From sequence record MH675927.1: a stretch of 64,000 nt of DNA. One strand, given 5' to 3'. Below, piece by piece: positions 1 to 64,000 of this stretch (positions are counted from its first letter, which is position 1; the number at the start of each line of letters is the position of its first letter). The DNA is from Escherichia phage vB_vPM_PD114. Below the pieces are notes generated by a model that did no database searches, was not told where the DNA came from, and saw only the letters and a program-made list of their open reading frames with translations. The translations under genes and the position numbers were made by a program.

Positions 1-837
1 TGGATCTTAAACAATATTGGGTCTTGGATTCGCTATATGCAAGATGAATTCTTCCCAACATTGCCTACGACATATCTTCCTATAGTCGGTACTAAAATTA
101 CAATGGCAGGTGATGCTACAGGTGAAGTTACATGGAATGGTAATGCTGCTGTAACATTATCTATTCAAGTCGTAGATAACAGTCACAATCACTTATCAGC
201 TAACATTACAGACGCAACATCAAGCCAAGTTGTAGGGAATGTCCTTGTTAAGCGTGATAATGGTGGTGCTATCTATGCAGGTGATATTTACACTTGTGGT
301 ACAGGTGCTACAGATCCTGCAACATTATTTTTTAGAAACTATAATGGACAAACAGTAGGCAATATGTCTTCTGAACCAGGTGCAGGTGATCAACTCTATA
401 TTTATAGAATAAATCCATCTACTGGAGGAACATCTTGTGGAGTCCGTTTGTATGATGCAGGTTATGTTTTAATAGACAATCCTCGTTCTAATTCTGGTCA
501 AGATACTGGCAATGGTAATGCTCTTGTAAGATTAGATTATCTTAACTCAAGACTAAACTCATTGCAAAGTACACTGCAAAATAATATTAACAACGTTAAT
601 AGCAACTTGCAAGGCCAAATTAATAACATTAACAATAGAGTTTCTTCTGTTGTGTCTTCTATCCGTCTAGGAGCACGTATCCAAGCTGGTGTGTCCGAGT
701 CTCGTTTCTATGCTGGTCACGTGATCACAGGTTGGGGCTTTGGTGATAAGAAAGAACTTCGTGGTGCTTGGTATTGGTCAGCCCCGCTACAATATTATAT
801 TAATGGTAGCTGGATAACAGTAACCAACGTTTCATAA
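1..837 (+). CDS. tail fiber protein, C-terminal part (5-prime partial)
   Basis: Frame 1 is open from nt 1 to TAA at 835-837; G/S/T/N-rich fibre-like composition; directly followed by a fibre assembly chaperone gene. Confidence 0.55.
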   Translation, partial: WILNNIGSWIRYMQDEFFPTLPTTYLPIVGTKITMAGDATGEVTWNGNAAVTLSIQVVDNSHNHLSANITDATSSQVVGNVLVKRDNGGAIYAGDIYTCGTGATDPATLFFRNYNGQTVGNMSSEPGAGDQLYIYRINPSTGGTSCGVRLYDAGYVLIDNPRSNSGQDTGNGNALVRLDYLNSRLNSLQSTLQNNINNVNSNLQGQINNINNRVSSVVSSIRLGARIQAGVSESRFYAGHVITGWGFGDKKELRGAWYWSAPLQYYINGSWITVTNVS

Positions 838-846
838 GGAGAGTCT

Positions 847-1398
847 ATGAAAAAAGATGTTATTTTTACAGGTTTTGAATTGTACGAACCGGAATTAACA
901 GAGGAGAACATTCTTTATCTTTCTGTTGGCGGTGGTTTTTTGCAAGACAAGGATGGTAATGATTGGTATCAACTTCAAAAAACTTTGATGGCTGAATATC
1001 CCGACGCTTATTTCATTACCTTAGATGATAATAATATTGTACGTGGTGCTACTAAAGATGTTACTACCTATTTCCCTGCCGGACAATCTATTTTAGTTAC
1101 ATATAATGCACCAGATAAAATAGAAGATGAAAGTAATATTGGCTCTTGGCAATATGTTGAAGGTAAATTTGTTCCTCACAATAGTCTTGCTATTGAAGAT
1201 GCTACTCTTAAGTTAGAAAAGGAGTTAACTTGGGCTACGAATCAAGTGTCTGCGATTCAAGATTTAGAGGAATTACAAGGTTTATCTCAAGAACAAAAAG
1301 ATTGGTTAGGAAAAGTTAAACTATATCGTGCAACACTGATTCAAATTAACGTTGAAGATGCACCTAATATAACTTGGCCTACAAGACCTAAGAAATAG
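847..1398 (+). CDS. tail fiber assembly protein (chaperone)
   Basis: GGAG RBS before ATG 847; C-terminal QKDWLGKVKLYRATLIQINVEDAPNITWP resembles the conserved C-terminus of caudoviral tail fibre assembly proteins; sits after a fibre gene. Confidence 0.55.
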   Translation: MKKDVIFTGFELYEPELTEENILYLSVGGGFLQDKDGNDWYQLQKTLMAEYPDAYFITLDDNNIVRGATKDVTTYFPAGQSILVTYNAPDKIEDESNIGSWQYVEGKFVPHNSLAIEDATLKLEKELTWATNQVSAIQDLEELQGLSQEQKDWLGKVKLYRATLIQINVEDAPNITWPTRPKK

Positions 1399-1407
1399 GG
1401 GTAATGT

Positions 1408-1749
1408 ATGGAGCTAACAGAAGTATGGGATATCGCTAAAGAGGCGATTATCCCTCTTATTGGTGTAATCTGGGTGGTCTTCAAACAGAAGATAGATGAT
1501 ATGGCAAGTGATTTGGACAAAATGGAAGAGAAATACCGTGAACTAGAAAAGAAGTTGGTGTTTGTTGAATCCACTTATGCTACCAAAGCAGAACTTGCTC
1601 AAATGCTTAACCAGATCAACTCTACATTAATGGCAAATAATACTGCCTTAGAACAGAAGATTGAAAAAATAATGGATTTAAAAAATGCTCCTGTTCAATT
1701 AATGCTAGAGGAGATTACGAAGCGCACACAAAGTAAGGACAAAAATTAA
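1408..1749 (+). CDS. hypothetical protein, N-terminal membrane anchor plus coiled coil
   Basis: 113-aa ORF; hydrophobic AIIPLIGVIWVVF then charged heptad-like region; no recognisable catalytic motif. Confidence 0.45.
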   Translation: MELTEVWDIAKEAIIPLIGVIWVVFKQKIDDMASDLDKMEEKYRELEKKLVFVESTYATKAELAQMLNQINSTLMANNTALEQKIEKIMDLKNAPVQLMLEEITKRTQSKDKN

Positions 1750-4163
1750 TGGCGAATTTTCCAACATATCCTGCTACGACACTAGAACAAGGTGTTGATC
1801 TGGTTATATTCTCGTCTAACCAGATGCATGATGTTATTAACGGGGATGCTACAGCAACTGTAGAAACCGAAACAGGTTTAATACCTACACTGCGTAAAGC
1901 ACTTGTTGATAACTTCTTCTTTAAGAGTCCTGTTGCTTGGTCAGCAGGATCAACTGAAACTGTATTTAACCAGTTACGTTATTTTGAAAACGGCATCTTG
2001 AGTGGGTACTACTATGCCCCATCTGCCACTACTGCGAACCCTGTACCTATGCAGGGTACACCTGTAGGAGACAGTAACTGGACTCTGTACGCTCTTAAAA
2101 CTGAACAGTTAGCTTCAGATGTGTATCCTTGGTATTTTAAAGGTGCTACAGGATATGAAACAGAAATCAGTCCTCCTTATATCTTTGATAATGCTATTGT
2201 CACCATTAACGGTGTAATTCAGATTCAAGGTGAAGCATTTACTATCAAAGATAGTAAAATTATTCTGGCAGAACCATTAGGTTTAGATCCGTCTACTGGT
2301 CTACCTAACAAATTGTTTGCTTTTATTGGTAAAACAACAGCCTCTACTTCTTATGTAGAGAAAAACCTTTTGTCATCTACCACTGGTGCAGCAATGGTTG
2401 GTCTTCCATCTGGAGGCAACCTGTTACAAGCTCAATACTTTGTAACGCCTGAACAGTTTGGTGCAATTGGTGATGGAGTTACCGATGATACTCAAGCAAT
2501 TCTAAAAACCATTACTTTCGCTAACACGAATAACATTCAAGTACGTGCAGATAAGAATTATAGATTCACAAGCTCAATTGCTATGTCTGGTATTCGTTGG
2601 TATGGTGGTACATTCACTGGTAACGGTGGAACAATGATTTCTACTGTGTCCTGTTGGATTGAAAACGTTCGCTTTGAAAAATGTTATGTTAAGATGTTAG
2701 GTGGTGATTGTCGATTCTATCGTAATATCTTCTCCAACGCAACATCTACAGCAGCATTTTTAATGCAAGCAATGACAAGTGAAGGTACGTTGGACTTCAG
2801 TTACAACGAAATGTATGGTTGTAAATATGCGATCCTGCAACAAGGTACTGGAGAAGTAATGACCTATGGGCGTTACTCTAACAACTACATTCACGATATC
2901 AAAGGTGATGCTATTGAACTTAACGTAGTTCAAAGACACTACACTGAAGGTTTGATCATCGAGAATAACCACATTGCTAACGTAGATGCTTCTGGACAAG
3001 GTGCAAACTGGGGTATTGGTATTGGTGTAGCAGGTAGTGGCCCATATGGTGTTGATGCTCCTGATTCACAATATGTACGTAACTTCAGTATCGTTGGAAA
3101 TAGGGTTTACAATTGCCGTCAATGTCTACACGTTGAAATGGGTAAAAACTTCACAATACGTGATAACGAAGTTTATCCTAACACAGCAGTTTCAACAGGT
3201 ACAGGTTTAACTACTTGTGGTGTTGCATTATACGGATGCCAAGACTTTGAAGTTGATGGTTTAACTGGTTATCTGCTTAATGATCCGTCTGTTTCAACAC
3301 GCATGGTCTTTATTGACTGGGGTGTTAACGGTGGAAGATATGCGGGGCCACCAATTAACTTTACAATTAAGAATTTGGATATTCCAGAATCTTCGATTGA
3401 GATTGCAACTGCTGGATCAGACGACTGGGAAAACTCTACAATTGTTAGTAACATCAATTGTAATGATTTTAAATGGCGTGGGCTACCATCTAGCTCTACT
3501 TTTAATAATATTCGTTGCCGTAGTATTGACTTTATTGGTCAACACGGAAGCGGAGAAGGAAGTGGTGGCGGTTTCTATGCTCGCAGCCAATTCACGTATA
3601 TGAAGTGGGTAGGATGTACAGCACTTAGCGGAGATGAAACAACAGTTTCTTTTGCTAAAATCTACACGGATCGTTGCGATCAGGTTGGAAATAACTTTGG
3701 TGTTCCAACTGCTGTTGATGGTACAGGTCATCGTGGGCCAGTCTTAACCACTATTTCTGAACAATATTTTACAGATTATGATGAATTCCCAGGTGGGCGT
3801 GACTTCCCTACTGGAACAGTTATTCATTGTGCAAGCGGTAAAAAACACGTTGTTACAGCAGGTGGTGCTTTCTTTAGTGATAATGAGAAAATAAAAGCAA
3901 CTGTTACAGGTCAAACCTATCTACAGTCTAATGCTTTAAACTGGGCTAGTAATGGCTACGCTAAAGCAGCAGGTACTAAGATTGTTATTCCAGGTGCAGG
4001 AGCAAATGGTGGCGATCTTGTGACAACTATAGCACGTGCTACATATGTGACAAATAGTTTGTACACAATAGATATTGCAGATCCAATTGTAACACCTACA
4101 GCAGAGAATACACAAATTAAAGCTCTGAACCCTGTTACTTTTGTTACTGTCAATAATGCTTAA
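1749..4163 (+). CDS. tailspike / tail fiber protein with right-handed beta-helix (pectin-lyase-like) domain, possible depolymerase
   Basis: 804-aa ORF; repeated Asn/Gly-rich beta-helix rungs (NNHIANVDASGQG, VGNRVYNCRQCLHVEMGKNFTIRDNEVY); ATG overlaps upstream stop. Confidence 0.6.
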   Translation: MANFPTYPATTLEQGVDLVIFSSNQMHDVINGDATATVETETGLIPTLRKALVDNFFFKSPVAWSAGSTETVFNQLRYFENGILSGYYYAPSATTANPVPMQGTPVGDSNWTLYALKTEQLASDVYPWYFKGATGYETEISPPYIFDNAIVTINGVIQIQGEAFTIKDSKIILAEPLGLDPSTGLPNKLFAFIGKTTASTSYVEKNLLSSTTGAAMVGLPSGGNLLQAQYFVTPEQFGAIGDGVTDDTQAILKTITFANTNNIQVRADKNYRFTSSIAMSGIRWYGGTFTGNGGTMISTVSCWIENVRFEKCYVKMLGGDCRFYRNIFSNATSTAAFLMQAMTSEGTLDFSYNEMYGCKYAILQQGTGEVMTYGRYSNNYIHDIKGDAIELNVVQRHYTEGLIIENNHIANVDASGQGANWGIGIGVAGSGPYGVDAPDSQYVRNFSIVGNRVYNCRQCLHVEMGKNFTIRDNEVYPNTAVSTGTGLTTCGVALYGCQDFEVDGLTGYLLNDPSVSTRMVFIDWGVNGGRYAGPPINFTIKNLDIPESSIEIATAGSDDWENSTIVSNINCNDFKWRGLPSSSTFNNIRCRSIDFIGQHGSGEGSGGGFYARSQFTYMKWVGCTALSGDETTVSFAKIYTDRCDQVGNNFGVPTAVDGTGHRGPVLTTISEQYFTDYDEFPGGRDFPTGTVIHCASGKKHVVTAGGAFFSDNEKIKATVTGQTYLQSNALNWASNGYAKAAGTKIVIPGAGANGGDLVTTIARATYVTNSLYTIDIADPIVTPTAENTQIKALNPVTFVTVNNA

Positions 4164-4165
4164 TT

Positions 4166-4189
4166 AAAAGGGGCTTTCGCCCCTTTATA
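4166..4189 (+). terminator. rho-independent terminator (GGGGC-TTTC-GCCCC hairpin plus T-run)
   Basis: Stem GGGGC/GCCCC followed by TTTAT, just after stop of 1749-4163; same hairpin recurs at 15324-15337. Confidence 0.6.
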
Positions 4190-4203
4190 AAAGGAGTAGT
4201 AAA

Positions 4204-6165
4204 GTGATTTTAACACGTCCAAATAGTGCCATTGCAGACATGGTAGAGTCTCGCTATAGAAAGCGTAGAAGTTTTGCAAGTGGTTTTACCTTAAGAGATG
4301 CTCGTGAAGCATTGCTCTTTGAAGCTGACGGTAACTACTATCAGTGGAAAGGTTCTCTACCTAAAGTTGTACCTGCTAACTCTACTCCTACATCTACTGG
4401 AGGGATTTCAGATACAGCTTGGAAAAATGTGGGTAATGCAGATGACATTGCTCAAATAGAATCAGAATTAGATGCTATTGAAGCTGAAATTGAAGATCTT
4501 AGAGAATCCATCCCAGAAGCTGGTAAATCAGCTTACCAGATGGCCGTAGACAATGGTTTCCAAGGTACTGAGACACAGTGGTTGGCTTCTTTAAAAGGTG
4601 ATCCAGGTGCTCCATTAAAGCTATTAGGGACACTATCTAATACCAACCAATTACCTACAAGTGGAAACAATGCAGGGGATGCATGGATTGTAGGCGAGAA
4701 TATGTATGCTTGGGATGGTACTGCTTGGAGAAAAGTAAACTCACAGGGGCCAGAAGGTAAATCTGCTTATGAAGTATGGCTTGCAGCAGGAAACGAAGGT
4801 ACAGAACTAGATTATCTTGCCGCAATTAAAGGTGATAAAGGGGAGCCTGGCCCAGAGGGGCCACAAGGTGTGCCAGGTAACAATGCTAATGGTTTTGATT
4901 ACCAAGGTGCAGCTAATTCCGTTTCAGATCTTCCTTCTGCATCTCATGGAAACACATCTCAAGCATGGAGTGTTGGTACATATCTATACGTGTCAAACGG
5001 TGTAGAATGGATCAATATGGGCGCTATAGTGGGGCCAAAAGGAGATAAAGGCGACAAAGGAGATAAGGGTAACACTGGTGATTCAGCTTATCAAGTCTGG
5101 TTAAATGCTGGTAACGTTGGTACTATTGACGAATATATTGCCTCTCTGAAAGGAGAAAAAGGTGATAAGGGAGACAAGGGTGATCAAGGTGAACAGGGTA
5201 TACAAGGCTTGACGGGGCCAACTGGTGCAGGGTTGACCATTATTGACATTCTGACTAGCACTTCTGAACTGCCACAAACTGGAGAAGAGGGTGATGGTTA
5301 TCTGATCAATAATGAACTTTGGGTCTGGTTGCAAGGAGCCACAGAGTGGACAAATGTTGGTCGTTTAGCTGGTACTCCAATCACTGCAAAAGGACACGTT
5401 GCGTCTGCAAGTGCACTTCCTCCTACAGCTAATTACGGTGATGCTTATCTGACGGAAGATACAGGTCATCTTTACATTTACACCTATGATGAACAAACTC
5501 AAACTGCTGAATATGTAGATATGGGTAGTTTGAAAGGTGATAAGGGTGAAAAAGGTGACGCTGGTACTAACGGTACAGACGGTGCAACTTGGATTGTTAA
5601 AACAACAGATCCAATCTCTAGTGATGGTAAACAAGGTGATTATGCCTTTAATATCTCCACTGGCGAGGTGTTCTTAAAAACATCTGCAACTGTCTGGACT
5701 TCTCAAGGTACACTACCTAGTATCACAGATGCACCTAGTGATGGTAAGACTTATGCTCGTAAAGATGGAGCATGGGAAGAACTCACTAGTTCTGTAGATG
5801 GTCAAGATATAGTTCCAACAAAAGTAACAACTAATTTTATAGAGGTTACAGCATATACCAACAATTCTGTTACAGGGGACTGGACACCTCCAGGAACACA
5901 TAACATGAATGTGTTGAATCTTACTGGTAACTCTACTATAAAAGCATGGCCTGGTGTCGAAGATAGCACAAAACCTAAACCATTCTCTGCAATAGTTTAT
6001 CTTATCCAAGATGCCACTGGAGGTCATACTGTTACTTTAGATCCATCTTACAAAGTAATTGGTTCTAGTGATATTAATACAGATCCTAACGGAGTAACAA
6101 TACTACAACTAACATATTGTGGTGTTGGCGATTACGTGGATGCTATTGTTGCTAAACGCACATAA
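4204..6165 (+). CDS. tail fiber protein with collagen-like Gly-X-Y repeats
   Basis: GTG start with GGAG RBS; GDKGDKGDKG and GEKGDKGDKGDQGEQGIQGLTGPTGAG runs; 653 aa. Confidence 0.65.
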   Translation: MILTRPNSAIADMVESRYRKRRSFASGFTLRDAREALLFEADGNYYQWKGSLPKVVPANSTPTSTGGISDTAWKNVGNADDIAQIESELDAIEAEIEDLRESIPEAGKSAYQMAVDNGFQGTETQWLASLKGDPGAPLKLLGTLSNTNQLPTSGNNAGDAWIVGENMYAWDGTAWRKVNSQGPEGKSAYEVWLAAGNEGTELDYLAAIKGDKGEPGPEGPQGVPGNNANGFDYQGAANSVSDLPSASHGNTSQAWSVGTYLYVSNGVEWINMGAIVGPKGDKGDKGDKGNTGDSAYQVWLNAGNVGTIDEYIASLKGEKGDKGDKGDQGEQGIQGLTGPTGAGLTIIDILTSTSELPQTGEEGDGYLINNELWVWLQGATEWTNVGRLAGTPITAKGHVASASALPPTANYGDAYLTEDTGHLYIYTYDEQTQTAEYVDMGSLKGDKGEKGDAGTNGTDGATWIVKTTDPISSDGKQGDYAFNISTGEVFLKTSATVWTSQGTLPSITDAPSDGKTYARKDGAWEELTSSVDGQDIVPTKVTTNFIEVTAYTNNSVTGDWTPPGTHNMNVLNLTGNSTIKAWPGVEDSTKPKPFSAIVYLIQDATGGHTVTLDPSYKVIGSSDINTDPNGVTILQLTYCGVGDYVDAIVAKRT

Positions 6166-6167
6166 TC

Positions 6168-6193
6168 AAAGCCCCTTCGGGGGCTTATTATTT
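6168..6193 (+). terminator. rho-independent terminator
   Basis: GCCCC-TTCG-GGGGC hairpin followed by TTATTATTT, immediately after stop at 6165. Confidence 0.65.
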
Positions 6194-6204
6194 AAGGAGA
6201 TTAA

Positions 6205-8091
6205 ATGTATCCTATTCCTTTATTTATGTCAACAACATCAGCTTCAGTAGTAACAGCTACGTCTATAACCACTTCCTCTATTGGTATTGCAATAGTTGGT
6301 AGTAAAAAGCAACTGACATACACAGTTTCACCAGAAGATGGTGCGTTATTTGATATAGCTTTTTCATCTTCAGATAATACCAAAATGGTTATAGATAATA
6401 ACGGTATGATGGAGTTTGTTGCTGAAGGCGGTTTTGATGCAATAATGACAGCTAAAAATAATTTAGGTGCTGTCTTAACTGATCAATCTGGTGGCTATGC
6501 TTCAGAATTAAGTGTGTACACTGAAAGTCTGTCTGCTATGGATGCAGGAACTACTCAACAATTGGTTGCTACAATCAGTCCAGAAGGTGCTAAAGACCTT
6601 CCAGACATGGTAATTACGTACACCACAACAGATCCAGAAGTAGCTACTGTAAGCCCTACAGGATTAATAACTGCTCTTAAAGATGGCAGTTGCCGTATAG
6701 GTTGTACTGCAACTTATCAAGGAACAGTGGTGGCCTCTGATAGTTCTTATTTAGGTGTTAATGCTATTCCTGTTATTTCTAATGTAACAGCCGTGGCAAA
6801 CAGCTATGGAGACATTCGTGTTGCTTGGGATGTAGCTGATCCGCTAGATGGTGATACTTATACTGTAGAAGTATTAGATTTAAGTAATAACAGTGTCCAG
6901 TGGACTACAACAACCACGAATACTTACGCTTACTTTGATATCTCTGACTCTATTCCTCTTTATGGGTTTGCTCCAACATACCTTAAAATTAGCGTTAAGA
7001 GCACCAAAGCAGCACCCGTTATCTTTAATAACTCAATAGCTACAGATGATTCATTCATTAAAGAAGTTATTGTCTTTGCTGGACAAGATAACGTAAATGC
7101 ACACTTTACAGAATTATCTGGTGCAAATAAAGCAGCAATGAGTAGCACAACAGCCCGTAACGCATATGCTACGCAACGTGGTTTAGCAAATGCTGAAGTT
7201 CTTCCGTTAAATGCAGCTTCTGGATCATCAGCAGCAGATAAATATGCAGATGATAAAGCCGGAACAGGTACACCAGACAACTACTGGTATGATCTGGATA
7301 ACGCAGCAGATGGGCCATGCTTAACTAATTTTATCACTAAAGTCACACCTTATGCAAGTAAGGTTAAAGCAATTATTTGGGGACAAGGTGAAAACGATGC
7401 TGTATCAGCATCTTCGACTGTTGCAGGTAGGTACAGTAACACTACACGTTACCATGATGCTACGATAGCTATCTTTGATAAGATGCGTACAATAGTTCCT
7501 GCTTCTCAAGCAAAAATTGTTTGGCAGATCCTAGGACGTTCTTATCTATATGGTGTAGAAGTTAATGGTGTGGATTGGCAGAAATACAGAAATGTACAAA
7601 GAACCATCTCTACAGCACGTGACGATGTTATCATTGGTTCTTGGGTGGATGGTGCTGAACGCTACAGTGGTTATGTTTATGAAGAAGGTATTGATGGTCG
7701 TATCCATTATGTTTCTTCTGTATATCAAACAGCAGCTACAAAACTTGCTAAATCAGCAGCAGACGGTACAGACTTAACATCAACACCGCCTGTTTGGGTT
7801 GATATGTCTGTTCCAACAGGAGGAGCCGCTGTAAGACAAGCTAACCAAGATGCAATTATTTCTTGGGAACCAGCAGGATATACCAAACATTACTTCCGAA
7901 ATGTAAACGTCCTCACAGCAGCAATTCTTACAGAACAAACTCTTGATACTAACACTTACACATTTACTTATGCAGATCAGGTTGAACAATACGGGTTTGC
8001 AGCAGGTACAACAGTGTTTGATGTTGCACACTATGATGCTGATAATGACGTGTTATCACCTCTTGTCAGATTTACAGTTAATATTACATAA
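6205..8091 (+). CDS. tail fiber / receptor-binding protein with Ig-like (Big_2-type) domain and C-terminal SASA/SGNH-like esterase-like domain
   Basis: RBS AAGGAG; Big_2-like segment ATVSPTGLITALKDGSCRI; C-terminal blocks VIVFAGQDNV and KAIIWGQGENDA resemble sialate O-acetylesterase (SASA) blocks GQSN and WxQGESD. Confidence 0.55.
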   Translation: MYPIPLFMSTTSASVVTATSITTSSIGIAIVGSKKQLTYTVSPEDGALFDIAFSSSDNTKMVIDNNGMMEFVAEGGFDAIMTAKNNLGAVLTDQSGGYASELSVYTESLSAMDAGTTQQLVATISPEGAKDLPDMVITYTTTDPEVATVSPTGLITALKDGSCRIGCTATYQGTVVASDSSYLGVNAIPVISNVTAVANSYGDIRVAWDVADPLDGDTYTVEVLDLSNNSVQWTTTTTNTYAYFDISDSIPLYGFAPTYLKISVKSTKAAPVIFNNSIATDDSFIKEVIVFAGQDNVNAHFTELSGANKAAMSSTTARNAYATQRGLANAEVLPLNAASGSSAADKYADDKAGTGTPDNYWYDLDNAADGPCLTNFITKVTPYASKVKAIIWGQGENDAVSASSTVAGRYSNTTRYHDATIAIFDKMRTIVPASQAKIVWQILGRSYLYGVEVNGVDWQKYRNVQRTISTARDDVIIGSWVDGAERYSGYVYEEGIDGRIHYVSSVYQTAATKLAKSAADGTDLTSTPPVWVDMSVPTGGAAVRQANQDAIISWEPAGYTKHYFRNVNVLTAAILTEQTLDTNTYTFTYADQVEQYGFAAGTTVFDVAHYDADNDVLSPLVRFTVNIT

Positions 8092-8092
8092 A

Positions 8093-8124
8093 CAAAAAGG
8101 AGCCATTAGGCTCCTTTTCTTTTA
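8093..8124. terminator. bidirectional rho-independent terminator between converging modules
   Basis: GGAGCC-ATTA-GGCTCC hairpin flanked by an A-run upstream and a T-run downstream; lies between the plus-strand fibre genes and the minus-strand genes. Confidence 0.65.
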
Positions 8125-8126
8125 TC

Positions 8127-8558
8127 TTAATCAGTGAAAATTACGCTTACATCTTCTTTAGAGAAGAGTTTATGATCTTCACCTTTTGTCTCAAGAGTTT
8201 CATACAGGTTAAGAAGTTCTGAAACATCTTTCTCTACTAGTTTCTTCAATGTTGCAATTTTCTGTTTGCGATTTTTAATACGTTCAGCTACAACCTTACG
8301 TTGGTATCCAGCAGTACGATAACCTGAGAAAGTTACACCAGTAAGACTTGCAGTTACAGGATCGTAGTGACGTTCAATCTGAAATTTATTAAAAGGTACA
8401 GCGTCATCACGAATAATCTTACCGCCATTACTTACTTGACGAAGACCAGTAACTTGTTCCAGTCGTGCCATAGAAATCTTTGGAGACAGACCAGAGTCCA
8501 GGTTCATACCGTTGTTAATCAGTGCTTTCAGGGTGATTTTGCTGTTCAGTGTACTCAT
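8127..8558 (-). CDS. hypothetical protein
   Basis: 143-aa ORF directly downstream of the methyltransferase gene with 44-nt overlap; no recognisable motif. Confidence 0.4.
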   Translation of the reverse strand: MSTLNSKITLKALINNGMNLDSGLSPKISMARLEQVTGLRQVSNGGKIIRDDAVPFNKFQIERHYDPVTASLTGVTFSGYRTAGYQRKVVAERIKNRKQKIATLKKLVEKDVSELLNLYETLETKGEDHKLFSKEDVSVIFTD

Positions 8559-9246
8559 TTAGTCGTTCCTCCGCTTGCTTAAAAATATTTACATCGGCTT
8601 CACAGCCTAAGTATTCTCTACCTGTTAAAAGTGCCGCAACTTGTGTTGTTGCACTTCCAGAGAAGAAGTCTAAGACTACATCTCCTTCGTTGGTATGTAT
8701 ATTAATAAGGTCACAAAACAAAGTCAAGTGTTTTTGTGTTGGATGAAAACGATCTGCTCCTTGATAGATAGGATACTCAAACACACCCTTATGGTAGGAA
8801 GCATTGAAGGTTGGCTTCGAACCTTTAACACAAACAATAGCCATCTCTTTAGCGTTACTAAGGTAGTTAACACCACTGTTGATGGGTACAGGGTTTGTTT
8901 TAATCCATTCAATAGTACGGAACATACGAAAACCAAGTGGTTCAAGGATCTCACGTAGCTCCTGGATCTTCCAGATATCATACCAAACTATGCAAGTACC
9001 ACCTTTTCTAAGCACCCTATAGGCTTCTTTGAATACTTCTTTAAAGTAAGGAATATCTACAACATCCCAGTCACCAAAGTTGTAAGATACACGGAATCTA
9101 TCCGTATCTTTTCCAGTAGGCTCTCCAGATTGAAAATTTGTGTCACGAGAAATAGCATATGGTGGGTCAGTAAGAATCAAATCTACACTATTGCTTTCGA
9201 GGGTTTGCAGGTAGTTTAATGCAGTGTTGTTTACAAATTCGCTCAT
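8515..9246 (-). CDS. DNA methyltransferase (N6-adenine/N4-cytosine type, DPPY motif)
   Basis: Motif IV LILTDPPYA precedes motif I-like VVLDFFSGSATT (beta-class order); GGAG RBS; no adjacent restriction endonuclease recognised. Confidence 0.75.
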   Translation of the reverse strand: MSEFVNNTALNYLQTLESNSVDLILTDPPYAISRDTNFQSGEPTGKDTDRFRVSYNFGDWDVVDIPYFKEVFKEAYRVLRKGGTCIVWYDIWKIQELREILEPLGFRMFRTIEWIKTNPVPINSGVNYLSNAKEMAIVCVKGSKPTFNASYHKGVFEYPIYQGADRFHPTQKHLTLFCDLINIHTNEGDVVLDFFSGSATTQVAALLTGREYLGCEADVNIFKQAEERLNEYTEQQNHPESTD

Positions 9247-9253
9247 TATATCT

Positions 9254-9285
9254 CCTTCAAAGAAAAGGAGCCGTTAGGCTCCTTA
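9254..9285 (-). terminator. stem-loop, putative terminator or attenuator
   Basis: AAGGAGCC-GTTA-GGCTCCTT hairpin between stop of 9307-10254 and start of the methyltransferase; followed on the minus strand by TTCTTT. Confidence 0.4.
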
Positions 9286-9306
9286 TATTCACACAATATT
9301 TAATTA

Positions 9307-10254
9307 TTAGAAACAGTGCAGGAAGTTTCGACCATATTGCAAACCAATAGGAGCAAATGGGATATCATCATCGAAATCTTGAACAACAGGTTCTGGTTCT
9401 TTCGGTGCTGGCTCTTTCTTCTCTACTTTTTTAGTTTCTTTCTTAACTTCTTGTACTGGAATAGACATTCCACGGATAGCAGCAGCTACTTTATCAGACA
9501 AAGCAAGAACTTCACGAGCAGCTTCAATAATCTCTTCTGCCGTTACAGTTTTACCTGTATGATCACGACAAGCGTTAAGAATTGCGTGTCCAACTGAAGC
9601 ACCAAGATCATAGTCAGTCACATCAACGCCACGATCTTTAGCAATTTCAGCTTTCAGAGTAACAGTTGCAGATTGTACCACACCAGCCAAGTCGAAAGCA
9701 TCACCTTTCACACCAGCACGTAGAAGCTCCAGAGCGCCGTTTACAGCGTGTCCTGTTTCAATCCCTACGGTATCACGTTTTTTGTAGTTAGGCTTGCTAC
9801 CGTCATTATTAGATGGCTTATTTCCACCTTTTGAAGAGGATTGTGCTTGCTGAACACCTTCTGTTGAAAGAATAGTGATTTTACCTTTAGAGGAGTTGTA
9901 GTATGTTTTGCCATTCCATTCGGAAGGTTTAACATCCATAGTTAGTTCTACGCCTTTTTCGATAGTAACCCACTTATCACCATCTTTAACTTGCAGGTTT
10001 TCATGTTCTGGGTGCAGTTTAACTTCACCTAGGCTAACCCAAACACCTTTATCATCAGCACCAGCACCTTTCTCTTTAATAAGCAGAGATGCTTTGTGAG
10101 TTGATTCAATTTTCTTATCTGGTTGACCTGCAACCTTAATATAAGAGACTTTCATTTCATCAAACTTATCTAGTTTGACATATTCGACAATACCTTCAGC
10201 CCAGAATGCTTCTTTTTTAGTACGACGGTCGATTTCAGAATTAATTACTGGCAT
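9307..10254 (-). CDS. putative ssDNA-binding protein (SSB-like acidic motif DFDDDIPF near C-terminus)
   Basis: GAGGAG RBS; 315 aa; contains DFDDDIPF, identical to the E. coli SSB C-terminal tip, but followed by 15 extra residues (APIGLQYGRNFLHCF); adjacent to replication genes. Confidence 0.4.
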   Translation of the reverse strand: MPVINSEIDRRTKKEAFWAEGIVEYVKLDKFDEMKVSYIKVAGQPDKKIESTHKASLLIKEKGAGADDKGVWVSLGEVKLHPEHENLQVKDGDKWVTIEKGVELTMDVKPSEWNGKTYYNSSKGKITILSTEGVQQAQSSSKGGNKPSNNDGSKPNYKKRDTVGIETGHAVNGALELLRAGVKGDAFDLAGVVQSATVTLKAEIAKDRGVDVTDYDLGASVGHAILNACRDHTGKTVTAEEIIEAAREVLALSDKVAAAIRGMSIPVQEVKKETKKVEKKEPAPKEPEPVVQDFDDDIPFAPIGLQYGRNFLHCF

Positions 10255-10270
10255 AAATTCTCCTCTATAA

Positions 10271-10669
10271 TTACATTACTTTAACACAAAACTCTCGTAA
10301 AAGAGTAGCGTCAGTTTCTTCCAACAGGTATTTACCAAGACCAATACCAAATCCTATTTCACCACTTTCAAAATGGAGAATTTGTATCTTTTCTCCACCA
10401 AGGTTAATTACTTTTGCTTTTCCAGGATTGTCCAAAACATCTCGTATTGTGTCCTGTAGTAGCATTAGTTCACGTTTTGTGATAGTGGTTTCAGATATCT
10501 CTTTGTCTTCTACCCGCACTGTTAAACGGTTGTATCCACCAAAGAGACATAGTATTTGAATAAAAAAGGTATTATCTTGAGGTTCAACATCTTTTTTAGT
10601 TAGTTCAAGACGATTAGTTTCTCTACTGTAGAACGTCTCGACTAAGATTTTAGAACGATTGTCTGTCAT
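10271..10669 (-). CDS. hypothetical protein
   Basis: 132-aa ORF with GAGGA RBS; no recognisable motif. Confidence 0.45.
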   Translation of the reverse strand: MTDNRSKILVETFYSRETNRLELTKKDVEPQDNTFFIQILCLFGGYNRLTVRVEDKEISETTITKRELMLLQDTIRDVLDNPGKAKVINLGGEKIQILHFESGEIGFGIGLGKYLLEETDATLLREFCVKVM

Positions 10670-10712
10670 TCAAGTCCTCATAATAACACATAATTGTAAG
10701 GTTTGTCAACAC

Positions 10713-11306
10713 TTAAATCTTAAATTCTTCGTTGTTAAATGAATCCAGTGTACGTACTTCTGGTTCTTTGGGAATGAAAACGTCTTTTACAAAGCGGAAC
10801 ATAGGGAAACGTTCTGCCATTTTACGGACGTGTGCTTCTTTACCTGTGTATCGGTGATTAATAGTGCAAATATTAGTTTTCAATGCAAACTCAAAATCTG
10901 GATGATATACATAATTTTGACCATCCCAGTAACACAGGCAAATAGCTACGTCAAAGTTCCATACGATTTCACTGCGTACACCCTCTTCCATGATCATAAA
11001 GTTAAACTTAAGGTCTTTATAGTATGCTTCAAATACCCATTTCAAATGTGGTAGTTCGGCATAAGTGTGTTCTGTTTGCTTAGTAAGTTGTTTAACATTA
11101 CGTGCACCAACACCCAACATCAAAAACTTCTCTACTAGCACGAGTGTATTGTGGTTAGGCATACGCAAGTAAATGTCAATGTCTTGTGCAGGTTTCTCTA
11201 ATCGCCAATCACGTACAGCGCCGCCAGCTACAATTGCAAACGGATCTACCAGTTGGCACATACGTAATACTTCTAAAGCGCGTACTTTTTGATCTTCAAT
11301 ATTCAT
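10713..11306 (-). CDS. nucleotidyltransferase of the poly(A) polymerase / tRNA CCA-adding head-domain family
   Basis: Motif VAGGAVRDWRL...DIDIY matches the GGxVRD...DxD signature of PolyA_pol/CCA-adding enzymes; start placed at ATG 11306 (RBS AGGAGA) rather than the upstream GTG. Confidence 0.6.
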   Translation of the reverse strand: MNIEDQKVRALEVLRMCQLVDPFAIVAGGAVRDWRLEKPAQDIDIYLRMPNHNTLVLVEKFLMLGVGARNVKQLTKQTEHTYAELPHLKWVFEAYYKDLKFNFMIMEEGVRSEIVWNFDVAICLCYWDGQNYVYHPDFEFALKTNICTINHRYTGKEAHVRKMAERFPMFRFVKDVFIPKEPEVRTLDSFNNEEFKI

Positions 11307-11314
11307 ATTTTCTC

Positions 11315-11911
11315 CTATCGTTTCCACTCTTTGTGTTGTTCTACATGCTCAAGCATTTCATTATATAGTGCTTTAAGATGTGGAACAACTCTTTCATCTT
11401 CAGTTTCAAAGAATTTTGTAAGCTGCTCTGCCTTAGCTTTCAACCAGCAAAGATGCGCTTCAATTTCAGTATTAAAACGTCCCAGCGTTTTCATGCGACT
11501 GCCTACTTTTATGTTGGCTTTATACTTTTTACGATCTTTCTCGTAACTACAGCCTACCATAGTCCCATGAGATCTTTTACTTACTCTATAAGCTAAGAAC
11601 TTATTAAGATCTCCTGTTACTAAAAGACAGGTATCGGGAGAGTAAACTCTCCCTCCTATAATATCTTTATCAAGTTCTAAGTTTTCCCAGTTATCCCAAG
11701 TTTGCAACCAGGAATAGAAATTGGAGAACAACTTCCATTCTTCACAAACCGTCACCCCCTTATAACAAGGATCACGTTCTTGTTGACAAGGGGAGTAACA
11801 CCTCCCCAACATAGCCATCCATTTCATATAATGCGGCGTTAGTTTCTTACTACCAGGTAGTGTACTCTCGCCTTCCAAATCATTAATACCTTCACTATAC
11901 ACGGTAAGCAT
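11315..11911 (-). CDS. putative homing endonuclease-like protein with AP2-type DNA-binding domain
   Basis: N-terminal WMAMLGRCYSP...YKGVTVCEEW block typical of phage HNH/AP2 endonuclease families; C-terminal YEKDRKKYKANIKVGSRMKTLGRFNTEIEA is AP2-like; adjacent to the DNA polymerase gene. Confidence 0.5.
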   Translation of the reverse strand: MLTVYSEGINDLEGESTLPGSKKLTPHYMKWMAMLGRCYSPCQQERDPCYKGVTVCEEWKLFSNFYSWLQTWDNWENLELDKDIIGGRVYSPDTCLLVTGDLNKFLAYRVSKRSHGTMVGCSYEKDRKKYKANIKVGSRMKTLGRFNTEIEAHLCWLKAKAEQLTKFFETEDERVVPHLKALYNEMLEHVEQHKEWKR

Positions 11912-11938
11912 AAAAACTCCTTTAAAATCAAAGAGATG

Positions 11939-14900
11939 TCAGTGACAAGTTGACCATGAACTACCAACATCGTAACCAGCAGTTAGAGGTACATTAAGAT
12001 TGTAATACTCACCAGCTTTATTAACAGCGATAGATGCTAATTCTCCAGCACGACTGTAGGCTGTAAACCAACCACCTTTCGGAGATTCATGTACGTTAGC
12101 CCAAATCTTGCCAGTACGTTTCTCTTCCTCTTCTTTCCAGGTATTAACTTTATCCAAACATTCTTTATCAATTTTCTTTTGTTCTTCTGGATCATCAACT
12201 TGAGTCCAACCTAAAGATTCTTTAGAGAACCATTTAAAATGCACGAGATCACGAGTTACTTCAAGCTGTGCTTCATCGTGATATGCAATCATTTGTTGAA
12301 CGAATGACTTATTTTTCCAGTCATCAACAAAAAAGTCAACAGCTAATCCTTCTTCTTCGATAAGATCGTCGTAGATAACCATTGCTCTTTTTGCACAAAT
12401 AACACCACCACTCTGGAACAGAGAGTTAAGTATTGCGTGTGCAGATCGTGTAGGTACTTTCCTACCATCAATACCAAGAATGTATTTCTTACCTGTTTTA
12501 ACCCAAAAATCATGCAGACGTTCTTTAAGAAGTGCAAGAGGTTTTGCAGCTTCCCAGAAAGCATCGTATACAAGCTGTCCTGTATACATATCACTACCAA
12601 TAGTTTTTGCTACTTTTGCAGCTTGAGCACCATAAGTAATACCATACTTAACAGATTTAGCAGGGCTTCGTTCAAACTTACGACCAATAGTGTCAGAAAT
12701 ACGTCGAGCCATCATTGTATGAACATCATTAGGTTTTTCCAACAATAGAGCATTACAATATTCGTGTGGTTCCTGCTCGTACCGCCAACAATTCCCTGTA
12801 ATCGTGATGCAGTCTTTCTGACGCATAACCCATGTACCGAGTTCTGTTTGTGGACACCAAACATCTTCTACACCCCATTCTTCAATAGTCAGACTTTGAA
12901 CAGGGATGTGAGAGCGGTTAGCCAACGTTGCCACTTTTACTTTCTGGTCTTTCGTATTGAAGGCTACAGAAATATTACCCCCATGAACCAGGTATGAGGC
13001 AGTTAAGGCTGCTTCAAAAAGTTCTCCTGGGTTCTGCGCCCAGCGCCAAACAGGTTTTTGTTTATGTTTGTGCCAGTAACCATCCGCAATCAAAAAACCT
13101 TCCAAGAAAGCCACACGCTCGGCATGAGACATATTAACTACACGTTCTACCCACGGAACATCCCATTTACCTTGTTGAACAGAAGTTAAACTATTTACTT
13201 GATCTTGTTCCATGTTAAATGGAGCATTACAAATAATGTTATCTCCTGTGCAAAGCTCGGCAGTTGTTCTGACTTTAGGCACATAAGTATTCCCTGTACT
13301 ACGAGTATTAACATACCAACGGTGATCTGCTGTTGCACGATAAGTATGGGATTTTCCTTTAATCTCAAACGTCTTACTATTTTTATAGAAGACCTTACCT
13401 TTTACTTTAGTCCATTCTTTAAGTCCTGTTTCTGGGTTATATCCTAAGATTTCATCCCCTTCTTGTAGATCGTGATAACCAACCCAACCTTTACGGGTTA
13501 GTGCTTGTGCATCCATAGGTACACAGTAATGTGATTCTATTTTTGCCTCAAGAGAATCAAAGTCATAACCAATTTGGAAGTATTTTGGAACTTCTACACC
13601 AAATAAGTTACGCATTTCATATCCGTACAGAGATGTTACACGTGGGATGTTTGCTACTAACCTATGTTTCATACGAGACGTAGCTGCATCGCACGTTGCA
13701 GCAGGGGTTGGTATACGACCATCAGCCCTTACTGCCGCCAGATAACCTTTATCGTAATCCTCTTCATCCTCTTCCCAATCAGCGCCACCCCCTAGAATAG
13801 AGTTCCTACGATGTTTATACGTAAGATACTGCACAATCTGCGTAGCATAAGGAAACTTTTCACCTAGTGCTTCCAAGTTAGGACAAATATCCTTCTCTTG
13901 CCCTTTTGTAAAGGAAGGGTTAGTAAGCACTTTAACACCACGGCCTTTAGCTTTAGCAATACGATCTCTTAGTTTCCATTCCAAAGTTTCTGGTGTGCAC
14001 TCCAGATGATCACATCTATCCTGGCAGAAGTTAGATGCTAACGTTTGATCAACATAGTCACGAATAGCTTTCTCCATTTGTGCTTCATCTTTCTTAATCT
14101 TAGTGCCAGATTTAAGAGTGATATCTTTATCTTTATATTCAGATGGACTCCAACCTAAACCAACTAACCAATTTTTAATATGTGTAGTGTCGTCTAAAGT
14201 AGCAGGTACTGTAGGATCACAAATAGGTTCTTCTGCTGGAATAGGTAGTTTAAACTCCTTACCTAATGCAAATAACCACCAACCATCTTCTTTTTGTACA
14301 AGTTCACCAGAATGTTTCTCTGCAAACTTTATCATGTTACTTGAAGGTTCACCATTCTTTTTAAACTGTAGTTTAGGTGGAATGAATGATTTCAAATAAC
14401 CTTTAGTAGCAGGTTTAGGAGGTAGTACAGGTTCTGCCTCTAAACGACATGCTTCCATTCGAGCATCCAGATCACGAATATTATCTTCTGCTTGTTTCAT
14501 ATTGAAAGCAAAGCCACGGTGCTCTTGACGTGTAATAATATCAGCTACACGTTGTTCTAAGTTAAATGGTTCAGACCACTTATTATAATCACCCCACTCT
14601 TCCATCAAATAACGGAACACTGCGGTGTTAGCTTTGTTATCGTAAATACAGTAATACAGCATATCTGCTGCAAATGTTCTAAATCTTTCAGTTTCAGGGA
14701 TGTTTTTTCTAAAATCAATTTTAACATCCCCTCCAGCTTTCTTAGATAACTCTGCCAGACTATGACCACCGAAGCGATCAGGGTTTAGTGTCTTACTTAA
14801 GATCATAGTATCACAAATTTCAATGTTACTATTACCCCAAGTATTGTACTTAATACTGTAGTTGAGTTTAAAAAATAATTTAATTGCCAGTAAGTCGAAG

Positions 14901-15253
14901 TTAATGATGTTGTGTCCAACTACTTTGGTAATTTTATAGTTTGAATTACCTTTAAATTTACCTGTTCCATTTACAAAATCAGGAAAATCTTTAAGAGGGA
15001 AATGGGTATATTCTAAATGCTCATATTCCTCCAGTCGGTATTCATACTTTCCGTCAGTCTCAATATACGGACGACCATCGAAAAGATATTTATCACCATC
15101 ATGGAAAGCAATAATCTCTCCAGTATCATGACTTTCGCACACAATACAGTGCATTGCAAAACTATCTTTTAAACGATATGGACTTGCCAAGTAATCTACA
15201 CTTTCGTCATTAAGCAAGTTGTTACTTTCAATGTCGAAAGTAAAAGCTCCCAT
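11939..15253 (-). CDS. DNA polymerase, family A (T7 gp5-like), with 3-prime-5-prime exonuclease domain; contains an intein
   Basis: N-terminal exo motifs (FDIES, HCIVCESHD, GGHSLAEL) and C-terminal motifs (KSVKYGITYG, GIDGRKVPTRSAHAILNSLFQSGGVICAK, AYHDEAQLEV) colinear with T7-type polymerases; RBS AGGAGGGAGA. Confidence 0.9.
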   Translation of the reverse strand: MGAFTFDIESNNLLNDESVDYLASPYRLKDSFAMHCIVCESHDTGEIIAFHDGDKYLFDGRPYIETDGKYEYRLEEYEHLEYTHFPLKDFPDFVNGTGKFKGNSNYKITKVVGHNIINFDLLAIKLFFKLNYSIKYNTWGNSNIEICDTMILSKTLNPDRFGGHSLAELSKKAGGDVKIDFRKNIPETERFRTFAADMLYYCIYDNKANTAVFRYLMEEWGDYNKWSEPFNLEQRVADIITRQEHRGFAFNMKQAEDNIRDLDARMEACRLEAEPVLPPKPATKGYLKSFIPPKLQFKKNGEPSSNMIKFAEKHSGELVQKEDGWWLFALGKEFKLPIPAEEPICDPTVPATLDDTTHIKNWLVGLGWSPSEYKDKDITLKSGTKIKKDEAQMEKAIRDYVDQTLASNFCQDRCDHLECTPETLEWKLRDRIAKAKGRGVKVLTNPSFTKGQEKDICPNLEALGEKFPYATQIVQYLTYKHRRNSILGGGADWEEDEEDYDKGYLAAVRADGRIPTPAATCDAATSRMKHRLVANIPRVTSLYGYEMRNLFGVEVPKYFQIGYDFDSLEAKIESHYCVPMDAQALTRKGWVGYHDLQEGDEILGYNPETGLKEWTKVKGKVFYKNSKTFEIKGKSHTYRATADHRWYVNTRSTGNTYVPKVRTTAELCTGDNIICNAPFNMEQDQVNSLTSVQQGKWDVPWVERVVNMSHAERVAFLEGFLIADGYWHKHKQKPVWRWAQNPGELFEAALTASYLVHGGNISVAFNTKDQKVKVATLANRSHIPVQSLTIEEWGVEDVWCPQTELGTWVMRQKDCITITGNCWRYEQEPHEYCNALLLEKPNDVHTMMARRISDTIGRKFERSPAKSVKYGITYGAQAAKVAKTIGSDMYTGQLVYDAFWEAAKPLALLKERLHDFWVKTGKKYILGIDGRKVPTRSAHAILNSLFQSGGVICAKRAMVIYDDLIEEEGLAVDFFVDDWKNKSFVQQMIAYHDEAQLEVTRDLVHFKWFSKESLGWTQVDDPEEQKKIDKECLDKVNTWKEEEEKRTGKIWANVHESPKGGWFTAYSRAGELASIAVNKAGEYYNLNVPLTAGYDVGSSWSTCH
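12791..13525 (-). mobile_element. intein inserted after polymerase motif A (about 245 codons, LAGLIDADG-type endonuclease motif)
   Basis: In-frame block CVPMDAQALT...ITITGN followed by Cys; contains VAFLEGFLIADGYW; flanking extein ...LEAKIESHY|CWRYEQEPHEY... is contiguous relative to T7-type polymerases; terminal dipeptide is GN rather than HN. Confidence 0.7.
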
Positions 15254-15320
15254 TCTCCCTCCTTAAAATATTTCTAAAGTCTTAATTTGTTAATACTGTA
15301 CCATAAATTAATTGTTTTGT

Positions 15321-15340
15321 AAAGGGGCTTTCGCCCCTTC
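15321..15340 (-). terminator. stem-loop, putative terminator (GGGGC-TTTC-GCCCC)
   Basis: Same hairpin as at 4170-4183; 7 nt downstream of stop of 15344-15739 on the minus strand; weak U-tract. Confidence 0.35.
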
Positions 15341-15343
15341 TTG

Positions 15344-15739
15344 TTATTTATTGTCAGCACTTAATTGTACTTTAATAAGGCAATTAGGGACACCATTGGT
15401 ATTTCTCAAGCCTACACGTTCAATTTTAACTGTTCCTGTTAAGCCACTAAAAGTGGAAACAATGTTATTAATGTTTTCATCCTTACTGGCGATATCAAGA
15501 ACAACTTTATCACTAACATTTTTCAGCATACGATCTACAAGCTCTCCCACAAAACCACTGGTAGTTTGAATGAGAAGGTATAGGCAACCATCCTCAAACC
15601 ACAAATGTTCGCCATAAGCATAACCGTATGGTTCTAACTCCGATCCATCTTGAAATTTAAACTTGGCAATAGTTTTCGTATAATCATACCCTAACGCAGA
15701 AGGGGATACCCCATAAAGGATATTTTCGTTGTCTTTCAT
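15344..15739 (-). CDS. hypothetical protein
   Basis: Start trimmed to ATG 15739 (RBS AAGGAGAGAAAT), just downstream of the primase-helicase stop; the longer track ORF would overlap the primase. Confidence 0.45.
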   Translation of the reverse strand: MKDNENILYGVSPSALGYDYTKTIAKFKFQDGSELEPYGYAYGEHLWFEDGCLYLLIQTTSGFVGELVDRMLKNVSDKVVLDIASKDENINNIVSTFSGLTGTVKIERVGLRNTNGVPNCLIKVQLSADNK

Positions 15740-15749
15740 ATTTCTCTCC

Positions 15750-17522
15750 TTAATAAGAACCATCAGGAATATTCTCTGGGTTACTTGTGTATTGATCGTA
15801 ATCGTGAAGTGTAGCTGTTTTAATCTCATAGAAGAAACTACCTGCTGCACCAGTCTCTGAGAACTCACGGTTCTTTAGGATGTAGCAATATGTGCGGTTA
15901 CGTTCCATAGGATCTTCAGCTTGTTTATCACGCTCCAGCGCAATTGTGATACCAGCACCTTTAGCAAGGAAGCTACTACCCATTGCATCATCTTCTACAA
16001 TATGTTCATTACTATTGTTAGAAGACTTTTTAACGTGTGAAATTACAACAATGGTAATTGCGTACTCTTTCATAATGCGTTTGAGCCACGTCGCAAGTTC
16101 CTCTTGTTGTGACACGTCCATACCAGAAAGCAAGTCAGAATAAGGGTCGATAACAAGAATGGTTACTCCGAAATAAATAATCATTTCCAGAACCTTCTCT
16201 TTAATCACATCTACGTTAGCTCCACGATCATCACAAACATAGAAACGTGGTGTTCCATCTTCTCGTTCGTAAAAATCCCGAATCTTTTCTTCATTATCTT
16301 TTAAAATCTTTTCCTTCTCTTCTTTTGTTTTACGGTGAAGAGGGATGTGTAAGAATGAAGACAGTAAGTTACGAGAATACTTCTTATACGTTGCCTCCAA
16401 AGATAAAATACCAAGAGTATGTTCTGGGTGTGCAAGAATAATGTGCTTCGTAATCTCGTTAACCAACAGTGTTTTACCGATACTTGTTTTTGCAAGTATA
16501 ACAGTAATTTCTTCTTCTACCAAACCTCCACCTAACATATTAGAAGCAACACGCATGAATGGAGGAAGGGTGATCATTTTAGCTTCCAGGCATTCCAAGG
16601 CTGCTTCATACAGTACGTTAGAAGCATAAACACCAGCAGGTGTGTACAGTTTAGCTTTGAAAAAGCGATCAAGAAAATGATCAATTTTTCCTTCTACTAG
16701 TGCCTGGTTAGGATCTTTAACATCTGTTAGTTCCATCACGTAAACTTTATTACGTGGTAAGATTTTAACACATTTCTCAACTGCTGCACGTCCAGCTTCA
16801 TCATTATCCATACACAGAACAATCTTTTTAAATTGATCTAAGAATTTATAACGATGTTGAAGCTGCTTATGCAGAGATGTTTCGCCACAAGTACCAGACA
16901 CTACAGCAGGAACAGGATATTTACCGCCCTTGTTATAATCTTTTAGCATCTGTGTTGCAGCCAGCATATCGTGTTCACCACCAACGATTAGAATAGTACC
17001 ACTGTGGTTACGATATTTAAACTCCCCAAAAAGATCACAATCCTTTCCTGTTTCACCGATAGGATGCGAAAAATCTTTTGGATCGATACGTTGTTTATAC
17101 CCAGCAATATTGTAATCTTTAGTTGTAGGGTATAATGTTGAAATTACTTCGCCAGTAGCTTCATCGTACATATAGCGTACACCGAAAGGTTTAGAGATAT
17201 CTTCACGAATACCGCGATAACCTTTTGGATTAGTTCCAGTGCTGGCTTTTAGTTTATCATGTACTTCTGGATTAAACTCACTACCCAAGATATCCTCCTC
17301 TTCAATTTCTTCGCCGTGTGCATTTAACCATTTTTGATCAGGGATAGTAAAGCCACAAGAAAAACAATGTGCGCCTCGATGGTCTTCATCGGCATCTAAG
17401 CCATATACCATCAAATTGTTTTGTGATCGATCACGCCCTCCTTTCATACAACGAGGACACCCAGTATGTCCTTCTTGACTTAGATCAATGTTATACCCAT
17501 ATTTATTTACAACATAAGACAC
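15750..17522 (-). CDS. DNA primase-helicase (T7 gp4-like: Zn-ribbon, TOPRIM, DnaB-type helicase)
   Basis: N-terminal CPRC...CFSCG zinc ribbon, central TOPRIM-like region, Walker A ILAKTSIGKT and Walker B-like ILVIDPYSD; GTG start with AGGAGA RBS. Confidence 0.85.
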   Translation of the reverse strand: MSYVVNKYGYNIDLSQEGHTGCPRCMKGGRDRSQNNLMVYGLDADEDHRGAHCFSCGFTIPDQKWLNAHGEEIEEEDILGSEFNPEVHDKLKASTGTNPKGYRGIREDISKPFGVRYMYDEATGEVISTLYPTTKDYNIAGYKQRIDPKDFSHPIGETGKDCDLFGEFKYRNHSGTILIVGGEHDMLAATQMLKDYNKGGKYPVPAVVSGTCGETSLHKQLQHRYKFLDQFKKIVLCMDNDEAGRAAVEKCVKILPRNKVYVMELTDVKDPNQALVEGKIDHFLDRFFKAKLYTPAGVYASNVLYEAALECLEAKMITLPPFMRVASNMLGGGLVEEEITVILAKTSIGKTLLVNEITKHIILAHPEHTLGILSLEATYKKYSRNLLSSFLHIPLHRKTKEEKEKILKDNEEKIRDFYEREDGTPRFYVCDDRGANVDVIKEKVLEMIIYFGVTILVIDPYSDLLSGMDVSQQEELATWLKRIMKEYAITIVVISHVKKSSNNSNEHIVEDDAMGSSFLAKGAGITIALERDKQAEDPMERNRTYCYILKNREFSETGAAGSFFYEIKTATLHDYDQYTSNPENIPDGSY

Positions 17523-17534
17523 ATGATTCTCCTA

Positions 17535-17804
17535 CTAAAATGATTCGTTTGTCTCCATAATATATTGCATTTCCAAATCTTCCATATGTTTCTTAAATTG
17601 GTAAACAATTTCCGATGGGGAAATATCTATATCAAAAAGTTCTTTTGTACCAGAATAAAACCTAATACCATCAACAATAAGACCACCATAATAATCCCAA
17701 TCACTTTCTCGTGAGAAAGGATTAGGTTCTTCATAATAGTAATCTACTTCAACAATAATAGGTTCTTTATTATCTTGTTTATACTCAAAATCAAAAGTGT
17801 TCAT
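17535..17804 (-). CDS. hypothetical acidic protein
   Basis: 89-aa ORF abutting the next gene; no motif. Confidence 0.4.
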   Translation of the reverse strand: MNTFDFEYKQDNKEPIIVEVDYYYEEPNPFSRESDWDYYGGLIVDGIRFYSGTKELFDIDISPSEIVYQFKKHMEDLEMQYIMETNESF

Positions 17805-18748
17805 TATAAATCCTCGATAAGCAGTCTGCGGGTTTCATTTAAATCATCAATATTGTAGTTATCTCTTACATACTTAGCAAGAGCCAATCCTTTCTCAATA
17901 CAAACATCAGGAGATTCGATTAAGTATTCTACAATATCTTTCCACTCTTTAACTGAATCAGCAAAGAAGATTAGATCTTTAAACTCTTCAGTATAATAGT
18001 TCTCTCTTGGTGAACAAACGAGTGGCAAACCTTTAGCACCAGCTTCAAGAATTTTTAAATTACTTTTGGCATTATTAAAATGATTATTTACTAATGGAGC
18101 TATGGAGATTTGATGACCATCGTATGCTTCCATATAACACTCATAAGGACGAATACCTTCATAAACACAATCTGGTTGAATATCTTCTTTAATTTGCAAC
18201 CATTGAGCACTACTTAACTCTTCATGATCTCTACGAAATCCACATAAAGTTAAATCTTTACCAAAACTAGGAAGAATAGCTAAATCATGTTTATGTGTTT
18301 CACTTCCCGCCCAAACCAGTGGACTTTTAGAATAACGATCTTTCGTAAGAACAAACTGTCCTTCATCAAAAGGTAGTCCGTTAGGCACAATATGTACATT
18401 ATCATTGTATTGGCTTAATTCAACCTTTAATGCTGGAGTTGTTGTAGTTACAAGATCGCTTCTTTCAAGGAACCATTTTAGGTCATCTCGGATTTGATTT
18501 TCAAATAATCCTTCAAGCATATGCCCTTCAGGAATAATTAAAGAATCATCCAGATCCATTACCAATTTAAACCCAAGTTGTTTAAGAGCCAGGAAACCTG
18601 GCTTTCCACGGGTTGGTACTCCATTGAACACAAAAATATTATGCTTAGGATTAATGGTCAGTTTGCGTTTATATGGCAAAATGATTCTATGAAAATCACA
18701 TACACTATACTTTTCATTTCCGCGTGTGTCAAGAATAATATTAGGCAT
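17804..18748 (-). CDS. glycosyltransferase (GT-B-like), paralog 1
   Basis: C-terminal SNLKILEAGAKGLPLVCSP resembles the GT1/GT4 nucleotide-sugar binding motif; clear paralog of 18760-19734 (shared LPxDEGQFxLTKDRYS, YDGHxIxIAPLVxNxFNNxKSNLKILEAGAKGLP). Confidence 0.5.
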   Translation of the reverse strand: MPNIILDTRGNEKYSVCDFHRIILPYKRKLTINPKHNIFVFNGVPTRGKPGFLALKQLGFKLVMDLDDSLIIPEGHMLEGLFENQIRDDLKWFLERSDLVTTTTPALKVELSQYNDNVHIVPNGLPFDEGQFVLTKDRYSKSPLVWAGSETHKHDLAILPSFGKDLTLCGFRRDHEELSSAQWLQIKEDIQPDCVYEGIRPYECYMEAYDGHQISIAPLVNNHFNNAKSNLKILEAGAKGLPLVCSPRENYYTEEFKDLIFFADSVKEWKDIVEYLIESPDVCIEKGLALAKYVRDNYNIDDLNETRRLLIEDL

Positions 18749-18759
18749 ATGGCTCCTTG

Positions 18760-19734
18760 TTAAAGACTTTCAATAACTTGACGACGCAGTTCATTGGCAT
18801 CTGCAAGATTATAATTAAGACGAACGTGTTCTGCAAGCATCATACCACGATCTTCTGTGTATCTAGGGTTCCTCATTAGCTTGACAACTTCATAATGCCA
18901 AGATGCTTTAGAATCTGCATAGATAACAGCCTTTGCATCTACCGGATTGAAGTACGGCAGCACAGGAGAACAGATAATAGGAAGACCCTTTGCACCTGCT
19001 TCCAAAATCTTCAAATTGCTTTTACAGTTGTTGAAGTCATTGTCTACCAGAGGAGCAATTGCAATACTATGACCGTCATACACAGACATATACTCACCTA
19101 AATTTTTAATAGCTGGTTTATACTGTGCATTTGGAATTTTACGTTTTACTTTAACCCACTCCGCAGTAGTTAGATACTGACTATTATTTCCAACAGGTGC
19201 AGAAGGATACACTTCATAACCTGCAATTGTCAATAGCGTATCATCAAATGTATTAGCTACAAGAGATAAATCAGGTTCATGGCTTGCTCCTCCAGCCCAG
19301 ATAATAGGCGTGTCAGAATAACGGTCTTTTGTCAAAGTAAATTGACCTTCATCGTAAGGCAGTGCGTTTCTAATAACGACAACATTACGATTTAAATGAC
19401 GAATTTTGTAAGCCAGGTATTCTGTTGTTACTGTAACAACATCTGCTAACTTAACCATCTCTACAATAGTCTTTGAATGATTAGTAAATACGCCAGCCAT
19501 ATAATGTTCAGGATTAAGTGAATAAAAGTCATCTAAATCAACAATAATCTTAACACCTTGTGCCTTCAGGCGTTTAACTTCGTCTGCTCCATGAGAATAC
19601 ACTCTATTAAAAACTAAAACGTCTTTCTTAGGTTTAAACGTATTTCCAGCAAATGGCATTACAATACGATGGTAATCACAACCACTGCCTAACTTATTAT
19701 CACACTTAAGTACAGGAGTATTAGGATTTACCAT
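18760..19734 (-). CDS. glycosyltransferase (GT-B-like), paralog 2
   Basis: Same motifs as paralog 1; start placed at ATG 19734 (RBS AGGAGG) by alignment with paralog 1. Confidence 0.5.
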   Translation of the reverse strand: MVNPNTPVLKCDNKLGSGCDYHRIVMPFAGNTFKPKKDVLVFNRVYSHGADEVKRLKAQGVKIIVDLDDFYSLNPEHYMAGVFTNHSKTIVEMVKLADVVTVTTEYLAYKIRHLNRNVVVIRNALPYDEGQFTLTKDRYSDTPIIWAGGASHEPDLSLVANTFDDTLLTIAGYEVYPSAPVGNNSQYLTTAEWVKVKRKIPNAQYKPAIKNLGEYMSVYDGHSIAIAPLVDNDFNNCKSNLKILEAGAKGLPIICSPVLPYFNPVDAKAVIYADSKASWHYEVVKLMRNPRYTEDRGMMLAEHVRLNYNLADANELRRQVIESL

Positions 19735-20407
19735 ATTTTTGAGCCTCCTCATAAGAGATAAAAGTTTTACCATTGCGAAGATCCTCCAGTGATTGTTTAT
19801 ATTGTTCCCAGTTTACACCAATCCCCTGTTCTTTCTCTTCTTTTGACAGATTCGCAAAAGGTAAAGGATTGTCTCCAAACACATCGTCAGGATGGATAAA
19901 CGCCATAATTCGAATAGGACATGGTACGCCTGGAATACCTCGGTTCAAACCTGCCAGCGGAACGCGCTGAATCCACTCTGCATCTTCATATCCATAACCG
20001 TGGGTGTATGAGCGGAAATAGCCAGCTTTCTCAATAACTGCACGGGAATACATACCAAACTGGCACATCCCTAGTTCCCAAATAACCACTTCCCCTTCAA
20101 TACCTTTTACTTTATCTTTAAAGTATTCAGGCATACCAAAGAAATCCCAACCATTTTCCTTCGCCTGTTTTACAAAATATGTTTCCCAACCTTGAACAAC
20201 AGGATAACAATCATCATCAAAAATAAACCAGTAATCATACCCTTCATCATAAAACTTTTTCATCAATTCATTACGAGCATATGCAACACCTTTTCGTTCC
20301 CGATCATACTGTACAACAAAAGTAGCATTAGGATCAGTCACAAGATAGTCTTTAAGAGGACGCTTACCTACAGTAATAACACCAACACCAATTTTTGTAT
20401 TTTCCAA
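19721..20407 (-). CDS. glycosyltransferase, family 2-like (GT-A fold)
   Basis: GVAYARNE...YDYWFIFDDDCYP (DxD-type) and GYGYEDAEW motifs typical of GT2 enzymes. Confidence 0.55.
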   Translation of the reverse strand: MENTKIGVGVITVGKRPLKDYLVTDPNATFVVQYDRERKGVAYARNELMKKFYDEGYDYWFIFDDDCYPVVQGWETYFVKQAKENGWDFFGMPEYFKDKVKGIEGEVVIWELGMCQFGMYSRAVIEKAGYFRSYTHGYGYEDAEWIQRVPLAGLNRGIPGVPCPIRIMAFIHPDDVFGDNPLPFANLSKEEKEQGIGVNWEQYKQSLEDLRNGKTFISYEEAQKYGKS

Positions 20408-20416
20408 AATAACTCC

Positions 20417-20980
20417 TTAAATAATTTTATTCATGTCTTGACAATGTAAAAGGTGTGAAACAGCTTTTCTAGGATCATCGTTACCTAAACGATACGTGTG
20501 AAATAAATATAACCCACGTAGTAAACCTAGCCTTTTATTATTAGCATGTAATGCTTTAGAGAAAATTATATCAAACTGTATTGATCTTTCCTCAAAAGGG
20601 ATTTCATTCCACAGACTCTTACGAAAGAGAAGAAAGAATCCTGCTAAGATAGCATCTGTAGGTACTTCCTCTATTGAGTTTCCCCATTCTAGATGTGCTC
20701 TTTTTGCAATCTCAATGTGGTGTAATATATTTGGATCTTCACTTCTTTCATTATTAAATAATTGATATGTTGATCCTAATCTATTACAAGATGCACCAAG
20801 AACATCAAAATCAGGATTTGAACGGACTATTGATTCCAACCAAGCAGGTTGTTCTGGAAGAAGAAACATTGTATCAATGTCTCTTAGGCAAATCCAACTA
20901 TCTTCTGGTAAGACACTTATTGTGTCATTGATACCTTTTCCAATATCTCCAGAAAGATAGGGAGTTATGTGAAATATCAT
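20417..20980 (-). CDS. putative nucleotide-sugar transferase-like protein (tentative)
   Basis: ICLRDIDTMF DxD-like motif; fourth member of a contiguous glycosyltransferase cluster. Confidence 0.35.
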   Translation of the reverse strand: MIFHITPYLSGDIGKGINDTISVLPEDSWICLRDIDTMFLLPEQPAWLESIVRSNPDFDVLGASCNRLGSTYQLFNNERSEDPNILHHIEIAKRAHLEWGNSIEEVPTDAILAGFFLLFRKSLWNEIPFEERSIQFDIIFSKALHANNKRLGLLRGLYLFHTYRLGNDDPRKAVSHLLHCQDMNKII

Positions 20981-21037
20981 ACTCCCTCCGTATTATTACT
21001 TTAGCATTTTTAGACTAAAAAGTCCAAATGGTTTTAC

Positions 21038-21232
21038 CTATTGATTACGTTTTGCGAGTTCCATTTGGATAGCTAAACTGTGATCTCGTGCTTCCATATA
21101 CTCTTTATATGTTTCATTAAGATGATCACGACAAACATCACGCAGTTTAATCAGTTTATCTGTAGGGATACCACTAAGATCATCCCAAGATTTTACAACT
21201 TCACCAGTATCATTGATCCCAATGGTTTTCAT
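21038..21232 (-). CDS. hypothetical protein
   Basis: 64-aa ORF with AAGGAGG RBS. Confidence 0.4.
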   Translation of the reverse strand: MKTIGINDTGEVVKSWDDLSGIPTDKLIKLRDVCRDHLNETYKEYMEARDHSLAIQMELAKRNQ

Positions 21233-21440
21233 CTACAACCTCCTTAATTGCTACAGCACAGTTTTTGCAGATACACTGCCCTTTACCTTTAGAAATCTGG
21301 ATGTAAGGTTCATTTTCATCTTCGCCCTTACGTGAGTCATATATTACAGAATTGAAGCACACAACGCAAATATTTTTTAAGATTGTATACTTATCAACTT
21401 TCTTTTTTGTTTTAAAGTTAACTTCAATAACATCAGCCAT
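21210..21440 (-). CDS. hypothetical zinc-ribbon protein
   Basis: Start trimmed to ATG 21440, coupled to the upstream stop (TGATG); two CxxC pairs (CVVC, CKNC). Confidence 0.4.
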   Translation of the reverse strand: MADVIEVNFKTKKKVDKYTILKNICVVCFNSVIYDSRKGEDENEPYIQISKGKGQCICKNCAVAIKEVVDENHWDQ

Positions 21441-21718
21441 CAGTGTAACACTCCCAGTATGTTGTTTTGTGACATAACCATAGAACATTCAACAGTATCG
21501 TGACTACGTGAAAAACGTTCCCAAACATCTTCATCGACTCGTAAAGCTATACAAGGATAGACGTTATCATTGATCATTTCAATTGAATAAACATCCATAT
21601 TGTCTTCGTCTTCGATGAACATCATTGCAAACTGTTCTAAATGTTTCCTAATGTAATGTACATCCTCTTCTGTAAGACCAATAACAAGATAACTTGCAAC
21701 GATAACGCCATCTTTCAT
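21440..21718 (-). CDS. hypothetical protein
   Basis: 92-aa ORF. Confidence 0.4.
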   Translation of the reverse strand: MKDGVIVASYLVIGLTEEDVHYIRKHLEQFAMMFIEDEDNMDVYSIEMINDNVYPCIALRVDEDVWERFSRSHDTVECSMVMSQNNILGVLH

Positions 21719-21728
21719 CTATATCTCC

Positions 21729-22238
21729 TTAGCGATAGAATTGATGTTCTTTGTAGCGGTACACTAGAACCATATCTTTTTCCCAGTGTGCTCTTATTGT
21801 AGATTTTTTAAAGTATAATGCTCCTTTAGTAATATCTAGTGCAATTCGTAGTTCTGGAAAATGGTCATCGAGATAAAGCAGACGTTCTGCTATAGCCTTA
21901 GCTTCCTTCCACTTATCGTGTTCCATAACGTTGAATGTCTTTGTGTAAGAGAATTGTCCTTTTTGAAACAAAACTTCTTTTATAGTATCAGGGAAATATG
22001 AATCTCTCGCCCTATTCAATACTACATTACCAACAGCAGACATACCGCGCTTTCCTTGATTACGACTTTCTGCATAGATTGCACAAGCTAATAGATTTTC
22101 TTTACTATCACGCTTTGTACACTTGTGAACTACTTTAGCAGTTTTTACGTTTGCAGCTTCGGCTTGCGCCACAACAGGTGTAAATGTAAAAGCAGTTAAG
22201 GATAGTAACGCAATTGCGACAAAGGTTTTTATTGACAA
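21729..22238 (-). CDS. secreted cell-wall hydrolase, SleB/Hydrolase_2-like
   Basis: N-terminal signal peptide (IALLSLTAFTFTPVVAQA); CAIYAESRNQG...GMSAVGNVVLNRAR matches the SleB-type cell wall hydrolase signature. Confidence 0.6.
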   Translation of the reverse strand: MSIKTFVAIALLSLTAFTFTPVVAQAEAANVKTAKVVHKCTKRDSKENLLACAIYAESRNQGKRGMSAVGNVVLNRARDSYFPDTIKEVLFQKGQFSYTKTFNVMEHDKWKEAKAIAERLLYLDDHFPELRIALDITKGALYFKKSTIRAHWEKDMVLVYRYKEHQFYR

Positions 22239-22301
22239 ACTTGCCTCCTATTTTGTTAAACGAACTTTTATTGTAACACAGAAGAGGCTGTTTTGCAAGT
22301 G

Positions 22302-22320
22302 GAGGGGGATAATCCCCCTC
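22302..22320 (-). other. intergenic stem-loop (GAGGGGGAT-A-ATCCCCCTC)
   Basis: Perfect 9-bp inverted repeat downstream of 22331-22936; no clear U-tract. Confidence 0.3.
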
Positions 22321-22330
22321 TTAGACTCTG

Positions 22331-22936
22331 TTAGATATTGTAAACCTTTGTATGAGTTACTACACCATCTTCTACAAAATCAATACGTTCTTGATCCGTA
22401 ACCAGTGCAGACAACACTTTAAATTTAATTTTTACACGTTCAAAAGCTGGTTGACCATCTTTAAGATAATTATGTTCGGTTGTCACTGTCTTGTTTACAA
22501 AATCAACTTTCGCTTTACCGTTTTCGCGTAGGTGGAATGTTTTTCCTGCTTTGTACACAATTTCAACATTACCTTCGAGAATAATTCCTTCAAAAAGTTC
22601 ACCATCTTCTTCTTCATTTTCTTCACTTTTGAACAGACGACGAAACTCTTCCATATCAAGATAAACAACATCTTCAGAATGACTATCAGTAAGGTATGTC
22701 CTACCATCCATTAACCCGAAATATTGCCAGATTGCAGAATAAACATCACAAGTTGATCCTGCGGTTTCCTCTAGTTTAGTTCCACGGATTACTTCATAAA
22801 CTTCAAAATTAAAACCAGACTGCAAAGCATTAAACAGTACATCACTAACTTCTAAAGCATAATCTTCATTGTTGTCAATATCTACAAGAAAATTGCCGCT
22901 ACGAATAAGTTTTTGACCTTCTAAAGTAATACTCAT
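22331..22936 (-). CDS. hypothetical acidic protein
   Basis: 201-aa ORF with RBS. Confidence 0.45.
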   Translation of the reverse strand: MSITLEGQKLIRSGNFLVDIDNNEDYALEVSDVLFNALQSGFNFEVYEVIRGTKLEETAGSTCDVYSAIWQYFGLMDGRTYLTDSHSEDVVYLDMEEFRRLFKSEENEEEDGELFEGIILEGNVEIVYKAGKTFHLRENGKAKVDFVNKTVTTEHNYLKDGQPAFERVKIKFKVLSALVTDQERIDFVEDGVVTHTKVYNI

Positions 22937-22961
22937 TGTTTTCTCCTCTTTTATTTTAAAT

Positions 22962-22981
22962 ATGCGCCCCGAAGGGCGCTA
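22962..22981 (-). other. intergenic stem-loop (GCGCCC-CGAA-GGGCGC)
   Basis: GC hairpin between TerD stop and the next gene start. Confidence 0.3.
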
Positions 22982-23000
22982 TGATTTATTACCTGACTTA

Positions 23001-23597
23001 TTACTCGAACCAATCGTCGCCAGCGCCAAACGCTTTAACTACATCGTAAATATCAAGCCCAGCTTTACCTACACCATATGCTTTCAGTTTCCATTCACTA
23101 TCTTCCCGTACCAGGGAGGCAACGTGGCAAATGGTGTTACCTGCAAGTTCTGGAGCCAAGAAATCAAAGTCCAGCAGTTCAACATTACGTTCATCATCGA
23201 AGATTTTAAGGAAACCTTCGGTAGCATGACCAAGGCGTTTCTTACCCGTTTCGTCATCAATAGTAATTACGAATGCAATTTCCTGTGCTTCAGCAGAGAT
23301 ATTATCCAGTGTAACATCAATCTGCTCCATTTGTCCTACACCGTCACGAACATCTTCACCTGCAAAAGTAGAACGTTCAGGATCAAATTTCTGTGCGTAG
23401 CATACCAGGTGGCGAGGAGACAACAGTTCCGGCAGACCAGATGCATTGTGTCGGCAAATCAGAGCACTAACATCCAGATCCAGTTTTTCGTTAGATTTCC
23501 AAGAGAATTCCAGACGAATACGTTTCAGTGCTGGTGCGATCTTTTTCAGAGAAACTTTTTCGCTAGAACCTTTTTTCAGGGAAATTTTCTGAGTCAT
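23001..23597 (-). CDS. TerD-domain protein (tellurium-resistance TerD/TerZ family)
   Basis: N-terminal ISLKKGSSEKVSLKK and C-terminal ...WKLKAYGVGKAGLDIYDVVKAFGAGDDWFE follow the TerD pattern (acidic core, C-terminal W-K-F-x-A-x-G-x-G); RBS AAGGAGA. Confidence 0.75.
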   Translation of the reverse strand: MTQKISLKKGSSEKVSLKKIAPALKRIRLEFSWKSNEKLDLDVSALICRHNASGLPELLSPRHLVCYAQKFDPERSTFAGEDVRDGVGQMEQIDVTLDNISAEAQEIAFVITIDDETGKKRLGHATEGFLKIFDDERNVELLDFDFLAPELAGNTICHVASLVREDSEWKLKAYGVGKAGLDIYDVVKAFGAGDDWFE

Positions 23598-23670
23598 AAT
23601 TTATTATCTCCTTTGTTGTTAATTTACGTTGTCTATTTTACTAATCTTTTCTACAAAGTCAAGCGTTTTT

Positions 23671-24465
23671 TTACGCTTTTGCTCCGAATTTTTTAACCCA
23701 CTCGCCAAACTCTTCGGATAACAGTTTATCGTAGAGTTCTTCATCAGACAAGGACAAATCTGCAATACCGATAAAATCAACATTATCGTATTCTTTTGCC
23801 AAGTCTTTCAGGAATTTAAAGTTTGCATTACCTACACCAACCATAAACCAGTAAACAGGCGTATTGCGGTGTTTGTTCAGTAAGCTACGTACTGCTGAAG
23901 TATCCATGTTCTCCCCGTCAGTTTGGAAGAAAATCATTGCAGGAGTACGATCAACTTGTGCATCAGTATCTACAACCTGTTCTACAACAGTACGTGTTAC
24001 TTCTACAAGTTCTTTTTTACCAGTTAATTTAGCAAGGAAACCCTTAGCCGGAACTTCTTCATACTCAACGACTTCGCGTGTAATATTTTTCATAGGTACA
24101 CTACCGAAGTATGTATCATAGATCTCTTGCATTACTGGAGCATAAGCAGTACCACCGTTGATGCAAACATTAGACATGCAAGAGCCGACATAATCATCAT
24201 ACACATCAGCCGTTGCAGGAGGCAGTTCAAAAGAAGAACTATTGAAAGCCCACATGTCAATCTGTGCATTGTCATCAAACTTCATACCAAACGGCAGCAG
24301 TTTACCTACAAAATCACTAACAGTGCCATCACGATACAGCTCACACATACTACCCGAAATATCTAAGGCGCTACCGACACGAAGAACAACATCGTTAATC
24401 TTTTTCTTACGCAGAGATACAGTAAGAGTTTCTTGACGTTTTTTAAGACTGATTTTATTGGACAT
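23671..24465 (-). CDS. von Willebrand factor A (vWA) domain protein, TerF/TerY-like
   Basis: MIDAS motif LDISGSM, downstream GGTAYAPV and IFFQTDGEN; short TerD-like N-terminal ISLKK segment; adjacent to TerD. Confidence 0.65.
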   Translation of the reverse strand: MSNKISLKKRQETLTVSLRKKKINDVVLRVGSALDISGSMCELYRDGTVSDFVGKLLPFGMKFDDNAQIDMWAFNSSSFELPPATADVYDDYVGSCMSNVCINGGTAYAPVMQEIYDTYFGSVPMKNITREVVEYEEVPAKGFLAKLTGKKELVEVTRTVVEQVVDTDAQVDRTPAMIFFQTDGENMDTSAVRSLLNKHRNTPVYWFMVGVGNANFKFLKDLAKEYDNVDFIGIADLSLSDEELYDKLLSEEFGEWVKKFGAKA

Positions 24466-24466
24466 A

Positions 24467-24736
24467 TTATTTCTCCTTTCTGAGTGTAATGTTAGTAACT
24501 TCTAAATCCACTTCTACCATTTCTGTATCATATGAAATACAGCTAAGTTGACCTCTTTGTGAACCGTTCAGACACATTGCTTGGTTTGTATTAACTTTAA
24601 TAAACACTAAGTTTCTGAACGTATCTAAACCAGAATCTTGATACGCAACATAATATACGAATGTATCACCTGCGTCAAGTTCTCCAAAACATTTAGGTTC
24701 ATCTGATTTATCGTCTTTGATATTAAATTTAAGCAC
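24467..24736 (-). CDS. hypothetical protein
   Basis: 89-aa ORF tightly packed in operon. Confidence 0.4.
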   Translation of the reverse strand: MLKFNIKDDKSDEPKCFGELDAGDTFVYYVAYQDSGLDTFRNLVFIKVNTNQAMCLNGSQRGQLSCISYDTEMVEVDLEVTNITLRKEK

Positions 24737-25292
24737 TGTCTTCTCCTTTACCTGCTCTCAAACCTAAATAGAAAGCCTCTCTGGTGATCTTTTGCAACTC
24801 GTTTAAAGAGATAGTTACAACTAAATCATCTTCAATTTCTAGCTTTGAGTCTTCTTCTGTCTCAATGCAAGTATTATGCACTTTGTGGTAAGGATTGTCA
24901 ACACGTTTAAATTTATTATTTTCAGTGCTGAAGAAGCAATCTGGATCTTCTTCTCCATCACCCCAGCCCTGGTTAGGGTCTTCTTCAGATCTTTCTGTTG
25001 GGATCTCACCTGTAAAGTGCTCTTCTAATACCATAGCGATACCATCTCCAAGATCGGAAGAGAACATCAAATTACAAACTTCTTCCCAAGGCGTAGACCA
25101 CTTAAAACTTTTACGATTGCCATGTTTATCTTCTTCGTTAGAGAAAACACTACCATAGCTATCATAATTGCCATACATCTCTTCAACAACTTTACCACCT
25201 TTCAAAAGAAATAGGTAGCAAGGAGAGCCATCGAAAGAGGTAGAAAGAGCAGCATTACCAGACTCTTTGCACAAGAAACTAAAACACCCCAT
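24729..25292 (-). CDS. hypothetical acidic protein
   Basis: 187-aa ORF. Confidence 0.4.
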   Translation of the reverse strand: MGCFSFLCKESGNAALSTSFDGSPCYLFLLKGGKVVEEMYGNYDSYGSVFSNEEDKHGNRKSFKWSTPWEEVCNLMFSSDLGDGIAMVLEEHFTGEIPTERSEEDPNQGWGDGEEDPDCFFSTENNKFKRVDNPYHKVHNTCIETEEDSKLEIEDDLVVTISLNELQKITREAFYLGLRAGKGEDSA

Positions 25293-25492
25293 TATACACC
25301 AGCCTTAAGATCAATTAAAGCCAAAGTTGTTTCAGAATGTGTTTGCTCGTCTACAGGTGCAGTCATATGATAGTACAAAAAGTCTTCGGCATCATACCAA
25401 TCTGACTCTTGACCTTGTTTCCAACCATCAATGAAAGCATCTTCCATAATGGTTTGTAATTCTTCACGAGTTAAGTGAATATCTTTATTCAT
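25292..25492 (-). CDS. hypothetical protein
   Basis: 66-aa ORF, abutting neighbours. Confidence 0.35.
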   Translation of the reverse strand: MNKDIHLTREELQTIMEDAFIDGWKQGQESDWYDAEDFLYYHMTAPVDEQTHSETTLALIDLKAGV

Positions 25493-25725
25493 TACACATT
25501 CTCCTCTTTTACCAATCCCATCGTTGAACTATCAAAACCATCTTTAGAAGAATAGGTATAGACAGAACGTAGTTCTCGCAGGACAGTAAACACATTAGGA
25601 TCATCTAACCAAGCATCCTGGAGGAGAACATAACGATCTTCATTGTCGTACTGGACAGCGATCATAGAACCAGACAGTTTGTAAATTTTAATATTCATAA
25701 TATATTTCTCCTTAAAGTAGACCAC
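25492..25725 (-). CDS. hypothetical protein
   Basis: 77-aa ORF. Confidence 0.35.
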   Translation of the reverse strand: MVYFKEKYIMNIKIYKLSGSMIAVQYDNEDRYVLLQDAWLDDPNVFTVLRELRSVYTYSSKDGFDSSTMGLVKEENV

Positions 25726-26815
25726 GTTTAACAGTTTGAATCATACCATCTTCAAGAGATTGTACTTCTTGAATGTAATCAATACGAGCAGCACGGGCTT
25801 CAGTGTTGATTCGGTTAGTTTCTTCCAACATTTTAACTAAGTTTTCTTGATCGCGACGTAATGTTTCAATATCCAATACTTGACGATTAGCAAGTTGCGT
25901 AGCTTCAATTTGGTTTTGTGCAGCCAGATCACTACCCATTGCAATAGCCGCATTAAATTCATTCAGTACATTGTTCTGTGTATCGGCTGCTTTCTTCTGG
26001 CGTAGACTTTCAATATACATAGAAAAGTTTGCAGAGTAAGCAGGAATAACATTATTCACAATATTACGGGCTGATCGCATCAAACTTGCAGATACTTTCT
26101 GCATACTTTGTACACGTGGCCCCATCTGAACACACAGTAAACGCAAGGCTTTCAGGTCTGCAATACGAATTTCAAGCAGATCCATAGTATCACGAGTACG
26201 TTGACGCTCTTCTACTTCATTTTCAGGTAGTGTATTAAGGCGAACTTCTTCTTTTTCATAAGTAGCTGTTAGAAGCTCTATATCCCTGTTTAAGCTAAGA
26301 GCATATTTTGCAATAGCCTCTTCTAAACGTTGCAGATATCGTAAAGAATCTTCTTCTTTTTTCAAGTCTGTTTGGAGTGTCTTTACCAAACCTTCAATAC
26401 GATTATTGATGGTGTCAAATTCACCAAACAAATCTTCTTTCATACCTAATACTTTCTTAACTAGTTTACCTAAGCCTTTAGATTGTTTAATAGAGTTAGG
26501 ATCAAGTTGCTTTGCTTGCTTAATAAGTGCAGTTAAACGTTCACTCATTTCATCTCCCTGGGATGAACGCTGGTGTTTAAGCACTTCAGCATTAAGGTTA
26601 CGAAGAGTAAGTCCTGCATCAGCACCAACCTGTTCAATCTCTTCACGAGACATTGGAGGCAGCATTTGTACAGGTCGTGCAACAGCAGGGGCATATACAG
26701 GGCTTGCATCCATAGCACTTGGAGCAAACAAAGACTTACTTTTTTCTGTTGTTGCCGTGAATACACTCATTTCAGACGGTTTGCTTTTTACGGCACTAAT
26801 AAAAGGACTGGACAT
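25712..26815 (-). CDS. TelA-like (toxic anion resistance / KlaB family) protein, tentative
   Basis: 367-aa, strongly coiled-coil protein of TelA-like size and composition; GGAGG RBS; sits among TerD/vWA/TerC genes. Confidence 0.5.
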   Translation of the reverse strand: MSSPFISAVKSKPSEMSVFTATTEKSKSLFAPSAMDASPVYAPAVARPVQMLPPMSREEIEQVGADAGLTLRNLNAEVLKHQRSSQGDEMSERLTALIKQAKQLDPNSIKQSKGLGKLVKKVLGMKEDLFGEFDTINNRIEGLVKTLQTDLKKEEDSLRYLQRLEEAIAKYALSLNRDIELLTATYEKEEVRLNTLPENEVEERQRTRDTMDLLEIRIADLKALRLLCVQMGPRVQSMQKVSASLMRSARNIVNNVIPAYSANFSMYIESLRQKKAADTQNNVLNEFNAAIAMGSDLAAQNQIEATQLANRQVLDIETLRRDQENLVKMLEETNRINTEARAARIDYIQEVQSLEDGMIQTVKRGLL

Positions 26816-26883
26816 TCAATTTCCTCCATATTCTTTAGTAGATGGTGATACCTCTGTACCACCATCATAACACAAATTAAGTA

Positions 26884-27735
26884 TTAAACAAACATATCTA
26901 AATAATTTGTAGTAATAAATGCTCCATCTGCTTCCAGATTAACATAACCAGTAGCATTAGTGGTTAAGAAATCCAGATCGAAGGACTCTTTAACACCCCG
27001 TACCTCAACACGAGAGATATCGAATACAGGTAGTGTAACAGCCTCTTCGTGCAATACCGTACCTTTGTAGGTTGCCTTAATGATAAACTTGATATTACCC
27101 GTTCCCGCATCATACAAAACACTTTCAAAGCCTTTGAGAGTATACTTATCACCAGAGGTGAAGTGCAAAGTTGCTTTGTTTACAGTACGTTTTTTACGAG
27201 GAGTTCCTTTCACACGTTTATGATCACTACGTTTTTTGTATTTAGGAATGAATACAAACGATACACTCTCAAGAAAAGTATCAACATCAAGGATTTTAAT
27301 ATCCTCTGTTTCAGCAAATTTTGAAGTCGTTGCATCAAAATGCTTTGCCCTGCGATCATACATAAAGATATCAAACCGATCTTCTAAATCAAACAAATTG
27401 TGTATCTTAATTTCAGAATGCTTGCACATTGCAGCAACCTTAAACTCTTCAAAACGTGGGTGTTCTACAAGCTCTTCAAGTTTTACACCAAAGACAGTAT
27501 ATTGTTTCGAAGTTTTTTCTGGCGTTGGCATTACAGAAGCATAATCACCGATTGCGCTTTTAAAGCAAAATTGTTCTTGACCTGTATTTTTACCAACGAA
27601 TTTACAGTATTCGTCATCGTGCATACTTTCTTTGGTAGTACCAACAAACTCAAAACCATCTTTATTCTTCTCAAGAATTTCTTGATTAAAGATCAAACCT
27701 TCCAGGCGATACACTTTACCAACTTCTAGTTTCAT
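26884..27735 (-). CDS. hypothetical protein
   Basis: 283-aa ORF; no motif recognised. Confidence 0.45.
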   Translation of the reverse strand: MKLEVGKVYRLEGLIFNQEILEKNKDGFEFVGTTKESMHDDEYCKFVGKNTGQEQFCFKSAIGDYASVMPTPEKTSKQYTVFGVKLEELVEHPRFEEFKVAAMCKHSEIKIHNLFDLEDRFDIFMYDRRAKHFDATTSKFAETEDIKILDVDTFLESVSFVFIPKYKKRSDHKRVKGTPRKKRTVNKATLHFTSGDKYTLKGFESVLYDAGTGNIKFIIKATYKGTVLHEEAVTLPVFDISRVEVRGVKESFDLDFLTTNATGYVNLEADGAFITTNYLDMFV

Positions 27736-27770
27736 CTGTTTCTCCTTCTTATTTAATCTGTATTAAATTA

Positions 27771-28361
27771 TTAACGACGACGTGAGCTACTAAAACTACG
27801 TTTCGACGAAGAATAACTTTTCGAAGACTTACTATAAGAGCTAATAGGGCTTGAGTAAGACTTACGAGCAGAGTAATCACTATTCACTTTTGTTGTTGAT
27901 GGGCGTGAATACGTTTGTACACTTTGCTGCTTAATTGTGTTTTGTTTAGTGGTTGTATATGTATTCCCTTGTTTATCATAAAAACTATGCTTTTGTGTTG
28001 TATATGCTTTACTATTAGTTGTAGGAGCAGCGTTGTTATTGATAATTGTTGTATTGCTACCGCCATCTCTATAACCACCACCGCCACTATTACCACTCAA
28101 CATATGACCAAGAAGCATACCTGTAGCAAACTCACCTACGCCAGAAGAACCACTGCCGCCTCCTTGCACAACAACTGTTGAAGGTTGTGCAGGTGCTGCT
28201 TGAACAACTTGAGGTGCAGGTTGATTTACATATTGTTCATCTACCATCTGATTTGGTGTTTGTTGGTAACGTTGGTTTTGTACACTTTCAGAATCATCAC
28301 AACCTACCAGCAATGCACTGCCTAAAACAACTGCAACAATAAAAGATTTAATGTTTTTCAT
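27771..28361 (-). CDS. lipoprotein with Gly/Ser-rich low-complexity region
   Basis: Start at ATG 28361 (RBS GAGGG); signal peptide ending in lipobox LLVGC; GGGSGSSG and S/Y/K-rich tail. Confidence 0.5.
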   Translation of the reverse strand: MKNIKSFIVAVVLGSALLVGCDDSESVQNQRYQQTPNQMVDEQYVNQPAPQVVQAAPAQPSTVVVQGGGSGSSGVGEFATGMLLGHMLSGNSGGGGYRDGGSNTTIINNNAAPTTNSKAYTTQKHSFYDKQGNTYTTTKQNTIKQQSVQTYSRPSTTKVNSDYSARKSYSSPISSYSKSSKSYSSSKRSFSSSRRR

Positions 28362-28554
28362 CTGTAACCCTCTCATTTAAAGTCTCGACACAATTTTTAA
28401 AATCTCTAGAGAAACAATACATCTGTTCTCCGTTCCTGTTGATAGTAATTGTATGGTTATCAACATATGTTGTCAAGATAAAAATCAAACAAAATAACCC
28501 TAAAGCAAAACAAATATTTTCAAACAGAATCCAAAGAACACGTAAAACCACCAT
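28348..28554 (-). CDS. small membrane protein
   Basis: 68 aa with one hydrophobic helix. Confidence 0.3.
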   Translation of the reverse strand: MVVLRVLWILFENICFALGLFCLIFILTTYVDNHTITINRNGEQMYCFSRDFKNCVETLNERVTDEKH

Positions 28555-28565
28555 CAGATCACCTC

Positions 28566-28590
28566 AATAAAGCCCCCGAAGGGGCTTAAT
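28566..28590 (-). terminator. rho-independent terminator after the TerC gene
   Basis: AGCCCC-CGAA-GGGGCT hairpin followed on the minus strand by TTATTGAGG. Confidence 0.5.
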
Positions 28591-28593
28591 GAA

Positions 28594-29571
28594 TTAAGCA
28601 ACAGCCTGGTCTTCTTTTTCAGGGAAGATTAAACTTGCAATAACACCCAGCCCCAGAGTACCTAACACAATATACATACTGATCGTCGGATCAATGTGTG
28701 CTGGCAGGAAACTCACTTTTGCGTGCAGAGTTTCTGCAAACGGGTGATACATCAGTTTTACACCCACAAATACCAGGACTACGATAACTGCTTTCTCCAG
28801 ATGAACCAAATATTTCAGTGCAACACTAAGGACAAAGAACAGAGCACGTAGACCTAAAATTGCACACAGCATTGAAGAAAATACAAGCAGAGGTTCTTGT
28901 GTCACTGCAATTACTGCTGGAACAGAGTCTACTGCAAAGATTACGTCAACCATTTCCATTACAAACACACAAACCAATGCAGGAGTTGCTACACGAACAC
29001 CATTTTTGATTGTGAAGAACTTCTCACCATCCATCTGATCAGATACAGGGAACAGCTTACGAACAATGCGAGTAGCCCAATGTTTAGAGTAATCAACTTC
29101 TGCGTCATTATCTCCAGCAAATACCATTTTAGCTGCACAGAAAAGGATGACCGCACCGAAGAAGATATTAACATACCAGCCCAAACTCAACAAGTAAGTA
29201 CCTACTGCTACAAACACACCTCGGAAGACAATCGCACCTGCAATACCCCAAAGTAGAATCTTATGCTGCAAGTGTGTGCTTTTAATACCAAAACTTGCGA
29301 ATACTGCCACAAATACTACTAAGTTATCTACAGAAAGAGATTTCTCCAACACATACCCACTCAAGAACAAGCTCGCAAAATCAGCACCGTGTTGGAAGTA
29401 TACAAAACCATAGTAGGCTAACGATACCCCAATCCAGAAGATTGACCAGCCAATTGCAGATTTAAATGAAATTTCTTTGTTTTCTCTGTGTCCAAAGAAA
29501 TCAATACAAATCGACAAGACTAAAATACCCACTAAAACAACCACATCAATAATTGGGAAACCCAGTTGCAT
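28594..29571 (-). CDS. TerC-family integral membrane protein
   Basis: Multiple TM helices; hallmark EKSLSVDNLVVFVAVF and second repeat DVIFAVDSVPAVIAV (TerC/Alx signature). Confidence 0.8.
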   Translation of the reverse strand: MQLGFPIIDVVVLVGILVLSICIDFFGHRENKEISFKSAIGWSIFWIGVSLAYYGFVYFQHGADFASLFLSGYVLEKSLSVDNLVVFVAVFASFGIKSTHLQHKILLWGIAGAIVFRGVFVAVGTYLLSLGWYVNIFFGAVILFCAAKMVFAGDNDAEVDYSKHWATRIVRKLFPVSDQMDGEKFFTIKNGVRVATPALVCVFVMEMVDVIFAVDSVPAVIAVTQEPLLVFSSMLCAILGLRALFFVLSVALKYLVHLEKAVIVVLVFVGVKLMYHPFAETLHAKVSFLPAHIDPTISMYIVLGTLGLGVIASLIFPEKEDQAVA

Positions 29572-29589
29572 TCTTTTCTCCTCTTTAAT

Positions 29590-29608
29590 GCGGAGGACAA
29601 TCCTCCGC
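29590..29608 (-). other. intergenic stem-loop (GCGGAGGA-CAA-TCCTCCGC)
   Basis: 8-bp GC stem immediately upstream of the TerC RBS. Confidence 0.3.
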
Positions 29609-29648
29609 TCTATGTCGTATACTATAAACTGTTTTTAAAGAAAGTCAA

Positions 29649-29897
29649 CTAGTTCAGTTCTGTAATTTTAAGTTTATCTTCTTTGTTAATGATAGGGAAA
29701 GCTACAGCATCACCTACATCATCAATAAAGCAAATAGCAAGACCACCTTCCACTTTGCTAACCTGACCATTAAAGGCGTGATACGGGGTAGGAACAATAT
29801 CTCCATCTTCAAGGAGAATAGCCTCATAAACCTTACCAACAGTACAATCACGAGTGTTTATAAATTTTTCAAGCACTTCAACATTTACTTTACGCAT
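29649..29897 (-). CDS. hypothetical protein
   Basis: 82-aa ORF. Confidence 0.4.
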   Translation of the reverse strand: MRKVNVEVLEKFINTRDCTVGKVYEAILLEDGDIVPTPYHAFNGQVSKVEGGLAICFIDDVGDAVAFPIINKEDKLKITELN

Positions 29898-29911
29898 ATA
29901 AAGATCCTCTC

Positions 29912-30118
29912 TTATTTGTTAGATTGAAAGATACCACGAAGTACCGCAAGAATGAACGTCACACAGACTACACTCCAAAACGTTACAGGAACATGATGCC
30001 AGTCTAAGCCGATAATGTCAATCATATAGTTGTATGCTAAAAGCAGTAGCCAACTAGGGATTAACACAATCAAGAACACAACAATAAAACAACCTAATAC
30101 TGCTAAAACACCTGCCAT
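29912..30118 (-). CDS. small membrane protein (two TM helices)
   Basis: 68 aa, hydrophobic. Confidence 0.4.
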   Translation of the reverse strand: MAGVLAVLGCFIVVFLIVLIPSWLLLLAYNYMIDIIGLDWHHVPVTFWSVVCVTFILAVLRGIFQSNK

Positions 30119-30127
30119 ACTTTCTCC

Positions 30128-30844
30128 TTATTTCAGTTTGTAAACAATTACATTTAAACCTTTGTTCACTAGAGTTTCTTCGATCATAAGTTTTACAATA
30201 TTCCAAGAACCTCCAGCCAAACCACAACCAAGCATTGGTAAACCTACAATTTTACCGCCTGAAGATACAACATCGTCTCCCATACTATCTAACGCATTGT
30301 AGATAGCTTCATAATTCAGGTCACGCTTACCTTCCTCACGACGACTATAACCATATTGTCCATATAAATTATAAATTGTCAAATTGTTTTCTGTATACTT
30401 AGTAAACGTACCTAATTTTTTATAATCACCACGTTTAGTGGCACAATCTGCTTTAAACGCACCAGGCCACTTGCTTTTAATTTTTGGTGCAATACCACTA
30501 CCCATAGTGCAAAAACAGTTACAGCAGTGTGCTATAGCGTCTATATCGCCTCTCTCGGCTGCTGCTAAAAGATCACCGTATACCTCAATGATACCTGCTG
30601 GATAACTTGTTACAATTTCATCTTCCCAGTACATTTGCTCTACACCACCGATTAGTGCAAAGTTTTGTGTAATGCGATCATCAATATAATTAAGACCTGA
30701 AACATACACAGCATATTCATCCTGTGCTGTAATGCCTTGTACACGAATTCTTAAGACACCATCTTTATCTGTTGCTACACGCCCAAAATCTTTTTCTGTA
30801 ATACTGGTGATAGGATCTCCGAAAGTCGTCACTTTATTAGACAT
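30128..30844 (-). CDS. Macro-domain protein (ADP-ribose binding/processing) with N-terminal extension
   Basis: Start at ATG 30844 (RBS AAAGGGGA); C-terminal half GDIDAIAHCCNCFCTMGSGIAPKIK ... GLPMLGCGLAGGSW matches macro-domain blocks. Confidence 0.6.
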   Translation of the reverse strand: MSNKVTTFGDPITSITEKDFGRVATDKDGVLRIRVQGITAQDEYAVYVSGLNYIDDRITQNFALIGGVEQMYWEDEIVTSYPAGIIEVYGDLLAAAERGDIDAIAHCCNCFCTMGSGIAPKIKSKWPGAFKADCATKRGDYKKLGTFTKYTENNLTIYNLYGQYGYSRREEGKRDLNYEAIYNALDSMGDDVVSSGGKIVGLPMLGCGLAGGSWNIVKLMIEETLVNKGLNVIVYKLK

Positions 30845-31694
30845 AATAATCCCCTTTAACATTAGATTTGTTGATAATGTTGCTTTCAAAAAATTGATGC
30901 AGGAAATCAAAGTTCTCTTTGTATTTTTCAATATTATTGTAACCTTCTGCAAGGCAACCAAAGAACAGTTGTTCTACATAATACAAAGGAAGTTGTGAAA
31001 GTGCAATTTTAAAATCAACTTCGCTTTGACTCATTAGATACTTAATAGGACGAACCAAACATTTAGCATCAGTTTCTTGCTTAATCATTTTAATAAAAGC
31101 TGCCAGGTTATTGATATAGTTGAAGTTAAGTGCAGCTTCGGTGTTGGCTTCTGTACCTTCATACTTTGCAAAGTACAGGAAAAACGTATCGTTTTCAACA
31201 CCTTCTTTGTCTAAAATTTCAATAAGTTTTTCTTCGTGTGTTCCTGTAATATTAACATCATCAATGAAAATCAGAGTTTTATTACCCCAGAAATCACGAT
31301 TGATAGAGAAAGTGTCACCATCGATCAAAGCCTTACGATCTTCTTTGCTAAGAAATCCATAATCATTGATATAACTCACTTTACGATGAACGATATCCCA
31401 CTCTACTGCTTTACCTCCTTTGATAGAGATTAGGTAGTTGAGGTGATCTACAAAATGTTCAGATAACACTGTAGCTGCATTTTTCACATAGTTATATGGA
31501 GATGGAATAACAACAAAACTTTCATTTACTAGTCGTTCTTCATATTTAAAAAAGAAACTTTCAGCCAGAATGCGTCCCATTCTTTTTGCTGCCTGGTTAC
31601 TACCAAACTTTAGTTTGGAATAATCTGCAATGTTAAATTTTGCTTCCTTCAGGTTAGTAAAAGTATTAGCAAAATGTTGAATTTGATTACGCAT
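30837..31694 (-). CDS. phosphoribosyltransferase (type I PRTase) domain protein
   Basis: PRPP-binding motif TLIFIDDVNITGTHEEK (hydrophobic-DD-hydrophobic-x-TG-T); RBS GAGG; overlaps the HAD stop by 8 nt. Confidence 0.6.
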   Translation of the reverse strand: MRNQIQHFANTFTNLKEAKFNIADYSKLKFGSNQAAKRMGRILAESFFFKYEERLVNESFVVIPSPYNYVKNAATVLSEHFVDHLNYLISIKGGKAVEWDIVHRKVSYINDYGFLSKEDRKALIDGDTFSINRDFWGNKTLIFIDDVNITGTHEEKLIEILDKEGVENDTFFLYFAKYEGTEANTEAALNFNYINNLAAFIKMIKQETDAKCLVRPIKYLMSQSEVDFKIALSQLPLYYVEQLFFGCLAEGYNNIEKYKENFDFLHQFFESNIINKSNVKGDYYV

Positions 31695-32343
31695 TAATAA
31701 GTTCCTCTTTTTTAAGTTTAGCCAACAAGTCTTCTGGATTAATAATATGACAGAACTTCATCCCTATGTCAACAGCTTTTCCATCATAAATCAAACTATC
31801 CCCAACGTGTAAAATCTCCTCTGGTGCGAGATCAAACGTTACCATTTCATCAAAAGAGAGTTTAAAAAACCTAGGATCTGGTTTACACAAGCAAAACTCA
31901 TCAGAAAAATGCATAAAGTCAAATGGTAATTTTGTTAAGCCAGAATATACAGCTAAGAAACTACCTGGTACAAAATTAGTATTGCTCTTAATACTCAAAG
32001 AATAGGTTGAACTTAGCTCTTCCAACTTCTTGCAAAGCTCAGGGTTCAATATTGGAGGATGTTTTATAAACATTGCTAAACAGTCTCTTTTTAACCCATC
32101 CACTTTATCAAGATCAATGTTGAAACGAGTAGAAAGTGTTTCCCAAGCGTTCCTAGACGTTCCACAAATGCCTTTTTCTGCTTTTAAATCCAGGAGAGTT
32201 TTTACCTCTTTATATACGGTAGCTGCTTCTGCCTCAGAACAAGAGGCATACTCGGCAATAACCTTGTTGCGTTCTTCTGCATACAAAGGATTAGCAGTAA
32301 TAAGAGTATTCCATACATCAAAAGAAATATGCTTAACAGTCAT
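31687..32343 (-). CDS. HAD-superfamily hydrolase (phosphatase-like)
   Basis: Start at ATG 32343 (RBS GGAGG); motif I ISFDVWNTL and motif IV HVGDSLIYD (GDxxxD). Confidence 0.55.
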   Translation of the reverse strand: MTVKHISFDVWNTLITANPLYAEERNKVIAEYASCSEAEAATVYKEVKTLLDLKAEKGICGTSRNAWETLSTRFNIDLDKVDGLKRDCLAMFIKHPPILNPELCKKLEELSSTYSLSIKSNTNFVPGSFLAVYSGLTKLPFDFMHFSDEFCLCKPDPRFFKLSFDEMVTFDLAPEEILHVGDSLIYDGKAVDIGMKFCHIINPEDLLAKLKKEELINA

Positions 32344-32345
32344 TT

Positions 32346-32501
32346 TTAATCCTCCGTCCAAAAGAATATCATCTGCTTAATTTTATTGATCTCTTGATGT
32401 AGTAACTTTCCAGCATGTGATTGATCTTTAATATTGACAGCAAGAATTTCAAGCTCCGTTAGTTTTTCCTGGATAGCTTTATATTCATCATCTGTAAGCA
32501 T
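32346..32501 (-). CDS. small hypothetical coiled-coil protein (not in supplied ORF track)
   Basis: ATG 32501 with RBS AAGGGG; 51 codons; fills the gap before the HAD gene. Confidence 0.3.
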   Translation of the reverse strand: MLTDDEYKAIQEKLTELEILAVNIKDQSHAGKLLHQEINKIKQMIFFWTED

Positions 32502-32512
32502 TTTCTTCCCCT

Positions 32513-32704
32513 TTAGAATGGTAATCTTTGTATGTCACTTAGCCCCACACCCAGAAGTCTAGCAATATCCTTATCTAAAAGCAACTCTTTTTGTTCTAAA
32601 ATGTTAATCAAATCTCCTAATACTTCTTTAATGTCACGATCATTTTTAGCAACGTGACCACCTGCGGTATCAACTTTATCTTTAAAAACAAAATAATGAT
32701 CCAT
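32513..32704 (-). CDS. hypothetical protein
   Basis: Start trimmed to ATG 32704 (RBS GGAGG). Confidence 0.35.
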   Translation of the reverse strand: MDHYFVFKDKVDTAGGHVAKNDRDIKEVLGDLINILEQKELLLDKDIARLLGVGLSDIQRLPF

Positions 32705-32721
32705 AATACCCTCCATATAAA

Positions 32722-32747
32722 TAAAGGAGGCTTTCGCCTCCTTTTAT
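32722..32747. terminator. rho-independent terminator (GGAGGC-TTTC-GCCTCC)
   Basis: Hairpin with T-tracts on both strands; downstream of the AAA ATPase gene on the minus strand. Confidence 0.5.
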
Positions 32748-32750
32748 CAC

Positions 32751-33911
32751 TTAGTAAGAACGACCACCAAACACATACTCTGTGTAGTTTTTACGTTCTT
32801 TGTTTTTAATAACAACTTCAATGTTGTTACCTTTATCATCGGTGAACATAAAGTGATAGCCGTCACCACCCATTGTACGAATGTGTTTTTCATCATACGT
32901 TAGCAAGATACGGTCTACACCCCAGTAGTAGTCACCTTCTTCATCTTTATCTTCTACGGTAACAATCCCTTCCATTTCAGGAAGATGCTCTTCTCCTGAC
33001 TTATGATCTACAGCTACAACATAACGATTACCGCTAAACAAACCTTGTGCTGTCATACCGTCAATATCGGTATCTGACGAAACATCTCCTGTACGATCTA
33101 CACCGTTAACTTTCAGAAGTTTAACTTCTTTTGCAGCATAGCCGTGTTCAGTAATACTGATACCCATTAATGCAAGTGCATCAGAGAATTTGTCATTAGG
33201 ATAACGGTTAAGTTCTTCTACTAATGACTGAACAATATCAAAGTTCAAATCCACGGAGAGATTATAAAGCGTTTCAAAATCTGGTAAGAAGGCTTTGTTC
33301 TCCAGATTTTTAGCCAGATAATCATCCATAGTAGCTTTAGGTAGTTTCTTATAGCTAAAACTGTAGAAAATACGGCTAGGACGATTACGCAAAAATTCTG
33401 ATACATAACCATCATTTTTAGTCAATACAAACAGCTTGTCATAACCACCAACACCATCCAGCAGGGTAAGCAAACCATCTTGTGCATCTTTTTCAGCATA
33501 CAGTTTATCAAATTCATCGATCATAATCATCACAGGTTGTGTGATTTTAGACATAAAATTGATAAAGCCTTCACCATTAAAAGCACTACCGATAGAAATA
33601 GTAGGAATACCCATTTCACGAAGAGCAGAAGACAGCATTTTAGCTTGCAAAGTTTTACCGCTACCTTTCGTACCCTCAAGGAGAACACCTGTGTTTTTAC
33701 CTTTGCGGCTAAGGAACGTCTTGATAATACGTTCTGATTTATCATCAGTATCACCGTATGTTACTGAAGGGACTTCCATATCATTTTTAGGATACAGGAA
33801 GAACTCGCCACTTTGAGTAACACCTACACCAAAAGTTCCTGCTGGAATTTCTTCAATATCTGTACCAGACTTCTGACGCAGGAAGATTTGATTGCCGAAT
33901 ACTGTAAACAT
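32751..33911 (-). CDS. AAA-type ATPase, paralog A
   Basis: Walker A GTKGSGKT, Walker B IMIDEFDK, sensor-like RPSRIFY; paralog of 49472-50599 with a divergent C-terminal half. Confidence 0.65.
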   Translation of the reverse strand: MFTVFGNQIFLRQKSGTDIEEIPAGTFGVGVTQSGEFFLYPKNDMEVPSVTYGDTDDKSERIIKTFLSRKGKNTGVLLEGTKGSGKTLQAKMLSSALREMGIPTISIGSAFNGEGFINFMSKITQPVMIMIDEFDKLYAEKDAQDGLLTLLDGVGGYDKLFVLTKNDGYVSEFLRNRPSRIFYSFSYKKLPKATMDDYLAKNLENKAFLPDFETLYNLSVDLNFDIVQSLVEELNRYPNDKFSDALALMGISITEHGYAAKEVKLLKVNGVDRTGDVSSDTDIDGMTAQGLFSGNRYVVAVDHKSGEEHLPEMEGIVTVEDKDEEGDYYWGVDRILLTYDEKHIRTMGGDGYHFMFTDDKGNNIEVVIKNKERKNYTEYVFGGRSY

Positions 33912-33931
33912 AGTTTTCTCCTCTATTTAAT

Positions 33932-34402
33932 TTAGTCAGATTCCCAAATGTTGTCTTTCTTAACCCACATTCGTTGATTATCTGAACCTCTATAACGTTT
34001 CGTTGTTGGTTGATTCATATCATACTTACCATCTATCACTATGTCAACCAGTTTTTTAATTTTCTCTGGAATTTCTTCAAAAAGATATCCTGTATATAAG
34101 ACAATATCTTTTTTGTTTCCAAAACAATCTCTTACCTTCTCAAGAACATACTCTACAGTGTCAATGTTCTCTTTGTCAAGAGGTTCACCACCTAAAACTG
34201 TTAATCCTTTAATGAAAGGTCGAGATAAATCTTCCAAGATAAGATCTAATGTTTCAGCAGTGAACTCTTGTCCGTAATTATACGACCAGGCTTTCTGGTT
34301 AAAGCAGCCACGGCAACCGTGGCTACAACCGCTCACCCACAAAGAGCATCTTACACCGTCACCGTTGAGCATGTCAACAGGTTCATATCCGGCGTAATTC
34401 AA
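33932..34402 (-). CDS. nrdG: anaerobic ribonucleotide reductase activating protein NrdG (radical SAM)
   Basis: MNYAGYEPVDMLNGDGVRCSLWVSGCSHGCRGCFNQ follows the NrdG N-terminus including the CxxxCxxC radical-SAM cluster; TTG start; 4-nt overlap with nrdD stop. Confidence 0.85.
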   Translation of the reverse strand: MNYAGYEPVDMLNGDGVRCSLWVSGCSHGCRGCFNQKAWSYNYGQEFTAETLDLILEDLSRPFIKGLTVLGGEPLDKENIDTVEYVLEKVRDCFGNKKDIVLYTGYLFEEIPEKIKKLVDIVIDGKYDMNQPTTKRYRGSDNQRMWVKKDNIWESD

Positions 34403-35340
34403 AAATGTTTCTCCCTTTCTAGTACCTCTTGCATTTTACCTTTATTATAAGGGCGAGAGTTAGGAGCAGAAAGGTATCCTGACACTCTTCTGATCACAGA
34501 TATGGATTCTTCTTCATGATTACCGCAACTTGGACACTCGAAGCCTTTAGCCGTTGCTTTAAACTCACCATGAAAACCACATTTGAAACACTGATCTACA
34601 GGTTGGTTCACGCCAAAATAAGGAATTTTGTTGTAGGCATAATCTACAAGAGTTTCCAGTGCTTGCAAGTTATTTTTAAGGTTTGGTGTTTCTACATAAC
34701 CTATGTTCCCACCGTTACTAATTTGTGCAAAACCTTCCTCATAATCCCACTTTTGGAACGGGGTAGTGTGCATCCATACAGGTTGATGGAAAGAGTTTGT
34801 CAAGTAGTCACGATCAATAGAACCAGGATAGCGATCATTTAATGCTTTGGCAAATTTATAGCACAAGGATTCTGCTGGTGTTCCATACAAACTAAAAGCT
34901 AAACCAGAACGTTCTTTAAATGTGCCACAGATATCCTTCATATATTGAAGGATGTTTTTACCCATTGCTTTTGGATTGGTGTTACCTGGGTATAAAATCT
35001 CCATAGCTTCTGCTAAACCTACATAACCGATACTAATAGAGGCATAACCACCTTCGAATAGTTTACCAATCTCTTCATTAGCTTCTAGTCGAGCTAAAGC
35101 CCCTTCCATAAACAATGTAGGGTTTTGAGATGCTTTGGTATGTCTAATACGGTTAACACGTAGCATATGTGCCTTATACGCCATCTCCATATGTTGTTCC
35201 AACAGTTCAGTAAATAAGATGCCCTTTTCACGGGACTCTGCTGCAATGATAGGTAAGTTTAAAGAAACTACGCCTAAGTTGAAACGACCATCATATTTTT
35301 CACCTTGCTCTGTTGCATAGTATGACAAGAAACTTCTACA
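34399..35340 (-). CDS. nrdD: anaerobic ribonucleotide reductase NrdD, exon 2
   Basis: C-terminal zinc ribbon CFKCGFHG...CPSCG and glycyl-radical motif RRVSGYL; exon starts TGT AGA (CRSFLSYY) right after the predicted 3-prime splice site. Confidence 0.8.
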   Translation of the reverse strand, partial: CRSFLSYYATEQGEKYDGRFNLGVVSLNLPIIAAESREKGILFTELLEQHMEMAYKAHMLRVNRIRHTKASQNPTLFMEGALARLEANEEIGKLFEGGYASISIGYVGLAEAMEILYPGNTNPKAMGKNILQYMKDICGTFKERSGLAFSLYGTPAESLCYKFAKALNDRYPGSIDRDYLTNSFHQPVWMHTTPFQKWDYEEGFAQISNGGNIGYVETPNLKNNLQALETLVDYAYNKIPYFGVNQPVDQCFKCGFHGEFKATAKGFECPSCGNHEEESISVIRRVSGYLSAPNSRPYNKGKMQEVLEREKHF

Positions 35341-35619
35341 CATTATGTTCAAAGTGGCTCGCAAGGCCACTCCCGCACCATTACGTGCTGCTGCATGTCA
35401 CCATGCAGATCAGACTATATCTTCATGCTTAAAGCATGTCTACCATTTGGGGTGTCATAGGCTTACACCCTACGCTGCTACATTCATCACAGCTAGTCGT
35501 TAGGCATTTCGTAATAGTACCCCCTTCTTCTGTGTTGGGAGTTCTGTTACGTTTAGCACGGGATTGTCTCGTTGAGAGTTCCCCCGTTTAGGCAGATTTT
35601 ACATGAGCAGTTATAGTTT
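35341..35619 (-). ncRNA. group I self-splicing intron (td-like, no internal ORF) interrupting nrdD
   Basis: 279 nt between the two nrdD reading frames; core-like TAAACGGGGGAACTCTCAACGAGACAATCCCGTGCTAAAC and P7 3-prime element AAGATATAGTC; CTGCATG-GTGA-CATGCAG hairpin near the 3-prime end; ends GAACATAATG; exon 1 ends ...ATGGGT. Confidence 0.75.
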
Positions 35620-36477
35620 ACCCATGCTTGTGACGCGACCATCTGAAGATCCTGTAACTTCTTTGTTTAAAGGTACAGAGATAAAATCAGGATAAATGCG
35701 TTCAGCACAACACTCCATTGCCAGTTGCTTCAAATCATAGTTTGGATCGCCAGCTTTCATGTTAACACCATCTTCCAAGAAGAAGATAACTTTAGGAAAC
35801 ACAGGAGTTACCCTATCTTTTCCTAATCCTTGTTTGTGCACCATTAGGTAGTTTTTAGTGATCATTCTACCAAAAGCAGAGGTATCCAAACCTAAACTAA
35901 TTGTTATAAAAGGTGACTGACCATTTACACTCATTAGAGTGTTCACCTGGTAGATTAAAGTTTGCATTGCATCATAGACCTGTTTATCTACCATACGCAT
36001 AGCAATATCATAATCGCCAACATCGGCATATATTTTATTAAAACTTGCTTTAACGTATTGACTAAGCCCAGTATCAACATGTGCACAAGTTTGTCCACCA
36101 TATTGGCTAGAGGCTACTGCTTGAATAATTTGAGTTAGGACAGTAGTTGCTACACCGATAGATTTTGGTTTTTCAATATGTGCATTACCAATACGGAAAC
36201 CGTTCTCAAGCATATCTTGGTAATTTACCAGGCAACAATTAGTTAGAGGTGAGAGTAAATAATCTAAATCGTGAATGTGACCATACCCGCTTTTATGCCA
36301 TTCTGCCAGATCTTCCGGTAAAATATGGGTCATTGCCATGTGCTTGCTCAGAATACCTGCTAGTAAGTCTCGGTGAGTATTAACAATCATTGCAGGTTTG
36401 TTTGCATTTTCACGAGTAAATTCTTCGGATGTTTGTTCGAGGAATCCGATTACATCCTCATATAGTTTTTGGGTCAT
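35620..36477 (-). CDS. nrdD: anaerobic ribonucleotide reductase NrdD, exon 1
   Basis: Start ATG 36477 (RBS GGAGG); reading frame stops 9 nt into the intron; splicing predicted to join ...RVTSMG to CRSFLSYY..., giving a 599-aa product. Confidence 0.8.
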
Positions 36478-36494
36478 TAATCCTCCGTGGAAAA

Positions 36495-36520
36495 TAAAAG
36501 CCAGCATTAAGCTGGCTTTA
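36495..36520 (-). terminator. rho-independent terminator
   Basis: AAAGCCAGC-TTAATG-CTGGCTTT hairpin followed on the minus strand by TATTTTCC; between 36567-37517 and nrdD. Confidence 0.5.
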
Positions 36521-36566
36521 GGGTGGATCTTTATTTTAAATCTTTTTCGTAAGATTGTCCTTGATC

Positions 36567-37517
36567 TTAGTCAAGGTTTTTGGTAATACGTGTACAACCG
36601 TCAGAAGTCAAACCGTCAACTTGAGTTTCCCAAGTACCATGAATATTTCGGAACAATGTTGTTACACCTTTTGGTTCATTAATAATGATTGCCATAACAA
36701 GTTTAGGATCGATAACAGACATAATCTTTTCCTCAATACCCTCTGTAATAACATTATTGCGCACAATATTAATTGCATCTTCTTGTACAGTAAGAACACT
36801 TACGTTCTTAAGAGTATATACCTGCTGTGTAGTGTAAATGATACGAACATAACTTACAGAACGAGTAGGCACAGGTTTACGCGGTCGGCGAAAACGTGGT
36901 TTTGGTGAAGATTCAGTTTTACTTTCATCTTTTGAATAATACTCCTCAAACAGTTTAGTAAATGTTTTTACATCAACTACAAACCGATCTTTCCGATATG
37001 GAGAATTCTTATGTGCACCATTAATACCACTGTTTTCATCGAAGAAAGTAATGTTTTCTTCATTTGAATACATTAGATAATGATCTGCATTTTTCCAATG
37101 TGGTTGTGGACAACGAGGATTACAAACGGAAAGCAGATAACTAATATCTTCTTCCGTGGCATCAGTATCCACGAAACACGTATTATGCACAGTCAGTTGT
37201 ACTTTTTCAGCCATATCTTTTTCTTTATCCTCTTTAGCAAGATATTCAGTACGAATAATCTCCAGAAAATTTTCAGGTGTTACTTCCATAAATGTATATT
37301 CAGGATGAAGTTCCATATATTCAAATCCACAACCATCTAACTGCTGTAGAAAGTTAGGGTAGAAGAACAAATCATTAACACTGTGAATCAGATCATTGAT
37401 TTCTGCTTCAGTTGTGTAACCAAAACTCTTGTGAATTGCTTCGTTAAGAATATGCAGGATACCCATCTCTTCTGCTGCTTTTTTAACTTCCAGTTTATTA
37501 GCGTAAAATGCAATCAT
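36567..37517 (-). CDS. hypothetical protein
   Basis: 316-aa ORF with AAGGAG RBS. Confidence 0.45.
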   Translation of the reverse strand: MIAFYANKLEVKKAAEEMGILHILNEAIHKSFGYTTEAEINDLIHSVNDLFFYPNFLQQLDGCGFEYMELHPEYTFMEVTPENFLEIIRTEYLAKEDKEKDMAEKVQLTVHNTCFVDTDATEEDISYLLSVCNPRCPQPHWKNADHYLMYSNEENITFFDENSGINGAHKNSPYRKDRFVVDVKTFTKLFEEYYSKDESKTESSPKPRFRRPRKPVPTRSVSYVRIIYTTQQVYTLKNVSVLTVQEDAINIVRNNVITEGIEEKIMSVIDPKLVMAIIINEPKGVTTLFRNIHGTWETQVDGLTSDGCTRITKNLD

Positions 37518-37534
37518 TATGTTCTCCTTCTAAA

Positions 37535-37969
37535 TTAGTTTAAAATTTCTTTTGCAATGGTAGAAGCAAGTTTTCCATCATATTGATTCGGATACTCTGC
37601 TTTAAGGTGTTTCATCATATCTGGCATTTTCTTGCCTGTCAAGGCAAATTCTTCAGCAATAGCTCGAAGATCATCTTCAGATAGCATTTCTGGCAAATAT
37701 TTTTCCAGAGTGGTGATATCACGCATAGCTCGCTCACATTTGCTAATGGAGGCATTAACTTTCTTAAGTGAGTCTAGTTCCTCTTTAGCGTGTGCAATAC
37801 CAATCTTAACAATGTTAATCATAATATCGTCTTCTGATTTGTTTAGATTTGCCTTTTGAGTACGAGCAAGGTCAAACTCACCAATAATATTAGTTAACAA
37901 AGCAAAAGCACCCTTATCGGTTGTACGTGCTAAGATACGATCTGCTTTCATTTGTGTCACAATAGACAT
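37535..37969 (-). CDS. GatB/YqeY-domain protein
   Basis: Pattern ...LEKYLPEMLSEDDLRAIAEEFALTGKKMPDMMKHLKAEYPNQYDGKLASTIAKEIL matches the YqeY/GatB C-terminal domain (YLPxxLSEEEL...MGxVMKxLK...GRADGKxVS). Confidence 0.55.
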   Translation of the reverse strand: MSIVTQMKADRILARTTDKGAFALLTNIIGEFDLARTQKANLNKSEDDIMINIVKIGIAHAKEELDSLKKVNASISKCERAMRDITTLEKYLPEMLSEDDLRAIAEEFALTGKKMPDMMKHLKAEYPNQYDGKLASTIAKEILN

Positions 37970-37981
37970 TCTATTCTCCTC

Positions 37982-38554
37982 TTATTTGCTAATGCTTTGA
38001 ATGTTATTTACAACACGGTTTATTGCCAGTGAAGCCCTAGGCTCCGCAATACCTGTTGCATAGATATAAGGATGACCTTTTGGAGACTCCCTCATACCGA
38101 ATGAACCTAATTCTAAACCATATTCATCCTCTACGTCAACCCCAATATTAGTGGGTACTAAATATGTTTTAACTCCATAATAAGTAGAGAAGAAACAGCG
38201 CATAGCGTTAGCATACTCTTCAATTGTAGCATCAGGGTAGAACTCAATCAACTCCAATTTCAAGAAAATATTAAAATGGGTATCATCTAAATTTTCTTCT
38301 GTACGGTAACATGGCGTTAGTGCCATATACGGATTACCTGCTGCAAATTCAAAACCATCCTTCTCCATTTGCAGGAAAGATTGTTCTGCACTAGCTACAT
38401 AGTATTTACCGTTAGGATGCCCTAATGGGCGATCCTCTTTATTTTCTGGTAGTGTGTACGCCAGTATATCAGCATCCACGAGATATGGAACTTCTAACAT
38501 TTGTGCAAATCGACCATAGTAATCAATAGCTTGAGCTATTACTGCAACATTCAT
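37982..38554 (-). CDS. hypothetical protein; weak class II aminoacyl-tRNA-synthetase-like core resemblance (tentative)
   Basis: Possible motif-2-like TPCYRTEEN...FNIFLKLELIEF and motif-3-like ATGIAEPRASLAI; too short for a full synthetase; start ATG coupled to upstream stop (ATGA). Confidence 0.3.
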   Translation of the reverse strand: MNVAVIAQAIDYYGRFAQMLEVPYLVDADILAYTLPENKEDRPLGHPNGKYYVASAEQSFLQMEKDGFEFAAGNPYMALTPCYRTEENLDDTHFNIFLKLELIEFYPDATIEEYANAMRCFFSTYYGVKTYLVPTNIGVDVEDEYGLELGSFGMRESPKGHPYIYATGIAEPRASLAINRVVNNIQSISK

Positions 38555-38802
38555 GATCGACCTCCGCTACGGAATGCACGTTTAGTAATGTTTGACATAG
38601 TGATCAAATCTTGAAGCGTCATCTCAGGAAAATGCTGTTCAAGAACACCTTCAACAGCGCCTACAATATCTGATAACTCAATAAGTTGCATCAGCTTGCA
38701 ATCTTGATCAATAGCATCTTGAAGTTCATAAAGCTCTTCTTGAATCTTAGCAACAGAACCATATTCCTCTTTGCTAATCTCCTTCAAATGATACCCTGCC
38801 AC
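38551..38802 (-). CDS. MazG-like all-alpha NTP pyrophosphohydrolase (tentative)
   Basis: EExxExxD-type motif (IQEELYELQDAI) and downstream acidic helix typical of short phage MazG proteins; GTG start with AAGGGGGG RBS. Confidence 0.4.
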   Translation of the reverse strand: MAGYHLKEISKEEYGSVAKIQEELYELQDAIDQDCKLMQLIELSDIVGAVEGVLEQHFPEMTLQDLITMSNITKRAFRSGGRS

Positions 38803-38813
38803 TTTAACCCCCC

Positions 38814-41588
38814 TTAGTTTACCAGTTTATTTATGTCTGGTAAAAGATTTATTTCACCTAAGAAATCACCTTCACCTTCCTCTAGCCAACTCTCATATGC
38901 TTGTGCATGATTATAGTTACCATCAAAAGAATCTGCAACAAATTTTTCTACAGTTTTTCGAGATGTGCCAGCGCCAAATACACCAAGTTTAATACCATTG
39001 ATCGGTAAAGTGGTGCTTGTGGGTACTTTCTCTGTTGCAACACGGTTGATATCTATAATCTCCTGTACGGTTGTGTTCCATTGTAAGCATTTAACACAAC
39101 GGGTATGCGCTACATACAGTAGGTTTCGCTCTGCCTCTTCTAGTCCTACCCACTCACCAGTCTTTTTATCATAGTTGGAAGGAAAATCATTAGCAACAAT
39201 AACCTGATCCCACTCCAAACCTTTAGACTTGTGTGCTGTAGTCAATGTGACTTTTGCTGTAGGAGAATTTCTATGCGTTCTAAGTGTATGTGCTATAGTG
39301 TTTGCCTTACCAGAAACTACAATGTTTAACAAGCGTTTAGCATCTGGATCAGCCTCTGCACACTCAACAAATTCATTCCAGTCTGCGTAAGGTAATACAG
39401 TTTCATGTTTTACTTTCTCAATATCTCCTCTCCGAAGAGCATTAACACTATCTACCATAGAGATAAAATCCCTGGTATCTACGTTAATAATAATTTCTTC
39501 CCCATCTGCAATACGATCCATTGCCTCCATAAGCAAGGTTAAATTCTTGCGAAAGATGATAGTGTAAGGTTTTGTATAGTCTACAACATCTGATTTGTAG
39601 CTACCTACTACAGTATCAAAGCCTTTACCAACCAAAGGATGACGCAAAGGTTCTTTATCACTTAAAATCATATTTGCAATGTTTGCCACTTTGGGGCCAA
39701 AACGGAAGCAAGCAGTTAATGGAAGCTCTGCCCCATACTTAGCTGTTTCAATCATCATATTAGAGCTACCTCTAAATTGATAAATGCAGTTGTGGCTAAG
39801 AATTTCATTGCCAAAAAAGTTAGCAGTATCTTCTACTTCAATATCATAATAGATACCCTCACTATCTACAATGTCCACTATCTCTTCTGCCGTTACAGTA
39901 TCACCATCTTTTACTAACACAGACATGCCTTTAAACAAACCCGCTGCCGGAATTAAATTATATTTGGCAGTGTTCACAGAGGACATGCATTCTTTTAAAG
40001 ATGCAAACGGAACTATTTCAAGGATCTTTTGTGCAAAACTCAATGCTTCACGATAAGAATTGAAATATTTACGTACACGGTAACGACCTTCCAATTTAGC
40101 AACACTTACGCTTACACCTGCTTCAATGAGTGAGGCATAGATTGGCATTTCACTTTCTGTCCACTCAAAGCTAACTTGTGTTCCTTTACAACCTTGTGCT
40201 CGCAAAGTCACTGTTAACATTTTTCTTGCATCTACTGCACAATTGATGCTGTGCCAATGTGGATAAGCAAAATGATAGTCTTTATCCTCTAAAAGTTTAA
40301 AACCATTTTGTCCGAATTGTTCAAAGATATTGTTGATCCTTTCTTGATTAATACCGCGTGAACTTGCTTCAAATACACAAGTAGGAATGCCATATTGTAA
40401 ACTGTATGCCATTTCTTTTTCCATAGCAGCTTCACGGTTTTCAACAATATCCAACACCCACAACTTCTGTGCTTTTTCAGAACGTGTACGTTGCCCCAGT
40501 TTAGAAAAACCTTCTTTATCATCGAATTTGTTAGTGATCCCTACTCGGAAACCTAAATCTTTTCTCCACATTAGGTATACCACCATCTGATCATCTTTCA
40601 GAACATAAGGTGAAGCCCAAATACGATGGTTATGTGTCATATCTAAAGTCTTACCTTTAGCAGTAATAATATTCCTACCTTTTGTACGTGTAGATAAAGT
40701 CTTATTTGTTACTTTTCTAAATGTAACTTTACCGTTAGAATAAGACTCTACCTTATCACCGATTTGCAGGTCTTTCATTGTAACCTGACCATTTTCGGTA
40801 TTAAGTACCGTGTTTTCTGACACACATTGGAATTCATCACCAACTACCACAATTTGTTTGGCAGATTTAGCATTCCGCAGAATAGACAAGAATGCAGGGT
40901 TAACATCCTGGAATTCATCCCCAAAAATAATGTCATAACCAAGATCAGCACCAGACAATTCAAACAATTTTACATAGGTGTCATGCGTCATCAAAGTATC
41001 TGTGTTAGGGTCAATGCGCTCTCGCCACAATTGTTTTGCATACTTAACTACTTCTGTAATTAGTTTGTGTTCGTTAATACCTTTTCTTTTAATATCTGCA
41101 AGATGTACACTAGGAAAATGTTTACGGCTGATAAAAGGATCATCCGAAAATTCAAACTTACCTACGGTTTGCTTGATCATTAAACCAATCATAGCACGAG
41201 TTAAAAGTGTTTTCCCTCGTTTATCAATAAGATTATTAATCTTAAATTTCTTTGCTATCTCACTACCTGTACCTGCAACGTTAACATACTGTCCTTCTGG
41301 TCGTGACAGTTTTGCACGTAAACGATGATCCAGGAATTGATAGCAAATGGAATGCAATGTACGGCATTCTACATTTGGTGGCATCTTACGCCGTGCTTCT
41401 TCTGCCATGCTTTTATTGAAAGCTAAGTAAAGAATGCGATCTTCTGTACTGTTAGCCAGCAAATAAAGTGTTGACGTTTTTCCTGATCCAGATTTAGCTT
41501 GGATAGTTAAAAACCGATGATCTGGAAAAGCCTCCTTAATAGCTGTTTGCTCTTCTGTTGGAGTAAAACTCAACTCTTTCTTAGCCAT
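38814..41588 (-). CDS. UvrD/PcrA-like superfamily 1 DNA helicase; contains an intein
   Basis: Walker A AKSGSGKTS, motif II IIFGDEFQD, motif III VVVGDEFQ|...|CIYQFRGSS split by the intein; start at ATG 41588 (RBS AGAGAGG). Confidence 0.85.
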   Translation of the reverse strand: MAKKELSFTPTEEQTAIKEAFPDHRFLTIQAKSGSGKTSTLYLLANSTEDRILYLAFNKSMAEEARRKMPPNVECRTLHSICYQFLDHRLRAKLSRPEGQYVNVAGTGSEIAKKFKINNLIDKRGKTLLTRAMIGLMIKQTVGKFEFSDDPFISRKHFPSVHLADIKRKGINEHKLITEVVKYAKQLWRERIDPNTDTLMTHDTYVKLFELSGADLGYDIIFGDEFQDVNPAFLSILRNAKSAKQIVVVGDEFQCVSENTVLNTENGQVTMKDLQIGDKVESYSNGKVTFRKVTNKTLSTRTKGRNIITAKGKTLDMTHNHRIWASPYVLKDDQMVVYLMWRKDLGFRVGITNKFDDKEGFSKLGQRTRSEKAQKLWVLDIVENREAAMEKEMAYSLQYGIPTCVFEASSRGINQERINNIFEQFGQNGFKLLEDKDYHFAYPHWHSINCAVDARKMLTVTLRAQGCKGTQVSFEWTESEMPIYASLIEAGVSVSVAKLEGRYRVRKYFNSYREALSFAQKILEIVPFASLKECMSSVNTAKYNLIPAAGLFKGMSVLVKDGDTVTAEEIVDIVDSEGIYYDIEVEDTANFFGNEILSHNCIYQFRGSSNMMIETAKYGAELPLTACFRFGPKVANIANMILSDKEPLRHPLVGKGFDTVVGSYKSDVVDYTKPYTIIFRKNLTLLMEAMDRIADGEEIIINVDTRDFISMVDSVNALRRGDIEKVKHETVLPYADWNEFVECAEADPDAKRLLNIVVSGKANTIAHTLRTHRNSPTAKVTLTTAHKSKGLEWDQVIVANDFPSNYDKKTGEWVGLEEAERNLLYVAHTRCVKCLQWNTTVQEIIDINRVATEKVPTSTTLPINGIKLGVFGAGTSRKTVEKFVADSFDGNYNHAQAYESWLEEGEGDFLGEINLLPDINKLVN
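39789..40826 (-). mobile_element. intein in helicase motif III (346 codons)
   Basis: Starts CVSENTVLNTENGQVTMKDLQIGDKV (canonical intein N-terminal block), ends FFGNEILSHN followed by Cys; removal restores VVVGDEFQ-CIYQFRGSS. Confidence 0.75.
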
Positions 41589-41589
41589 T

Positions 41590-42066
41590 TCAACCTCTCT
41601 TAATTTGTTTAACAAGCATAGGAACAAAATCTCGTTTTAAAATTTGTTCAATAATATGATCAGGTAGCTGTTGGAAATTATAATTAAACGCTACTGTCTC
41701 ACCTTTAGGTGTTTCTACCCGCACATATAGCATGTTACGAAGTTTATCCACTTGTGCTGTATATTCTAAACCACGTAATTGATGCATTGCAAACATCAAA
41801 TCCTCAGTTTCAGTTTGGAATCTATCCCTTGTTTGCATCAAGGATAAGGCAAAAGGTAGATTTTCCCTAAGAGCCACCTTCTTAGGCACTAATGAAGGGA
41901 AATACTCCCCAATAACTTCCTGTGTAAGCTGAATACACTCTTTTTCAAGCTGGTTTTGTTCCTTGAGTTCACAAACACTTTTTTGTAAAGTGTTAACCTC
42001 TTTTTGCAAAGCTGCTAGTTGAGCACTTAACTTTCTTTTTTGATTACGACCAAAACGTTTAGACAT
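41590..42066 (-). CDS. hypothetical coiled-coil protein
   Basis: 158-aa ORF. Confidence 0.4.
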   Translation of the reverse strand: MSKRFGRNQKRKLSAQLAALQKEVNTLQKSVCELKEQNQLEKECIQLTQEVIGEYFPSLVPKKVALRENLPFALSLMQTRDRFQTETEDLMFAMHQLRGLEYTAQVDKLRNMLYVRVETPKGETVAFNYNFQQLPDHIIEQILKRDFVPMLVKQIKRG

Positions 42067-42074
42067 ATTTCCCC

Positions 42075-42590
42075 CTAGTAAAACCCCTTAACAATTTGTA
42101 TTAACTCGGCACAACGGTTGACCAACTTTTCATCGTACAATACACGTTGTGGCATATGTTGTATAATATACTCCATTTGCTCATGCCATGTCCACTTTTC
42201 TTTTTTGTCTGGGATAACATCACTAGCACGAGAATTATCTTTTAATGTTTGTATAATCCAATTGCTTGGAAAGTGCTCTCCACCTTTCTTAAATGGTTTA
42301 TAGTGGCCTAGAGTGAATTGAGAATCCCCTGTTAGAGCACCCAATTTATTTAGATGGATAATCAAACTACGAAACACATAATATTCATAGATGTTATCCA
42401 CCGTATAGCAAGCATAATATTTCAAGATGCCCTTATCTCGCGGATACTTACCAACATCCAGATTACACCAGTTGACATTTTCTGGATCATAGTGGTGTTC
42501 CTTAAGCCATATTTCTCTTTCATCAAAGTCTGGATATATTACCGCCCTGCTTACAGAGTCAACAAGTGGAGATTGAGCATCAAAAAACAT
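42075..42590 (-). CDS. hypothetical protein
   Basis: 171-aa ORF. Confidence 0.45.
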   Translation of the reverse strand: MFFDAQSPLVDSVSRAVIYPDFDEREIWLKEHHYDPENVNWCNLDVGKYPRDKGILKYYACYTVDNIYEYYVFRSLIIHLNKLGALTGDSQFTLGHYKPFKKGGEHFPSNWIIQTLKDNSRASDVIPDKKEKWTWHEQMEYIIQHMPQRVLYDEKLVNRCAELIQIVKGFY

Positions 42591-42612
42591 TATATTTTTC
42601 CTTATTGGTTTA

Positions 42613-42978
42613 TTAAACGTTTTCTAAATCTTTTAAGGCATTACCCAACGTTAGAACAATAACATCGTTTGCTGCCTCTTCCCCATTGATATTGGTGAAA
42701 TTTGGTGTGACAAAAGTAACCATATAAAACTCGTCCACCTGGAAGACAGCAATAACACCGTCCATCTTAACATCTTGACGAAAGGAAAAACCAAGCATCT
42801 TCTCTTGCAAAGGCATATCCCCTTCCTTCATTACTGCCAGGGAGTTTTCAGGAATGTTATATTTATCTGCTCCGATGTAGATGTACGTAATGTTATCTTT
42901 ATCGTGATGATACAGGGTTGCTTTTTCCATATCTAAACCTGACAGATCAAATACGTTAATTTCTTGTGTAGTCTTCAT
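42613..42978 (-). CDS. hypothetical protein
   Basis: Start trimmed to ATG 42978 (RBS GGGAGG). Confidence 0.4.
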   Translation of the reverse strand: MKTTQEINVFDLSGLDMEKATLYHHDKDNITYIYIGADKYNIPENSLAVMKEGDMPLQEKMLGFSFRQDVKMDGVIAVFQVDEFYMVTFVTPNFTNINGEEAANDVIVLTLGNALKDLENV

Positions 42979-43342
42979 AAATATCCTCCCAAATCCAATA
43001 ATCATCTGTGTAAGTAGGATGCCTTTTATCCCACTCTGTTCTAGCCCAAGCAACCGCTGCTACCAACACATCACCATGACAAGGTTGAGGTGCGCAGAAG
43101 CAAACTAAGTCTTTCCCTTCTAATTCTAACAAATCCTCAAGAGTGATTTTACCACAACGAATTTGTTCCCACAACCACTCTTTATATCTTTGTATAGTTG
43201 ACCCTCGTGGTTCATCATCCTTTAACTTAAAAGGATTTGCAAACTTTGAGGCTTTTAACCCCATATGAGGCATAGCTCTGCCAATGTACACTGCACCTTC
43301 AGGTATTACTTTACCTAAGTGGTAAAAATTTAATACTTTCAT
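42956..43342 (-). CDS. DUF4326-family protein (predicted ADP-ribose-processing domain)
   Basis: AVYIGR...GSKFANPF...YKEWLWEQI...LEGKDLVCFCAPQPCHGDVL matches the DUF4326 signature; start ATG 43342 coupled to upstream stop. Confidence 0.6.
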   Translation of the reverse strand: MKVLNFYHLGKVIPEGAVYIGRAMPHMGLKASKFANPFKLKDDEPRGSTIQRYKEWLWEQIRCGKITLEDLLELEGKDLVCFCAPQPCHGDVLVAAVAWARTEWDKRHPTYTDDYWIWEDIYEDYTRN

Positions 43343-43343
43343 A

Positions 43344-43694
43344 TTAACCCAAACACATCTGTGCAATCAAGCCCTGTATAAATTTATTAGCTTCTTTACT
43401 GTCGTAATCAGTTTCTTCTGGATATCCATCTTCATCGTACACAACTGTACCTTCAATATACCCTGCCTCAATTAAGGCGCGGATCATATCAAATTGCCAG
43501 CATGAATTACCAAATGGACGTTTACCATTAAAACACTCTTCTTCTCTCCATAACGTAGAGAGTAGTTGTCGGAAATATTCCCGTACAGTGACAGTACCAA
43601 GATCTGAATCCTCAAACATAACATCCAGGGCATCAGGATTGCTTTTCTCTACATAAGGAATATATTTAACACCATTAATAGTTACATCAAGCAT
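43344..43694 (-). CDS. hypothetical protein
   Basis: 116-aa ORF. Confidence 0.4.
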   Translation of the reverse strand: MLDVTINGVKYIPYVEKSNPDALDVMFEDSDLGTVTVREYFRQLLSTLWREEECFNGKRPFGNSCWQFDMIRALIEAGYIEGTVVYDEDGYPEETDYDSKEANKFIQGLIAQMCLG

Positions 43695-44057
43695 TTATTT
43701 CTCCTTATCATCATATTCTAGGAACATATCTGCACGATATGCTTTACGCTCTTCAAACTTAGCAGGATCTACAACAATAAGCAATACAAGGTTAACATCT
43801 AAATACTTCTTAACAAATAGAAATAAATCTTTTCCACAGTTAAAACCTACACCAGTATAGGCATCCCCATATTGATCTACTGATTTAATCTTCTTACTAA
43901 CCGTACATTCTATGCTATTCTTTTCTTCTTGGTATAAGGCTTTCCCACCCCAATATGTAAAGAATTTAGTACCGTCAGCACCAAGTTTAAAACCCTCTGT
44001 TGCATGTCCCGCAAATGAAAGTAAACATAACCAAGTGATCATCAGGTACTTTAGCAT
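43695..44057 (-). CDS. hypothetical secreted protein
   Basis: Start at ATG 44057 (RBS GGGTGG); signal peptide MLKYLMITWLCLLSFAGHA. Confidence 0.4.
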   Translation of the reverse strand: MLKYLMITWLCLLSFAGHATEGFKLGADGTKFFTYWGGKALYQEEKNSIECTVSKKIKSVDQYGDAYTGVGFNCGKDLFLFVKKYLDVNLVLLIVVDPAKFEERKAYRADMFLEYDDKEK

Positions 44058-44058
44058 T

Positions 44059-44541
44059 TTAACCACCCAATTGCAAATGTTTAGAAAGAACAATATCCCA
44101 CTGATCACCACAACCGTTATCTATGCGGAACATAATGTACGTATCATCTTCTTCTACGACATACCGTACCTCATAGGAGTTACAACAGCCTTCCCAATTT
44201 TTAACGGCTTCTGGTGTATGATGTGTAAGAATTTCATTACCATCATATGACCAAAACAAAGGGGTAAGGTTTTCGAAGGTCAGTGAAGTAGGGTTTACTT
44301 CATCTTTAACTGCTTCCTCATATTCTTTATGTGTTTGTACTGCTTTAGTTAGTGTACTCATGTCTATCTCCTTTTCTCCTTCTTGACTATGAAGGATAGC
44401 GAACTCTCTAAACTCCACCTCACGCCATGTTTTCAGGTAGTGCTTTATAATTTGATCAACATCTGCCTGTTCAACGTTACTTTTCAAGCAATAGTAGTCA
44501 TGGTCTTCACCCATTCTACCCCATATGCTATACATTGTCAT
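44059..44541 (-). CDS. hypothetical protein
   Basis: 160-aa ORF. Confidence 0.4.
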   Translation of the reverse strand: MTMYSIWGRMGEDHDYYCLKSNVEQADVDQIIKHYLKTWREVEFREFAILHSQEGEKEIDMSTLTKAVQTHKEYEEAVKDEVNPTSLTFENLTPLFWSYDGNEILTHHTPEAVKNWEGCCNSYEVRYVVEEDDTYIMFRIDNGCGDQWDIVLSKHLQLGG

Positions 44542-44809
44542 CTGATTGATCCTTCACATTGTTCTTGGCATACACAGGAATAACATCATGGTGATCTTTA
44601 TTACTTTCGTCTGTTAAAGCCCAAAACAACTTACCTGCCGGATGTTTAAAGATGTAAGCAATAGGTTCCTCTTCCTGTGCTTCTTTGCTACGGATGCCAT
44701 CCCGCCAGGCAAGCCAAGTGTAAATCATCACTTCTTGACGTTCTTCTTCATTAGGCCACAGATGGGGTAGAAAGTTTTTATCAAACCATTGCTTAAATTC
44801 TTCAGTCAT
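44528..44809 (-). CDS. hypothetical protein
   Basis: 93-aa ORF. Confidence 0.4.
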   Translation of the reverse strand: MTEEFKQWFDKNFLPHLWPNEEERQEVMIYTWLAWRDGIRSKEAQEEEPIAYIFKHPAGKLFWALTDESNKDHHDVIPVYAKNNVKDQSDDNV

Positions 44810-44819
44810 AGTCTACTCC

Positions 44820-44984
44820 TTAGCGTACAAAGTTAACTTCTGCTTCTTTCAGCTTTGACACTTCTACATAACCACCATGATCATCTTTAATCCATTCTTT
44901 TCCTTTACGGATGATAACAGGATACGTAGAGTGAGTAAGTTTAGGTACAGATCTTTTTGTTTTAGTGATAGAAATGTTTTGCAT
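44820..44984 (-). CDS. small hypothetical protein (not in supplied ORF track)
   Basis: ATG 44984 with RBS AAGGAA; 54 aa. Confidence 0.3.
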   Translation of the reverse strand: MQNISITKTKRSVPKLTHSTYPVIIRKGKEWIKDDHGGYVEVSKLKEAEVNFVR

Positions 44985-45044
44985 AGTAGTTTCCTTAGTA
45001 AATTTTACATAGAGTTTAGATTATTTAGTAGGTAGAGTCAATAA

Positions 45045-45311
45045 TTAATTACTGTTAGATCTGTACTCTGTCTTCCATTCGCAATGGTAAACTTCAACAG
45101 GTTCTAACTTCCAGTGTTCAGGAACTAGTTCAGGACAATATCTACAAAAGAGAAATAGATAGATAACTAAGACAGGTATTAAATAGTAAAATGGTATACG
45201 ATCATAACCATACTTACGAGATAACATGTAGACATATAGATAGGGTATAACAATTAAACCTATAACTATAAGTAAGAAGAGAAGTATAAACCTCAGTGTA
45301 GTAACATCCAT
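45045..45311 (-). CDS. small membrane protein
   Basis: 88 aa, two hydrophobic helices. Confidence 0.4.
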   Translation of the reverse strand: MDVTTLRFILLFLLIVIGLIVIPYLYVYMLSRKYGYDRIPFYYLIPVLVIYLFLFCRYCPELVPEHWKLEPVEVYHCEWKTEYRSNSN

Positions 45312-45475
45312 AGTATTCTCCTATACAGTAATATACTCTGTTCCTGCCCCTCCATGAGTGACAGGAACAATATCTATAGAGAATACTAACTCGCTTCGCT
45401 CGTCACCTTTCAGGTTTAGGGTAGCATGTTTTTCTGAAAAAGTCAATACTCTCCACAAAACTTTACAAAATGTTT

Positions 45476-45748
45476 TTACATAGGTACAACAGAGTCTGTT
45501 TTGAAGTCGTACATATGATTTACACCTGTGATTTTTGACATAGAGATTGCACGTTTAGCACCTGCAATTACCTGGTCTGTCTTCTTAATCTCTTCACGGA
45601 ACTTACGTACAGTTAGAGAGAAGAAACGATGATCCATCCATTGACGATTCACACGATCACGCTTGAAGTGACGGAAATCTTCAATCTGTTTATTGCGCAA
45701 TCGGCGCAGTACATGCAATAATTTATAGTAAGGGTGTTTACTTTTCAT
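45476..45748 (-). CDS. hypothetical basic protein
   Basis: 90-aa ORF rich in K/R. Confidence 0.4.
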   Translation of the reverse strand: MKSKHPYYKLLHVLRRLRNKQIEDFRHFKRDRVNRQWMDHRFFSLTVRKFREEIKKTDQVIAGAKRAISMSKITGVNHMYDFKTDSVVPM

Positions 45749-45751
45749 AAT

Positions 45752-46180
45752 TTATTCTCCAAATCGAAAATCGTCAATATCATCAAACCATACACAATGG
45801 CGAGTCCTTTCTTTTTCTGTTGCAGACATTGTTTCAACAGCTTTAGGACTAAGCACAACAGGAATGTAACGAACAGGTCGTTCATAATAGTAGCCATACT
45901 TTTCTGTATTAGCTGCCTCAAAGACTTTACGGCGTTCTTCAAGATCTTCTATGGTGAATCCTACCATATAACCATCATGTTTGCTACCCCATCCTTCCTC
46001 ACTTTCAACAATCGGGATATAAAAGCCGTTACGCGTTCCTGACGCTGGTTCTTCTTGAGCCTGAAGGCAAGCCTCCCATCCTGCTTTAAAGACGTTATAG
46101 AGCGATTTACGCACGTTATGAGTGCCGCTTTCGCTTGCTGGATAGAGTTCATTAAATTTGTCTTGGATTTGTTGTGTCAT
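45752..46180 (-). CDS. hypothetical protein
   Basis: 142-aa ORF; RBS AAGGGG. Confidence 0.45.
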   Translation of the reverse strand: MTQQIQDKFNELYPASESGTHNVRKSLYNVFKAGWEACLQAQEEPASGTRNGFYIPIVESEEGWGSKHDGYMVGFTIEDLEERRKVFEAANTEKYGYYYERPVRYIPVVLSPKAVETMSATEKERTRHCVWFDDIDDFRFGE

Positions 46181-46323
46181 ACTCGCCCCTTAGTGATTAT
46201 TTGACCAGCTAAACAAATAGCTTGTAGTACAATAAAGAAGTAGCCTAATTTTACACTACCCAATACCCAGAATGCAATGTTTGCAAACAAACAAAAAGCA
46301 ATATTAAGTCTAAAGAATAACAT
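46177..46323 (-). CDS. small membrane protein (not in supplied ORF track)
   Basis: 48 aa (MLFFRLNIAFCLFANIAFWVLGSVKLGYFFIVLQAICLAGQIITKGRV); translationally coupled on both sides (TAAATG upstream, ATGA downstream). Confidence 0.4.
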   Translation of the reverse strand: MLFFRLNIAFCLFANIAFWVLGSVKLGYFFIVLQAICLAGQIITKGRV

Positions 46324-46590
46324 TTAATCCCCTTCATATTTAGGTAAAGGCATATATGCCACAATAGGAGGGTAATCAAAGTGAAAATGATGGTTCACCA
46401 CAATAATCTTACCAGACATACTTTTATGCACTTCACAATACCCTTTTCCACCATCTTCCATTACCACCACATACTCACCTAGTGGGATATCGTATGGATC
46501 TTCTACTTTTACCCATCCTGTCATTTTGTAAACTCCTCGTAGTAAGGTAAAGCCTTGATCAGTTGTTCTGAAGTGCCATTTTGCACCCAC
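46324..46590 (-). CDS. hypothetical protein
   Basis: 88-aa ORF. Confidence 0.4.
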   Translation of the reverse strand: MGAKWHFRTTDQGFTLLRGVYKMTGWVKVEDPYDIPLGEYVVVMEDGGKGYCEVHKSMSGKIIVVNHHFHFDYPPIVAYMPLPKYEGD

Positions 46591-46656
46591 GTAACACCAT
46601 TGTCAACAGAAACATACCCTTTTTTGTCAATAAATTTACGCAGACAGCCAGTGAAC

Positions 46657-46836
46657 TTATTTTTGTAGATCATTTCTTCTTTCCTTTTTGATTACAGCCC
46701 CATCACTCCCTTGCCAAACTTCCGATCTGAATTCCATCTCAAACCACTCACCACCGCAAAAACGGCTATGTTCAACACGTCTATCTTCCTTCATTGCTTC
46801 TTTAGCTTCGATAGAAGTTAGTTCGATGTTTTGCAT
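46657..46836 (-). CDS. hypothetical protein (first gene of the minus-strand block)
   Basis: Start trimmed to ATG 46836 with strong RBS GAAAGGAGA; the longer track ORF lacks an RBS. Confidence 0.4.
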   Translation of the reverse strand: MQNIELTSIEAKEAMKEDRRVEHSRFCGGEWFEMEFRSEVWQGSDGAVIKKERRNDLQK

Positions 46837-46954
46837 TTGTTTTTCTCCTTTCATTTGGTATGCGCTAATCTTAACAAAATAAAAATGTATGTCAATACTT
46901 GATTTGAAATTAGTTTCTGGTACTCTGTGTGTATCGTAACAAAAGAGGTTAGAT

Positions 46955-47245
46955 ATGAACATCACACTAGCAACTAAGAATATTACAGAAACTTTTGATG
47001 GTTTTGGCATTATTATTGCTGTTCATGGGCATAACGAAAAATGGTTAGCCTCTTTTGAAGAGGACAAAGAACGCAATGTACGTTTGAATGCACCAATCAA
47101 AGTTTTACACCAGGTAGGTGAGAATAAGAAACAATGGAGATCATACAAAGAGTGGAACATTACGAACGAGTTAATACACAAACTTGACAAAGTGATAAAC
47201 ATGTTCGACAATGCACCAAGCAGTGCAAAACGTGTCTTAATGTGA
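46955..47245 (+). CDS. hypothetical protein
   Basis: 96-aa ORF; RBS AAAGAGG; first gene of the divergent plus-strand block. Confidence 0.45.
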   Translation: MNITLATKNITETFDGFGIIIAVHGHNEKWLASFEEDKERNVRLNAPIKVLHQVGENKKQWRSYKEWNITNELIHKLDKVINMFDNAPSSAKRVLM

Positions 47246-47257
47246 GAGGAGAACCAA

Positions 47258-47545
47258 ATGTATTATTCACAAAATGAAGTAGCAAACATTAAACTGGCAG
47301 TGGGCGATCTTATTGTGTCACCTAACTACTATTGGGATAACACAGATTTGGTTGAAGTAGTAACCTATGTTGGAGTTGAAGGTATTGTGCTCTACACACT
47401 AGGTGGAGGTGTTGTTGGGGAAATGGAACGTTATACGACAACGAAGAAACTGGTAAGCTCTTATCGCATGTTTTTACACCAAGGTTCGGAAGAGTATACA
47501 GCTTTCTTGTTGAAATTAGATGCAGATCGGGAGAAGGCACGATGA
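47258..47545 (+). CDS. hypothetical protein
   Basis: 95-aa ORF with RBS GAGAGGAG. Confidence 0.45.
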   Translation: MYYSQNEVANIKLAVGDLIVSPNYYWDNTDLVEVVTYVGVEGIVLYTLGGGVVGEMERYTTTKKLVSSYRMFLHQGSEEYTAFLLKLDADREKAR

Positions 47546-47895
47546 AAATTGTACACGATGAAATTCAATTTGAAGAGAGTGATCTTCTTGATCTGGATGT
47601 GACACTAAGTAAACTGATCTACAACGCACTTTCTGCATATCGTGCAAAAGTGATAGCCACAAACAATGTTGAAATTCCTAGCGGGTTACTTCGTCGGATG
47701 TACCCACACGCTAAAGGTGACTATCTACCTTATATGGAAGAACGAGCAGCAGAACACTGGTTAGAAATTCTTGAAAAAATGGAGTCCTCTTTTAAAGATT
47801 CAACTCCACCGGAAGAAGTTAATGAAAAACAACGGCAAGAGCGTTTAGAAGGTCGTATTTTGTTTGCTAAGTATTTCCATAATTTGTGGAGCTAA
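47542..47895 (+). CDS. hypothetical protein
   Basis: 117-aa ORF, ATGA overlap with upstream gene. Confidence 0.45.
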   Translation: MKIVHDEIQFEESDLLDLDVTLSKLIYNALSAYRAKVIATNNVEIPSGLLRRMYPHAKGDYLPYMEERAAEHWLEILEKMESSFKDSTPPEEVNEKQRQERLEGRILFAKYFHNLWS

Positions 47896-47971
47896 ACATA
47901 TCTGGTAAAATCACTTATATGTTCTTAGTATACTTGTGTAAAGAAGTTATCGGTCTAATTAAGGGGAAGAT

Positions 47972-48223
47972 ATGATTCAGTTTCAAAAAGGTCAAAAGAT
48001 GACGGTATACGACGCAAAAGATATGGAATTTGCACTTGAACTTCTCGAAGATGCAGGTTTTGTGTGGATCAACGGCGGAGAGAAGCCTACGGCTTGGCTT
48101 CCACATGAAAAAATAGCCAACCACACCTTTCCTGATAGTATCAATTGGCATTCTGATGGTAAGATTTGCCGTGGAAGTTACCCAACAGGTGTTGAGTGGA
48201 CTATTAAATTAGGAGGACTTTAA
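47972..48223 (+). CDS. hypothetical protein
   Basis: 83-aa ORF with RBS AAGGGGAAG. Confidence 0.45.
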   Translation: MIQFQKGQKMTVYDAKDMEFALELLEDAGFVWINGGEKPTAWLPHEKIANHTFPDSINWHSDGKICRGSYPTGVEWTIKLGGL

Positions 48224-48224
48224 T

Positions 48225-48563
48225 ATGTTTAGTAAAGAAATGAGAGAAGTAATTGCCACTTTGGTAGTTGATCATGGTGTTGAAGTTGAGCGTCACGTTT
48301 GGAACGATGAACCTCCTTTCTTCGATTTGGCATCACGAGCTAAAAGTCATATGTACCTGCTGGAAGACGGTAATGAGTTTGTTCTCCGTATGCGTTATGA
48401 TCGAGAGTTTCGAATTCCGCTTGACACTGAACCAGATGGTGTAGTAATGTGGTTGGCAGAACATTTCGCATACGATGCACTACATGGAAGAAGTTTTGGT
48501 AATGAGCGTTGGGATGCCATTTGTCGTAAGCATAATATTGAACCAGAGTACGGGAGTATGTAA
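48225..48563 (+). CDS. hypothetical protein
   Basis: 112-aa ORF with RBS AGGAGG. Confidence 0.45.
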   Translation: MFSKEMREVIATLVVDHGVEVERHVWNDEPPFFDLASRAKSHMYLLEDGNEFVLRMRYDREFRIPLDTEPDGVVMWLAEHFAYDALHGRSFGNERWDAICRKHNIEPEYGSM

Positions 48564-48814
48564 TGTTAAGTATCAAACCTAAAATGATAACGGAAGATGA
48601 AGCAGACTTTATTTTCAAATGTGGACGTGTATGGAGAGAATTCACAAAAGGAAATGAAGTGGTTGTTGTTGTCGAACACAAGATATCTATCCAGGATCTG
48701 TTTGGACAATATGTTGATGTTATTAAATTAGGTATTGACAAGGGTTTAGTTGAGGTGTTAACATTAGATCAAGTTGAAGCAGAGCACCTCGATAAAGTAG
48801 TGGTTGAATTTTAA
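48563..48814 (+). CDS. hypothetical protein
   Basis: 83-aa ORF overlapping upstream stop. Confidence 0.45.
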   Translation: MLSIKPKMITEDEADFIFKCGRVWREFTKGNEVVVVVEHKISIQDLFGQYVDVIKLGIDKGLVEVLTLDQVEAEHLDKVVVEF

Positions 48815-48834
48815 AATACAGACGGGAGAAAGGT

Positions 48835-49008
48835 ATGAGTTTCTTTGTTACAGTATTTATGGCTATCTGGATTGTAGTCTCACTCGTTCTTTTCCTGGTG
48901 GGTTGTCTGGAAGAGATTAAGAAAGCGGTTATTTGCGGTTTCTTTGGCTTTATTATCTCTCCTGCCTGGATGTGGTTCTTCATTATGATTGGTTTCCTTA
49001 AAAGGTAA
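48835..49008 (+). CDS. small membrane protein (not in supplied ORF track)
   Basis: 57 aa, two hydrophobic helices; RBS GGGAGAAAGG. Confidence 0.35.
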   Translation: MSFFVTVFMAIWIVVSLVLFLVGCLEEIKKAVICGFFGFIISPAWMWFFIMIGFLKR

Positions 49009-49022
49009 GTGAGGAATAAAGA

Positions 49023-49460
49023 ATGAGTAAAACAAACGCAATTGCAGATAAAGCAACGGATGTACTTCTGAATATGGTTAACGTCACTATTCAAACAATG
49101 AGTGATGTTGTAGAGTTTGGAAAACAACAAATTCCAGAAGTAATCCATCAATTACTAGTGTGGAAAGCAGTATCCGCAGGTTTATGGCAACTTTTTAGTA
49201 TTTGCTTTATGTTTATTACTTTTATTGCTGTGCGGAACCTCGTAAAAGCAATTAAAGATAAAGAATGCCTGTGGTCACGAGATCGCTATGGTGAAGTATC
49301 TGCTTTACCTATTGTTGGTCTTGTTGTCTGTGCTTTCTTTTTCTTTTTAGGATTTGTTATTTTCTTTTCGAATTTTGATTGGCTAAAAATCATTATTGCA
49401 CCAAAAGTGTATCTGATTGAATTTGCTGCTGATTTAATTCGTTCATCTCAACAAAAATAA
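49023..49460 (+). CDS. membrane protein
   Basis: 145 aa with hydrophobic helices; RBS GAGGAA. Confidence 0.45.
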   Translation: MSKTNAIADKATDVLLNMVNVTIQTMSDVVEFGKQQIPEVIHQLLVWKAVSAGLWQLFSICFMFITFIAVRNLVKAIKDKECLWSRDRYGEVSALPIVGLVVCAFFFFLGFVIFFSNFDWLKIIIAPKVYLIEFAADLIRSSQQK

Positions 49461-49471
49461 AAGGGGTTAAA

Positions 49472-50599
49472 ATGAAATACACGATTTATGGTGATATTGT
49501 AAGTGTAAATAAAGATATGGGTGTGGAATCTAATTATCTTCCACCTGGATTCTATACTGTTAGTCGTGATCCCCTTGGCAATTATTTTTTAAGCCGTGGT
49601 AATCTAACAGGTGTACCGGATGTTCTGTATGGTGAAACAGAAAAACGAGCAAATCACGTTATCCGTACATTCCATCGCCGGAGTGCACAAGGTAAAAATA
49701 CAGGTTTGCTTCTGACAGGAACTAAGGGCAGTGGTAAAACTATGTTAGCCAAGCTCATTAGTCGTGACCTTGTAGAAGAAGGTATTCCAACTATTATGGT
49801 TACTCAAGCCTACAGTGATGCTAATTTCATTGAACTTATTAGCAAGATCACCGACAAAGCAGTGATTATTTTTGACGAGTTTGATAAAGTATATGAGAAG
49901 AAACAAGATCAAGAAGCACTTCTCACTTTGTTAGATGGTACTGGCAGTGGTAATAAACTGTTTATTCTAACTAAAAACAGTGGCTTTATCTCTGAATTCT
50001 TTCTAAATCGTCCTAGTCGTGTGTTTTATAATTTTAATTATGATAAAATCTCACTAGAAACTATGATTGACTATTTAGATAAAAACCTGGATAACAAAGC
50101 ACACTTTGATAATTTCCAAAGACTTTGGGATGTAAGTTTAGAGTTGTCCTTTGATGTGATCCAAGGTATAGTAGAAGAACTTAATTTCTACCCTGATTTA
50201 TCCTTTAAAGAATGCATCTCTATGATGGGCGTTTCTTTGGGTGGTGGTAATAAATGGGATATCAGCAGCGTTGTTATTAATGGAAAACTTCAGAAAGTTA
50301 GCTGGGTATCTAGTTGGCATAACTTTACACCTGCAATCTTTTTAGGTGGCTCGTGCACACTAGACGTGTACTTGTCATCTCCAAGTGATGCAGACTCTAA
50401 AGAAGCCCTTGCTAATAGCTCTTACGTGGTTTTTGATGATGAAGGCGATGCTCGAATTCCATTGAATGCGACAAAAATGAAAGCAGATCTTATTACAGGC
50501 GGTAAAATCGTTGTGTTTAGTGATGATCCAGAAGATTCTTTCCGTATTGTTCTGGAACCAACTATCACCAATGGTGCAACTTTGGCAAGTGTGTTTTAA
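49472..50599 (+). CDS. AAA-type ATPase, paralog B
   Basis: Walker A GTKGSGKT, Walker B IIFDEFDK, RPSRVFY; N-terminal 230 aa colinear with 32751-33911, C-terminal half unrelated. Confidence 0.65.
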   Translation: MKYTIYGDIVSVNKDMGVESNYLPPGFYTVSRDPLGNYFLSRGNLTGVPDVLYGETEKRANHVIRTFHRRSAQGKNTGLLLTGTKGSGKTMLAKLISRDLVEEGIPTIMVTQAYSDANFIELISKITDKAVIIFDEFDKVYEKKQDQEALLTLLDGTGSGNKLFILTKNSGFISEFFLNRPSRVFYNFNYDKISLETMIDYLDKNLDNKAHFDNFQRLWDVSLELSFDVIQGIVEELNFYPDLSFKECISMMGVSLGGGNKWDISSVVINGKLQKVSWVSSWHNFTPAIFLGGSCTLDVYLSSPSDADSKEALANSSYVVFDDEGDARIPLNATKMKADLITGGKIVVFSDDPEDSFRIVLEPTITNGATLASVF

Positions 50600-50612
50600 G
50601 TAAGCCAGCAAA

Positions 50613-50640
50613 TAAAAACCCGCTTCGGCGGGTTTTCTTG
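50613..50640 (+). terminator. rho-independent terminator
   Basis: AAAACCCGC-TTCG-GCGGGTTTT followed by CTTG. Confidence 0.7.
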
Positions 50641-50673
50641 TATTGATGCCAGATTTAATAAAAGGAGCAGTAG

Positions 50674-51864
50674 ATGCCAGCACCAAAATCATGGGAACAA
50701 TATAAAGAAGAGTGTCAACTTCTTGCGAATAAGAAGGGGATTGAGATCCTAGGGTATGTTGAACCGTTTATAGGGGGTAGTACAAAAATGATCCTACGCT
50801 GTAGACAGAAACATGAATGGAATACTTGTAGTATTAAGAATTTCAAGCGCGGTAGAAGTTGTCCTATCTGTGCTGGTAAAAGCAAGACGTTAGAAGATTA
50901 CCTTGCAGAATGCCAGCCATTAGCTGTTGAAAGAGGGATAGAGATTTTAGGTATCAATGGTGAGTTTATAGGTTGTGATACGAAAATGATGCTACGTTGT
51001 AGGCATGGTCACGAATGGAACACATGTAGCTTTGATAATTTTAAACGTGGCAATGGTTGTCTTGTATGTAGGTATGAGAATACAAGGAAGTTACAAACAA
51101 TATCCGACGATCAACACGTTGCAGACTTCTTTTCTACTGGTGTCTTCCCTGAAGGCACTATCTTCACTAACACAGGAAGAAGTAACAAATTTGGAAAAAG
51201 TATTTGGATGATTGAGTGTCCTGTTTGTTCTCACGATGAATATGTGAAAGCTGGTGTATGTAATGGTAAATTTTATTCTAGAGGGTGTCACCTAAAACAA
51301 GGGAGTATCCCTTGCCGTTGTTCTACAAACTACCGTTATACAAAAGATCAGATCACCTACAGGGTAAAAAAGACAGTAGAAAGGAAAGGGTATGTTTGGG
51401 TAGGTTGGATCGGTAAACCGTCTATAAGACCAGGTAAGTTTAAATATCTTTGTCTTATGCATGGGGAACAGATAGGGCGTGCTGATTCCTTATTAAATCA
51501 GGATAGTGGTTGTCCACAATGTGCTGGTCATAGTCAACAGCAATTATATATTAATATTGTTAAAGATAATGATATTATAGTTGCTCTTAAGTTTGGCATA
51601 GCTAAAGATAGCGATAGACGATTAAACAGTCAAAATAGCCGTAATCTGTTTTTTATGGAGCGTATTTGTTTATATGATTTTAGCACAGTGAAACAGTGTA
51701 AGGCTGCTGAAAGAGCTATAAAGAAAAAATTAAAAACTGGTATTTTAACAGCAAGAGAGTTGAAAGACGGTCATACAGAAACAGTAAGTGTTTCTGATTT
51801 GGAAAATCTTCAAAAAATTATTACACAATGTGGTGGCAAATTAGTATACAATAAGGAGGTGTAA
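50674..51864 (+). CDS. zinc-ribbon repeat protein with C-terminal T5orf172/GIY-YIG-like domain (putative DNA-binding or nuclease)
   Basis: Repeated units ...HEWNTCS..NFKRG..CP.C...; C-terminal LYINIVKDNDIIVALKFGIAKDSDRRLNSQNS resembles the T5orf172 motif. Confidence 0.4.
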   Translation: MPAPKSWEQYKEECQLLANKKGIEILGYVEPFIGGSTKMILRCRQKHEWNTCSIKNFKRGRSCPICAGKSKTLEDYLAECQPLAVERGIEILGINGEFIGCDTKMMLRCRHGHEWNTCSFDNFKRGNGCLVCRYENTRKLQTISDDQHVADFFSTGVFPEGTIFTNTGRSNKFGKSIWMIECPVCSHDEYVKAGVCNGKFYSRGCHLKQGSIPCRCSTNYRYTKDQITYRVKKTVERKGYVWVGWIGKPSIRPGKFKYLCLMHGEQIGRADSLLNQDSGCPQCAGHSQQQLYINIVKDNDIIVALKFGIAKDSDRRLNSQNSRNLFFMERICLYDFSTVKQCKAAERAIKKKLKTGILTARELKDGHTETVSVSDLENLQKIITQCGGKLVYNKEV

Positions 51865-52416
51865 ATGCGGATTACTGACAAGTATGTGTTCTTCTTCTCG
51901 GCAAAAGATGAATTTAGCAACTGGTATCTATCATCTTTTATTGAACCTTTAGCTCCCAAGTATAATAATTCTATTACAAGTTCTGTCGAATTTACTTGTG
52001 TGGAACAATATATGATGTGGAGAAAAGCATGTTTGTTTTATGATTACAATATTGCATCTTCTATTTTAACCGGAGATCTAAGATATACAGGAGAAAAAGA
52101 ACAAGCATATTATAAACGACTAGGCAGATCAGTTAAAGATTATGATGAAGATACTTGGACTTCTTTACGGGAGAAGATTGTCAAGCGTGGTTTGTATCTT
52201 AAATACACACAAAATGAAGATCTCAAAAATAAACTTATCGCTTACGCAGATAAGGAGTTCGTAGAGGCAAGCCCCTATGATTCTATTTATGGTATCAAAA
52301 TGGGGATGTGGGATCGTGATGTTGAAAACAAGGATTGTTGGAAAGGACAAAATCTTTTAGGAAAATGGCATACAGACCTTGCTGTTTATCTAAAAACACA
52401 ATCTGATATTTCCTGA
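51865..52416 (+). CDS. NADAR (YbiA/DUF1768) family protein, predicted ADP-ribosyl N-glycosidase
   Basis: VFFFSAKDEFSNW...FTCVEQYMMWRKA...RLGRSV...ASPYDSIYGIKMG...GQNLLGK colinear with the YbiA/NADAR signature; RBS AAGGAGG. Confidence 0.75.
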   Translation: MRITDKYVFFFSAKDEFSNWYLSSFIEPLAPKYNNSITSSVEFTCVEQYMMWRKACLFYDYNIASSILTGDLRYTGEKEQAYYKRLGRSVKDYDEDTWTSLREKIVKRGLYLKYTQNEDLKNKLIAYADKEFVEASPYDSIYGIKMGMWDRDVENKDCWKGQNLLGKWHTDLAVYLKTQSDIS

Positions 52417-52634
52417 TATTTTGAAAATTTTTATTTTTATAAAAAGGGGTGTGGGTTTCATGTACGGAAATCCACCCTCTGAATAATATATCCAGAGTAA
52501 GTAGTATTCTGTACTCTGTTAATAAAGTATTTAATTTGTTTGTTGGACTATGATATCTGATCTTTAAAAGGCATACTATCTCTTAACTACTACTTATAAC
52601 AAAACAGTAAAATCCTTTTTATAAAAAGTACAAA

Positions 52635-52840
52635 ATTATTTAAAGTTTTTACAGATTTTCGGGTACAAATTTTGAAAATGAAAAGTTCAAGTTTGGTCAA
52701 AATTATTTAAAGTTTTTGTACGTATTTCTATCCAGATTTTGAAAATGAAAACTTCAATTTTTTAAAAATTCCCCAGTTTATTTAAAGTTTTTTTGCCTTT
52801 TTCCGTAGAAAAATCAAAAATGAAAAGTTCAATTTCGTGT
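52635..52840. repeat. three tandem direct repeats of about 66-76 bp
   Basis: Each unit has TTATTTAAAGTTTTT (52635, 52701, 52777) and TTTTGAAAATGAAAAGTTCAA (52671, 52737, 52811). Confidence 0.7.
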
Positions 52841-52855
52841 TTTTATAGGTGTGTT

Positions 52856-52967
52856 AATGAGAATCATTTTCGTTTGTAAATGAGAATCATTATCATTTAA
52901 CTATGTAAGTGATAATCATTCTCAGTAAGAGAATGAGAATCATTAGCAAATGAGAATTTTTCTCATT
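52856..52967. promoter_or_regulatory. cluster of Fur-box-like palindromic sites (AATGAGAATCATT family)
   Basis: At least five copies; AATGAGAATCATTATC (52879-52894) matches 15/16 positions of the E. coli Fur consensus; perfect palindrome AATGAGAA-TTT-TTCTCATT at 52948-52966. Confidence 0.45.
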
Positions 52968-53229
52968 TACAGAATAACGCGCAGGGGCGGTGTTTGTCTC
53001 GCGCTCCCGTGTCCCCTCGCCATACAATAAGAATAGCATAACCAACAACAAAAGCAAGCGATTATTTTTATCTTTACATTTCTTTACAAATTTATTTTAG
53101 ACGAGCTACCGGCGATCAACCTTCCAACCAGTGCCCCCTGGTATGTTAGCCCCGCCTTTACGCCGTGGGGGTGGCGTTTCCTCTTCTGTATGTAAAACAG
53201 TATAAGCCCGATCCCTGGGCTTGTCAAGA

Positions 53230-53496
53230 TTATTTTTTGTTTTCTTGCCAGGATAGGACACCTAACCAAAAATACATGTCGCCCCGCGCCCCTGGTGGGA
53301 TCTTGCTTTCCCCGCCGCCACTGCAAGCCCATAGATAACCATTTACGAACGTATCAAAGTGATCTATCTCTTCCACCTTATGATCGCCCAGGTTGAGAAC
53401 GGTTTCAACCTTTAAGCCCGTTGCGCTTGCTACCTGGTGCACCGTGCCGCCTTGCCAGCCCAGTGAGTGCATGAGATGTAAAGGAGTATTTGTCAT
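53230..53496 (-). CDS. hypothetical protein in a G+C-rich island
   Basis: 88-aa ORF with RBS AAAGGG; region is visibly more G+C-rich than its surroundings; no motif recognised. Confidence 0.35.
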   Translation of the reverse strand: MTNTPLHLMHSLGWQGGTVHQVASATGLKVETVLNLGDHKVEEIDHFDTFVNGYLWACSGGGESKIPPGARGDMYFWLGVLSWQENKK

Positions 53497-53607
53497 GGTA
53501 TCGCCCTTTCTTTGTTGTGCGCCCTGGTTGGCGCGGTAGAAAGATGATAGCCGTTTCCTTTATAGATAGCAAGCAAAAAAGAAATGAAAAAAGATTAAAA
53601 AAAATGG

Positions 53608-53636
53608 TTGACGTTCCTCACCTGGTAGCGTAGTAT
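53608..53636 (+). promoter_or_regulatory. sigma70-like promoter (TTGACG-17-TAGTAT), first of the rightward early-gene array
   Basis: Near-consensus hexamers with 17-bp spacer about 130 nt upstream of 53765. Confidence 0.5.
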
Positions 53637-53764
53637 TCATCTTGTCGAGGGGCGGCAAGGCACAACGACAATAAACAATAGGCGGGTGCAATGCAAGACG
53701 GGCAAAGGTGAGGATCTCCACAATCCACCGTCACAATAACATTACTTATAAAAGGTTGATAACA

Positions 53765-53869
53765 ATGATCAAGAAAGAAAATAGCTTGACGGTTGGAACG
53801 ATTAACGCTATCATTCTTGCCGTTCCCTTTTGGATTGTAGTGTCAGTTATTATTTCAATCATTCTATAA
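53765..53869 (+). CDS. small membrane peptide (34 aa; not in ORF track)
   Basis: ATG with AAAGG RBS; hydrophobic. Confidence 0.3.
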   Translation: MIKKENSLTVGTINAIILAVPFWIVVSVIISIIL

Positions 53870-53879
53870 GGCGCACACT

Positions 53880-54161
53880 ATGAGCAAGGTAATTAGTCAT
53901 AAAGAGTTAAGCCCTACTCTTTCAATGAGTGAGTGCACCGATGGCTTTTGGCTGTATGATGATACGCGCGGCATGAATTTAGCTATGCGTGAAAAAACAG
54001 AAGAGGCGGCGTATATTGAAGCCCTGGAATACTACCAGGAACGACTAAAGGAAGTAGAAAACAATTATAATAACCTAAAAACAAAGGTAGATCATTTTAT
54101 CAGCCAGGTGGCAGATGACGACGATGATCACTATTGCGAGCGGTGCGGATCATACAGCTAA
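53880..54161 (+). CDS. hypothetical protein
   Basis: 93 aa; acidic DDDDD tract and C-terminal CERCG. Confidence 0.45.
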   Translation: MSKVISHKELSPTLSMSECTDGFWLYDDTRGMNLAMREKTEEAAYIEALEYYQERLKEVENNYNNLKTKVDHFISQVADDDDDHYCERCGSYS

Positions 54162-54181
54162 AATTATTTTTAAAAATATTC

Positions 54182-54242
54182 TTGACAACGTTTTTTAAAC
54201 TGATAAGATGTATCACATAGGGCGGCGGAATACTTCCCCGCC
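54182..54242 (+). promoter_or_regulatory. sigma70 promoter (TTGACA-16-TAAGAT, extended TG) plus GC-rich leader hairpin
   Basis: TTGACA 54182-54187, TAAGAT 54204-54209, hairpin GGGCGGCGGAATACTTCCCCGCC 54220-54242, then RBS and ATG 54265; 40-nt promoter sequence repeated at 56520. Confidence 0.6.
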
Positions 54243-54264
54243 AAAACAAAAAAAGGGTAATGCA

Positions 54265-54627
54265 ATGAGCAAGCAAATCAATACTATCATGTTTAATCTG
54301 GTATCTTTCCGCGACGATATGAAAAATTTACCACGTGAAACGGTTGATATTCATGTTTCAGCTTATCGCGCCCTTATTGATATGTTACCGCTAAAACGTG
54401 ATCAACATGCCGCTAATATGATGCTTAATGCTATGCTTAAAAAGATGATTCAAACGGATCTCACCCTGGCGTATGAGTATCAAGGGCGCTTATATGCAAC
54501 TTACAACAAGGCGGTACCTGGTCTGGGAAGTACCGAAGAGTTGCACGGCTTAAACCTGGATCAAAACACTTGGGATAGTATGCGCCGCGTTATGGTATGG
54601 GCCGAAAGCGGTAAAATTTACGAATAA
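54265..54627 (+). CDS. hypothetical protein
   Basis: Start at ATG 54265 (RBS AAGGG) downstream of promoter and hairpin; the longer track ORF begins inside the promoter. Confidence 0.5.
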   Translation: MSKQINTIMFNLVSFRDDMKNLPRETVDIHVSAYRALIDMLPLKRDQHAANMMLNAMLKKMIQTDLTLAYEYQGRLYATYNKAVPGLGSTEELHGLNLDQNTWDSMRRVMVWAESGKIYE

Positions 54628-54633
54628 AAACGG

Positions 54634-54686
54634 TTGACATTGCACTAAAACCTGATAAGCTATCTTAAAGCGGGAACTATTCCCGC
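54634..54686 (+). promoter_or_regulatory. sigma70 promoter (TTGACA-16-TAAGCT) plus leader hairpin GCGGGAA-CTA-TTCCCGC
   Basis: TTGACA 54634-54639; hairpin 54670-54686. Confidence 0.55.
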
Positions 54687-54705
54687 TTACATAGGATAAA
54701 ACTTT

Positions 54706-54852
54706 ATGAAACAATATGTAATGAGTATTCATACCAAAAACGGCGCTACTGTTACGACTCCGGCACGGTTTGCACTTGTAAACCGTTGCAACAGACTAAA
54801 ACGAGAGCTAAAAAATAACCGTGCAACGGGCTTTAAACGCTGGGGAGGATAA
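54706..54852 (+). CDS. small hypothetical basic protein (48 aa; not in ORF track)
   Basis: ATG 54706 after promoter and hairpin; stop 2 nt before the next gene start. Confidence 0.35.
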   Translation: MKQYVMSIHTKNGATVTTPARFALVNRCNRLKRELKNNRATGFKRWGG

Positions 54853-54854
54853 TC

Positions 54855-55115
54855 TTGTTTTTTCTAAAAGTTTTTGATAATGTGATCGCTTTTGAACATG
54901 CTACAACGTTCGACCTGGCGAGATATGCTATCAGGTTTAAAGATAATGTTTATCCCCGTGCTGGCGGCGGTTACACTATTTTTAATCATCGCAACGCGCA
55001 ACTGACTGATGTAACTAATCCAGATCCTGGAGTGTATCGGATAGGCTGGCTACCGTCAAAAGACGCTGCAAGCATGTTTAAGGTATGTAAACTACTAACA
55101 GAAGAGGCGAACTAG
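54855..55115 (+). CDS. hypothetical protein
   Basis: TTG start with RBS GGAGGAT; 86 aa. Confidence 0.45.
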   Translation: MFFLKVFDNVIAFEHATTFDLARYAIRFKDNVYPRAGGGYTIFNHRNAQLTDVTNPDPGVYRIGWLPSKDAASMFKVCKLLTEEAN

Positions 55116-55116
55116 C

Positions 55117-55671
55117 ATGGGGCGTGAATATGTGATCCAGTCCTGGGTAAAGCATGACGCAAATGATCCGCGCATAATACCAGATGACATGATCGATCAC
55201 ATGGTAGGGTATAGCGGGGAGCAGATAGGAAATCGAGCGGCAAAGAGCAACGGCAATACCAGGACGAGATCCGTTCGCCCTGGATGGCTGGCGAATGGTA
55301 ACGCTGACATTGCAAGCGCCGCAGATCCAAGCGATGACGCTAAAAATAATCCCTTGTACAGCATTGATCCGGCTTTTAAGGTGTTGGAAGAGTATCCCGC
55401 TAAATTAGCCGCACTAGATAAGGCATACGCAGAAAAGCGCATGGCATGGACTGTATACAACACCGCTAAAATGGTGCTAGATGCAAAACTAATTAAAGCC
55501 CAGGAGAAGATCAATAAACTTGTTACCATAGCGCAAAAGGAAGACCAGGGCGACCAGGAGGAAGAGGAAGAAATCATGCCTATCCTGGAAGAGGAAGAGA
55601 TCCAGCCATACATGCCGACGGAAGAGGAAAAAAGACAAGCCTTAAAAAATTATGAAAATTGTGTTGTGTAA
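55117..55671 (+). CDS. hypothetical protein with acidic C-terminal tail
   Basis: 184 aa; EEEEE-rich C-terminus. Confidence 0.45.
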   Translation: MGREYVIQSWVKHDANDPRIIPDDMIDHMVGYSGEQIGNRAAKSNGNTRTRSVRPGWLANGNADIASAADPSDDAKNNPLYSIDPAFKVLEEYPAKLAALDKAYAEKRMAWTVYNTAKMVLDAKLIKAQEKINKLVTIAQKEDQGDQEEEEEIMPILEEEEIQPYMPTEEEKRQALKNYENCVV

Positions 55672-55674
55672 GGC

Positions 55675-55729
55675 TTGACATATGCAAACAAGCCCCGTAA
55701 TATATACCACATAGAGCGGGGCAACGCCT
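55675..55729 (+). promoter_or_regulatory. sigma70 promoter (TTGACA-17-TAATAT) with degenerate GC leader element
   Basis: TTGACA 55675-55680, TAATAT 55698-55703, CATAGAGCGGGGCAACGCC downstream. Confidence 0.45.
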
Positions 55730-55751
55730 CAAAGGTGAAATAAAAAATCAC

Positions 55752-55779
55752 TTGACACCTGAAATCAGTAAGCTATAAT
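55752..55779 (+). promoter_or_regulatory. consensus sigma70 promoter (TTGACA-16-TATAAT)
   Basis: Perfect -35 and -10 hexamers at 55752-55757 and 55774-55779, upstream of ATG 55817. Confidence 0.65.
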
Positions 55780-55816
55780 GCTTATATAAATTAAAGCGTT
55801 ACTAAGGAATAAAATC

Positions 55817-56182
55817 ATGGCTAAAAATATCAATGTTTCTGCTTATGCTACCCTGGCTAACACTGCTAAAATTGAACTATCCAGCATTGAAGCGGTACAT
55901 ATTAGCGCCCGTCGCTGGTTTCAAAAGTCTTATGGTAATACTTATTTCTCTTTGATGGTTGACGTTGAGATCGGCGGTAAACTGATTGAAGTCGTTAACG
56001 TTCCGTTTCAATATGGTTATGGTGATCATTTTGATACCGTTGCCCTAGAAGAGTTTAGCAAGGTTATCAACCTGGAAGGTAAAGACTTTTCAAATTATGC
56101 TTACCTTTCCCGTTTTTGCCGTGACAATGGGATCGCTGTATACAGTCATGCAAGCGATGTTAAACGTAAAAAAGATTTATAA
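55817..56182 (+). CDS. hypothetical protein
   Basis: 121 aa. Confidence 0.5.
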   Translation: MAKNINVSAYATLANTAKIELSSIEAVHISARRWFQKSYGNTYFSLMVDVEIGGKLIEVVNVPFQYGYGDHFDTVALEEFSKVINLEGKDFSNYAYLSRFCRDNGIAVYSHASDVKRKKDL

Positions 56183-56188
56183 AAAGCA

Positions 56189-56246
56189 TTGACAGCACGA
56201 ATAAAAAGCATATAATACTTATATCGAGAGCGGGAATAGTTCCCGC
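56189..56246 (+). promoter_or_regulatory. consensus sigma70 promoter (TTGACA-16-TATAAT) plus leader hairpin GCGGGAA-TAG-TTCCCGC
   Basis: TTGACA 56189-56194, TATAAT 56211-56216, hairpin 56230-56246. Confidence 0.65.
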
Positions 56247-56270
56247 CTCACTGAAAAAGAGATTAACATC

Positions 56271-56510
56271 ATGGCTAAATCTAAAATGTACAACGGTCAC
56301 AAAAATAAAACTCATTGGAATGTAAGCCTTTGGATTAATAACGATCCAGGTTTTTATAATATGGCAAAAGAATTTATAGCCGTGAACAACAATAAAGATA
56401 ACGCCGCGCGTGAAATGATGTCACTACTTAACGAAATGGGCCAAACTACTACGCCAGATGGCTATAAATTCAGTAAAACCAGTATCCGCGCCGCTATGGT
56501 AGGAATGTAA
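56271..56510 (+). CDS. hypothetical protein
   Basis: 79 aa. Confidence 0.5.
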   Translation: MAKSKMYNGHKNKTHWNVSLWINNDPGFYNMAKEFIAVNNNKDNAAREMMSLLNEMGQTTTPDGYKFSKTSIRAAMVGM

Positions 56511-56519
56511 TAAAAACAG

Positions 56520-56579
56520 TTGACAACGTTTTTTAAACTGATAAGATGTATCACATAGGGCGGGAAATGGTTTCCCGCC
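56520..56579 (+). promoter_or_regulatory. sigma70 promoter (TTGACA-16-TAAGAT) plus 21-bp palindrome GGCGGGAAATGGTTTCCCGCC
   Basis: Promoter nearly identical over 40 nt to the one at 54182; palindrome 56559-56579. Confidence 0.6.
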
Positions 56580-56601
56580 AAATCAAAGAAAGGTTAACAT
56601 T

Positions 56602-56829
56602 ATGGCTATCGTTATTGTTCGCGTATCCGGTACGGTTGGGATCTCCCAGGTAGTAGCAGTTATCACCGAGAAGAAAGGGGATGATCTTCACTCCTCTTTG
56701 AATAGCTGGGCGGTCGCTAACTTTGGGCAATGGTCGAGCGTTGAGTACATCGAAGCATACCAGGTGCCAACGATTAGCCTAACCGATCTAAATGTTGATC
56801 GCTTGTTGTGCCTGGATCAATTAAACTAA
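56602..56829 (+). CDS. hypothetical protein
   Basis: 75 aa. Confidence 0.5.
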   Translation: MAIVIVRVSGTVGISQVVAVITEKKGDDLHSSLNSWAVANFGQWSSVEYIEAYQVPTISLTDLNVDRLLCLDQLN

Positions 56830-56837
56830 AAATAATA

Positions 56838-56895
56838 TTGACAAGATAACTAAAATCAGTAAAATGTAATGCATAGGGCGGCACTATTGCCGCCC
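56838..56895 (+). promoter_or_regulatory. sigma70 promoter (TTGACA-16-TAAAAT) plus leader hairpin GGGCGGCA-CTAT-TGCCGCCC
   Basis: TTGACA 56838-56843; hairpin 56876-56895. Confidence 0.55.
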
Positions 56896-56916
56896 CTAGT
56901 GAGAGAGATTATCAAA

Positions 56917-57132
56917 ATGGCTAATATCCGCACACTGTTAAAAAATGCAAGTCAAGTTTTATTTTCAGATGACGAGTATTTCAACAAAGACATTACAGGC
57001 GTGAAAAATTTAAAAGACGTGAAGGATGTTATCGGTATCCGTGGATCTTTACGTAAAGATGACATATACGGTAACAAGGTGCAATATAAATTGTCAAAAG
57101 ATTATGATTTTACTTTGACAATTATTTCATAA
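56917..57132 (+). CDS. hypothetical protein
   Basis: Start at ATG 56917 after the leader hairpin; the longer track ORF would start inside the hairpin. Confidence 0.5.
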   Translation: MANIRTLLKNASQVLFSDDEYFNKDITGVKNLKDVKDVIGIRGSLRKDDIYGNKVQYKLSKDYDFTLTIIS

Positions 57133-57138
57133 AACTAC

Positions 57139-57199
57139 TTGCAAACCTGGTAAAATAAAGTAAACTATATTCATTAAGGCGGTAGAATAGCCCACCGCC
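57139..57199 (+). promoter_or_regulatory. sigma70-like promoter (TTGCAA-16-TAAACT) plus leader hairpin GGCGGT...ACCGCC
   Basis: TTGCAA 57139-57144; hairpin 57178-57199. Confidence 0.45.
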
Positions 57200-57222
57200 T
57201 AACAAAGAGAAGAGGAAACATC

Positions 57223-57393
57223 ATGATTACTTTCGCCACCCGTGAAGCCGCTCGCAACGTTGCACGTAAAGTTAACGCCGCCAACCTGGGCGCTACGCTT
57301 AAAGCACCGGTTAAAGATGAATCAGGAAAATGGATCTTTCCTGGTCTGCGTCACGCTGATAAGCTGGGAACATTAACGTTAAAAAATAAATAA
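57223..57393 (+). CDS. small hypothetical basic protein (56 aa; not in ORF track)
   Basis: ATG 57223 with RBS AGAGGAAA after promoter and hairpin. Confidence 0.4.
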   Translation: MITFATREAARNVARKVNAANLGATLKAPVKDESGKWIFPGLRHADKLGTLTLKNK

Positions 57394-57400
57394 TATTCGC

Positions 57401-57459
57401 TTGACAGTAGCATCATTTATAAGTAAAGTAACAACAACGGCGGGAAATGGTTTCCCGCC
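57401..57459 (+). promoter_or_regulatory. sigma70 promoter (TTGACA-17-TAAAGT) plus palindrome GGCGGGAAATGGTTTCCCGCC
   Basis: TTGACA 57401-57406; palindrome 57439-57459. Confidence 0.55.
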
Positions 57460-57479
57460 ATCAATAAAGAGATAAGATT

Positions 57480-57839
57480 ATGAAATCAGCAAAAGCAATT
57501 AAAACTTACATTTTATCGGCTATTTCTTTTGATGGTACTACAACCGAAAAAGAAAAGATCACCGAACTGATGCGCCGTTTTAACTCTGAATACTGGTATC
57601 CCGATAATCAAAAACGTTACAATCATAACATGACCAAGGCGATAGCCTCATGGTTACAAGGTTTACCGTCAGAAGTCAATATTGCTTTTGATTATAATGA
57701 GATCGATCACTTGTTAATTGAATGGAAGTGCATAAAAGAAACAAGCAAAGAAACAACCGTTACCCGTGAGCGGGAAAATTATTGGTTATATATTGCAAGC
57801 ATGATCGTAATCCTGGCAAAACAGCATAACGTGGCGTAA
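57480..57839 (+). CDS. hypothetical protein
   Basis: 119 aa. Confidence 0.5.
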   Translation: MKSAKAIKTYILSAISFDGTTTEKEKITELMRRFNSEYWYPDNQKRYNHNMTKAIASWLQGLPSEVNIAFDYNEIDHLLIEWKCIKETSKETTVTRERENYWLYIASMIVILAKQHNVA

Positions 57840-57854
57840 TTAAGAGGAAGAAAC

Positions 57855-57992
57855 ATGAACGCATCACAGCAGATCGAAAAATTCAACCGCAGCAAGGCGC
57901 GTAAAGATTGGAACGAAGAGATCACCAAAAAAGGCGATAAGCGGAACAAAACAAAAAGAGATCGCAGCACAAAAAGACACTGGAACGAATAA
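57855..57992 (+). CDS. small hypothetical basic protein (45 aa; not in ORF track)
   Basis: ATG 57855 with RBS GAGGAAG; K/R-rich; followed by a terminator. Confidence 0.35.
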   Translation: MNASQQIEKFNRSKARKDWNEEITKKGDKRNKTKRDRSTKRHWNE

Positions 57993-57994
57993 CA

Positions 57995-58021
57995 AAAAGG
58001 GCGCAATAAGCGCCCTTTTAG
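57995..58021 (+). terminator. rho-independent terminator (GGGCGC-AATA-GCGCCC)
   Basis: Hairpin with A-run before and T-run after; same hairpin at 62880. Confidence 0.7.
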
Positions 58022-58110
58022 CTTATATAGAGGCTTGTTACCCATAGGCAATGGTAACGCCAGGGCAAGCCTATAAATCAACGTTAGACGGCTTTACAGG
58101 AGCTTTAAAA

Positions 58111-58293
58111 ATGAGATTAGAAGAAATAAGCAAGGCACTAGCCCAGGGGCAAAGGTTATGCGCCCGATATCGTGATCAATATGGCTTCATAACTAGCGGC
58201 GTGATCCTGGGGATTGAAGGCAATAAAATTTTTATTGACACGTTGAAAAACGTTGTATATAGTGACAATATAATCTCAATAAAACATATATGA
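58111..58293 (+). CDS. hypothetical protein
   Basis: Start at ATG 58111 (RBS CAGGAG); 60 aa. Confidence 0.4.
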   Translation: MRLEEISKALAQGQRLCARYRDQYGFITSGVILGIEGNKIFIDTLKNVVYSDNIISIKHI

Positions 58294-58301
58294 GGCAAGA
58301 A

Positions 58302-58703
58302 ATGAAAAAATTATTGATCGCTGGTTTAATCTCTTTTGGCATGGTTGGAACATCTAGCGCGGCGATATCCTCCACAATAGCAGAATTAAGCGCCGTTGAT
58401 GCAATGGAAAACGTCATGATCATTAATAACGCGATCCCCGATGAAATCATGGAGGATTCTCACATGATCGCTTATGGTGCTGTTACACAATTAACGGCAA
58501 AAATAGATAAATCTATTGTTAATGGCTTAAATGAAGATGTACCATGTGAAATTATTACCAGTGTGCTAACGACTCAAAATTTTACGCCGTGGCTAAAAAG
58601 TATTCAAAAGGTACACAGCACCGCCGCAGATCGTAGCAATGAAAAACTAGTGTCAGCACTTGCAACGTATACCCTAGCAAAATGTACCGAAATAAAAGAT
58701 TGA
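58302..58703 (+). CDS. hypothetical secreted protein
   Basis: Signal peptide MKKLLIAGLISFGMVGTSSAA; start ATG 58302 (RBS GAGG). Confidence 0.5.
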   Translation: MKKLLIAGLISFGMVGTSSAAISSTIAELSAVDAMENVMIINNAIPDEIMEDSHMIAYGAVTQLTAKIDKSIVNGLNEDVPCEIITSVLTTQNFTPWLKSIQKVHSTAADRSNEKLVSALATYTLAKCTEIKD

Positions 58704-58728
58704 CAACATAGAAAGCACGTTATAAGAT
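58700..58728 (+). promoter_or_regulatory. sigma70 promoter (TTGACA-17-TAAGAT)
   Basis: TTGACA 58700-58705, TAAGAT 58723-58728, followed by RBS AAAGGAGA and ATG 58751. Confidence 0.55.
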
Positions 58729-58750
58729 ACACACAACAAAGGAGAACTAC

Positions 58751-59053
58751 ATGAACGGCATAGCTAAAACGTTTTTTCTTTTTTCTGGTGTAAATGATCC
58801 ATCAATAAAAGTCGATAGTGTAAAAGAAAACAACACTATCACCGCTAAATTGTTTCAAGATGAAACAAATAACGTGCTAATCATTAATCTTAAAGAAATA
58901 ACGAAAGGTTATTATACTATTGCTTACCATGCGATCTATCATGCGGGTACTAGTGAGGAAGTGCAAACAAGCAACAACGAAAGCGCGGCGCTACCTGGTG
59001 ATCTGGTGCTGGGCGTTATCAGTTTAATTGTCAATGATTTTTTTAAGGAGTAA
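58751..59053 (+). CDS. hypothetical protein
   Basis: 100 aa. Confidence 0.5.
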   Translation: MNGIAKTFFLFSGVNDPSIKVDSVKENNTITAKLFQDETNNVLIINLKEITKGYYTIAYHAIYHAGTSEEVQTSNNESAALPGDLVLGVISLIVNDFFKE

Positions 59054-59057
59054 AACC

Positions 59058-59153
59058 ATGCCCTATTTACATTTATTTTTCGGTATCTTATTGACAGGAT
59101 CTTTTTTCTTCTGTATGCTTGTTTCTATTGTAAACCACGTTTTAAGACATTAA
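59058..59153 (+). CDS. small hydrophobic peptide (31 aa; not in ORF track)
   Basis: ATG with RBS AAGGAG; single TM helix. Confidence 0.25.
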   Translation: MPYLHLFFGILLTGSFFFCMLVSIVNHVLRH

Positions 59154-59162
59154 GGAAACAGC

Positions 59163-59282
59163 ATGAAAATTATTCCCGTACAGTATAGCGTAATAAATCC
59201 AGCATATGAGGAAGGAAGGAAAACAAGCATGGTTTTATGTTGTATTGCTACTATAGCCATGTTATTATACATTGTGTTTTAA
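59163..59282 (+). CDS. small hydrophobic peptide (39 aa; not in ORF track)
   Basis: ATG with RBS AAGGAAA; C-terminal TM helix. Confidence 0.25.
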   Translation: MKIIPVQYSVINPAYEEGRKTSMVLCCIATIAMLLYIVF

Positions 59283-59311
59283 TAGGTTTTATAGTTGTAC
59301 GCTTTAAAGGC

Positions 59312-59363
59312 TTGACAATTTTTTGTTATGCTTTAAACTATATCTTGAAAACGGCAAAGGCCG
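59312..59363 (+). promoter_or_regulatory. sigma70-like promoter (TTGACA-16-TAAACT) plus short leader hairpin CGGC-AAAG-GCCG
   Basis: TTGACA 59312-59317; hairpin 59352-59363. Confidence 0.45.
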
Positions 59364-59382
59364 CAAACAAAAGGGTAAAATT

Positions 59383-59706
59383 ATGAAATCTGTGATCGGT
59401 GTTTATTTGGATAACTCTGATTTTTTCTATCATCGTGCGCGTTTCCTTGATGCGATTGAAATGATAGAATCAGGCTTTAAAGAATACCGCCTTGCACATG
59501 ATGACCTGGAAGCATTACAGGGCAATAGTGTTTTTACATTGCAAGCGAAAGCACTATGCAAAAGCCGGATCGACATTGCGAGCAAAAAGATAGAACGCGG
59601 CATGTCCTGGTTGCGCACCGCAGAAATCAACATGGGGCAATGGTACGGCGAAAACTTAGAAAATAAACGCCCTTTTGTAAATGTAGAAAATCTTAAAGAT
59701 TATTGA
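59383..59706 (+). CDS. hypothetical protein
   Basis: Start at ATG 59383 (RBS AAAAGGG); 107 aa. Confidence 0.5.
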   Translation: MKSVIGVYLDNSDFFYHRARFLDAIEMIESGFKEYRLAHDDLEALQGNSVFTLQAKALCKSRIDIASKKIERGMSWLRTAEINMGQWYGENLENKRPFVNVENLKDY

Positions 59707-59768
59707 TTGACAGCACACCTGATAAGTAATATATTGTATCTCATAGAGCGGGGAAATGGTTTCCCCGC
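59706..59768 (+). promoter_or_regulatory. sigma70 promoter (TTGACA-17-TATATT) plus leader hairpin GCGGGGAAA-TGGT-TTTCCCCGC
   Basis: TTGACA 59706-59711, TATATT 59729-59734, hairpin 59747-59768. Confidence 0.55.
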
Positions 59769-59789
59769 CTAACAGAAGAGAGAAAAATC

Positions 59790-60074
59790 ATGAAAATCAC
59801 AAAAAGCCTAACTAATTATGCAGCACGTCGCGGATTATGTTTAACCGTTGAAAACTTAGGGAAAGAAGACTTTTTGTGTTTTTGGGAGCTTGAAAATGAT
59901 TGCGAGTGGATGTTTTCTTATTCTATCTGCGAAGATCAAAACGGTTGTTTGTTAACCTGGCGCGGTAATATCTATTTACCGGAAGAAATTAAAGAAGAGT
60001 TACCAGGTACGATCATGACAGAGAGACAGCTTAAGGAAGTGATCAATTTTGTAGGGCAAAACATTAAAAAATAA
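59790..60074 (+). CDS. hypothetical protein
   Basis: 94 aa. Confidence 0.5.
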   Translation: MKITKSLTNYAARRGLCLTVENLGKEDFLCFWELENDCEWMFSYSICEDQNGCLLTWRGNIYLPEEIKEELPGTIMTERQLKEVINFVGQNIKK

Positions 60075-60075
60075 T

Positions 60076-60136
60076 TTGACAGCACGCAAACAACGTAGTA
60101 AAGTTTATTACATAGAGCGGTGGACCATTCCGCCGC
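60076..60136 (+). promoter_or_regulatory. sigma70 promoter (TTGACA-17-TAAAGT) plus leader hairpin GCGGTGGA-CCAT-TCCGCCGC
   Basis: TTGACA 60076-60081, TAAAGT 60099-60104, hairpin 60117-60136 (one mismatch in stem). Confidence 0.5.
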
Positions 60137-60159
60137 TCACAACAGAAGAGAAACAAATC

Positions 60160-60330
60160 ATGATCCCGACTATGTTTTATGTATCGCGCAAAGGTCACAA
60201 TATTTTTTGGTCTGAAGATTTAAATGAAGCCATGACGTTTGCCCGTAATCGTGTTGCTATCGGTGGCGTTAACATCACCGTAACCGATGAAAACGGCATT
60301 GAATACTATAACGGCGACGATGAAGAATAA
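60160..60330 (+). CDS. hypothetical protein
   Basis: Start at ATG 60160 after the hairpin; 56 aa. Confidence 0.45.
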   Translation: MIPTMFYVSRKGHNIFWSEDLNEAMTFARNRVAIGGVNITVTDENGIEYYNGDDEE

Positions 60331-60337
60331 TTAATGA

Positions 60338-60357
60338 GGCGGGGGAGTATTCCCGCC
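60338..60357 (+). promoter_or_regulatory. intergenic GC hairpin without an obvious promoter (GGCGGG-GGAGTATT-CCCGCC)
   Basis: Same hairpin family as the leader elements, but directly between two genes of one transcription unit. Confidence 0.4.
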
Positions 60358-60376
60358 ATTAATAAAGAGGTAAATC

Positions 60377-60652
60377 ATGAAAATATCATTGGACGTTGCA
60401 ATCAAGGCCATCGAATCCGGTTACACCCTGGTAAAAGATGATAAGGCTAAAATAGTGCATCATGTTAACAAGGAAACAGGCGAAAGCATGATCACATATA
60501 AAGCCGCCTACTTTCTCCAATCAGTAGCAGATCCGCGCGTACAACGCCAGGTTACGGCGGCTATTGCTAAAAAATTATGTGCTTTACAGGGTACAAGTTT
60601 TAACGAGATCGCCCCGTGTTTTGACTGGTCGAGCTTGAAAAAATTAGTTTGA
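60377..60652 (+). CDS. hypothetical protein
   Basis: 91 aa; RBS AAAGAGG. Confidence 0.5.
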   Translation: MKISLDVAIKAIESGYTLVKDDKAKIVHHVNKETGESMITYKAAYFLQSVADPRVQRQVTAAIAKKLCALQGTSFNEIAPCFDWSSLKKLV

Positions 60653-60710
60653 CAACAGTCAACAATCTGGTAAAGTGTACTACATAGGGCGGGGCAATAA
60701 GGCAACGCCC
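60649..60710 (+). promoter_or_regulatory. sigma70 promoter (TTGACA-16-TAAAGT) plus GC-rich leader element
   Basis: TTGACA 60649-60654, TAAAGT 60671-60676, GGGCGGGGCAATAAGGCAACGCCC 60687-60710. Confidence 0.5.
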
Positions 60711-60728
60711 ATTAATGATGGTAGAATC

Positions 60729-60833
60729 ATGTTAGAGAAAATTTTCACGGTTGTAATAGTGGGCCTGGCGTTATCGGTTGGAGTGGTTGCAACTATGGCT
60801 AATATGATCCTATCTTCCCACGGTATCGGTTAA
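60729..60833 (+). CDS. small hydrophobic peptide (34 aa; not in ORF track)
   Basis: ATG 60729; single TM helix. Confidence 0.3.
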   Translation: MLEKIFTVVIVGLALSVGVVATMANMILSSHGIG

Positions 60834-60847
60834 AAGAGAGACACAGC

Positions 60848-61234
60848 ATGAAAACAGAAATCATTATTGAAATCATCAACGGTTATAAAGAAGCCTTTAT
60901 TTTTGCTGAATCAGCAAGGGATCATGAAGGTAATTTTATTGAAAACTTAGACGATTATGATTTTTCTCCTAGCGCGGATCAACGGATCGCCCAGGATGTA
61001 ACAGCCTTTATTAATGCTAATCTTGCCGCTATCTCTGAGGCAATGAGCGACGGCGCAACAGCCAACCAGATCGGGAATGATTTACATTTTACTCGTAACG
61101 ATCATGGCGTTGGTTTTTGGGATCGCCCTGAAATATACACTACTAACACAGCAAACCGTTTAACTAATGCAGCTAAATTAATGCCATCGGTGCATGCTTA
61201 CATTGGTGAAGATAATTTGATTTATATTGAATAA
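60848..61234 (+). CDS. hypothetical protein
   Basis: 128 aa; RBS AAAGAGAGA. Confidence 0.5.
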   Translation: MKTEIIIEIINGYKEAFIFAESARDHEGNFIENLDDYDFSPSADQRIAQDVTAFINANLAAISEAMSDGATANQIGNDLHFTRNDHGVGFWDRPEIYTTNTANRLTNAAKLMPSVHAYIGEDNLIYIE

Positions 61235-61240
61235 AAAGTG

Positions 61241-61299
61241 TTGACACCGATCCCCAATATGGTATTATTTACCACGTAGGCGGGAAATGGTTTCCCGCC
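61241..61299 (+). promoter_or_regulatory. sigma70 promoter (TTGACA-16-TATTAT) plus palindrome GGCGGGAAATGGTTTCCCGCC
   Basis: TTGACA 61241-61246; palindrome 61279-61299 (third identical copy). Confidence 0.55.
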
Positions 61300-61322
61300 A
61301 GGTAATCAAAAAGGTAAATACT

Positions 61323-61712
61323 ATGCGCAACCTGGTTTCTGTTTCTAACGTTGAAAAATTCCAATCCTTGCAGGGTATCGTTAACAACGTAGCGCCTTTT
61401 TTAGTCAATGGCTTGATTGCAAAGATGAAAAATAAACATCATGCGGCATGGTCTGCTTACTGCTTTGATAATGATGAAAAAGCGGCTGAAATGATGTTAA
61501 ATATGCTGCTAGACAGTGTAGAATCATCTTTACCGGAAAACATCGCAGAAGAGATCACCTATCGTTATAATATGGCGATCACTTACCAGGAAGTAGCACA
61601 GTTTAACATGATGGATGAAGATGACCAACAGGATCAGGAAATGTTTTGGGAGTATGCTGATCGTCAATCGGCTTTTGATGAAAAATTAGCGATGTATTAT
61701 AACGAATATTAA
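61323..61712 (+). CDS. hypothetical protein
   Basis: Start at ATG 61323 (RBS AAAAAGG) after the palindrome; 129 aa. Confidence 0.5.
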   Translation: MRNLVSVSNVEKFQSLQGIVNNVAPFLVNGLIAKMKNKHHAAWSAYCFDNDEKAAEMMLNMLLDSVESSLPENIAEEITYRYNMAITYQEVAQFNMMDEDDQQDQEMFWEYADRQSAFDEKLAMYYNEY

Positions 61713-61724
61713 TACACGGTAAAA

Positions 61725-61754
61725 GAAAGGGGCGCACTAAGCGCCCTTTTTTGT
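61725..61754 (+). terminator. rho-independent terminator (GGGGCGC-ACTA-AGCGCCC)
   Basis: Hairpin followed by TTTTTTG. Confidence 0.7.
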
Positions 61755-62097
61755 ATTCTTTTTTCACGATAGAAACAACACGTAAAGAATAGGCGTAAAG
61801 GTGGCGTAAAACCATCTAAAACCGATTGTAACCGCTTAAACAAGGTAGGGATGATTAATCACCTTACCAGGACGAAAAAGCCGTTATAAAGCTATCTAGA
61901 GCGTTTAAAGCACATAGGAAATAATTTGCTTTTTATCTTGCCTTTTATTCTGCTTTTGATTATTATTATGGAACGGGCGGCACCTGGGGACAGGGGAAGA
62001 TAATCACCGGAAGATCCCGCTATATATTGATAGCTAACATCTATCAAACAACAAAACATCAAAGGAATAAACTATCAAATCTTTACAATCTCACCTA

Positions 62098-62156
62098 TTG
62101 ACACCGGATCGCCCTTATACTAAGATGTATCACGTAGGCGGGAAGTGGTTTCCCGC
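62098..62156 (+). promoter_or_regulatory. sigma70 promoter (TTGACA-17-TAAGAT) plus leader hairpin GCGGGAA-GTGG-TTCCCGC
   Basis: TTGACA 62098-62103, TAAGAT 62121-62126, hairpin 62138-62156. Confidence 0.6.
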
Positions 62157-62175
62157 TCAATATAGGAATCATATC

Positions 62176-62406
62176 ATGATCGAACAAATTAAACGCGCTG
62201 AGGCTATTAACGGCAATGTGATCTATTCTGTCAGCAATAACGAAAAAGGCGTACCTTATGCAGCGGTGATAGTACAGCCTGACGGTGATTATTGGTTTAC
62301 TGTATACGGATCTTATTCTTTTGGGCGTCCAGTACATGATAAAATTTTGAAAGTAGCTAATCCCACCGGCAAGAATATCACAGTAGAAAAATTCTATGAA
62401 AAATAA
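62176..62406 (+). CDS. hypothetical protein
   Basis: Start at ATG 62176 after the hairpin; 76 aa. Confidence 0.5.
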   Translation: MIEQIKRAEAINGNVIYSVSNNEKGVPYAAVIVQPDGDYWFTVYGSYSFGRPVHDKILKVANPTGKNITVEKFYEK

Positions 62407-62407
62407 C

Positions 62408-62436
62408 TTGCTTTATAGCCTCTGTTAATTTATAGT
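62408..62436 (+). promoter_or_regulatory. sigma70-like promoter (TTGCTT-17-TATAGT)
   Basis: Hexamers at 62408-62413 and 62431-62436 upstream of ATG 62482. Confidence 0.45.
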
Positions 62437-62481
62437 TATCGTGTAGGGCAAGCAATTTTAAACGGTAAACGAGGAATCTCC

Positions 62482-62865
62482 ATGAGCAATATCATCAACC
62501 TGGCGGCTACTGTAAACGGTAAAGATTTTAATGGCGCTGTAGATCGTGATCCTATGTGGTGCTTATCCGTATTCAAAGGTGACTTGGTTGAAGTTAGAAC
62601 AACCGAAGGTTATAGCGACGATTATAAATGTGAGATTCATTTGCACAACTGGTACACGGGTAAAACTTATGCGCTGAATCATGCGTTTATCGGGAAAATT
62701 GAATATCGCGAGATGATCGACGAGGAAACCGGGCAAGATTTTAGCGATTATGTTTATATTCGTTCAGAAACATTAGCCGAACGTTTGATCGAGAAAATGA
62801 AAGCAAAAAATAAAATTAATTTAGCTCATTGGCTTGATATAACAAACGATCCGGCTTATAAGTAA
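62482..62865 (+). CDS. hypothetical protein
   Basis: 127 aa; RBS GAGGAA; last gene before the terminator and AT-rich region. Confidence 0.5.
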   Translation: MSNIINLAATVNGKDFNGAVDRDPMWCLSVFKGDLVEVRTTEGYSDDYKCEIHLHNWYTGKTYALNHAFIGKIEYREMIDEETGQDFSDYVYIRSETLAERLIEKMKAKNKINLAHWLDITNDPAYK

Positions 62866-62877
62866 ATAACATTTCAC

Positions 62878-62907
62878 ACAAGGGCGCAATAAGCGCCCTT
62901 TCTTTTT
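62878..62907 (+). terminator. rho-independent terminator (GGGCGC-AATA-GCGCCC)
   Basis: Same hairpin as at 57997; followed by TTTCTTTTT. Confidence 0.7.
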
Positions 62908-63111
62908 ACCTCAATAAAGATGATATCTTTTACCTATCAAAAACGTTCACCGAAAAAGTGAATAGATCGCGGTATCGAGCTAATCAAGGAGCAGATGAAC
63001 AACCATACCATGAAGATCATAAGGCGCTTACAACGTGTTTTAGACCGCTTATTTTTAATTTCTTCATGCAACTATCTGGCAAAAACAGCCTTTTTCTTGT
63101 CTTTCCTCTTA

Positions 63112-63184
63112 AATGATAATCATTCTTATTTATAGCTGATTATTTATGCAATAAACTGAATAATGTAATAATGATAATCATTCT
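63112..63184. promoter_or_regulatory. two Fur-box-like sites (AATGATAATCATTCTTA)
   Basis: ATAATGATAATCATTCT (63168-63184) matches 16/17 positions of the E. coli Fur consensus; second copy at 63112-63128. Confidence 0.45.
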
Positions 63185-63911
63185 TAACTTAAGACCATCT
63201 AACCTATAAAATAATAAGTTATCTAACTAAATTAAAACTAATTATCTCACCTTTATTTATAACTTACTGTTACTATGTCATTGATAACCTTATATTAAAC
63301 AACAATAACTAATATAAATCATTACTAAGCTAAATATAATATATCTAACCTTTAAAACTATAACTATAATCTATTGAATTATTGCACAAAGTAACTATTA
63401 AATCGTTAGTAACATTACTAAATAATTCATATCCTATCTATTTATAATCTAACCTTTATCTTCCTATCTATTACCTAAGTAATCATTTCATACAATAATT
63501 ATAACAAGAAATATAATTAGCAAGCGTATCATTAGCAGCCTATGCCGGACACATAGGCGGCTAATAATAACGCAACTACACACCTCACATAATAACCATC
63601 ACCGATAGTTATTATCTGTGCTTATGTAGCTTGCAACAACTGCAAGCGCAACAATATACATGGTATATTGTATTCCCTTACATTGTTGCGGTGCGTTATT
63701 ATTAGCTAATGTTTGGAACATTGGCTATAATATAAGCTATCCAATAATAAACATAGTGAATAATGACCCTGATGATCATAATGCGCCACCTTCCAGGGGG
63801 CGCTATGTGAACACAAAGAAATCTTTCTTGTCAAGAAAAATATTACCATTATTGCGCAAAATTATTTACATCTGAATAGATGGTTTTTCATACTATTGCC
63901 CCCAATACTAT

Positions 63912-64000
63912 CCCTATTTGTTGTTATTTGTTGGATAAAATTATCCCTATTTGTTGCAGTATAAACTATTATTTGTTGCCCTAACTATTGCTATTTGTTG
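63912..64000. repeat. iteron-like direct repeats (C)TATTTGTTG, at least five copies, running to the window edge
   Basis: CCCTATTTGTTG at 63912 and 63945; TTATTTGTTG at 63924 and 63969; CTATTTGTTG at 63991. Confidence 0.6.

Follow-up and report, generated by a model that had tools for sequence, protein, structure and literature searches.

Gene-free, repeat-bearing DNA at the probable right end of the unique sequence of a phi92-like Escherichia phage

The 64,000 nucleotides of Escherichia phage vB_vPM_PD114 analysed here (record MH675927.1; the whole stretch is called the window below) close with more than a kilobase of AT-rich DNA, positions 62908-64000, and the question that this locus raises is what such DNA is for. 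A preliminary description, made from the letters of the window, had offered three answers, namely an origin of replication, a packaging or terminal-repeat boundary, and a partition site. Comparison with related phages leads us to the second of these: the region would probably be packaging or concatemer-junction DNA, a unique gene-free stretch abutting the right terminal repeat (DTR) of a phi92-like phage.

Over this region the source phage is 92-97% identical to at least 55 Justusliebigvirus records, the matching genomes being phi92-like members of the Stephanstirmvirinae of 145-150 kb each. By this match the window is from Justusliebigvirus, a phi92-like myovirus of E. coli. Four records labelled as 'Campylobacter phage' (MG065639, MG065645, MG065656 and MG065689) are also ~92% identical to the region; their host labels are probably wrong, or the sequences contaminants. 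The 64-kb window holds no tRNA genes, though phages of the genus carry 10-16, and the cluster must sit elsewhere in the genome.

With a GC content of 30%, against ~38% over the window, positions 62908-64000 form part of a gap that in the relatives is ~1.75 kb long, lacks genes and is bordered by two clusters of small genes that run in the same direction; the window therefore covers just the first 1.1 kb of it. On the upstream side, the + strand small-gene cluster is closed by a Rho-independent terminator (62880-62908, + strand; hairpin at 62880-62900), composed of an 8-bp stem with six GC pairs followed by TCTTTTT. The terminator hairpin is found also in muut, AMO3598, phAPEC8_ev052 and KP13-26. 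Beyond it, only small ORFs are present. One of 71 amino acids (63660-63875) was rejected as a gene, because a 1-nt indel shifts its frame in muut and in a relative from IMG/VR. Another, of 46 amino acids (MNNHTMKIIRRLQRVLDRLFLISSCNYLAKTAFFLSFLLNDNHSYL; 62995-63135, + strand), has an AGGAG site and is a doubtful gene: it is unbroken in all five Justusliebigvirus sequences checked, its start codon is absent at the syntenic Phapecoctavirus position, and the ORF is limited to the genus. The end of this ORF overlaps the first of the Fur-like boxes described below. The earlier picture of over 1 kb of AT-rich DNA, without a convincing ORF, after a terminator is thus borne out.

A common order of elements is recognisable in Justusliebigvirus, Phapecoctavirus and the Klebsiella lineage: terminator, conserved block, two Fur-like boxes, G-poor tract, hairpin module, TGTTG units and finally the terminal repeat. 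The conserved block (GTGAATAGATCGCGGTATCGAGCTAATCAA; 62958-62987, + strand), read by eye, is near-identical in Phapecoctavirus and partly kept in the Klebsiella lineage. The G-depleted, AT-rich tract at 63190-63510 (+ strand) has only 4% G, with a GC content of 21%, and contains ATCTAACC three times. Its G content is the lowest among all 300-nt segments of the 64 kb (mean 17.9%, sd 3.8), and the syntenic tracts in three other lineages are likewise G-poor, at 5.7-10.4% G. The hexamer ATTAGC is enriched ~9-fold in the region and reaches 12 copies in KP13-26. Just upstream of the hairpin module lies a single copy of the 16-nt unit TAATCATTTCATACA(A/G) (63480-63495, + strand), which occurs in tandem in relatives, twice in AMO3598 and four times in muut (locus L001, 4682-4743, annotated there as a repeat_region). 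A GC-rich hairpin, GCGCC-N11-GGCGC at 63783-63803, is not followed by a T-run and was seen in this genus only.

The window ends with an array of short direct repeats. Five copies of (C)TATTTGTTG occupy 63915-64000 on the + strand, starting at 63915, 63925, 63948, 63970 and 63992 and hence spaced by 10, 23, 22 and 22 nt. Exactly five copies exist in the 64 kb, all on the + strand and all in the final 86 bp, where ~1.5 scattered occurrences would be expected; the preliminary count of at least five near the window end is confirmed. The number of copies varies among genomes that are 92-97% identical: one in PD06-like genomes, two in phi92 and muut, four in BME3, and five in AMO3598, W22 and the window. 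The spacers separating the copies also vary from strain to strain. Other lineages of the subfamily have one to three copies of longer upstream units, built of GGGGCGAAA, a small GC hairpin and ATGTTGAGCA, the hairpin varying in sequence with its complementarity kept.

The array had been expected to continue past the window edge. Relatives show otherwise: in AMO3598 the copy matching the last one of the window runs directly into the terminal repeat, and in W22 the matching copy is followed by one extra copy and then by the repeat. The array is therefore, judging from the relatives, no open-ended field of iterons, and ends at the virion terminus. The last copy (63992-64000, + strand) corresponds to the left half of a predicted terminal cut site, TGTTG^AGC(C/A), the DTR of the relatives beginning at the next base.

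The genome end can be placed through annotated and self-repeating ends in these relatives. In phi92 (FR775895.2 / NC_023693) the GenBank features, from which the end positions were taken, give PHI92_DTR-L at 1-343 and PHI92_DTR-R at 148270-148612, two identical copies of 343 bp. DTR-R is preceded by ...CCTATTTGTTG (in longer context ...ATATCCTATTTGTTG) and begins AGCCTACTTTC / AGCCTACTTTCTTAAAAG. Its boundary falls between window positions 64000 and 64001, so that the window ends one base before DTR-R. When repeats were sought in which the first N bases of a record equal its last N bases, BME3 (Justusliebigvirus) yielded 342 bp, Schickermooser (Phapecoctavirus) 329 bp, and phi1_175008 and FKP3 (both of the Klebsiella lineage) 343 and 317 bp, respectively. 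Identical sequence at both ends is accordingly found in relatives (317-343 bp), the window itself halting at the boundary. In phi92, BME3, phi1_175008 and Schickermooser the boundary is the same, the repeat starting after TGTTG and ending CGCGTT(A), and W22 likewise has the step from TGTTG to terminal repeat. The FKP3 boundaries are shifted 12-13 nt inward at both ends, which may be an offset from library preparation. Published values are 342 bp for BME3 by PhageTerm (PMC12210895), 317 bp for FKP3 by PhageTerm (PMC11663894) and 328 bp for Schickermooser by sequencing (PMC6563267). Since these relatives duplicate 317-343 bp at both ends, a cohesive-end (cos) packaging site was ruled out.

Record ends tell the same story. 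The records of W22, PHB05, VEcB, UAB_1 and phi92 begin at the boundary base, and that of PD06 ends there on the opposite strand, some of these matching starts perhaps merely copying phi92. The source record most likely ends at the terminus like that of W22, and the ending of the window on TGTTG is probably no accident. Our statements on genome ends draw throughout on relatives, on the annotations of depositors and on read-start analyses by others. Taken together, a DTR starting right after the last TGTTG in several lineages of the subfamily and the published repeats of 317-342 bp favour the boundary among the answers offered at the outset. The preliminary description had coupled a stop of the array with absence of a read-start signal; the array does stop, while such a signal is reported exactly here in relatives.

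Some irregularities were met in the records used, and those of BME3 and FKP3 were relied on with caution. That of BME3 (loci L007/L008, PP239276) is mis-assembled, with an extra partial terminal copy containing Ns and a chimeric junction of AAAGGG with TGCCGGACACATAGG, and its DTR feature is 73 nt off the true 342-bp end repeat. The FKP3 record (loci L009/L010, PP895363) also looks mis-assembled, with its 317-nt unit present three times. Within the AMO3598 repeat (locus L002, 5328-5435), a 108-bp segment is inverted relative to muut (L001, ~5305-5415), BME3 and most genomes. This invertible segment is flanked by the inverted repeats GGCACTATT / AATAGTGCC, and the inversion is the reason that a boundary search finds two match places per record. 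After the right boundary of the repeat (L002, 5625-5745), a motif approximating GGGGTGTGTCGAAATAAT..GGTATA occurs twice; it is common to Justusliebigvirus, Phapecoctavirus and the Klebsiella lineage and may represent phage-specific promoters.

Alignment of the boundaries across lineages reveals a motif shared by the two sides of the repeat. The left boundary reads (A)TGTTG^AGCAC(C)TTCTCTTAAA, which in Justusliebigvirus takes the form TATTTGTTG^AGCCTACTTTCTTAAAAG, and the right boundary reads CGCGTTA^AGCACCTCTC. Upstream of both boundaries stand a G-rich run and an A-run, which read GGGGCGAAA at the left one and GGGG..CCYGAAAA at the right one. In the relatives, then, GTTR^AGCAC is present at both DTR boundaries in the same orientation. 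By this alignment the last TATTTGTTG of the window is shown to be the left half of the putative cut site TGTTG^AGC, and the upstream iterons would be extra copies of that left half. A motif in the same orientation at both boundaries leaves unexplained, on its own, how one repeat becomes two at each junction; a recent review describes duplication of the repeat at the concatemer junction as poorly understood (PMC13595956).

The second element that bears on the function of the region is a multi-hairpin module of 180 nt (63529-63708), situated ~300 bp upstream of the boundary and comprising six helices. Hairpin H1 spans 63531-63565. The long-range stem S2 pairs 63560-63574 with 63692-63706 (GCTAATAATAACGCA / TGCGTTATTATTAGC); the others are stem S3 (63576-63580 with 63625-63629) and hairpins H2 (63589-63615), H3 (63629-63647) and H4 (63648-63691). 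H3 is the palindrome GCTTGCA-ACAAC-TGCAAGC, present as previously reported, and its stem is invariant in all lineages; a pattern scan of IMG/VR for this palindrome returned three loci only. The module is the only part of the region with sequence conservation across genera, at ~77% identity.

Conservation of the fold was assessed quantitatively with a covariation set of 10 sequences from ~5-6 lineages. Of the 48 pairs of the consensus fold, 13 show compensatory double changes, and pairing holds in 98.1% of cells, a result that no shuffle out of 500 attained; slid controls were 20-47% paired. Folding z-scores of -5.9 and -6.6 were obtained for the module, and the S2 stem exists in four versions, each perfectly complementary. 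G.U pairs are almost missing, amounting to two of 478 cells on the + strand and eight on the - strand (0.4-1.7%), a near-absence that fits pairing at the DNA level better than a structured RNA. There is weak indication that the - strand is the folding strand (five independent events against one for the + strand). The invariance of H3 suggests sequence-specific recognition by a protein. A scan of the homologous 9.2-kb locus against Rfam 15 gave nothing credible, the best E values of 0.5-0.8 lying far below gathering.

Two Fur-like boxes lie between the conserved block and the G-poor tract, as the preliminary description had noted. Site 1 (63109-63127) has its core AATGATAATCATT at 63112-63124; site 2 (63167-63185) matches 16 of the 19 positions of GATAATGATAATCATTATC, the 19-bp E. 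coli Fur operator used here as the consensus, and carries an exact core AATGATAATCATT at 63170. Chance does not readily account for them: AATGATAATCATT with at most one mismatch is matched nine times in the window against 0.27 expected, and matches of the 16/19 type to GATAATGATAATCATTATC number four against 0.03 expected. A Fur-like box at the position of site 1 is found in phAPEC8_ev052 and KP13-26, and the two boxes are positionally kept in all three lineages compared. The DTR of relatives holds two further Fur-like boxes (AMO3598, L002, 5292-5310 and ~5470-5505), with counterparts in Phapecoctavirus and the Klebsiella lineage. One of the two in AMO3598 agrees with the consensus at 17 of 19 positions and comes directly after a promoter-like site, TTGATT-17-TATAGA. 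The DTR boxes suggest that the first early transcript is controlled by iron, or that Fur is titrated. Promoter-like sites on the + strand of the region are seen at 63184-63212, overlapping Fur box 2, and at 63721-63748. A sigma-70 promoter scan found six matches against 8.6 in shuffled sequence, that is, no enrichment, and statements on promoters are correspondingly weak.

The window contains a second large non-coding gap, at 52417-53880, with ~30% GC. A 67-nt unit is repeated in tandem there two to three times (52631-52761 and further on); Fur-box-like sequences are arrayed at 52853-52947, with three sites at no more than three mismatches from the 19-bp consensus, and then comes a GC-rich, structured-looking stretch at 52970-53300. 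An origin or a regulatory hub might instead lie in this gap.

We favour the following account of how packaging or concatemer-junction DNA of this kind would work. The virion DNA would be linear with a short exact DTR of ~340 bp, and in replicating concatemers 62908-64000 would adjoin the genome junction on its left side. The DNA would be cut at TGTTG^AGC, the related GTTA^AGCAC marking the other DTR boundary. The upstream TATTTGTTG copies most likely bind or position terminase, like the cosB R sites of lambda, and it is their position and conservation that make them candidate terminase sites. The terminator at 62880 may serve to keep transcription of the upstream genes out of the cis-acting zone. 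The hairpin module would be part of the junction apparatus, and could be either a recognition element or a source of DNA hairpins for duplicating the single DTR of the junction, as has been proposed for T7. Most of the 1.1 kb, including the Fur boxes, the G-poor tract and the ATTAGC motifs, is left unaccounted for by the packaging reading. A more specific and rather unlikely proposal is that the hairpin module and the G-poor tract together make up a device based on single-stranded DNA or R-loops at the junction, priming either T7-like duplication of the DTR or replication, with GTTR^AGCAC as the terminase cut site.

Several rival readings were weighed as well. The region might be mainly a zone of transcriptional control, with Fur-controlled promoters, a possible non-coding RNA in the hairpin module and early expression set by iron, the TATTTGTTG units then being activator or UP-like sites for a promoter just inside the terminal repeat. 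The Fur-like boxes conserved in position in three lineages speak for this, as do the two in the relatives' DTR (one a 17/19 match after a promoter-like site), the placing of the TATTTGTTG repeats ~40-130 bp upstream of the DTR promoter-like site, and the + strand promoter-like sites at 63184-63212 and 63721-63748. Yet promoter-like matches fall below the shuffled expectation (6 against 8.6), and the module has neither an Rfam match nor a flanking promoter-terminator pair. Its G.U content of 0.4-1.7% is unusual for a structured RNA, and the coincidence of virion ends with the last repeat would go unexplained. We regard control as the main role as possible but doubtful; it is in any case compatible with packaging rather than an alternative to it. 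A different objection concerns the array alone. Since PD06-like genomes make do with a single copy and phi92 with two, multiple copies are non-essential and possibly by-products of slippage, and all but the last copy might be functionless scars of slippage or repair beside an end that is recurrently cut and recombining. The spread of one to five copies among genomes 92-97% identical, the variable spacers and the changing number of nearby short tandem units agree with this. Other lineages, however, keep one to three upstream units that are differently built (GGGGCGAAA, a complementary hairpin, ATGTTGAGCA), and this argues that a repeated module is being selected for, not that scars arose at random. 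On balance, scars seem rather improbable.

It may also be asked whether the region is an origin of replication or has one in addition, in which the G-poor tract would be an unwinding or R-loop zone, and the hairpins, ATTAGC and TATTTGTTG would be initiator or priming signals. In its favour are the tract itself, the most extreme in the window and with conserved G depletion, the covarying hairpin cluster adjoining it, the ~9-fold enrichment of ATTAGC with 12 copies in KP13-26, and the non-Watson-Crick cells, which favour folding of the - strand (eight G.U against two) and fit a leftward transcript entering the tract. Furthermore, secondary origins of T7 sit at end-proximal promoters. Against it, DnaA boxes with at most one mismatch are absent from 62908-64000 and occur window-wide at the chance count, no initiator gene is recognisable nearby, the neighbours being small and by annotation hypothetical, and GC-skew turns at ~8 kb and ~47 kb, in step with the orientation of genes, and not here. 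Skew in the related phage rV5 similarly shifts only where the orientation of transcription changes (PMC3606486). The gap at 52.4-53.9 kb with its 67-nt tandem repeats is an equally good candidate. Nor does the array behave as iterons of an origin would: of three or more repeats kept in number there is no sign, with copies ranging from one to five among relatives, and an adjacent AT-rich element with DnaA or another initiator is missing, the tract being 400 bp from the repeats. With DnaA boxes absent, a single copy in one relative and no adjacent initiator gene found, the origin proposed in the preliminary description receives no support from our tests, and we consider it unlikely. The partition (centromere-like) site, for a plasmid-like state, fared worst. 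Short direct repeats are all that recommends it, and it was dropped on grounds of lifestyle and linear ends: the phage group is virulent, with myovirus morphology and linear, terminally repeated DNA, ParA/ParB-like genes are not annotated in the 9-kb neighbourhoods of the relatives, and the repeats run precisely to the virion terminus and no further. Its probability is close to nil.

Packaging or concatemer-junction DNA being the preferred reading, the result fixes the physical right end of the unique sequence of the phage and accounts for the window stopping on a repeat. The terminal repeat was already annotated in phi92; the shared cut-site motif, the half-site array and the covarying module may be new. 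Testability could come from just these features, namely a conserved motif at both boundaries, a variable array of half-sites and a covarying module nearby. If the proposed junction device were real, a large group of myoviruses would become a tractable system in which to study the regeneration of exact terminal repeats. The Fur boxes around and inside the repeat hint, in addition, that a virulent phage may be under the control of iron or may titrate Fur.

Among known systems, phi92 is of the same genus and its region is ~91% identical, with the context ...CCTATTTGTTG^AGCCTAC... shared. It differs in having two repeat copies, one of them degenerate (TATTTGTTA), against five in the window, and its record annotates the DTR alone, leaving the flanking repeats, the hairpin module and the cut-site motif unannotated. 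The iteron origins, such as lambda ori and plasmid oriV, resemble the present region in having direct repeats near an AT-rich tract; here, in contrast, the repeats are of 9 nt, fall to as few as one copy and lie 400 bp from that tract. A closer likeness is to lambda cosB, in which the R1-R3 sites for the small terminase subunit adjoin the cosN nicking site. In both cases several copies of a short motif in the same orientation lie next to a terminase cut site, binding in the present case being putative. Lambda has 12-nt cohesive ends, however, rather than a 340-bp terminal repeat, and no IHF-like site turned up when 63700-64000 was searched.

The closest analogue is T7, which shares with the phi92-like phages short exact terminal repeats and a gene-free stretch of short direct repeats reaching up to the right repeat. 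In T7 the 170 bp before the 160-bp terminal repeat carry arrays of CCTAAAG-like heptamers (SRR), with the promoter phiOR upstream. There is no similarity in sequence, and T7, a podovirus, has an RNA polymerase of its own. The T7 heptamers also continue inside the repeat, whereas the TATTTGTTG copies stop at the boundary, and the non-coding zone measures ~240 bp in T7 against ~1.1 kb here. On the left side of the T7 junction, Chung, Nardone and Hinkle (1990) reportedly described an inverted repeat that folds into a hairpin of DNA, for which a role in priming the duplication of the terminal repeat was proposed. The hairpin module may be its counterpart and, by analogy, could play a corresponding role in phi92-like phages.

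Follow-up and report, generated by a model that had tools for sequence, protein, structure and literature searches.

The repeats at 63112-63184, which lie near the right end of the window (the whole 64,000-nucleotide stretch of DNA that was analysed), are operator-grade Fur boxes by sequence criteria, and we infer that Fur would bind them. They form one of three clusters of the same motif placed around the end region of a virulent phage genome. The motif is non-randomly distributed, conserved among relatives, similar to Escherichia coli operators at the level of the operators themselves, identical with repeats of phage T5, and terminal in its location. We propose that the repeats are, on balance, probably functional Fur-type protein-binding sites belonging to a terminus-associated element, and we consider binding by Fur in vitro to be considerably more likely than such a function.

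The right cluster and its genome setting

The window comes from a phi92-like coliphage, Justusliebigvirus (Stephanstirmvirinae), and the 1.6 kb around the right cluster is 93-98% identical to Justusliebigvirus Escherichia phages (phi92, PD06/PD211, muut and others). In the phi92 record the homologous stretch is the final 1.5 kb before the right copy (148270-148612) of a 343-bp direct terminal repeat. The last base of the window coincides with the end of the ...CTATTTGTTG that precedes the terminal repeat in phi92, where the annotated repeat start has ...CCTATTTGTTG on one side and AGCCTAC on the other. Five to six direct copies of (CC)CTATTTGTTG on the plus strand (63904-64000) run up to this point, and the right cluster is located about 0.9 kb outside the terminal repeat.

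Upstream of the right cluster is a block of approximately 10 kb made up of small plus-strand ORFs and about 20 near-consensus sigma-70 promoters. Its right boundary is the intrinsic terminator of the last early gene (62880-62900, plus strand), which follows the ORF at 62482-62865, a homologue of phi92 gp248. Further small plus-strand genes are found beyond the terminal repeat in relatives. Because the gene block ends at the gp248 homologue and its terminator, and genes resume only past the repeat, the right cluster sits in a non-coding region of roughly 2.3 kb that holds the physical genome ends. Neither a gene nor a conserved ORF was found downstream of the right cluster before the terminal repeat, and the nearest downstream gene is more than 1.5 kb away, past that repeat. 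A possible 46-aa ORF with a Shine-Dalgarno sequence (62995-63135) has its 3' end inside the first of the two sites and is absent from Phapecoctavirus, and a structured segment lies downstream of the cluster at 63535-63710. An Rfam scan of 52.3-64 kb returned two sub-threshold chance hits only, and no tRNAs were found.

The sequence AATGATAATCATTCT(TA) occurs exactly twice in the window by an exact 15-mer scan, on the plus strand at 63112-63126 and 63170-63184, so that the two sites described in the earlier note are indeed present. The identical repeat unit is 17 nt long (AATGATAATCATTCTTA), with copies at 63112-63128 and 63170-63186 and a start-to-start distance of 58 bp. Framed as 19-bp Fur boxes, with no strand assigned, site 1 (63109-63127) reads TTAAATGATAATCATTCTT and site 2 (63167-63185) reads AATAATGATAATCATTCTT. 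Both copies also carry the same CTTA flank, which departs from the consensus and points to a local duplication of recent date. The conserved spacer between them (63128-63166, likewise unstranded) has TGATTATTTATGCAATA...TG(C/A)ATAATG, and in phi92 and muut it contains a short inverted repeat, TTATGCA/TGCATAA. The cluster begins 210 bp and ends 285 bp past the terminator at 62880-62900, in DNA of 26% GC, which agrees with the position first claimed for it, in AT-rich DNA after the last early-gene terminator.

Likeness to E. coli Fur operators

The classical Fur consensus is the 19-bp dyad GATAATGATAATCATTATC (PMC3788343). Against this dyad site 2 matches at 16/19 positions and site 1 at 14/19, and over the 17-mer ATAATGATAATCATTAT site 2 reaches 16/17, the value that the earlier note had given for the better site. 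We calibrated the consensus score on the footprinted ent-fep operators of E. coli K-12. Scored against GATAATGATAATCATTATC in the same way, these operators give 13/19 for fepA-fes, 16 and 15 for fepD-entS, 15 for fepB, and 15 for entC. The Fur-box-like character of the sites was therefore borne out, with 14-16/19 in the phage against 13-16/19 in footprinted E. coli operators. Site 1 also matches a natural operator directly, as its TAAATGATAATCATTCTT is identical to the entC operator TAAATGATAATCATTATT at 17 of 18 positions. The likeness to E. coli Fur operators (entC/fepB, fepD-entS, fepA-fes; aerobactin iucA) resides in the 19-bp dyad, and the phage scores match or exceed those of the operators.

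The extended 21-bp (7-1-7) Fur model (tGATAAT...ATTATCa) adds one position at either side of the dyad. Tabulation of 26 sites from seven phages showed that their core is conserved, and we also read the half-sites, on both strands, at positions 0 and 20, neither of which had been used in selecting the sites. T at position 0, or its counterpart A at position 20, was present in 34 of the 52 half-sites, as this model describes.

Natural Fur clusters in E. coli consist of sites that overlap in a 6-bp register (PMC2189734). Overlap in a 6-bp or 3-bp register lets several dimers bind. The right-cluster sites are solitary, as neither has another frame that reaches 14/19 at +/-6 bp, and such a register is absent from them; the 6-bp form of it is found in the left cluster of the phage and in the terminal repeat, where the likeness to E. 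coli operators extends to the overlap itself. The phage sites differ from E. coli operators in that they overlap no credible promoter and control no evident iron-related or other gene, and in that the phage copies occupy terminus-proximal non-coding DNA of a virulent phage.

Three clusters around the genome end

A similar density of the motif throughout the genome, which the earlier note held would point to compositional chance, is not what we observed. Within the window there are nine matches with at most two mismatches where 0.47 are expected, and eight of the nine fall within the left and right clusters. We assembled the full genome of PD211 (149.5 kb, 97.9% identity) for a motif scan, and all nine of its copies of the 13-bp core AATGATAATCATT (at most one mismatch) fall in three places, every one of them non-coding, which correspond to the left cluster, the right cluster and the terminal repeat. 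Sites of at least 16/19 number four in PD211 against 0.06 expected from 100 second-order Markov genomes. With core copies confined to three non-coding spots, the distribution of the motif is not compositional chance.

The left cluster (52853-52970, no strand assigned), the partner of the right cluster, contains four to six sites of the same motif at 15-16/19. These are partly in 6-bp register, with overlapping frames at 52876/52882 and 52905/52911, and the distance from the cluster to the right physical end is 11.4 kb, or 7.65% of the genome. A third cluster is found just past the window end, inside the 343-bp terminal repeat of phi92 and muut. There, positions 74-92 of the repeat read GTAAATGATAATCATTATC (17/19), and positions 263-293 hold a 6-bp-phased trio, GATAATGCAAATGATAATTATTCTCATTGAT (L002 4839/4845/4851). 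Between these two groups, at repeat positions 138-166, is a promoter-like TTGACA-17-TAGACT. The terminal-repeat sites are less than 100 bp from each repeat boundary and hence from each virion DNA end.

The genome carries about 11 Fur-box-like sites, which are confined to non-coding DNA at three places, namely the two edges of the ~10-kb promoter block and the 343-bp repeat. The left and right clusters do flank the block of sigma-70 promoters, and to that extent the bracketing arrangement described earlier stands. However, this picture is incomplete, as is the idea of a DNA-looping protein that bridges the two clusters. It missed the set of sites in the terminal repeat, and the arrangement is one of three clusters around an end region, not of two bracketing a block.

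Conservation among relatives

The region past the terminator can be aligned among Justusliebigvirus, Phapecoctavirus (~69% identity) and Klebsiella phage KP13-26. A profile across these three clades has an island of conservation at 63107-63184, whose peak, 12 of 15 columns, falls exactly on site 1. The spacer at 63128-63166 retains 8-11 of 15 columns identical in the three clades, against 3-6 of 15 conserved in the flanks at 62978-63106 and past 63185. The 58-bp spacing is kept in both Justusliebigvirus and KP13-26, as is site 2; in Phapecoctavirus site 2 is degenerate, and in PD06/PD211 the core of site 1 has a G-to-A change. Neither site can therefore be indispensable on its own, given the mutated site 1 of the closest relative and the degenerate site 2 of Phapecoctavirus. 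More distant relatives, in which the anchor protein is 64-78% identical, also have Fur-like sites, again downstream of the anchor gene. An anchor-gene search of IMG/VR yielded five loci, too few for a broad survey.

The same motif in the injection-stop-signal region of phage T5

The motif is already annotated in phage T5 under other names. Direct repeat C copies 1-4 and palindromes E-I of T5 (Repeat Region 3, 9468-9637), located immediately left of the 7.9% nick, are the same motif (TTTTTAAATGAGAATCATT..., TAAATGAGAATCATTATCATTT, TTAAATGAGAATCATTATCATTTGC, GAGATTGATTCTCATTATC). A 22-mer at T5 9575-9596 is identical to left-cluster positions 52877-52898, the terminal-repeat trio of phi92 matches T5 at 24 of 25 positions, and the right cluster at 63112-63129 matches T5 9572-9589 at 17 of 18, so that the motif of the direct repeat C copies and palindromes E-I is represented in all three clusters. 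A BLAST search with T5 9460-9645 against 50,697 phage records returned 623 records, which are Demerecviridae, Justusliebigvirus and Phapecoctavirus; in the relatives of the phage studied here the matches fall at the left-cluster locus. The matching segment is annotated "injection stop signal" in record AY692264. Matches to T5 inverted repeat B, like other matches of 12-14 nt, were not significant on shuffling.

The resemblance extends to the setting of the arrays. In T5 and in the phi92-like phage the array is non-coding, stands beside a G/C-rich palindrome, and marks the inner edge of a ~10-kb block of early genes served by the host polymerase, with most genes of the intervening block transcribed toward the terminus. 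The left cluster is placed at 7.65% from the right end, and the T5 signal at 7.9%. The two systems also differ. The T5 array is inside a 10-kb terminal repeat, whereas the phi92 repeat measures 343 bp and the right cluster lies ~0.9 kb outside it; a location within a long (8-13 kb) terminal repeat at the boundary of first-step transfer is not a feature of the phi92-like phage, and the right cluster itself is without an obvious T5 counterpart.

In the first-step-transfer DNA of T5, paired DnaA boxes flank the repeat array, and the role of a host factor there is hypothetical (10.1101/866236). Davison's treatment of this region emphasizes DnaA boxes and palindromes and leaves Fur unmentioned (10.1101/866236). 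DnaA boxes (TTATCCACA, at most one mismatch) number 23 in our window against 22 expected, with none in the clusters and nothing equivalent to the paired IRC/IRD of T5. The ORFs of the T5 terminal repeat, A1 and A2 included, gave no blastp match among ORFs of the window at 52-64 kb or of phi92 at 1-12.5 kb.

Similar arrays in other phages

We scanned IMG/VR with the exact Fur 16-mer AATGATAATCATTATC, a procedure that biases the recovered loci by construction; the matches listed comprise 120 loci. Among them are many viral contigs, of 21% to 57% GC, with whole Fur-like repeat arrays in non-coding DNA. Loci with at least four sites make up 13 of the 120 listed for the Fur motif and 2 of the 120 listed for a composition-matched scrambled palindrome. 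Since the scrambled palindrome gives a similar number of loci with two or three sites, only arrays of at least four are meaningful.

Arrays are found upstream of putative small/large terminase operons in an Xp15-like/Acinetobacter-phage-like family (L131, L086, L065, L103, L120) and also in L017/L031 and L098. In another contig (L089) the array follows a T7-type terminase gene at the genome end and has four perfect DnaA boxes among its sites; a BLAST search with this array matched T5-like phages. The cultured T7-like roseophage CRP-143 carries three such sites 240-385 bp from the end of its record. Nearness to genome ends or to the start of packaging is a recurrent theme of these arrays, and the T5 stop region is the only one tied to a phenotype.

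Many arrays are built of a consistent GAGAAT...ATTCTC or GCAAAT...ATTTGC variant, which could mean a different binder. Array-flanking ORFs, phi92-like early ORFs and ORFs of the T5 terminal repeat were compared all against all by blastp, and no protein family spanned the different phage groups. Because the motif is common to T5-like, phi92-like, T7-like and cos-type phages with no common protein detected among these ORFs, a conserved host protein is the most economical binder. Fur is the host protein whose operator the sites match.

A proposed role for Fur near the genome end

We hypothesize that the repeats are operator sites for the host Fur dimer carried by a virulent phage, and that they act as members of a terminus-associated set and not as a stand-alone regulator of a neighbouring gene. 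Iron-loaded host Fur, which is abundant and multimerises on DNA, would be recruited to terminus-proximal phage DNA and would there form a nucleoprotein barrier or an architectural complex. Such a complex may delimit the end segment that is expressed first, by stalling either DNA entry or read-through by RNA polymerase, as has been proposed for the host-factor boxes of T5. It may also, or instead, aid recognition of the end in packaging, as IHF does at lambda cosB. For the right cluster, the likeliest role is that of a barrier or architectural element, and any single downstream role of the Fur-site complex is, taken by itself, unlikely.

There are parallels in host-protein sites in the end regions of other phages. 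In lambda, the IHF site I1 of cosB binds a host protein that helps end recognition in packaging. The sites described here resemble both I1 and the DnaA boxes of T5 in that they are motifs of an abundant host protein in non-coding DNA near an end or packaging site, for which an architectural or arrest role is proposed; the host protein differs, being here, putatively, Fur.

Alternative explanations

The most serious alternative, which we nevertheless regard as rather unlikely, is that the palindromes are recognised by a protein that the phage encodes (a small terminase subunit, a packaging factor at an element like cosB or pac, or an early repressor) and that their likeness to Fur boxes is coincidence or mimicry. 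A packaging function would suit the arrays placed directly upstream of putative TerS/TerL operons (L131/L086/L065/L103, L017/L031, L098) and those that follow a T7-type terminase gene close to a genome end (L089, CRP-143). It would also suit the phi92 sites within 100 bp of both repeat boundaries and the right terminal repeat of T5, where the array is ~0.5 kb from the end. Most arrays, moreover, abut a G/C-rich run that may be a cleavage site, and the consistent GAGAAT/ATTCTC variant in many copies is in keeping with a binder other than Fur. However, no common protein was detected either beside the arrays or among the early regions compared, and terminase small subunits are so diverse that a 22-mer identical between T5 and the phi92-like phages would be hard to attribute to a phage protein. 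The left cluster, at 11 kb from the terminal repeat, and the right cluster, at 0.9 kb, are not where a cutting complex would be placed, and flanking positions that played no part in site selection fit the Fur model.

A second possibility accepts Fur as the binder and assigns the sites a different purpose. With about 11 sites per genome on replicating DNA, the phage might titrate Fur and so de-repress iron uptake and RyhB, which would supply iron for phage ribonucleotide reductase and the like. Multicopy Fur boxes do titrate Fur, a property on which the Fur titration assay is built (PMC2189734, PMC3788343), with which the phage shares many good Fur boxes on a high-copy replicon; the assay, unlike a phage genome, is a laboratory plasmid artefact. 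The number of high-quality sites per genome and the lack of associated promoters are as a sponge would have them, and the perfect DnaA boxes among the Fur-like sites of L089 suggest decoys for host factors. Yet a sponge has no need of conserved position, 58-bp spacing or terminal clustering, and the other ~145 kb of the genome are without sites. A benefit late in the lytic cycle, after host shut-off, is doubtful, and we found no support for such a sponge in the literature. We consider this explanation improbable.

Equally improbable, in our judgement, is a classical operator, in which the pair represses, under iron-replete conditions, a promoter from which transcription runs rightward, yielding an ncRNA or reading through toward the terminal repeat and gp1, or represses the ORF at 62995-63135. 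Most Fur clusters of E. coli, 303 of 363, overlap promoters (PMC2189734), and there is one promoter candidate at the right cluster, TTAACT-17-TAAAAT at 63184-63212, whose -35 abuts site 2; the structured segment at 63535-63710 lies downstream of it. This candidate, however, is weak (9/12) and is not kept in Phapecoctavirus. Promoter-like matches at the right cluster and in the end region of muut and phi92 are not above shuffle expectation, with none conserved that overlaps the sites. The overlap with the -35/-10 elements of a regulated gene's sigma-70 promoter that characterizes Fur operators is absent from the right cluster, and downstream there is no Rfam family or conserved ORF, the first gene being more than 1.5 kb distant. 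With no credible promoter overlap and no downstream gene, classical Fur repression at the right cluster is not supported.

Least probable, and very unlikely, is a non-functional relic or chance product, an AT-rich palindrome locally duplicated and carried along: the two copies are identical down to their non-consensus flank, and PD06/PD211 have lost site 1 and Phapecoctavirus site 2, but the motif is highly enriched and narrowly confined to a few places, forms a conservation island in three clades at ~69% background identity, and recurs in T5 and other phages.

Significance

Recruitment of Fur to terminus-proximal sites can be extended to a wider and more speculative proposal, which we consider unlikely as a whole. 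Fur-box arrays would then be a widespread terminus-associated cis element that recruits Fur in virulent and cos-type phages (T5-like, phi92-like, T7-like and Xp15-like), and Fur would be the missing host factor at the T5 stop. In phi92-like phages a T5-like segment of ~11.4 kb, the first to be delivered or expressed, would have the left cluster as its boundary and would carry the right and terminal-repeat clusters at its outer end. If this were true, the iron status of the host would, through the arrays, be linked to DNA entry, end protection or packaging.

A search of the literature for Fur boxes in phi92/rV5-like phages, in lytic phages, in T5 and in phage genomes found no description of them. 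A fur box has been reported before sitABCD in lambdoid phages (PMC6969025). As far as we searched, Fur-box repeats have not been linked with the T5 injection-stop region or with the end-proximal arrays of other phages.

Fur boxes are textbook bacterial operators, and here they form a conserved non-coding set around the end of a virulent phage genome, in the absence of a promoter to repress. If Fur binds these sites, the finding bears on what arrests DNA transfer in T5 and on the role of the large non-coding end regions of phi92/rV5-like phages. An iron-sensing protein would then join the short list of host factors that phages use structurally (IHF and possibly DnaA), with possible relevance to phage therapy at iron-limited sites of infection.

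Sequence between the terminator and the right Fur-like cluster

Directly 3' of the intrinsic terminator that follows the last early gene (62880-62900) lies a conserved block, GATGATA.CTTTTACCTAT...AAAAGTGAATA.ATCGCGGTATCGAGCTAATCA (62915-62982), which is almost unchanged in Justusliebigvirus, Phapecoctavirus and Klebsiella phage KP13-26 and contains neither an ORF nor a consensus promoter. It is followed by a hydrophobic ORF of 46 aa (MNNHTMKIIRRLQRVLDRLFLISSCNYLAKTAFFLSFLLNDNHSYL; 62995-63135) with the ribosome-binding site AAGGAG, whose 3' end falls within Fur-like site 1 (63109-63127). This ORF is restricted to Justusliebigvirus, and Phapecoctavirus lacks the start codon. At 63036-63057, GTTTTAGACCGCTTATTTT agrees at 18 of 19 positions with inverted repeat B/B' of phage T5, GTTTTAGGC(C/G)GCTTATTTT (T5 locus L257, 5285-5310 and 6184-6209); the likeness had no significance on shuffling, and the sequence is not kept in Phapecoctavirus.

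Low-GC stretch and inverted repeats

Beyond Fur-like site 2 (63167-63185), GC content is about 20% and GC skew strongly negative across 63185-63520; the cumulative skew has its maximum near 62.8 kb of the window. The stretch, which is reminiscent of an iteron or unwinding region, has the motif ATCTAACC(T) at 63197, 63343 and 63446 and two copies of TCCTATCTATT. The unit of the annotated 'repeat_region' of phage muut, TAATCATTTCATACA, is a distinct repeat; it is present in 3-4 copies in muut (L001 4082-4143) and once in the window (63480-63500), and copy number therefore differs between relatives.

Further right are a hairpin (63535-63562), a perfect 15-nt inverted repeat (63560-63574 and 63692-63706) and, nested inside the latter, a second inverted repeat (63647-63658 and 63679-63690). 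The whole of 63535-63710 could form a structured RNA or a cruciform, and a comparison of this region with Rfam returned a single match, BsrG, which was below threshold.

Fur-like arrays and their surroundings

Three ~66-bp direct repeats (ATTTAAAGTTTTT...TTTTGAAAATGAAAAGTTCAA; 52620-52850) directly precede the left Fur-like cluster. After it comes an ORF-poor stretch of 47-50% GC with several hairpins (52975-53880); on its minus strand, a strong promoter with the sequence TTGACA-17-TATACT (53227 to 53199) is directed toward the left array. Most Fur-like arrays of other phages likewise adjoin a G/C-rich run, and the run in T5 contains palindrome J and the 7.9% nick. T5 also has a double Fur-like site, GGAACTGATAATCATTATCATCCTC (L257 228-252), within the dmp coding region and 228 bp from the left terminus; two frames offset by 6 bp each match the Fur consensus at 16/19.

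Unrelated viral contigs ranging from 21% to 57% GC also carry Fur-box-like repeat arrays in their non-coding DNA, with periods of 35 to ~45 bp (L089 1195-1471, L103 10762-11325, L131 623-902, L030 2361-2748 and L259 240-385), and many of these arrays adjoin terminase genes or the ends of the contig or genome. Three boxes in L103 are perfect (19/19), and four perfect DnaA boxes (TGTGGATAA) lie between the Fur-like repeats of L089. The sole perfect DnaA box of the window, TTATCCACA (40258-40266, minus strand), directly adjoins a 15/19 Fur-like sequence (40268-40286); this juxtaposition at 40258-40286 is probably due to chance.

The window end and the phi92 terminal repeat

Fur-like sites also lie inside the 343-bp terminal repeat of phi92 (L002), with a 17/19 site at repeat positions 74-92 (L002 4650-4668) and a 6-bp-phased trio at positions 263-293 (L002 4839-4869). 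Each repeat boundary thus has such sites less than 100 bp away. Between the 17/19 site and the trio is a promoter-like sequence, TTGACA-17-TAGACT (L008 138-166), and the repeat's right edge carries a G-rich run, GAGGGGGACGGTCGG...GGGGGGCGCTG.

The window itself closes with direct repeats of (CC)CTATTTGTTG (63904-64000), present in 5-6 copies as against two in phi92, and the array stops at the final base, the exact point at which the phi92 terminal repeat starts. Short repeats adjoin the terminal repeat of T7, and by analogy the (CC)CTATTTGTTG array may serve in end recognition or pausing.
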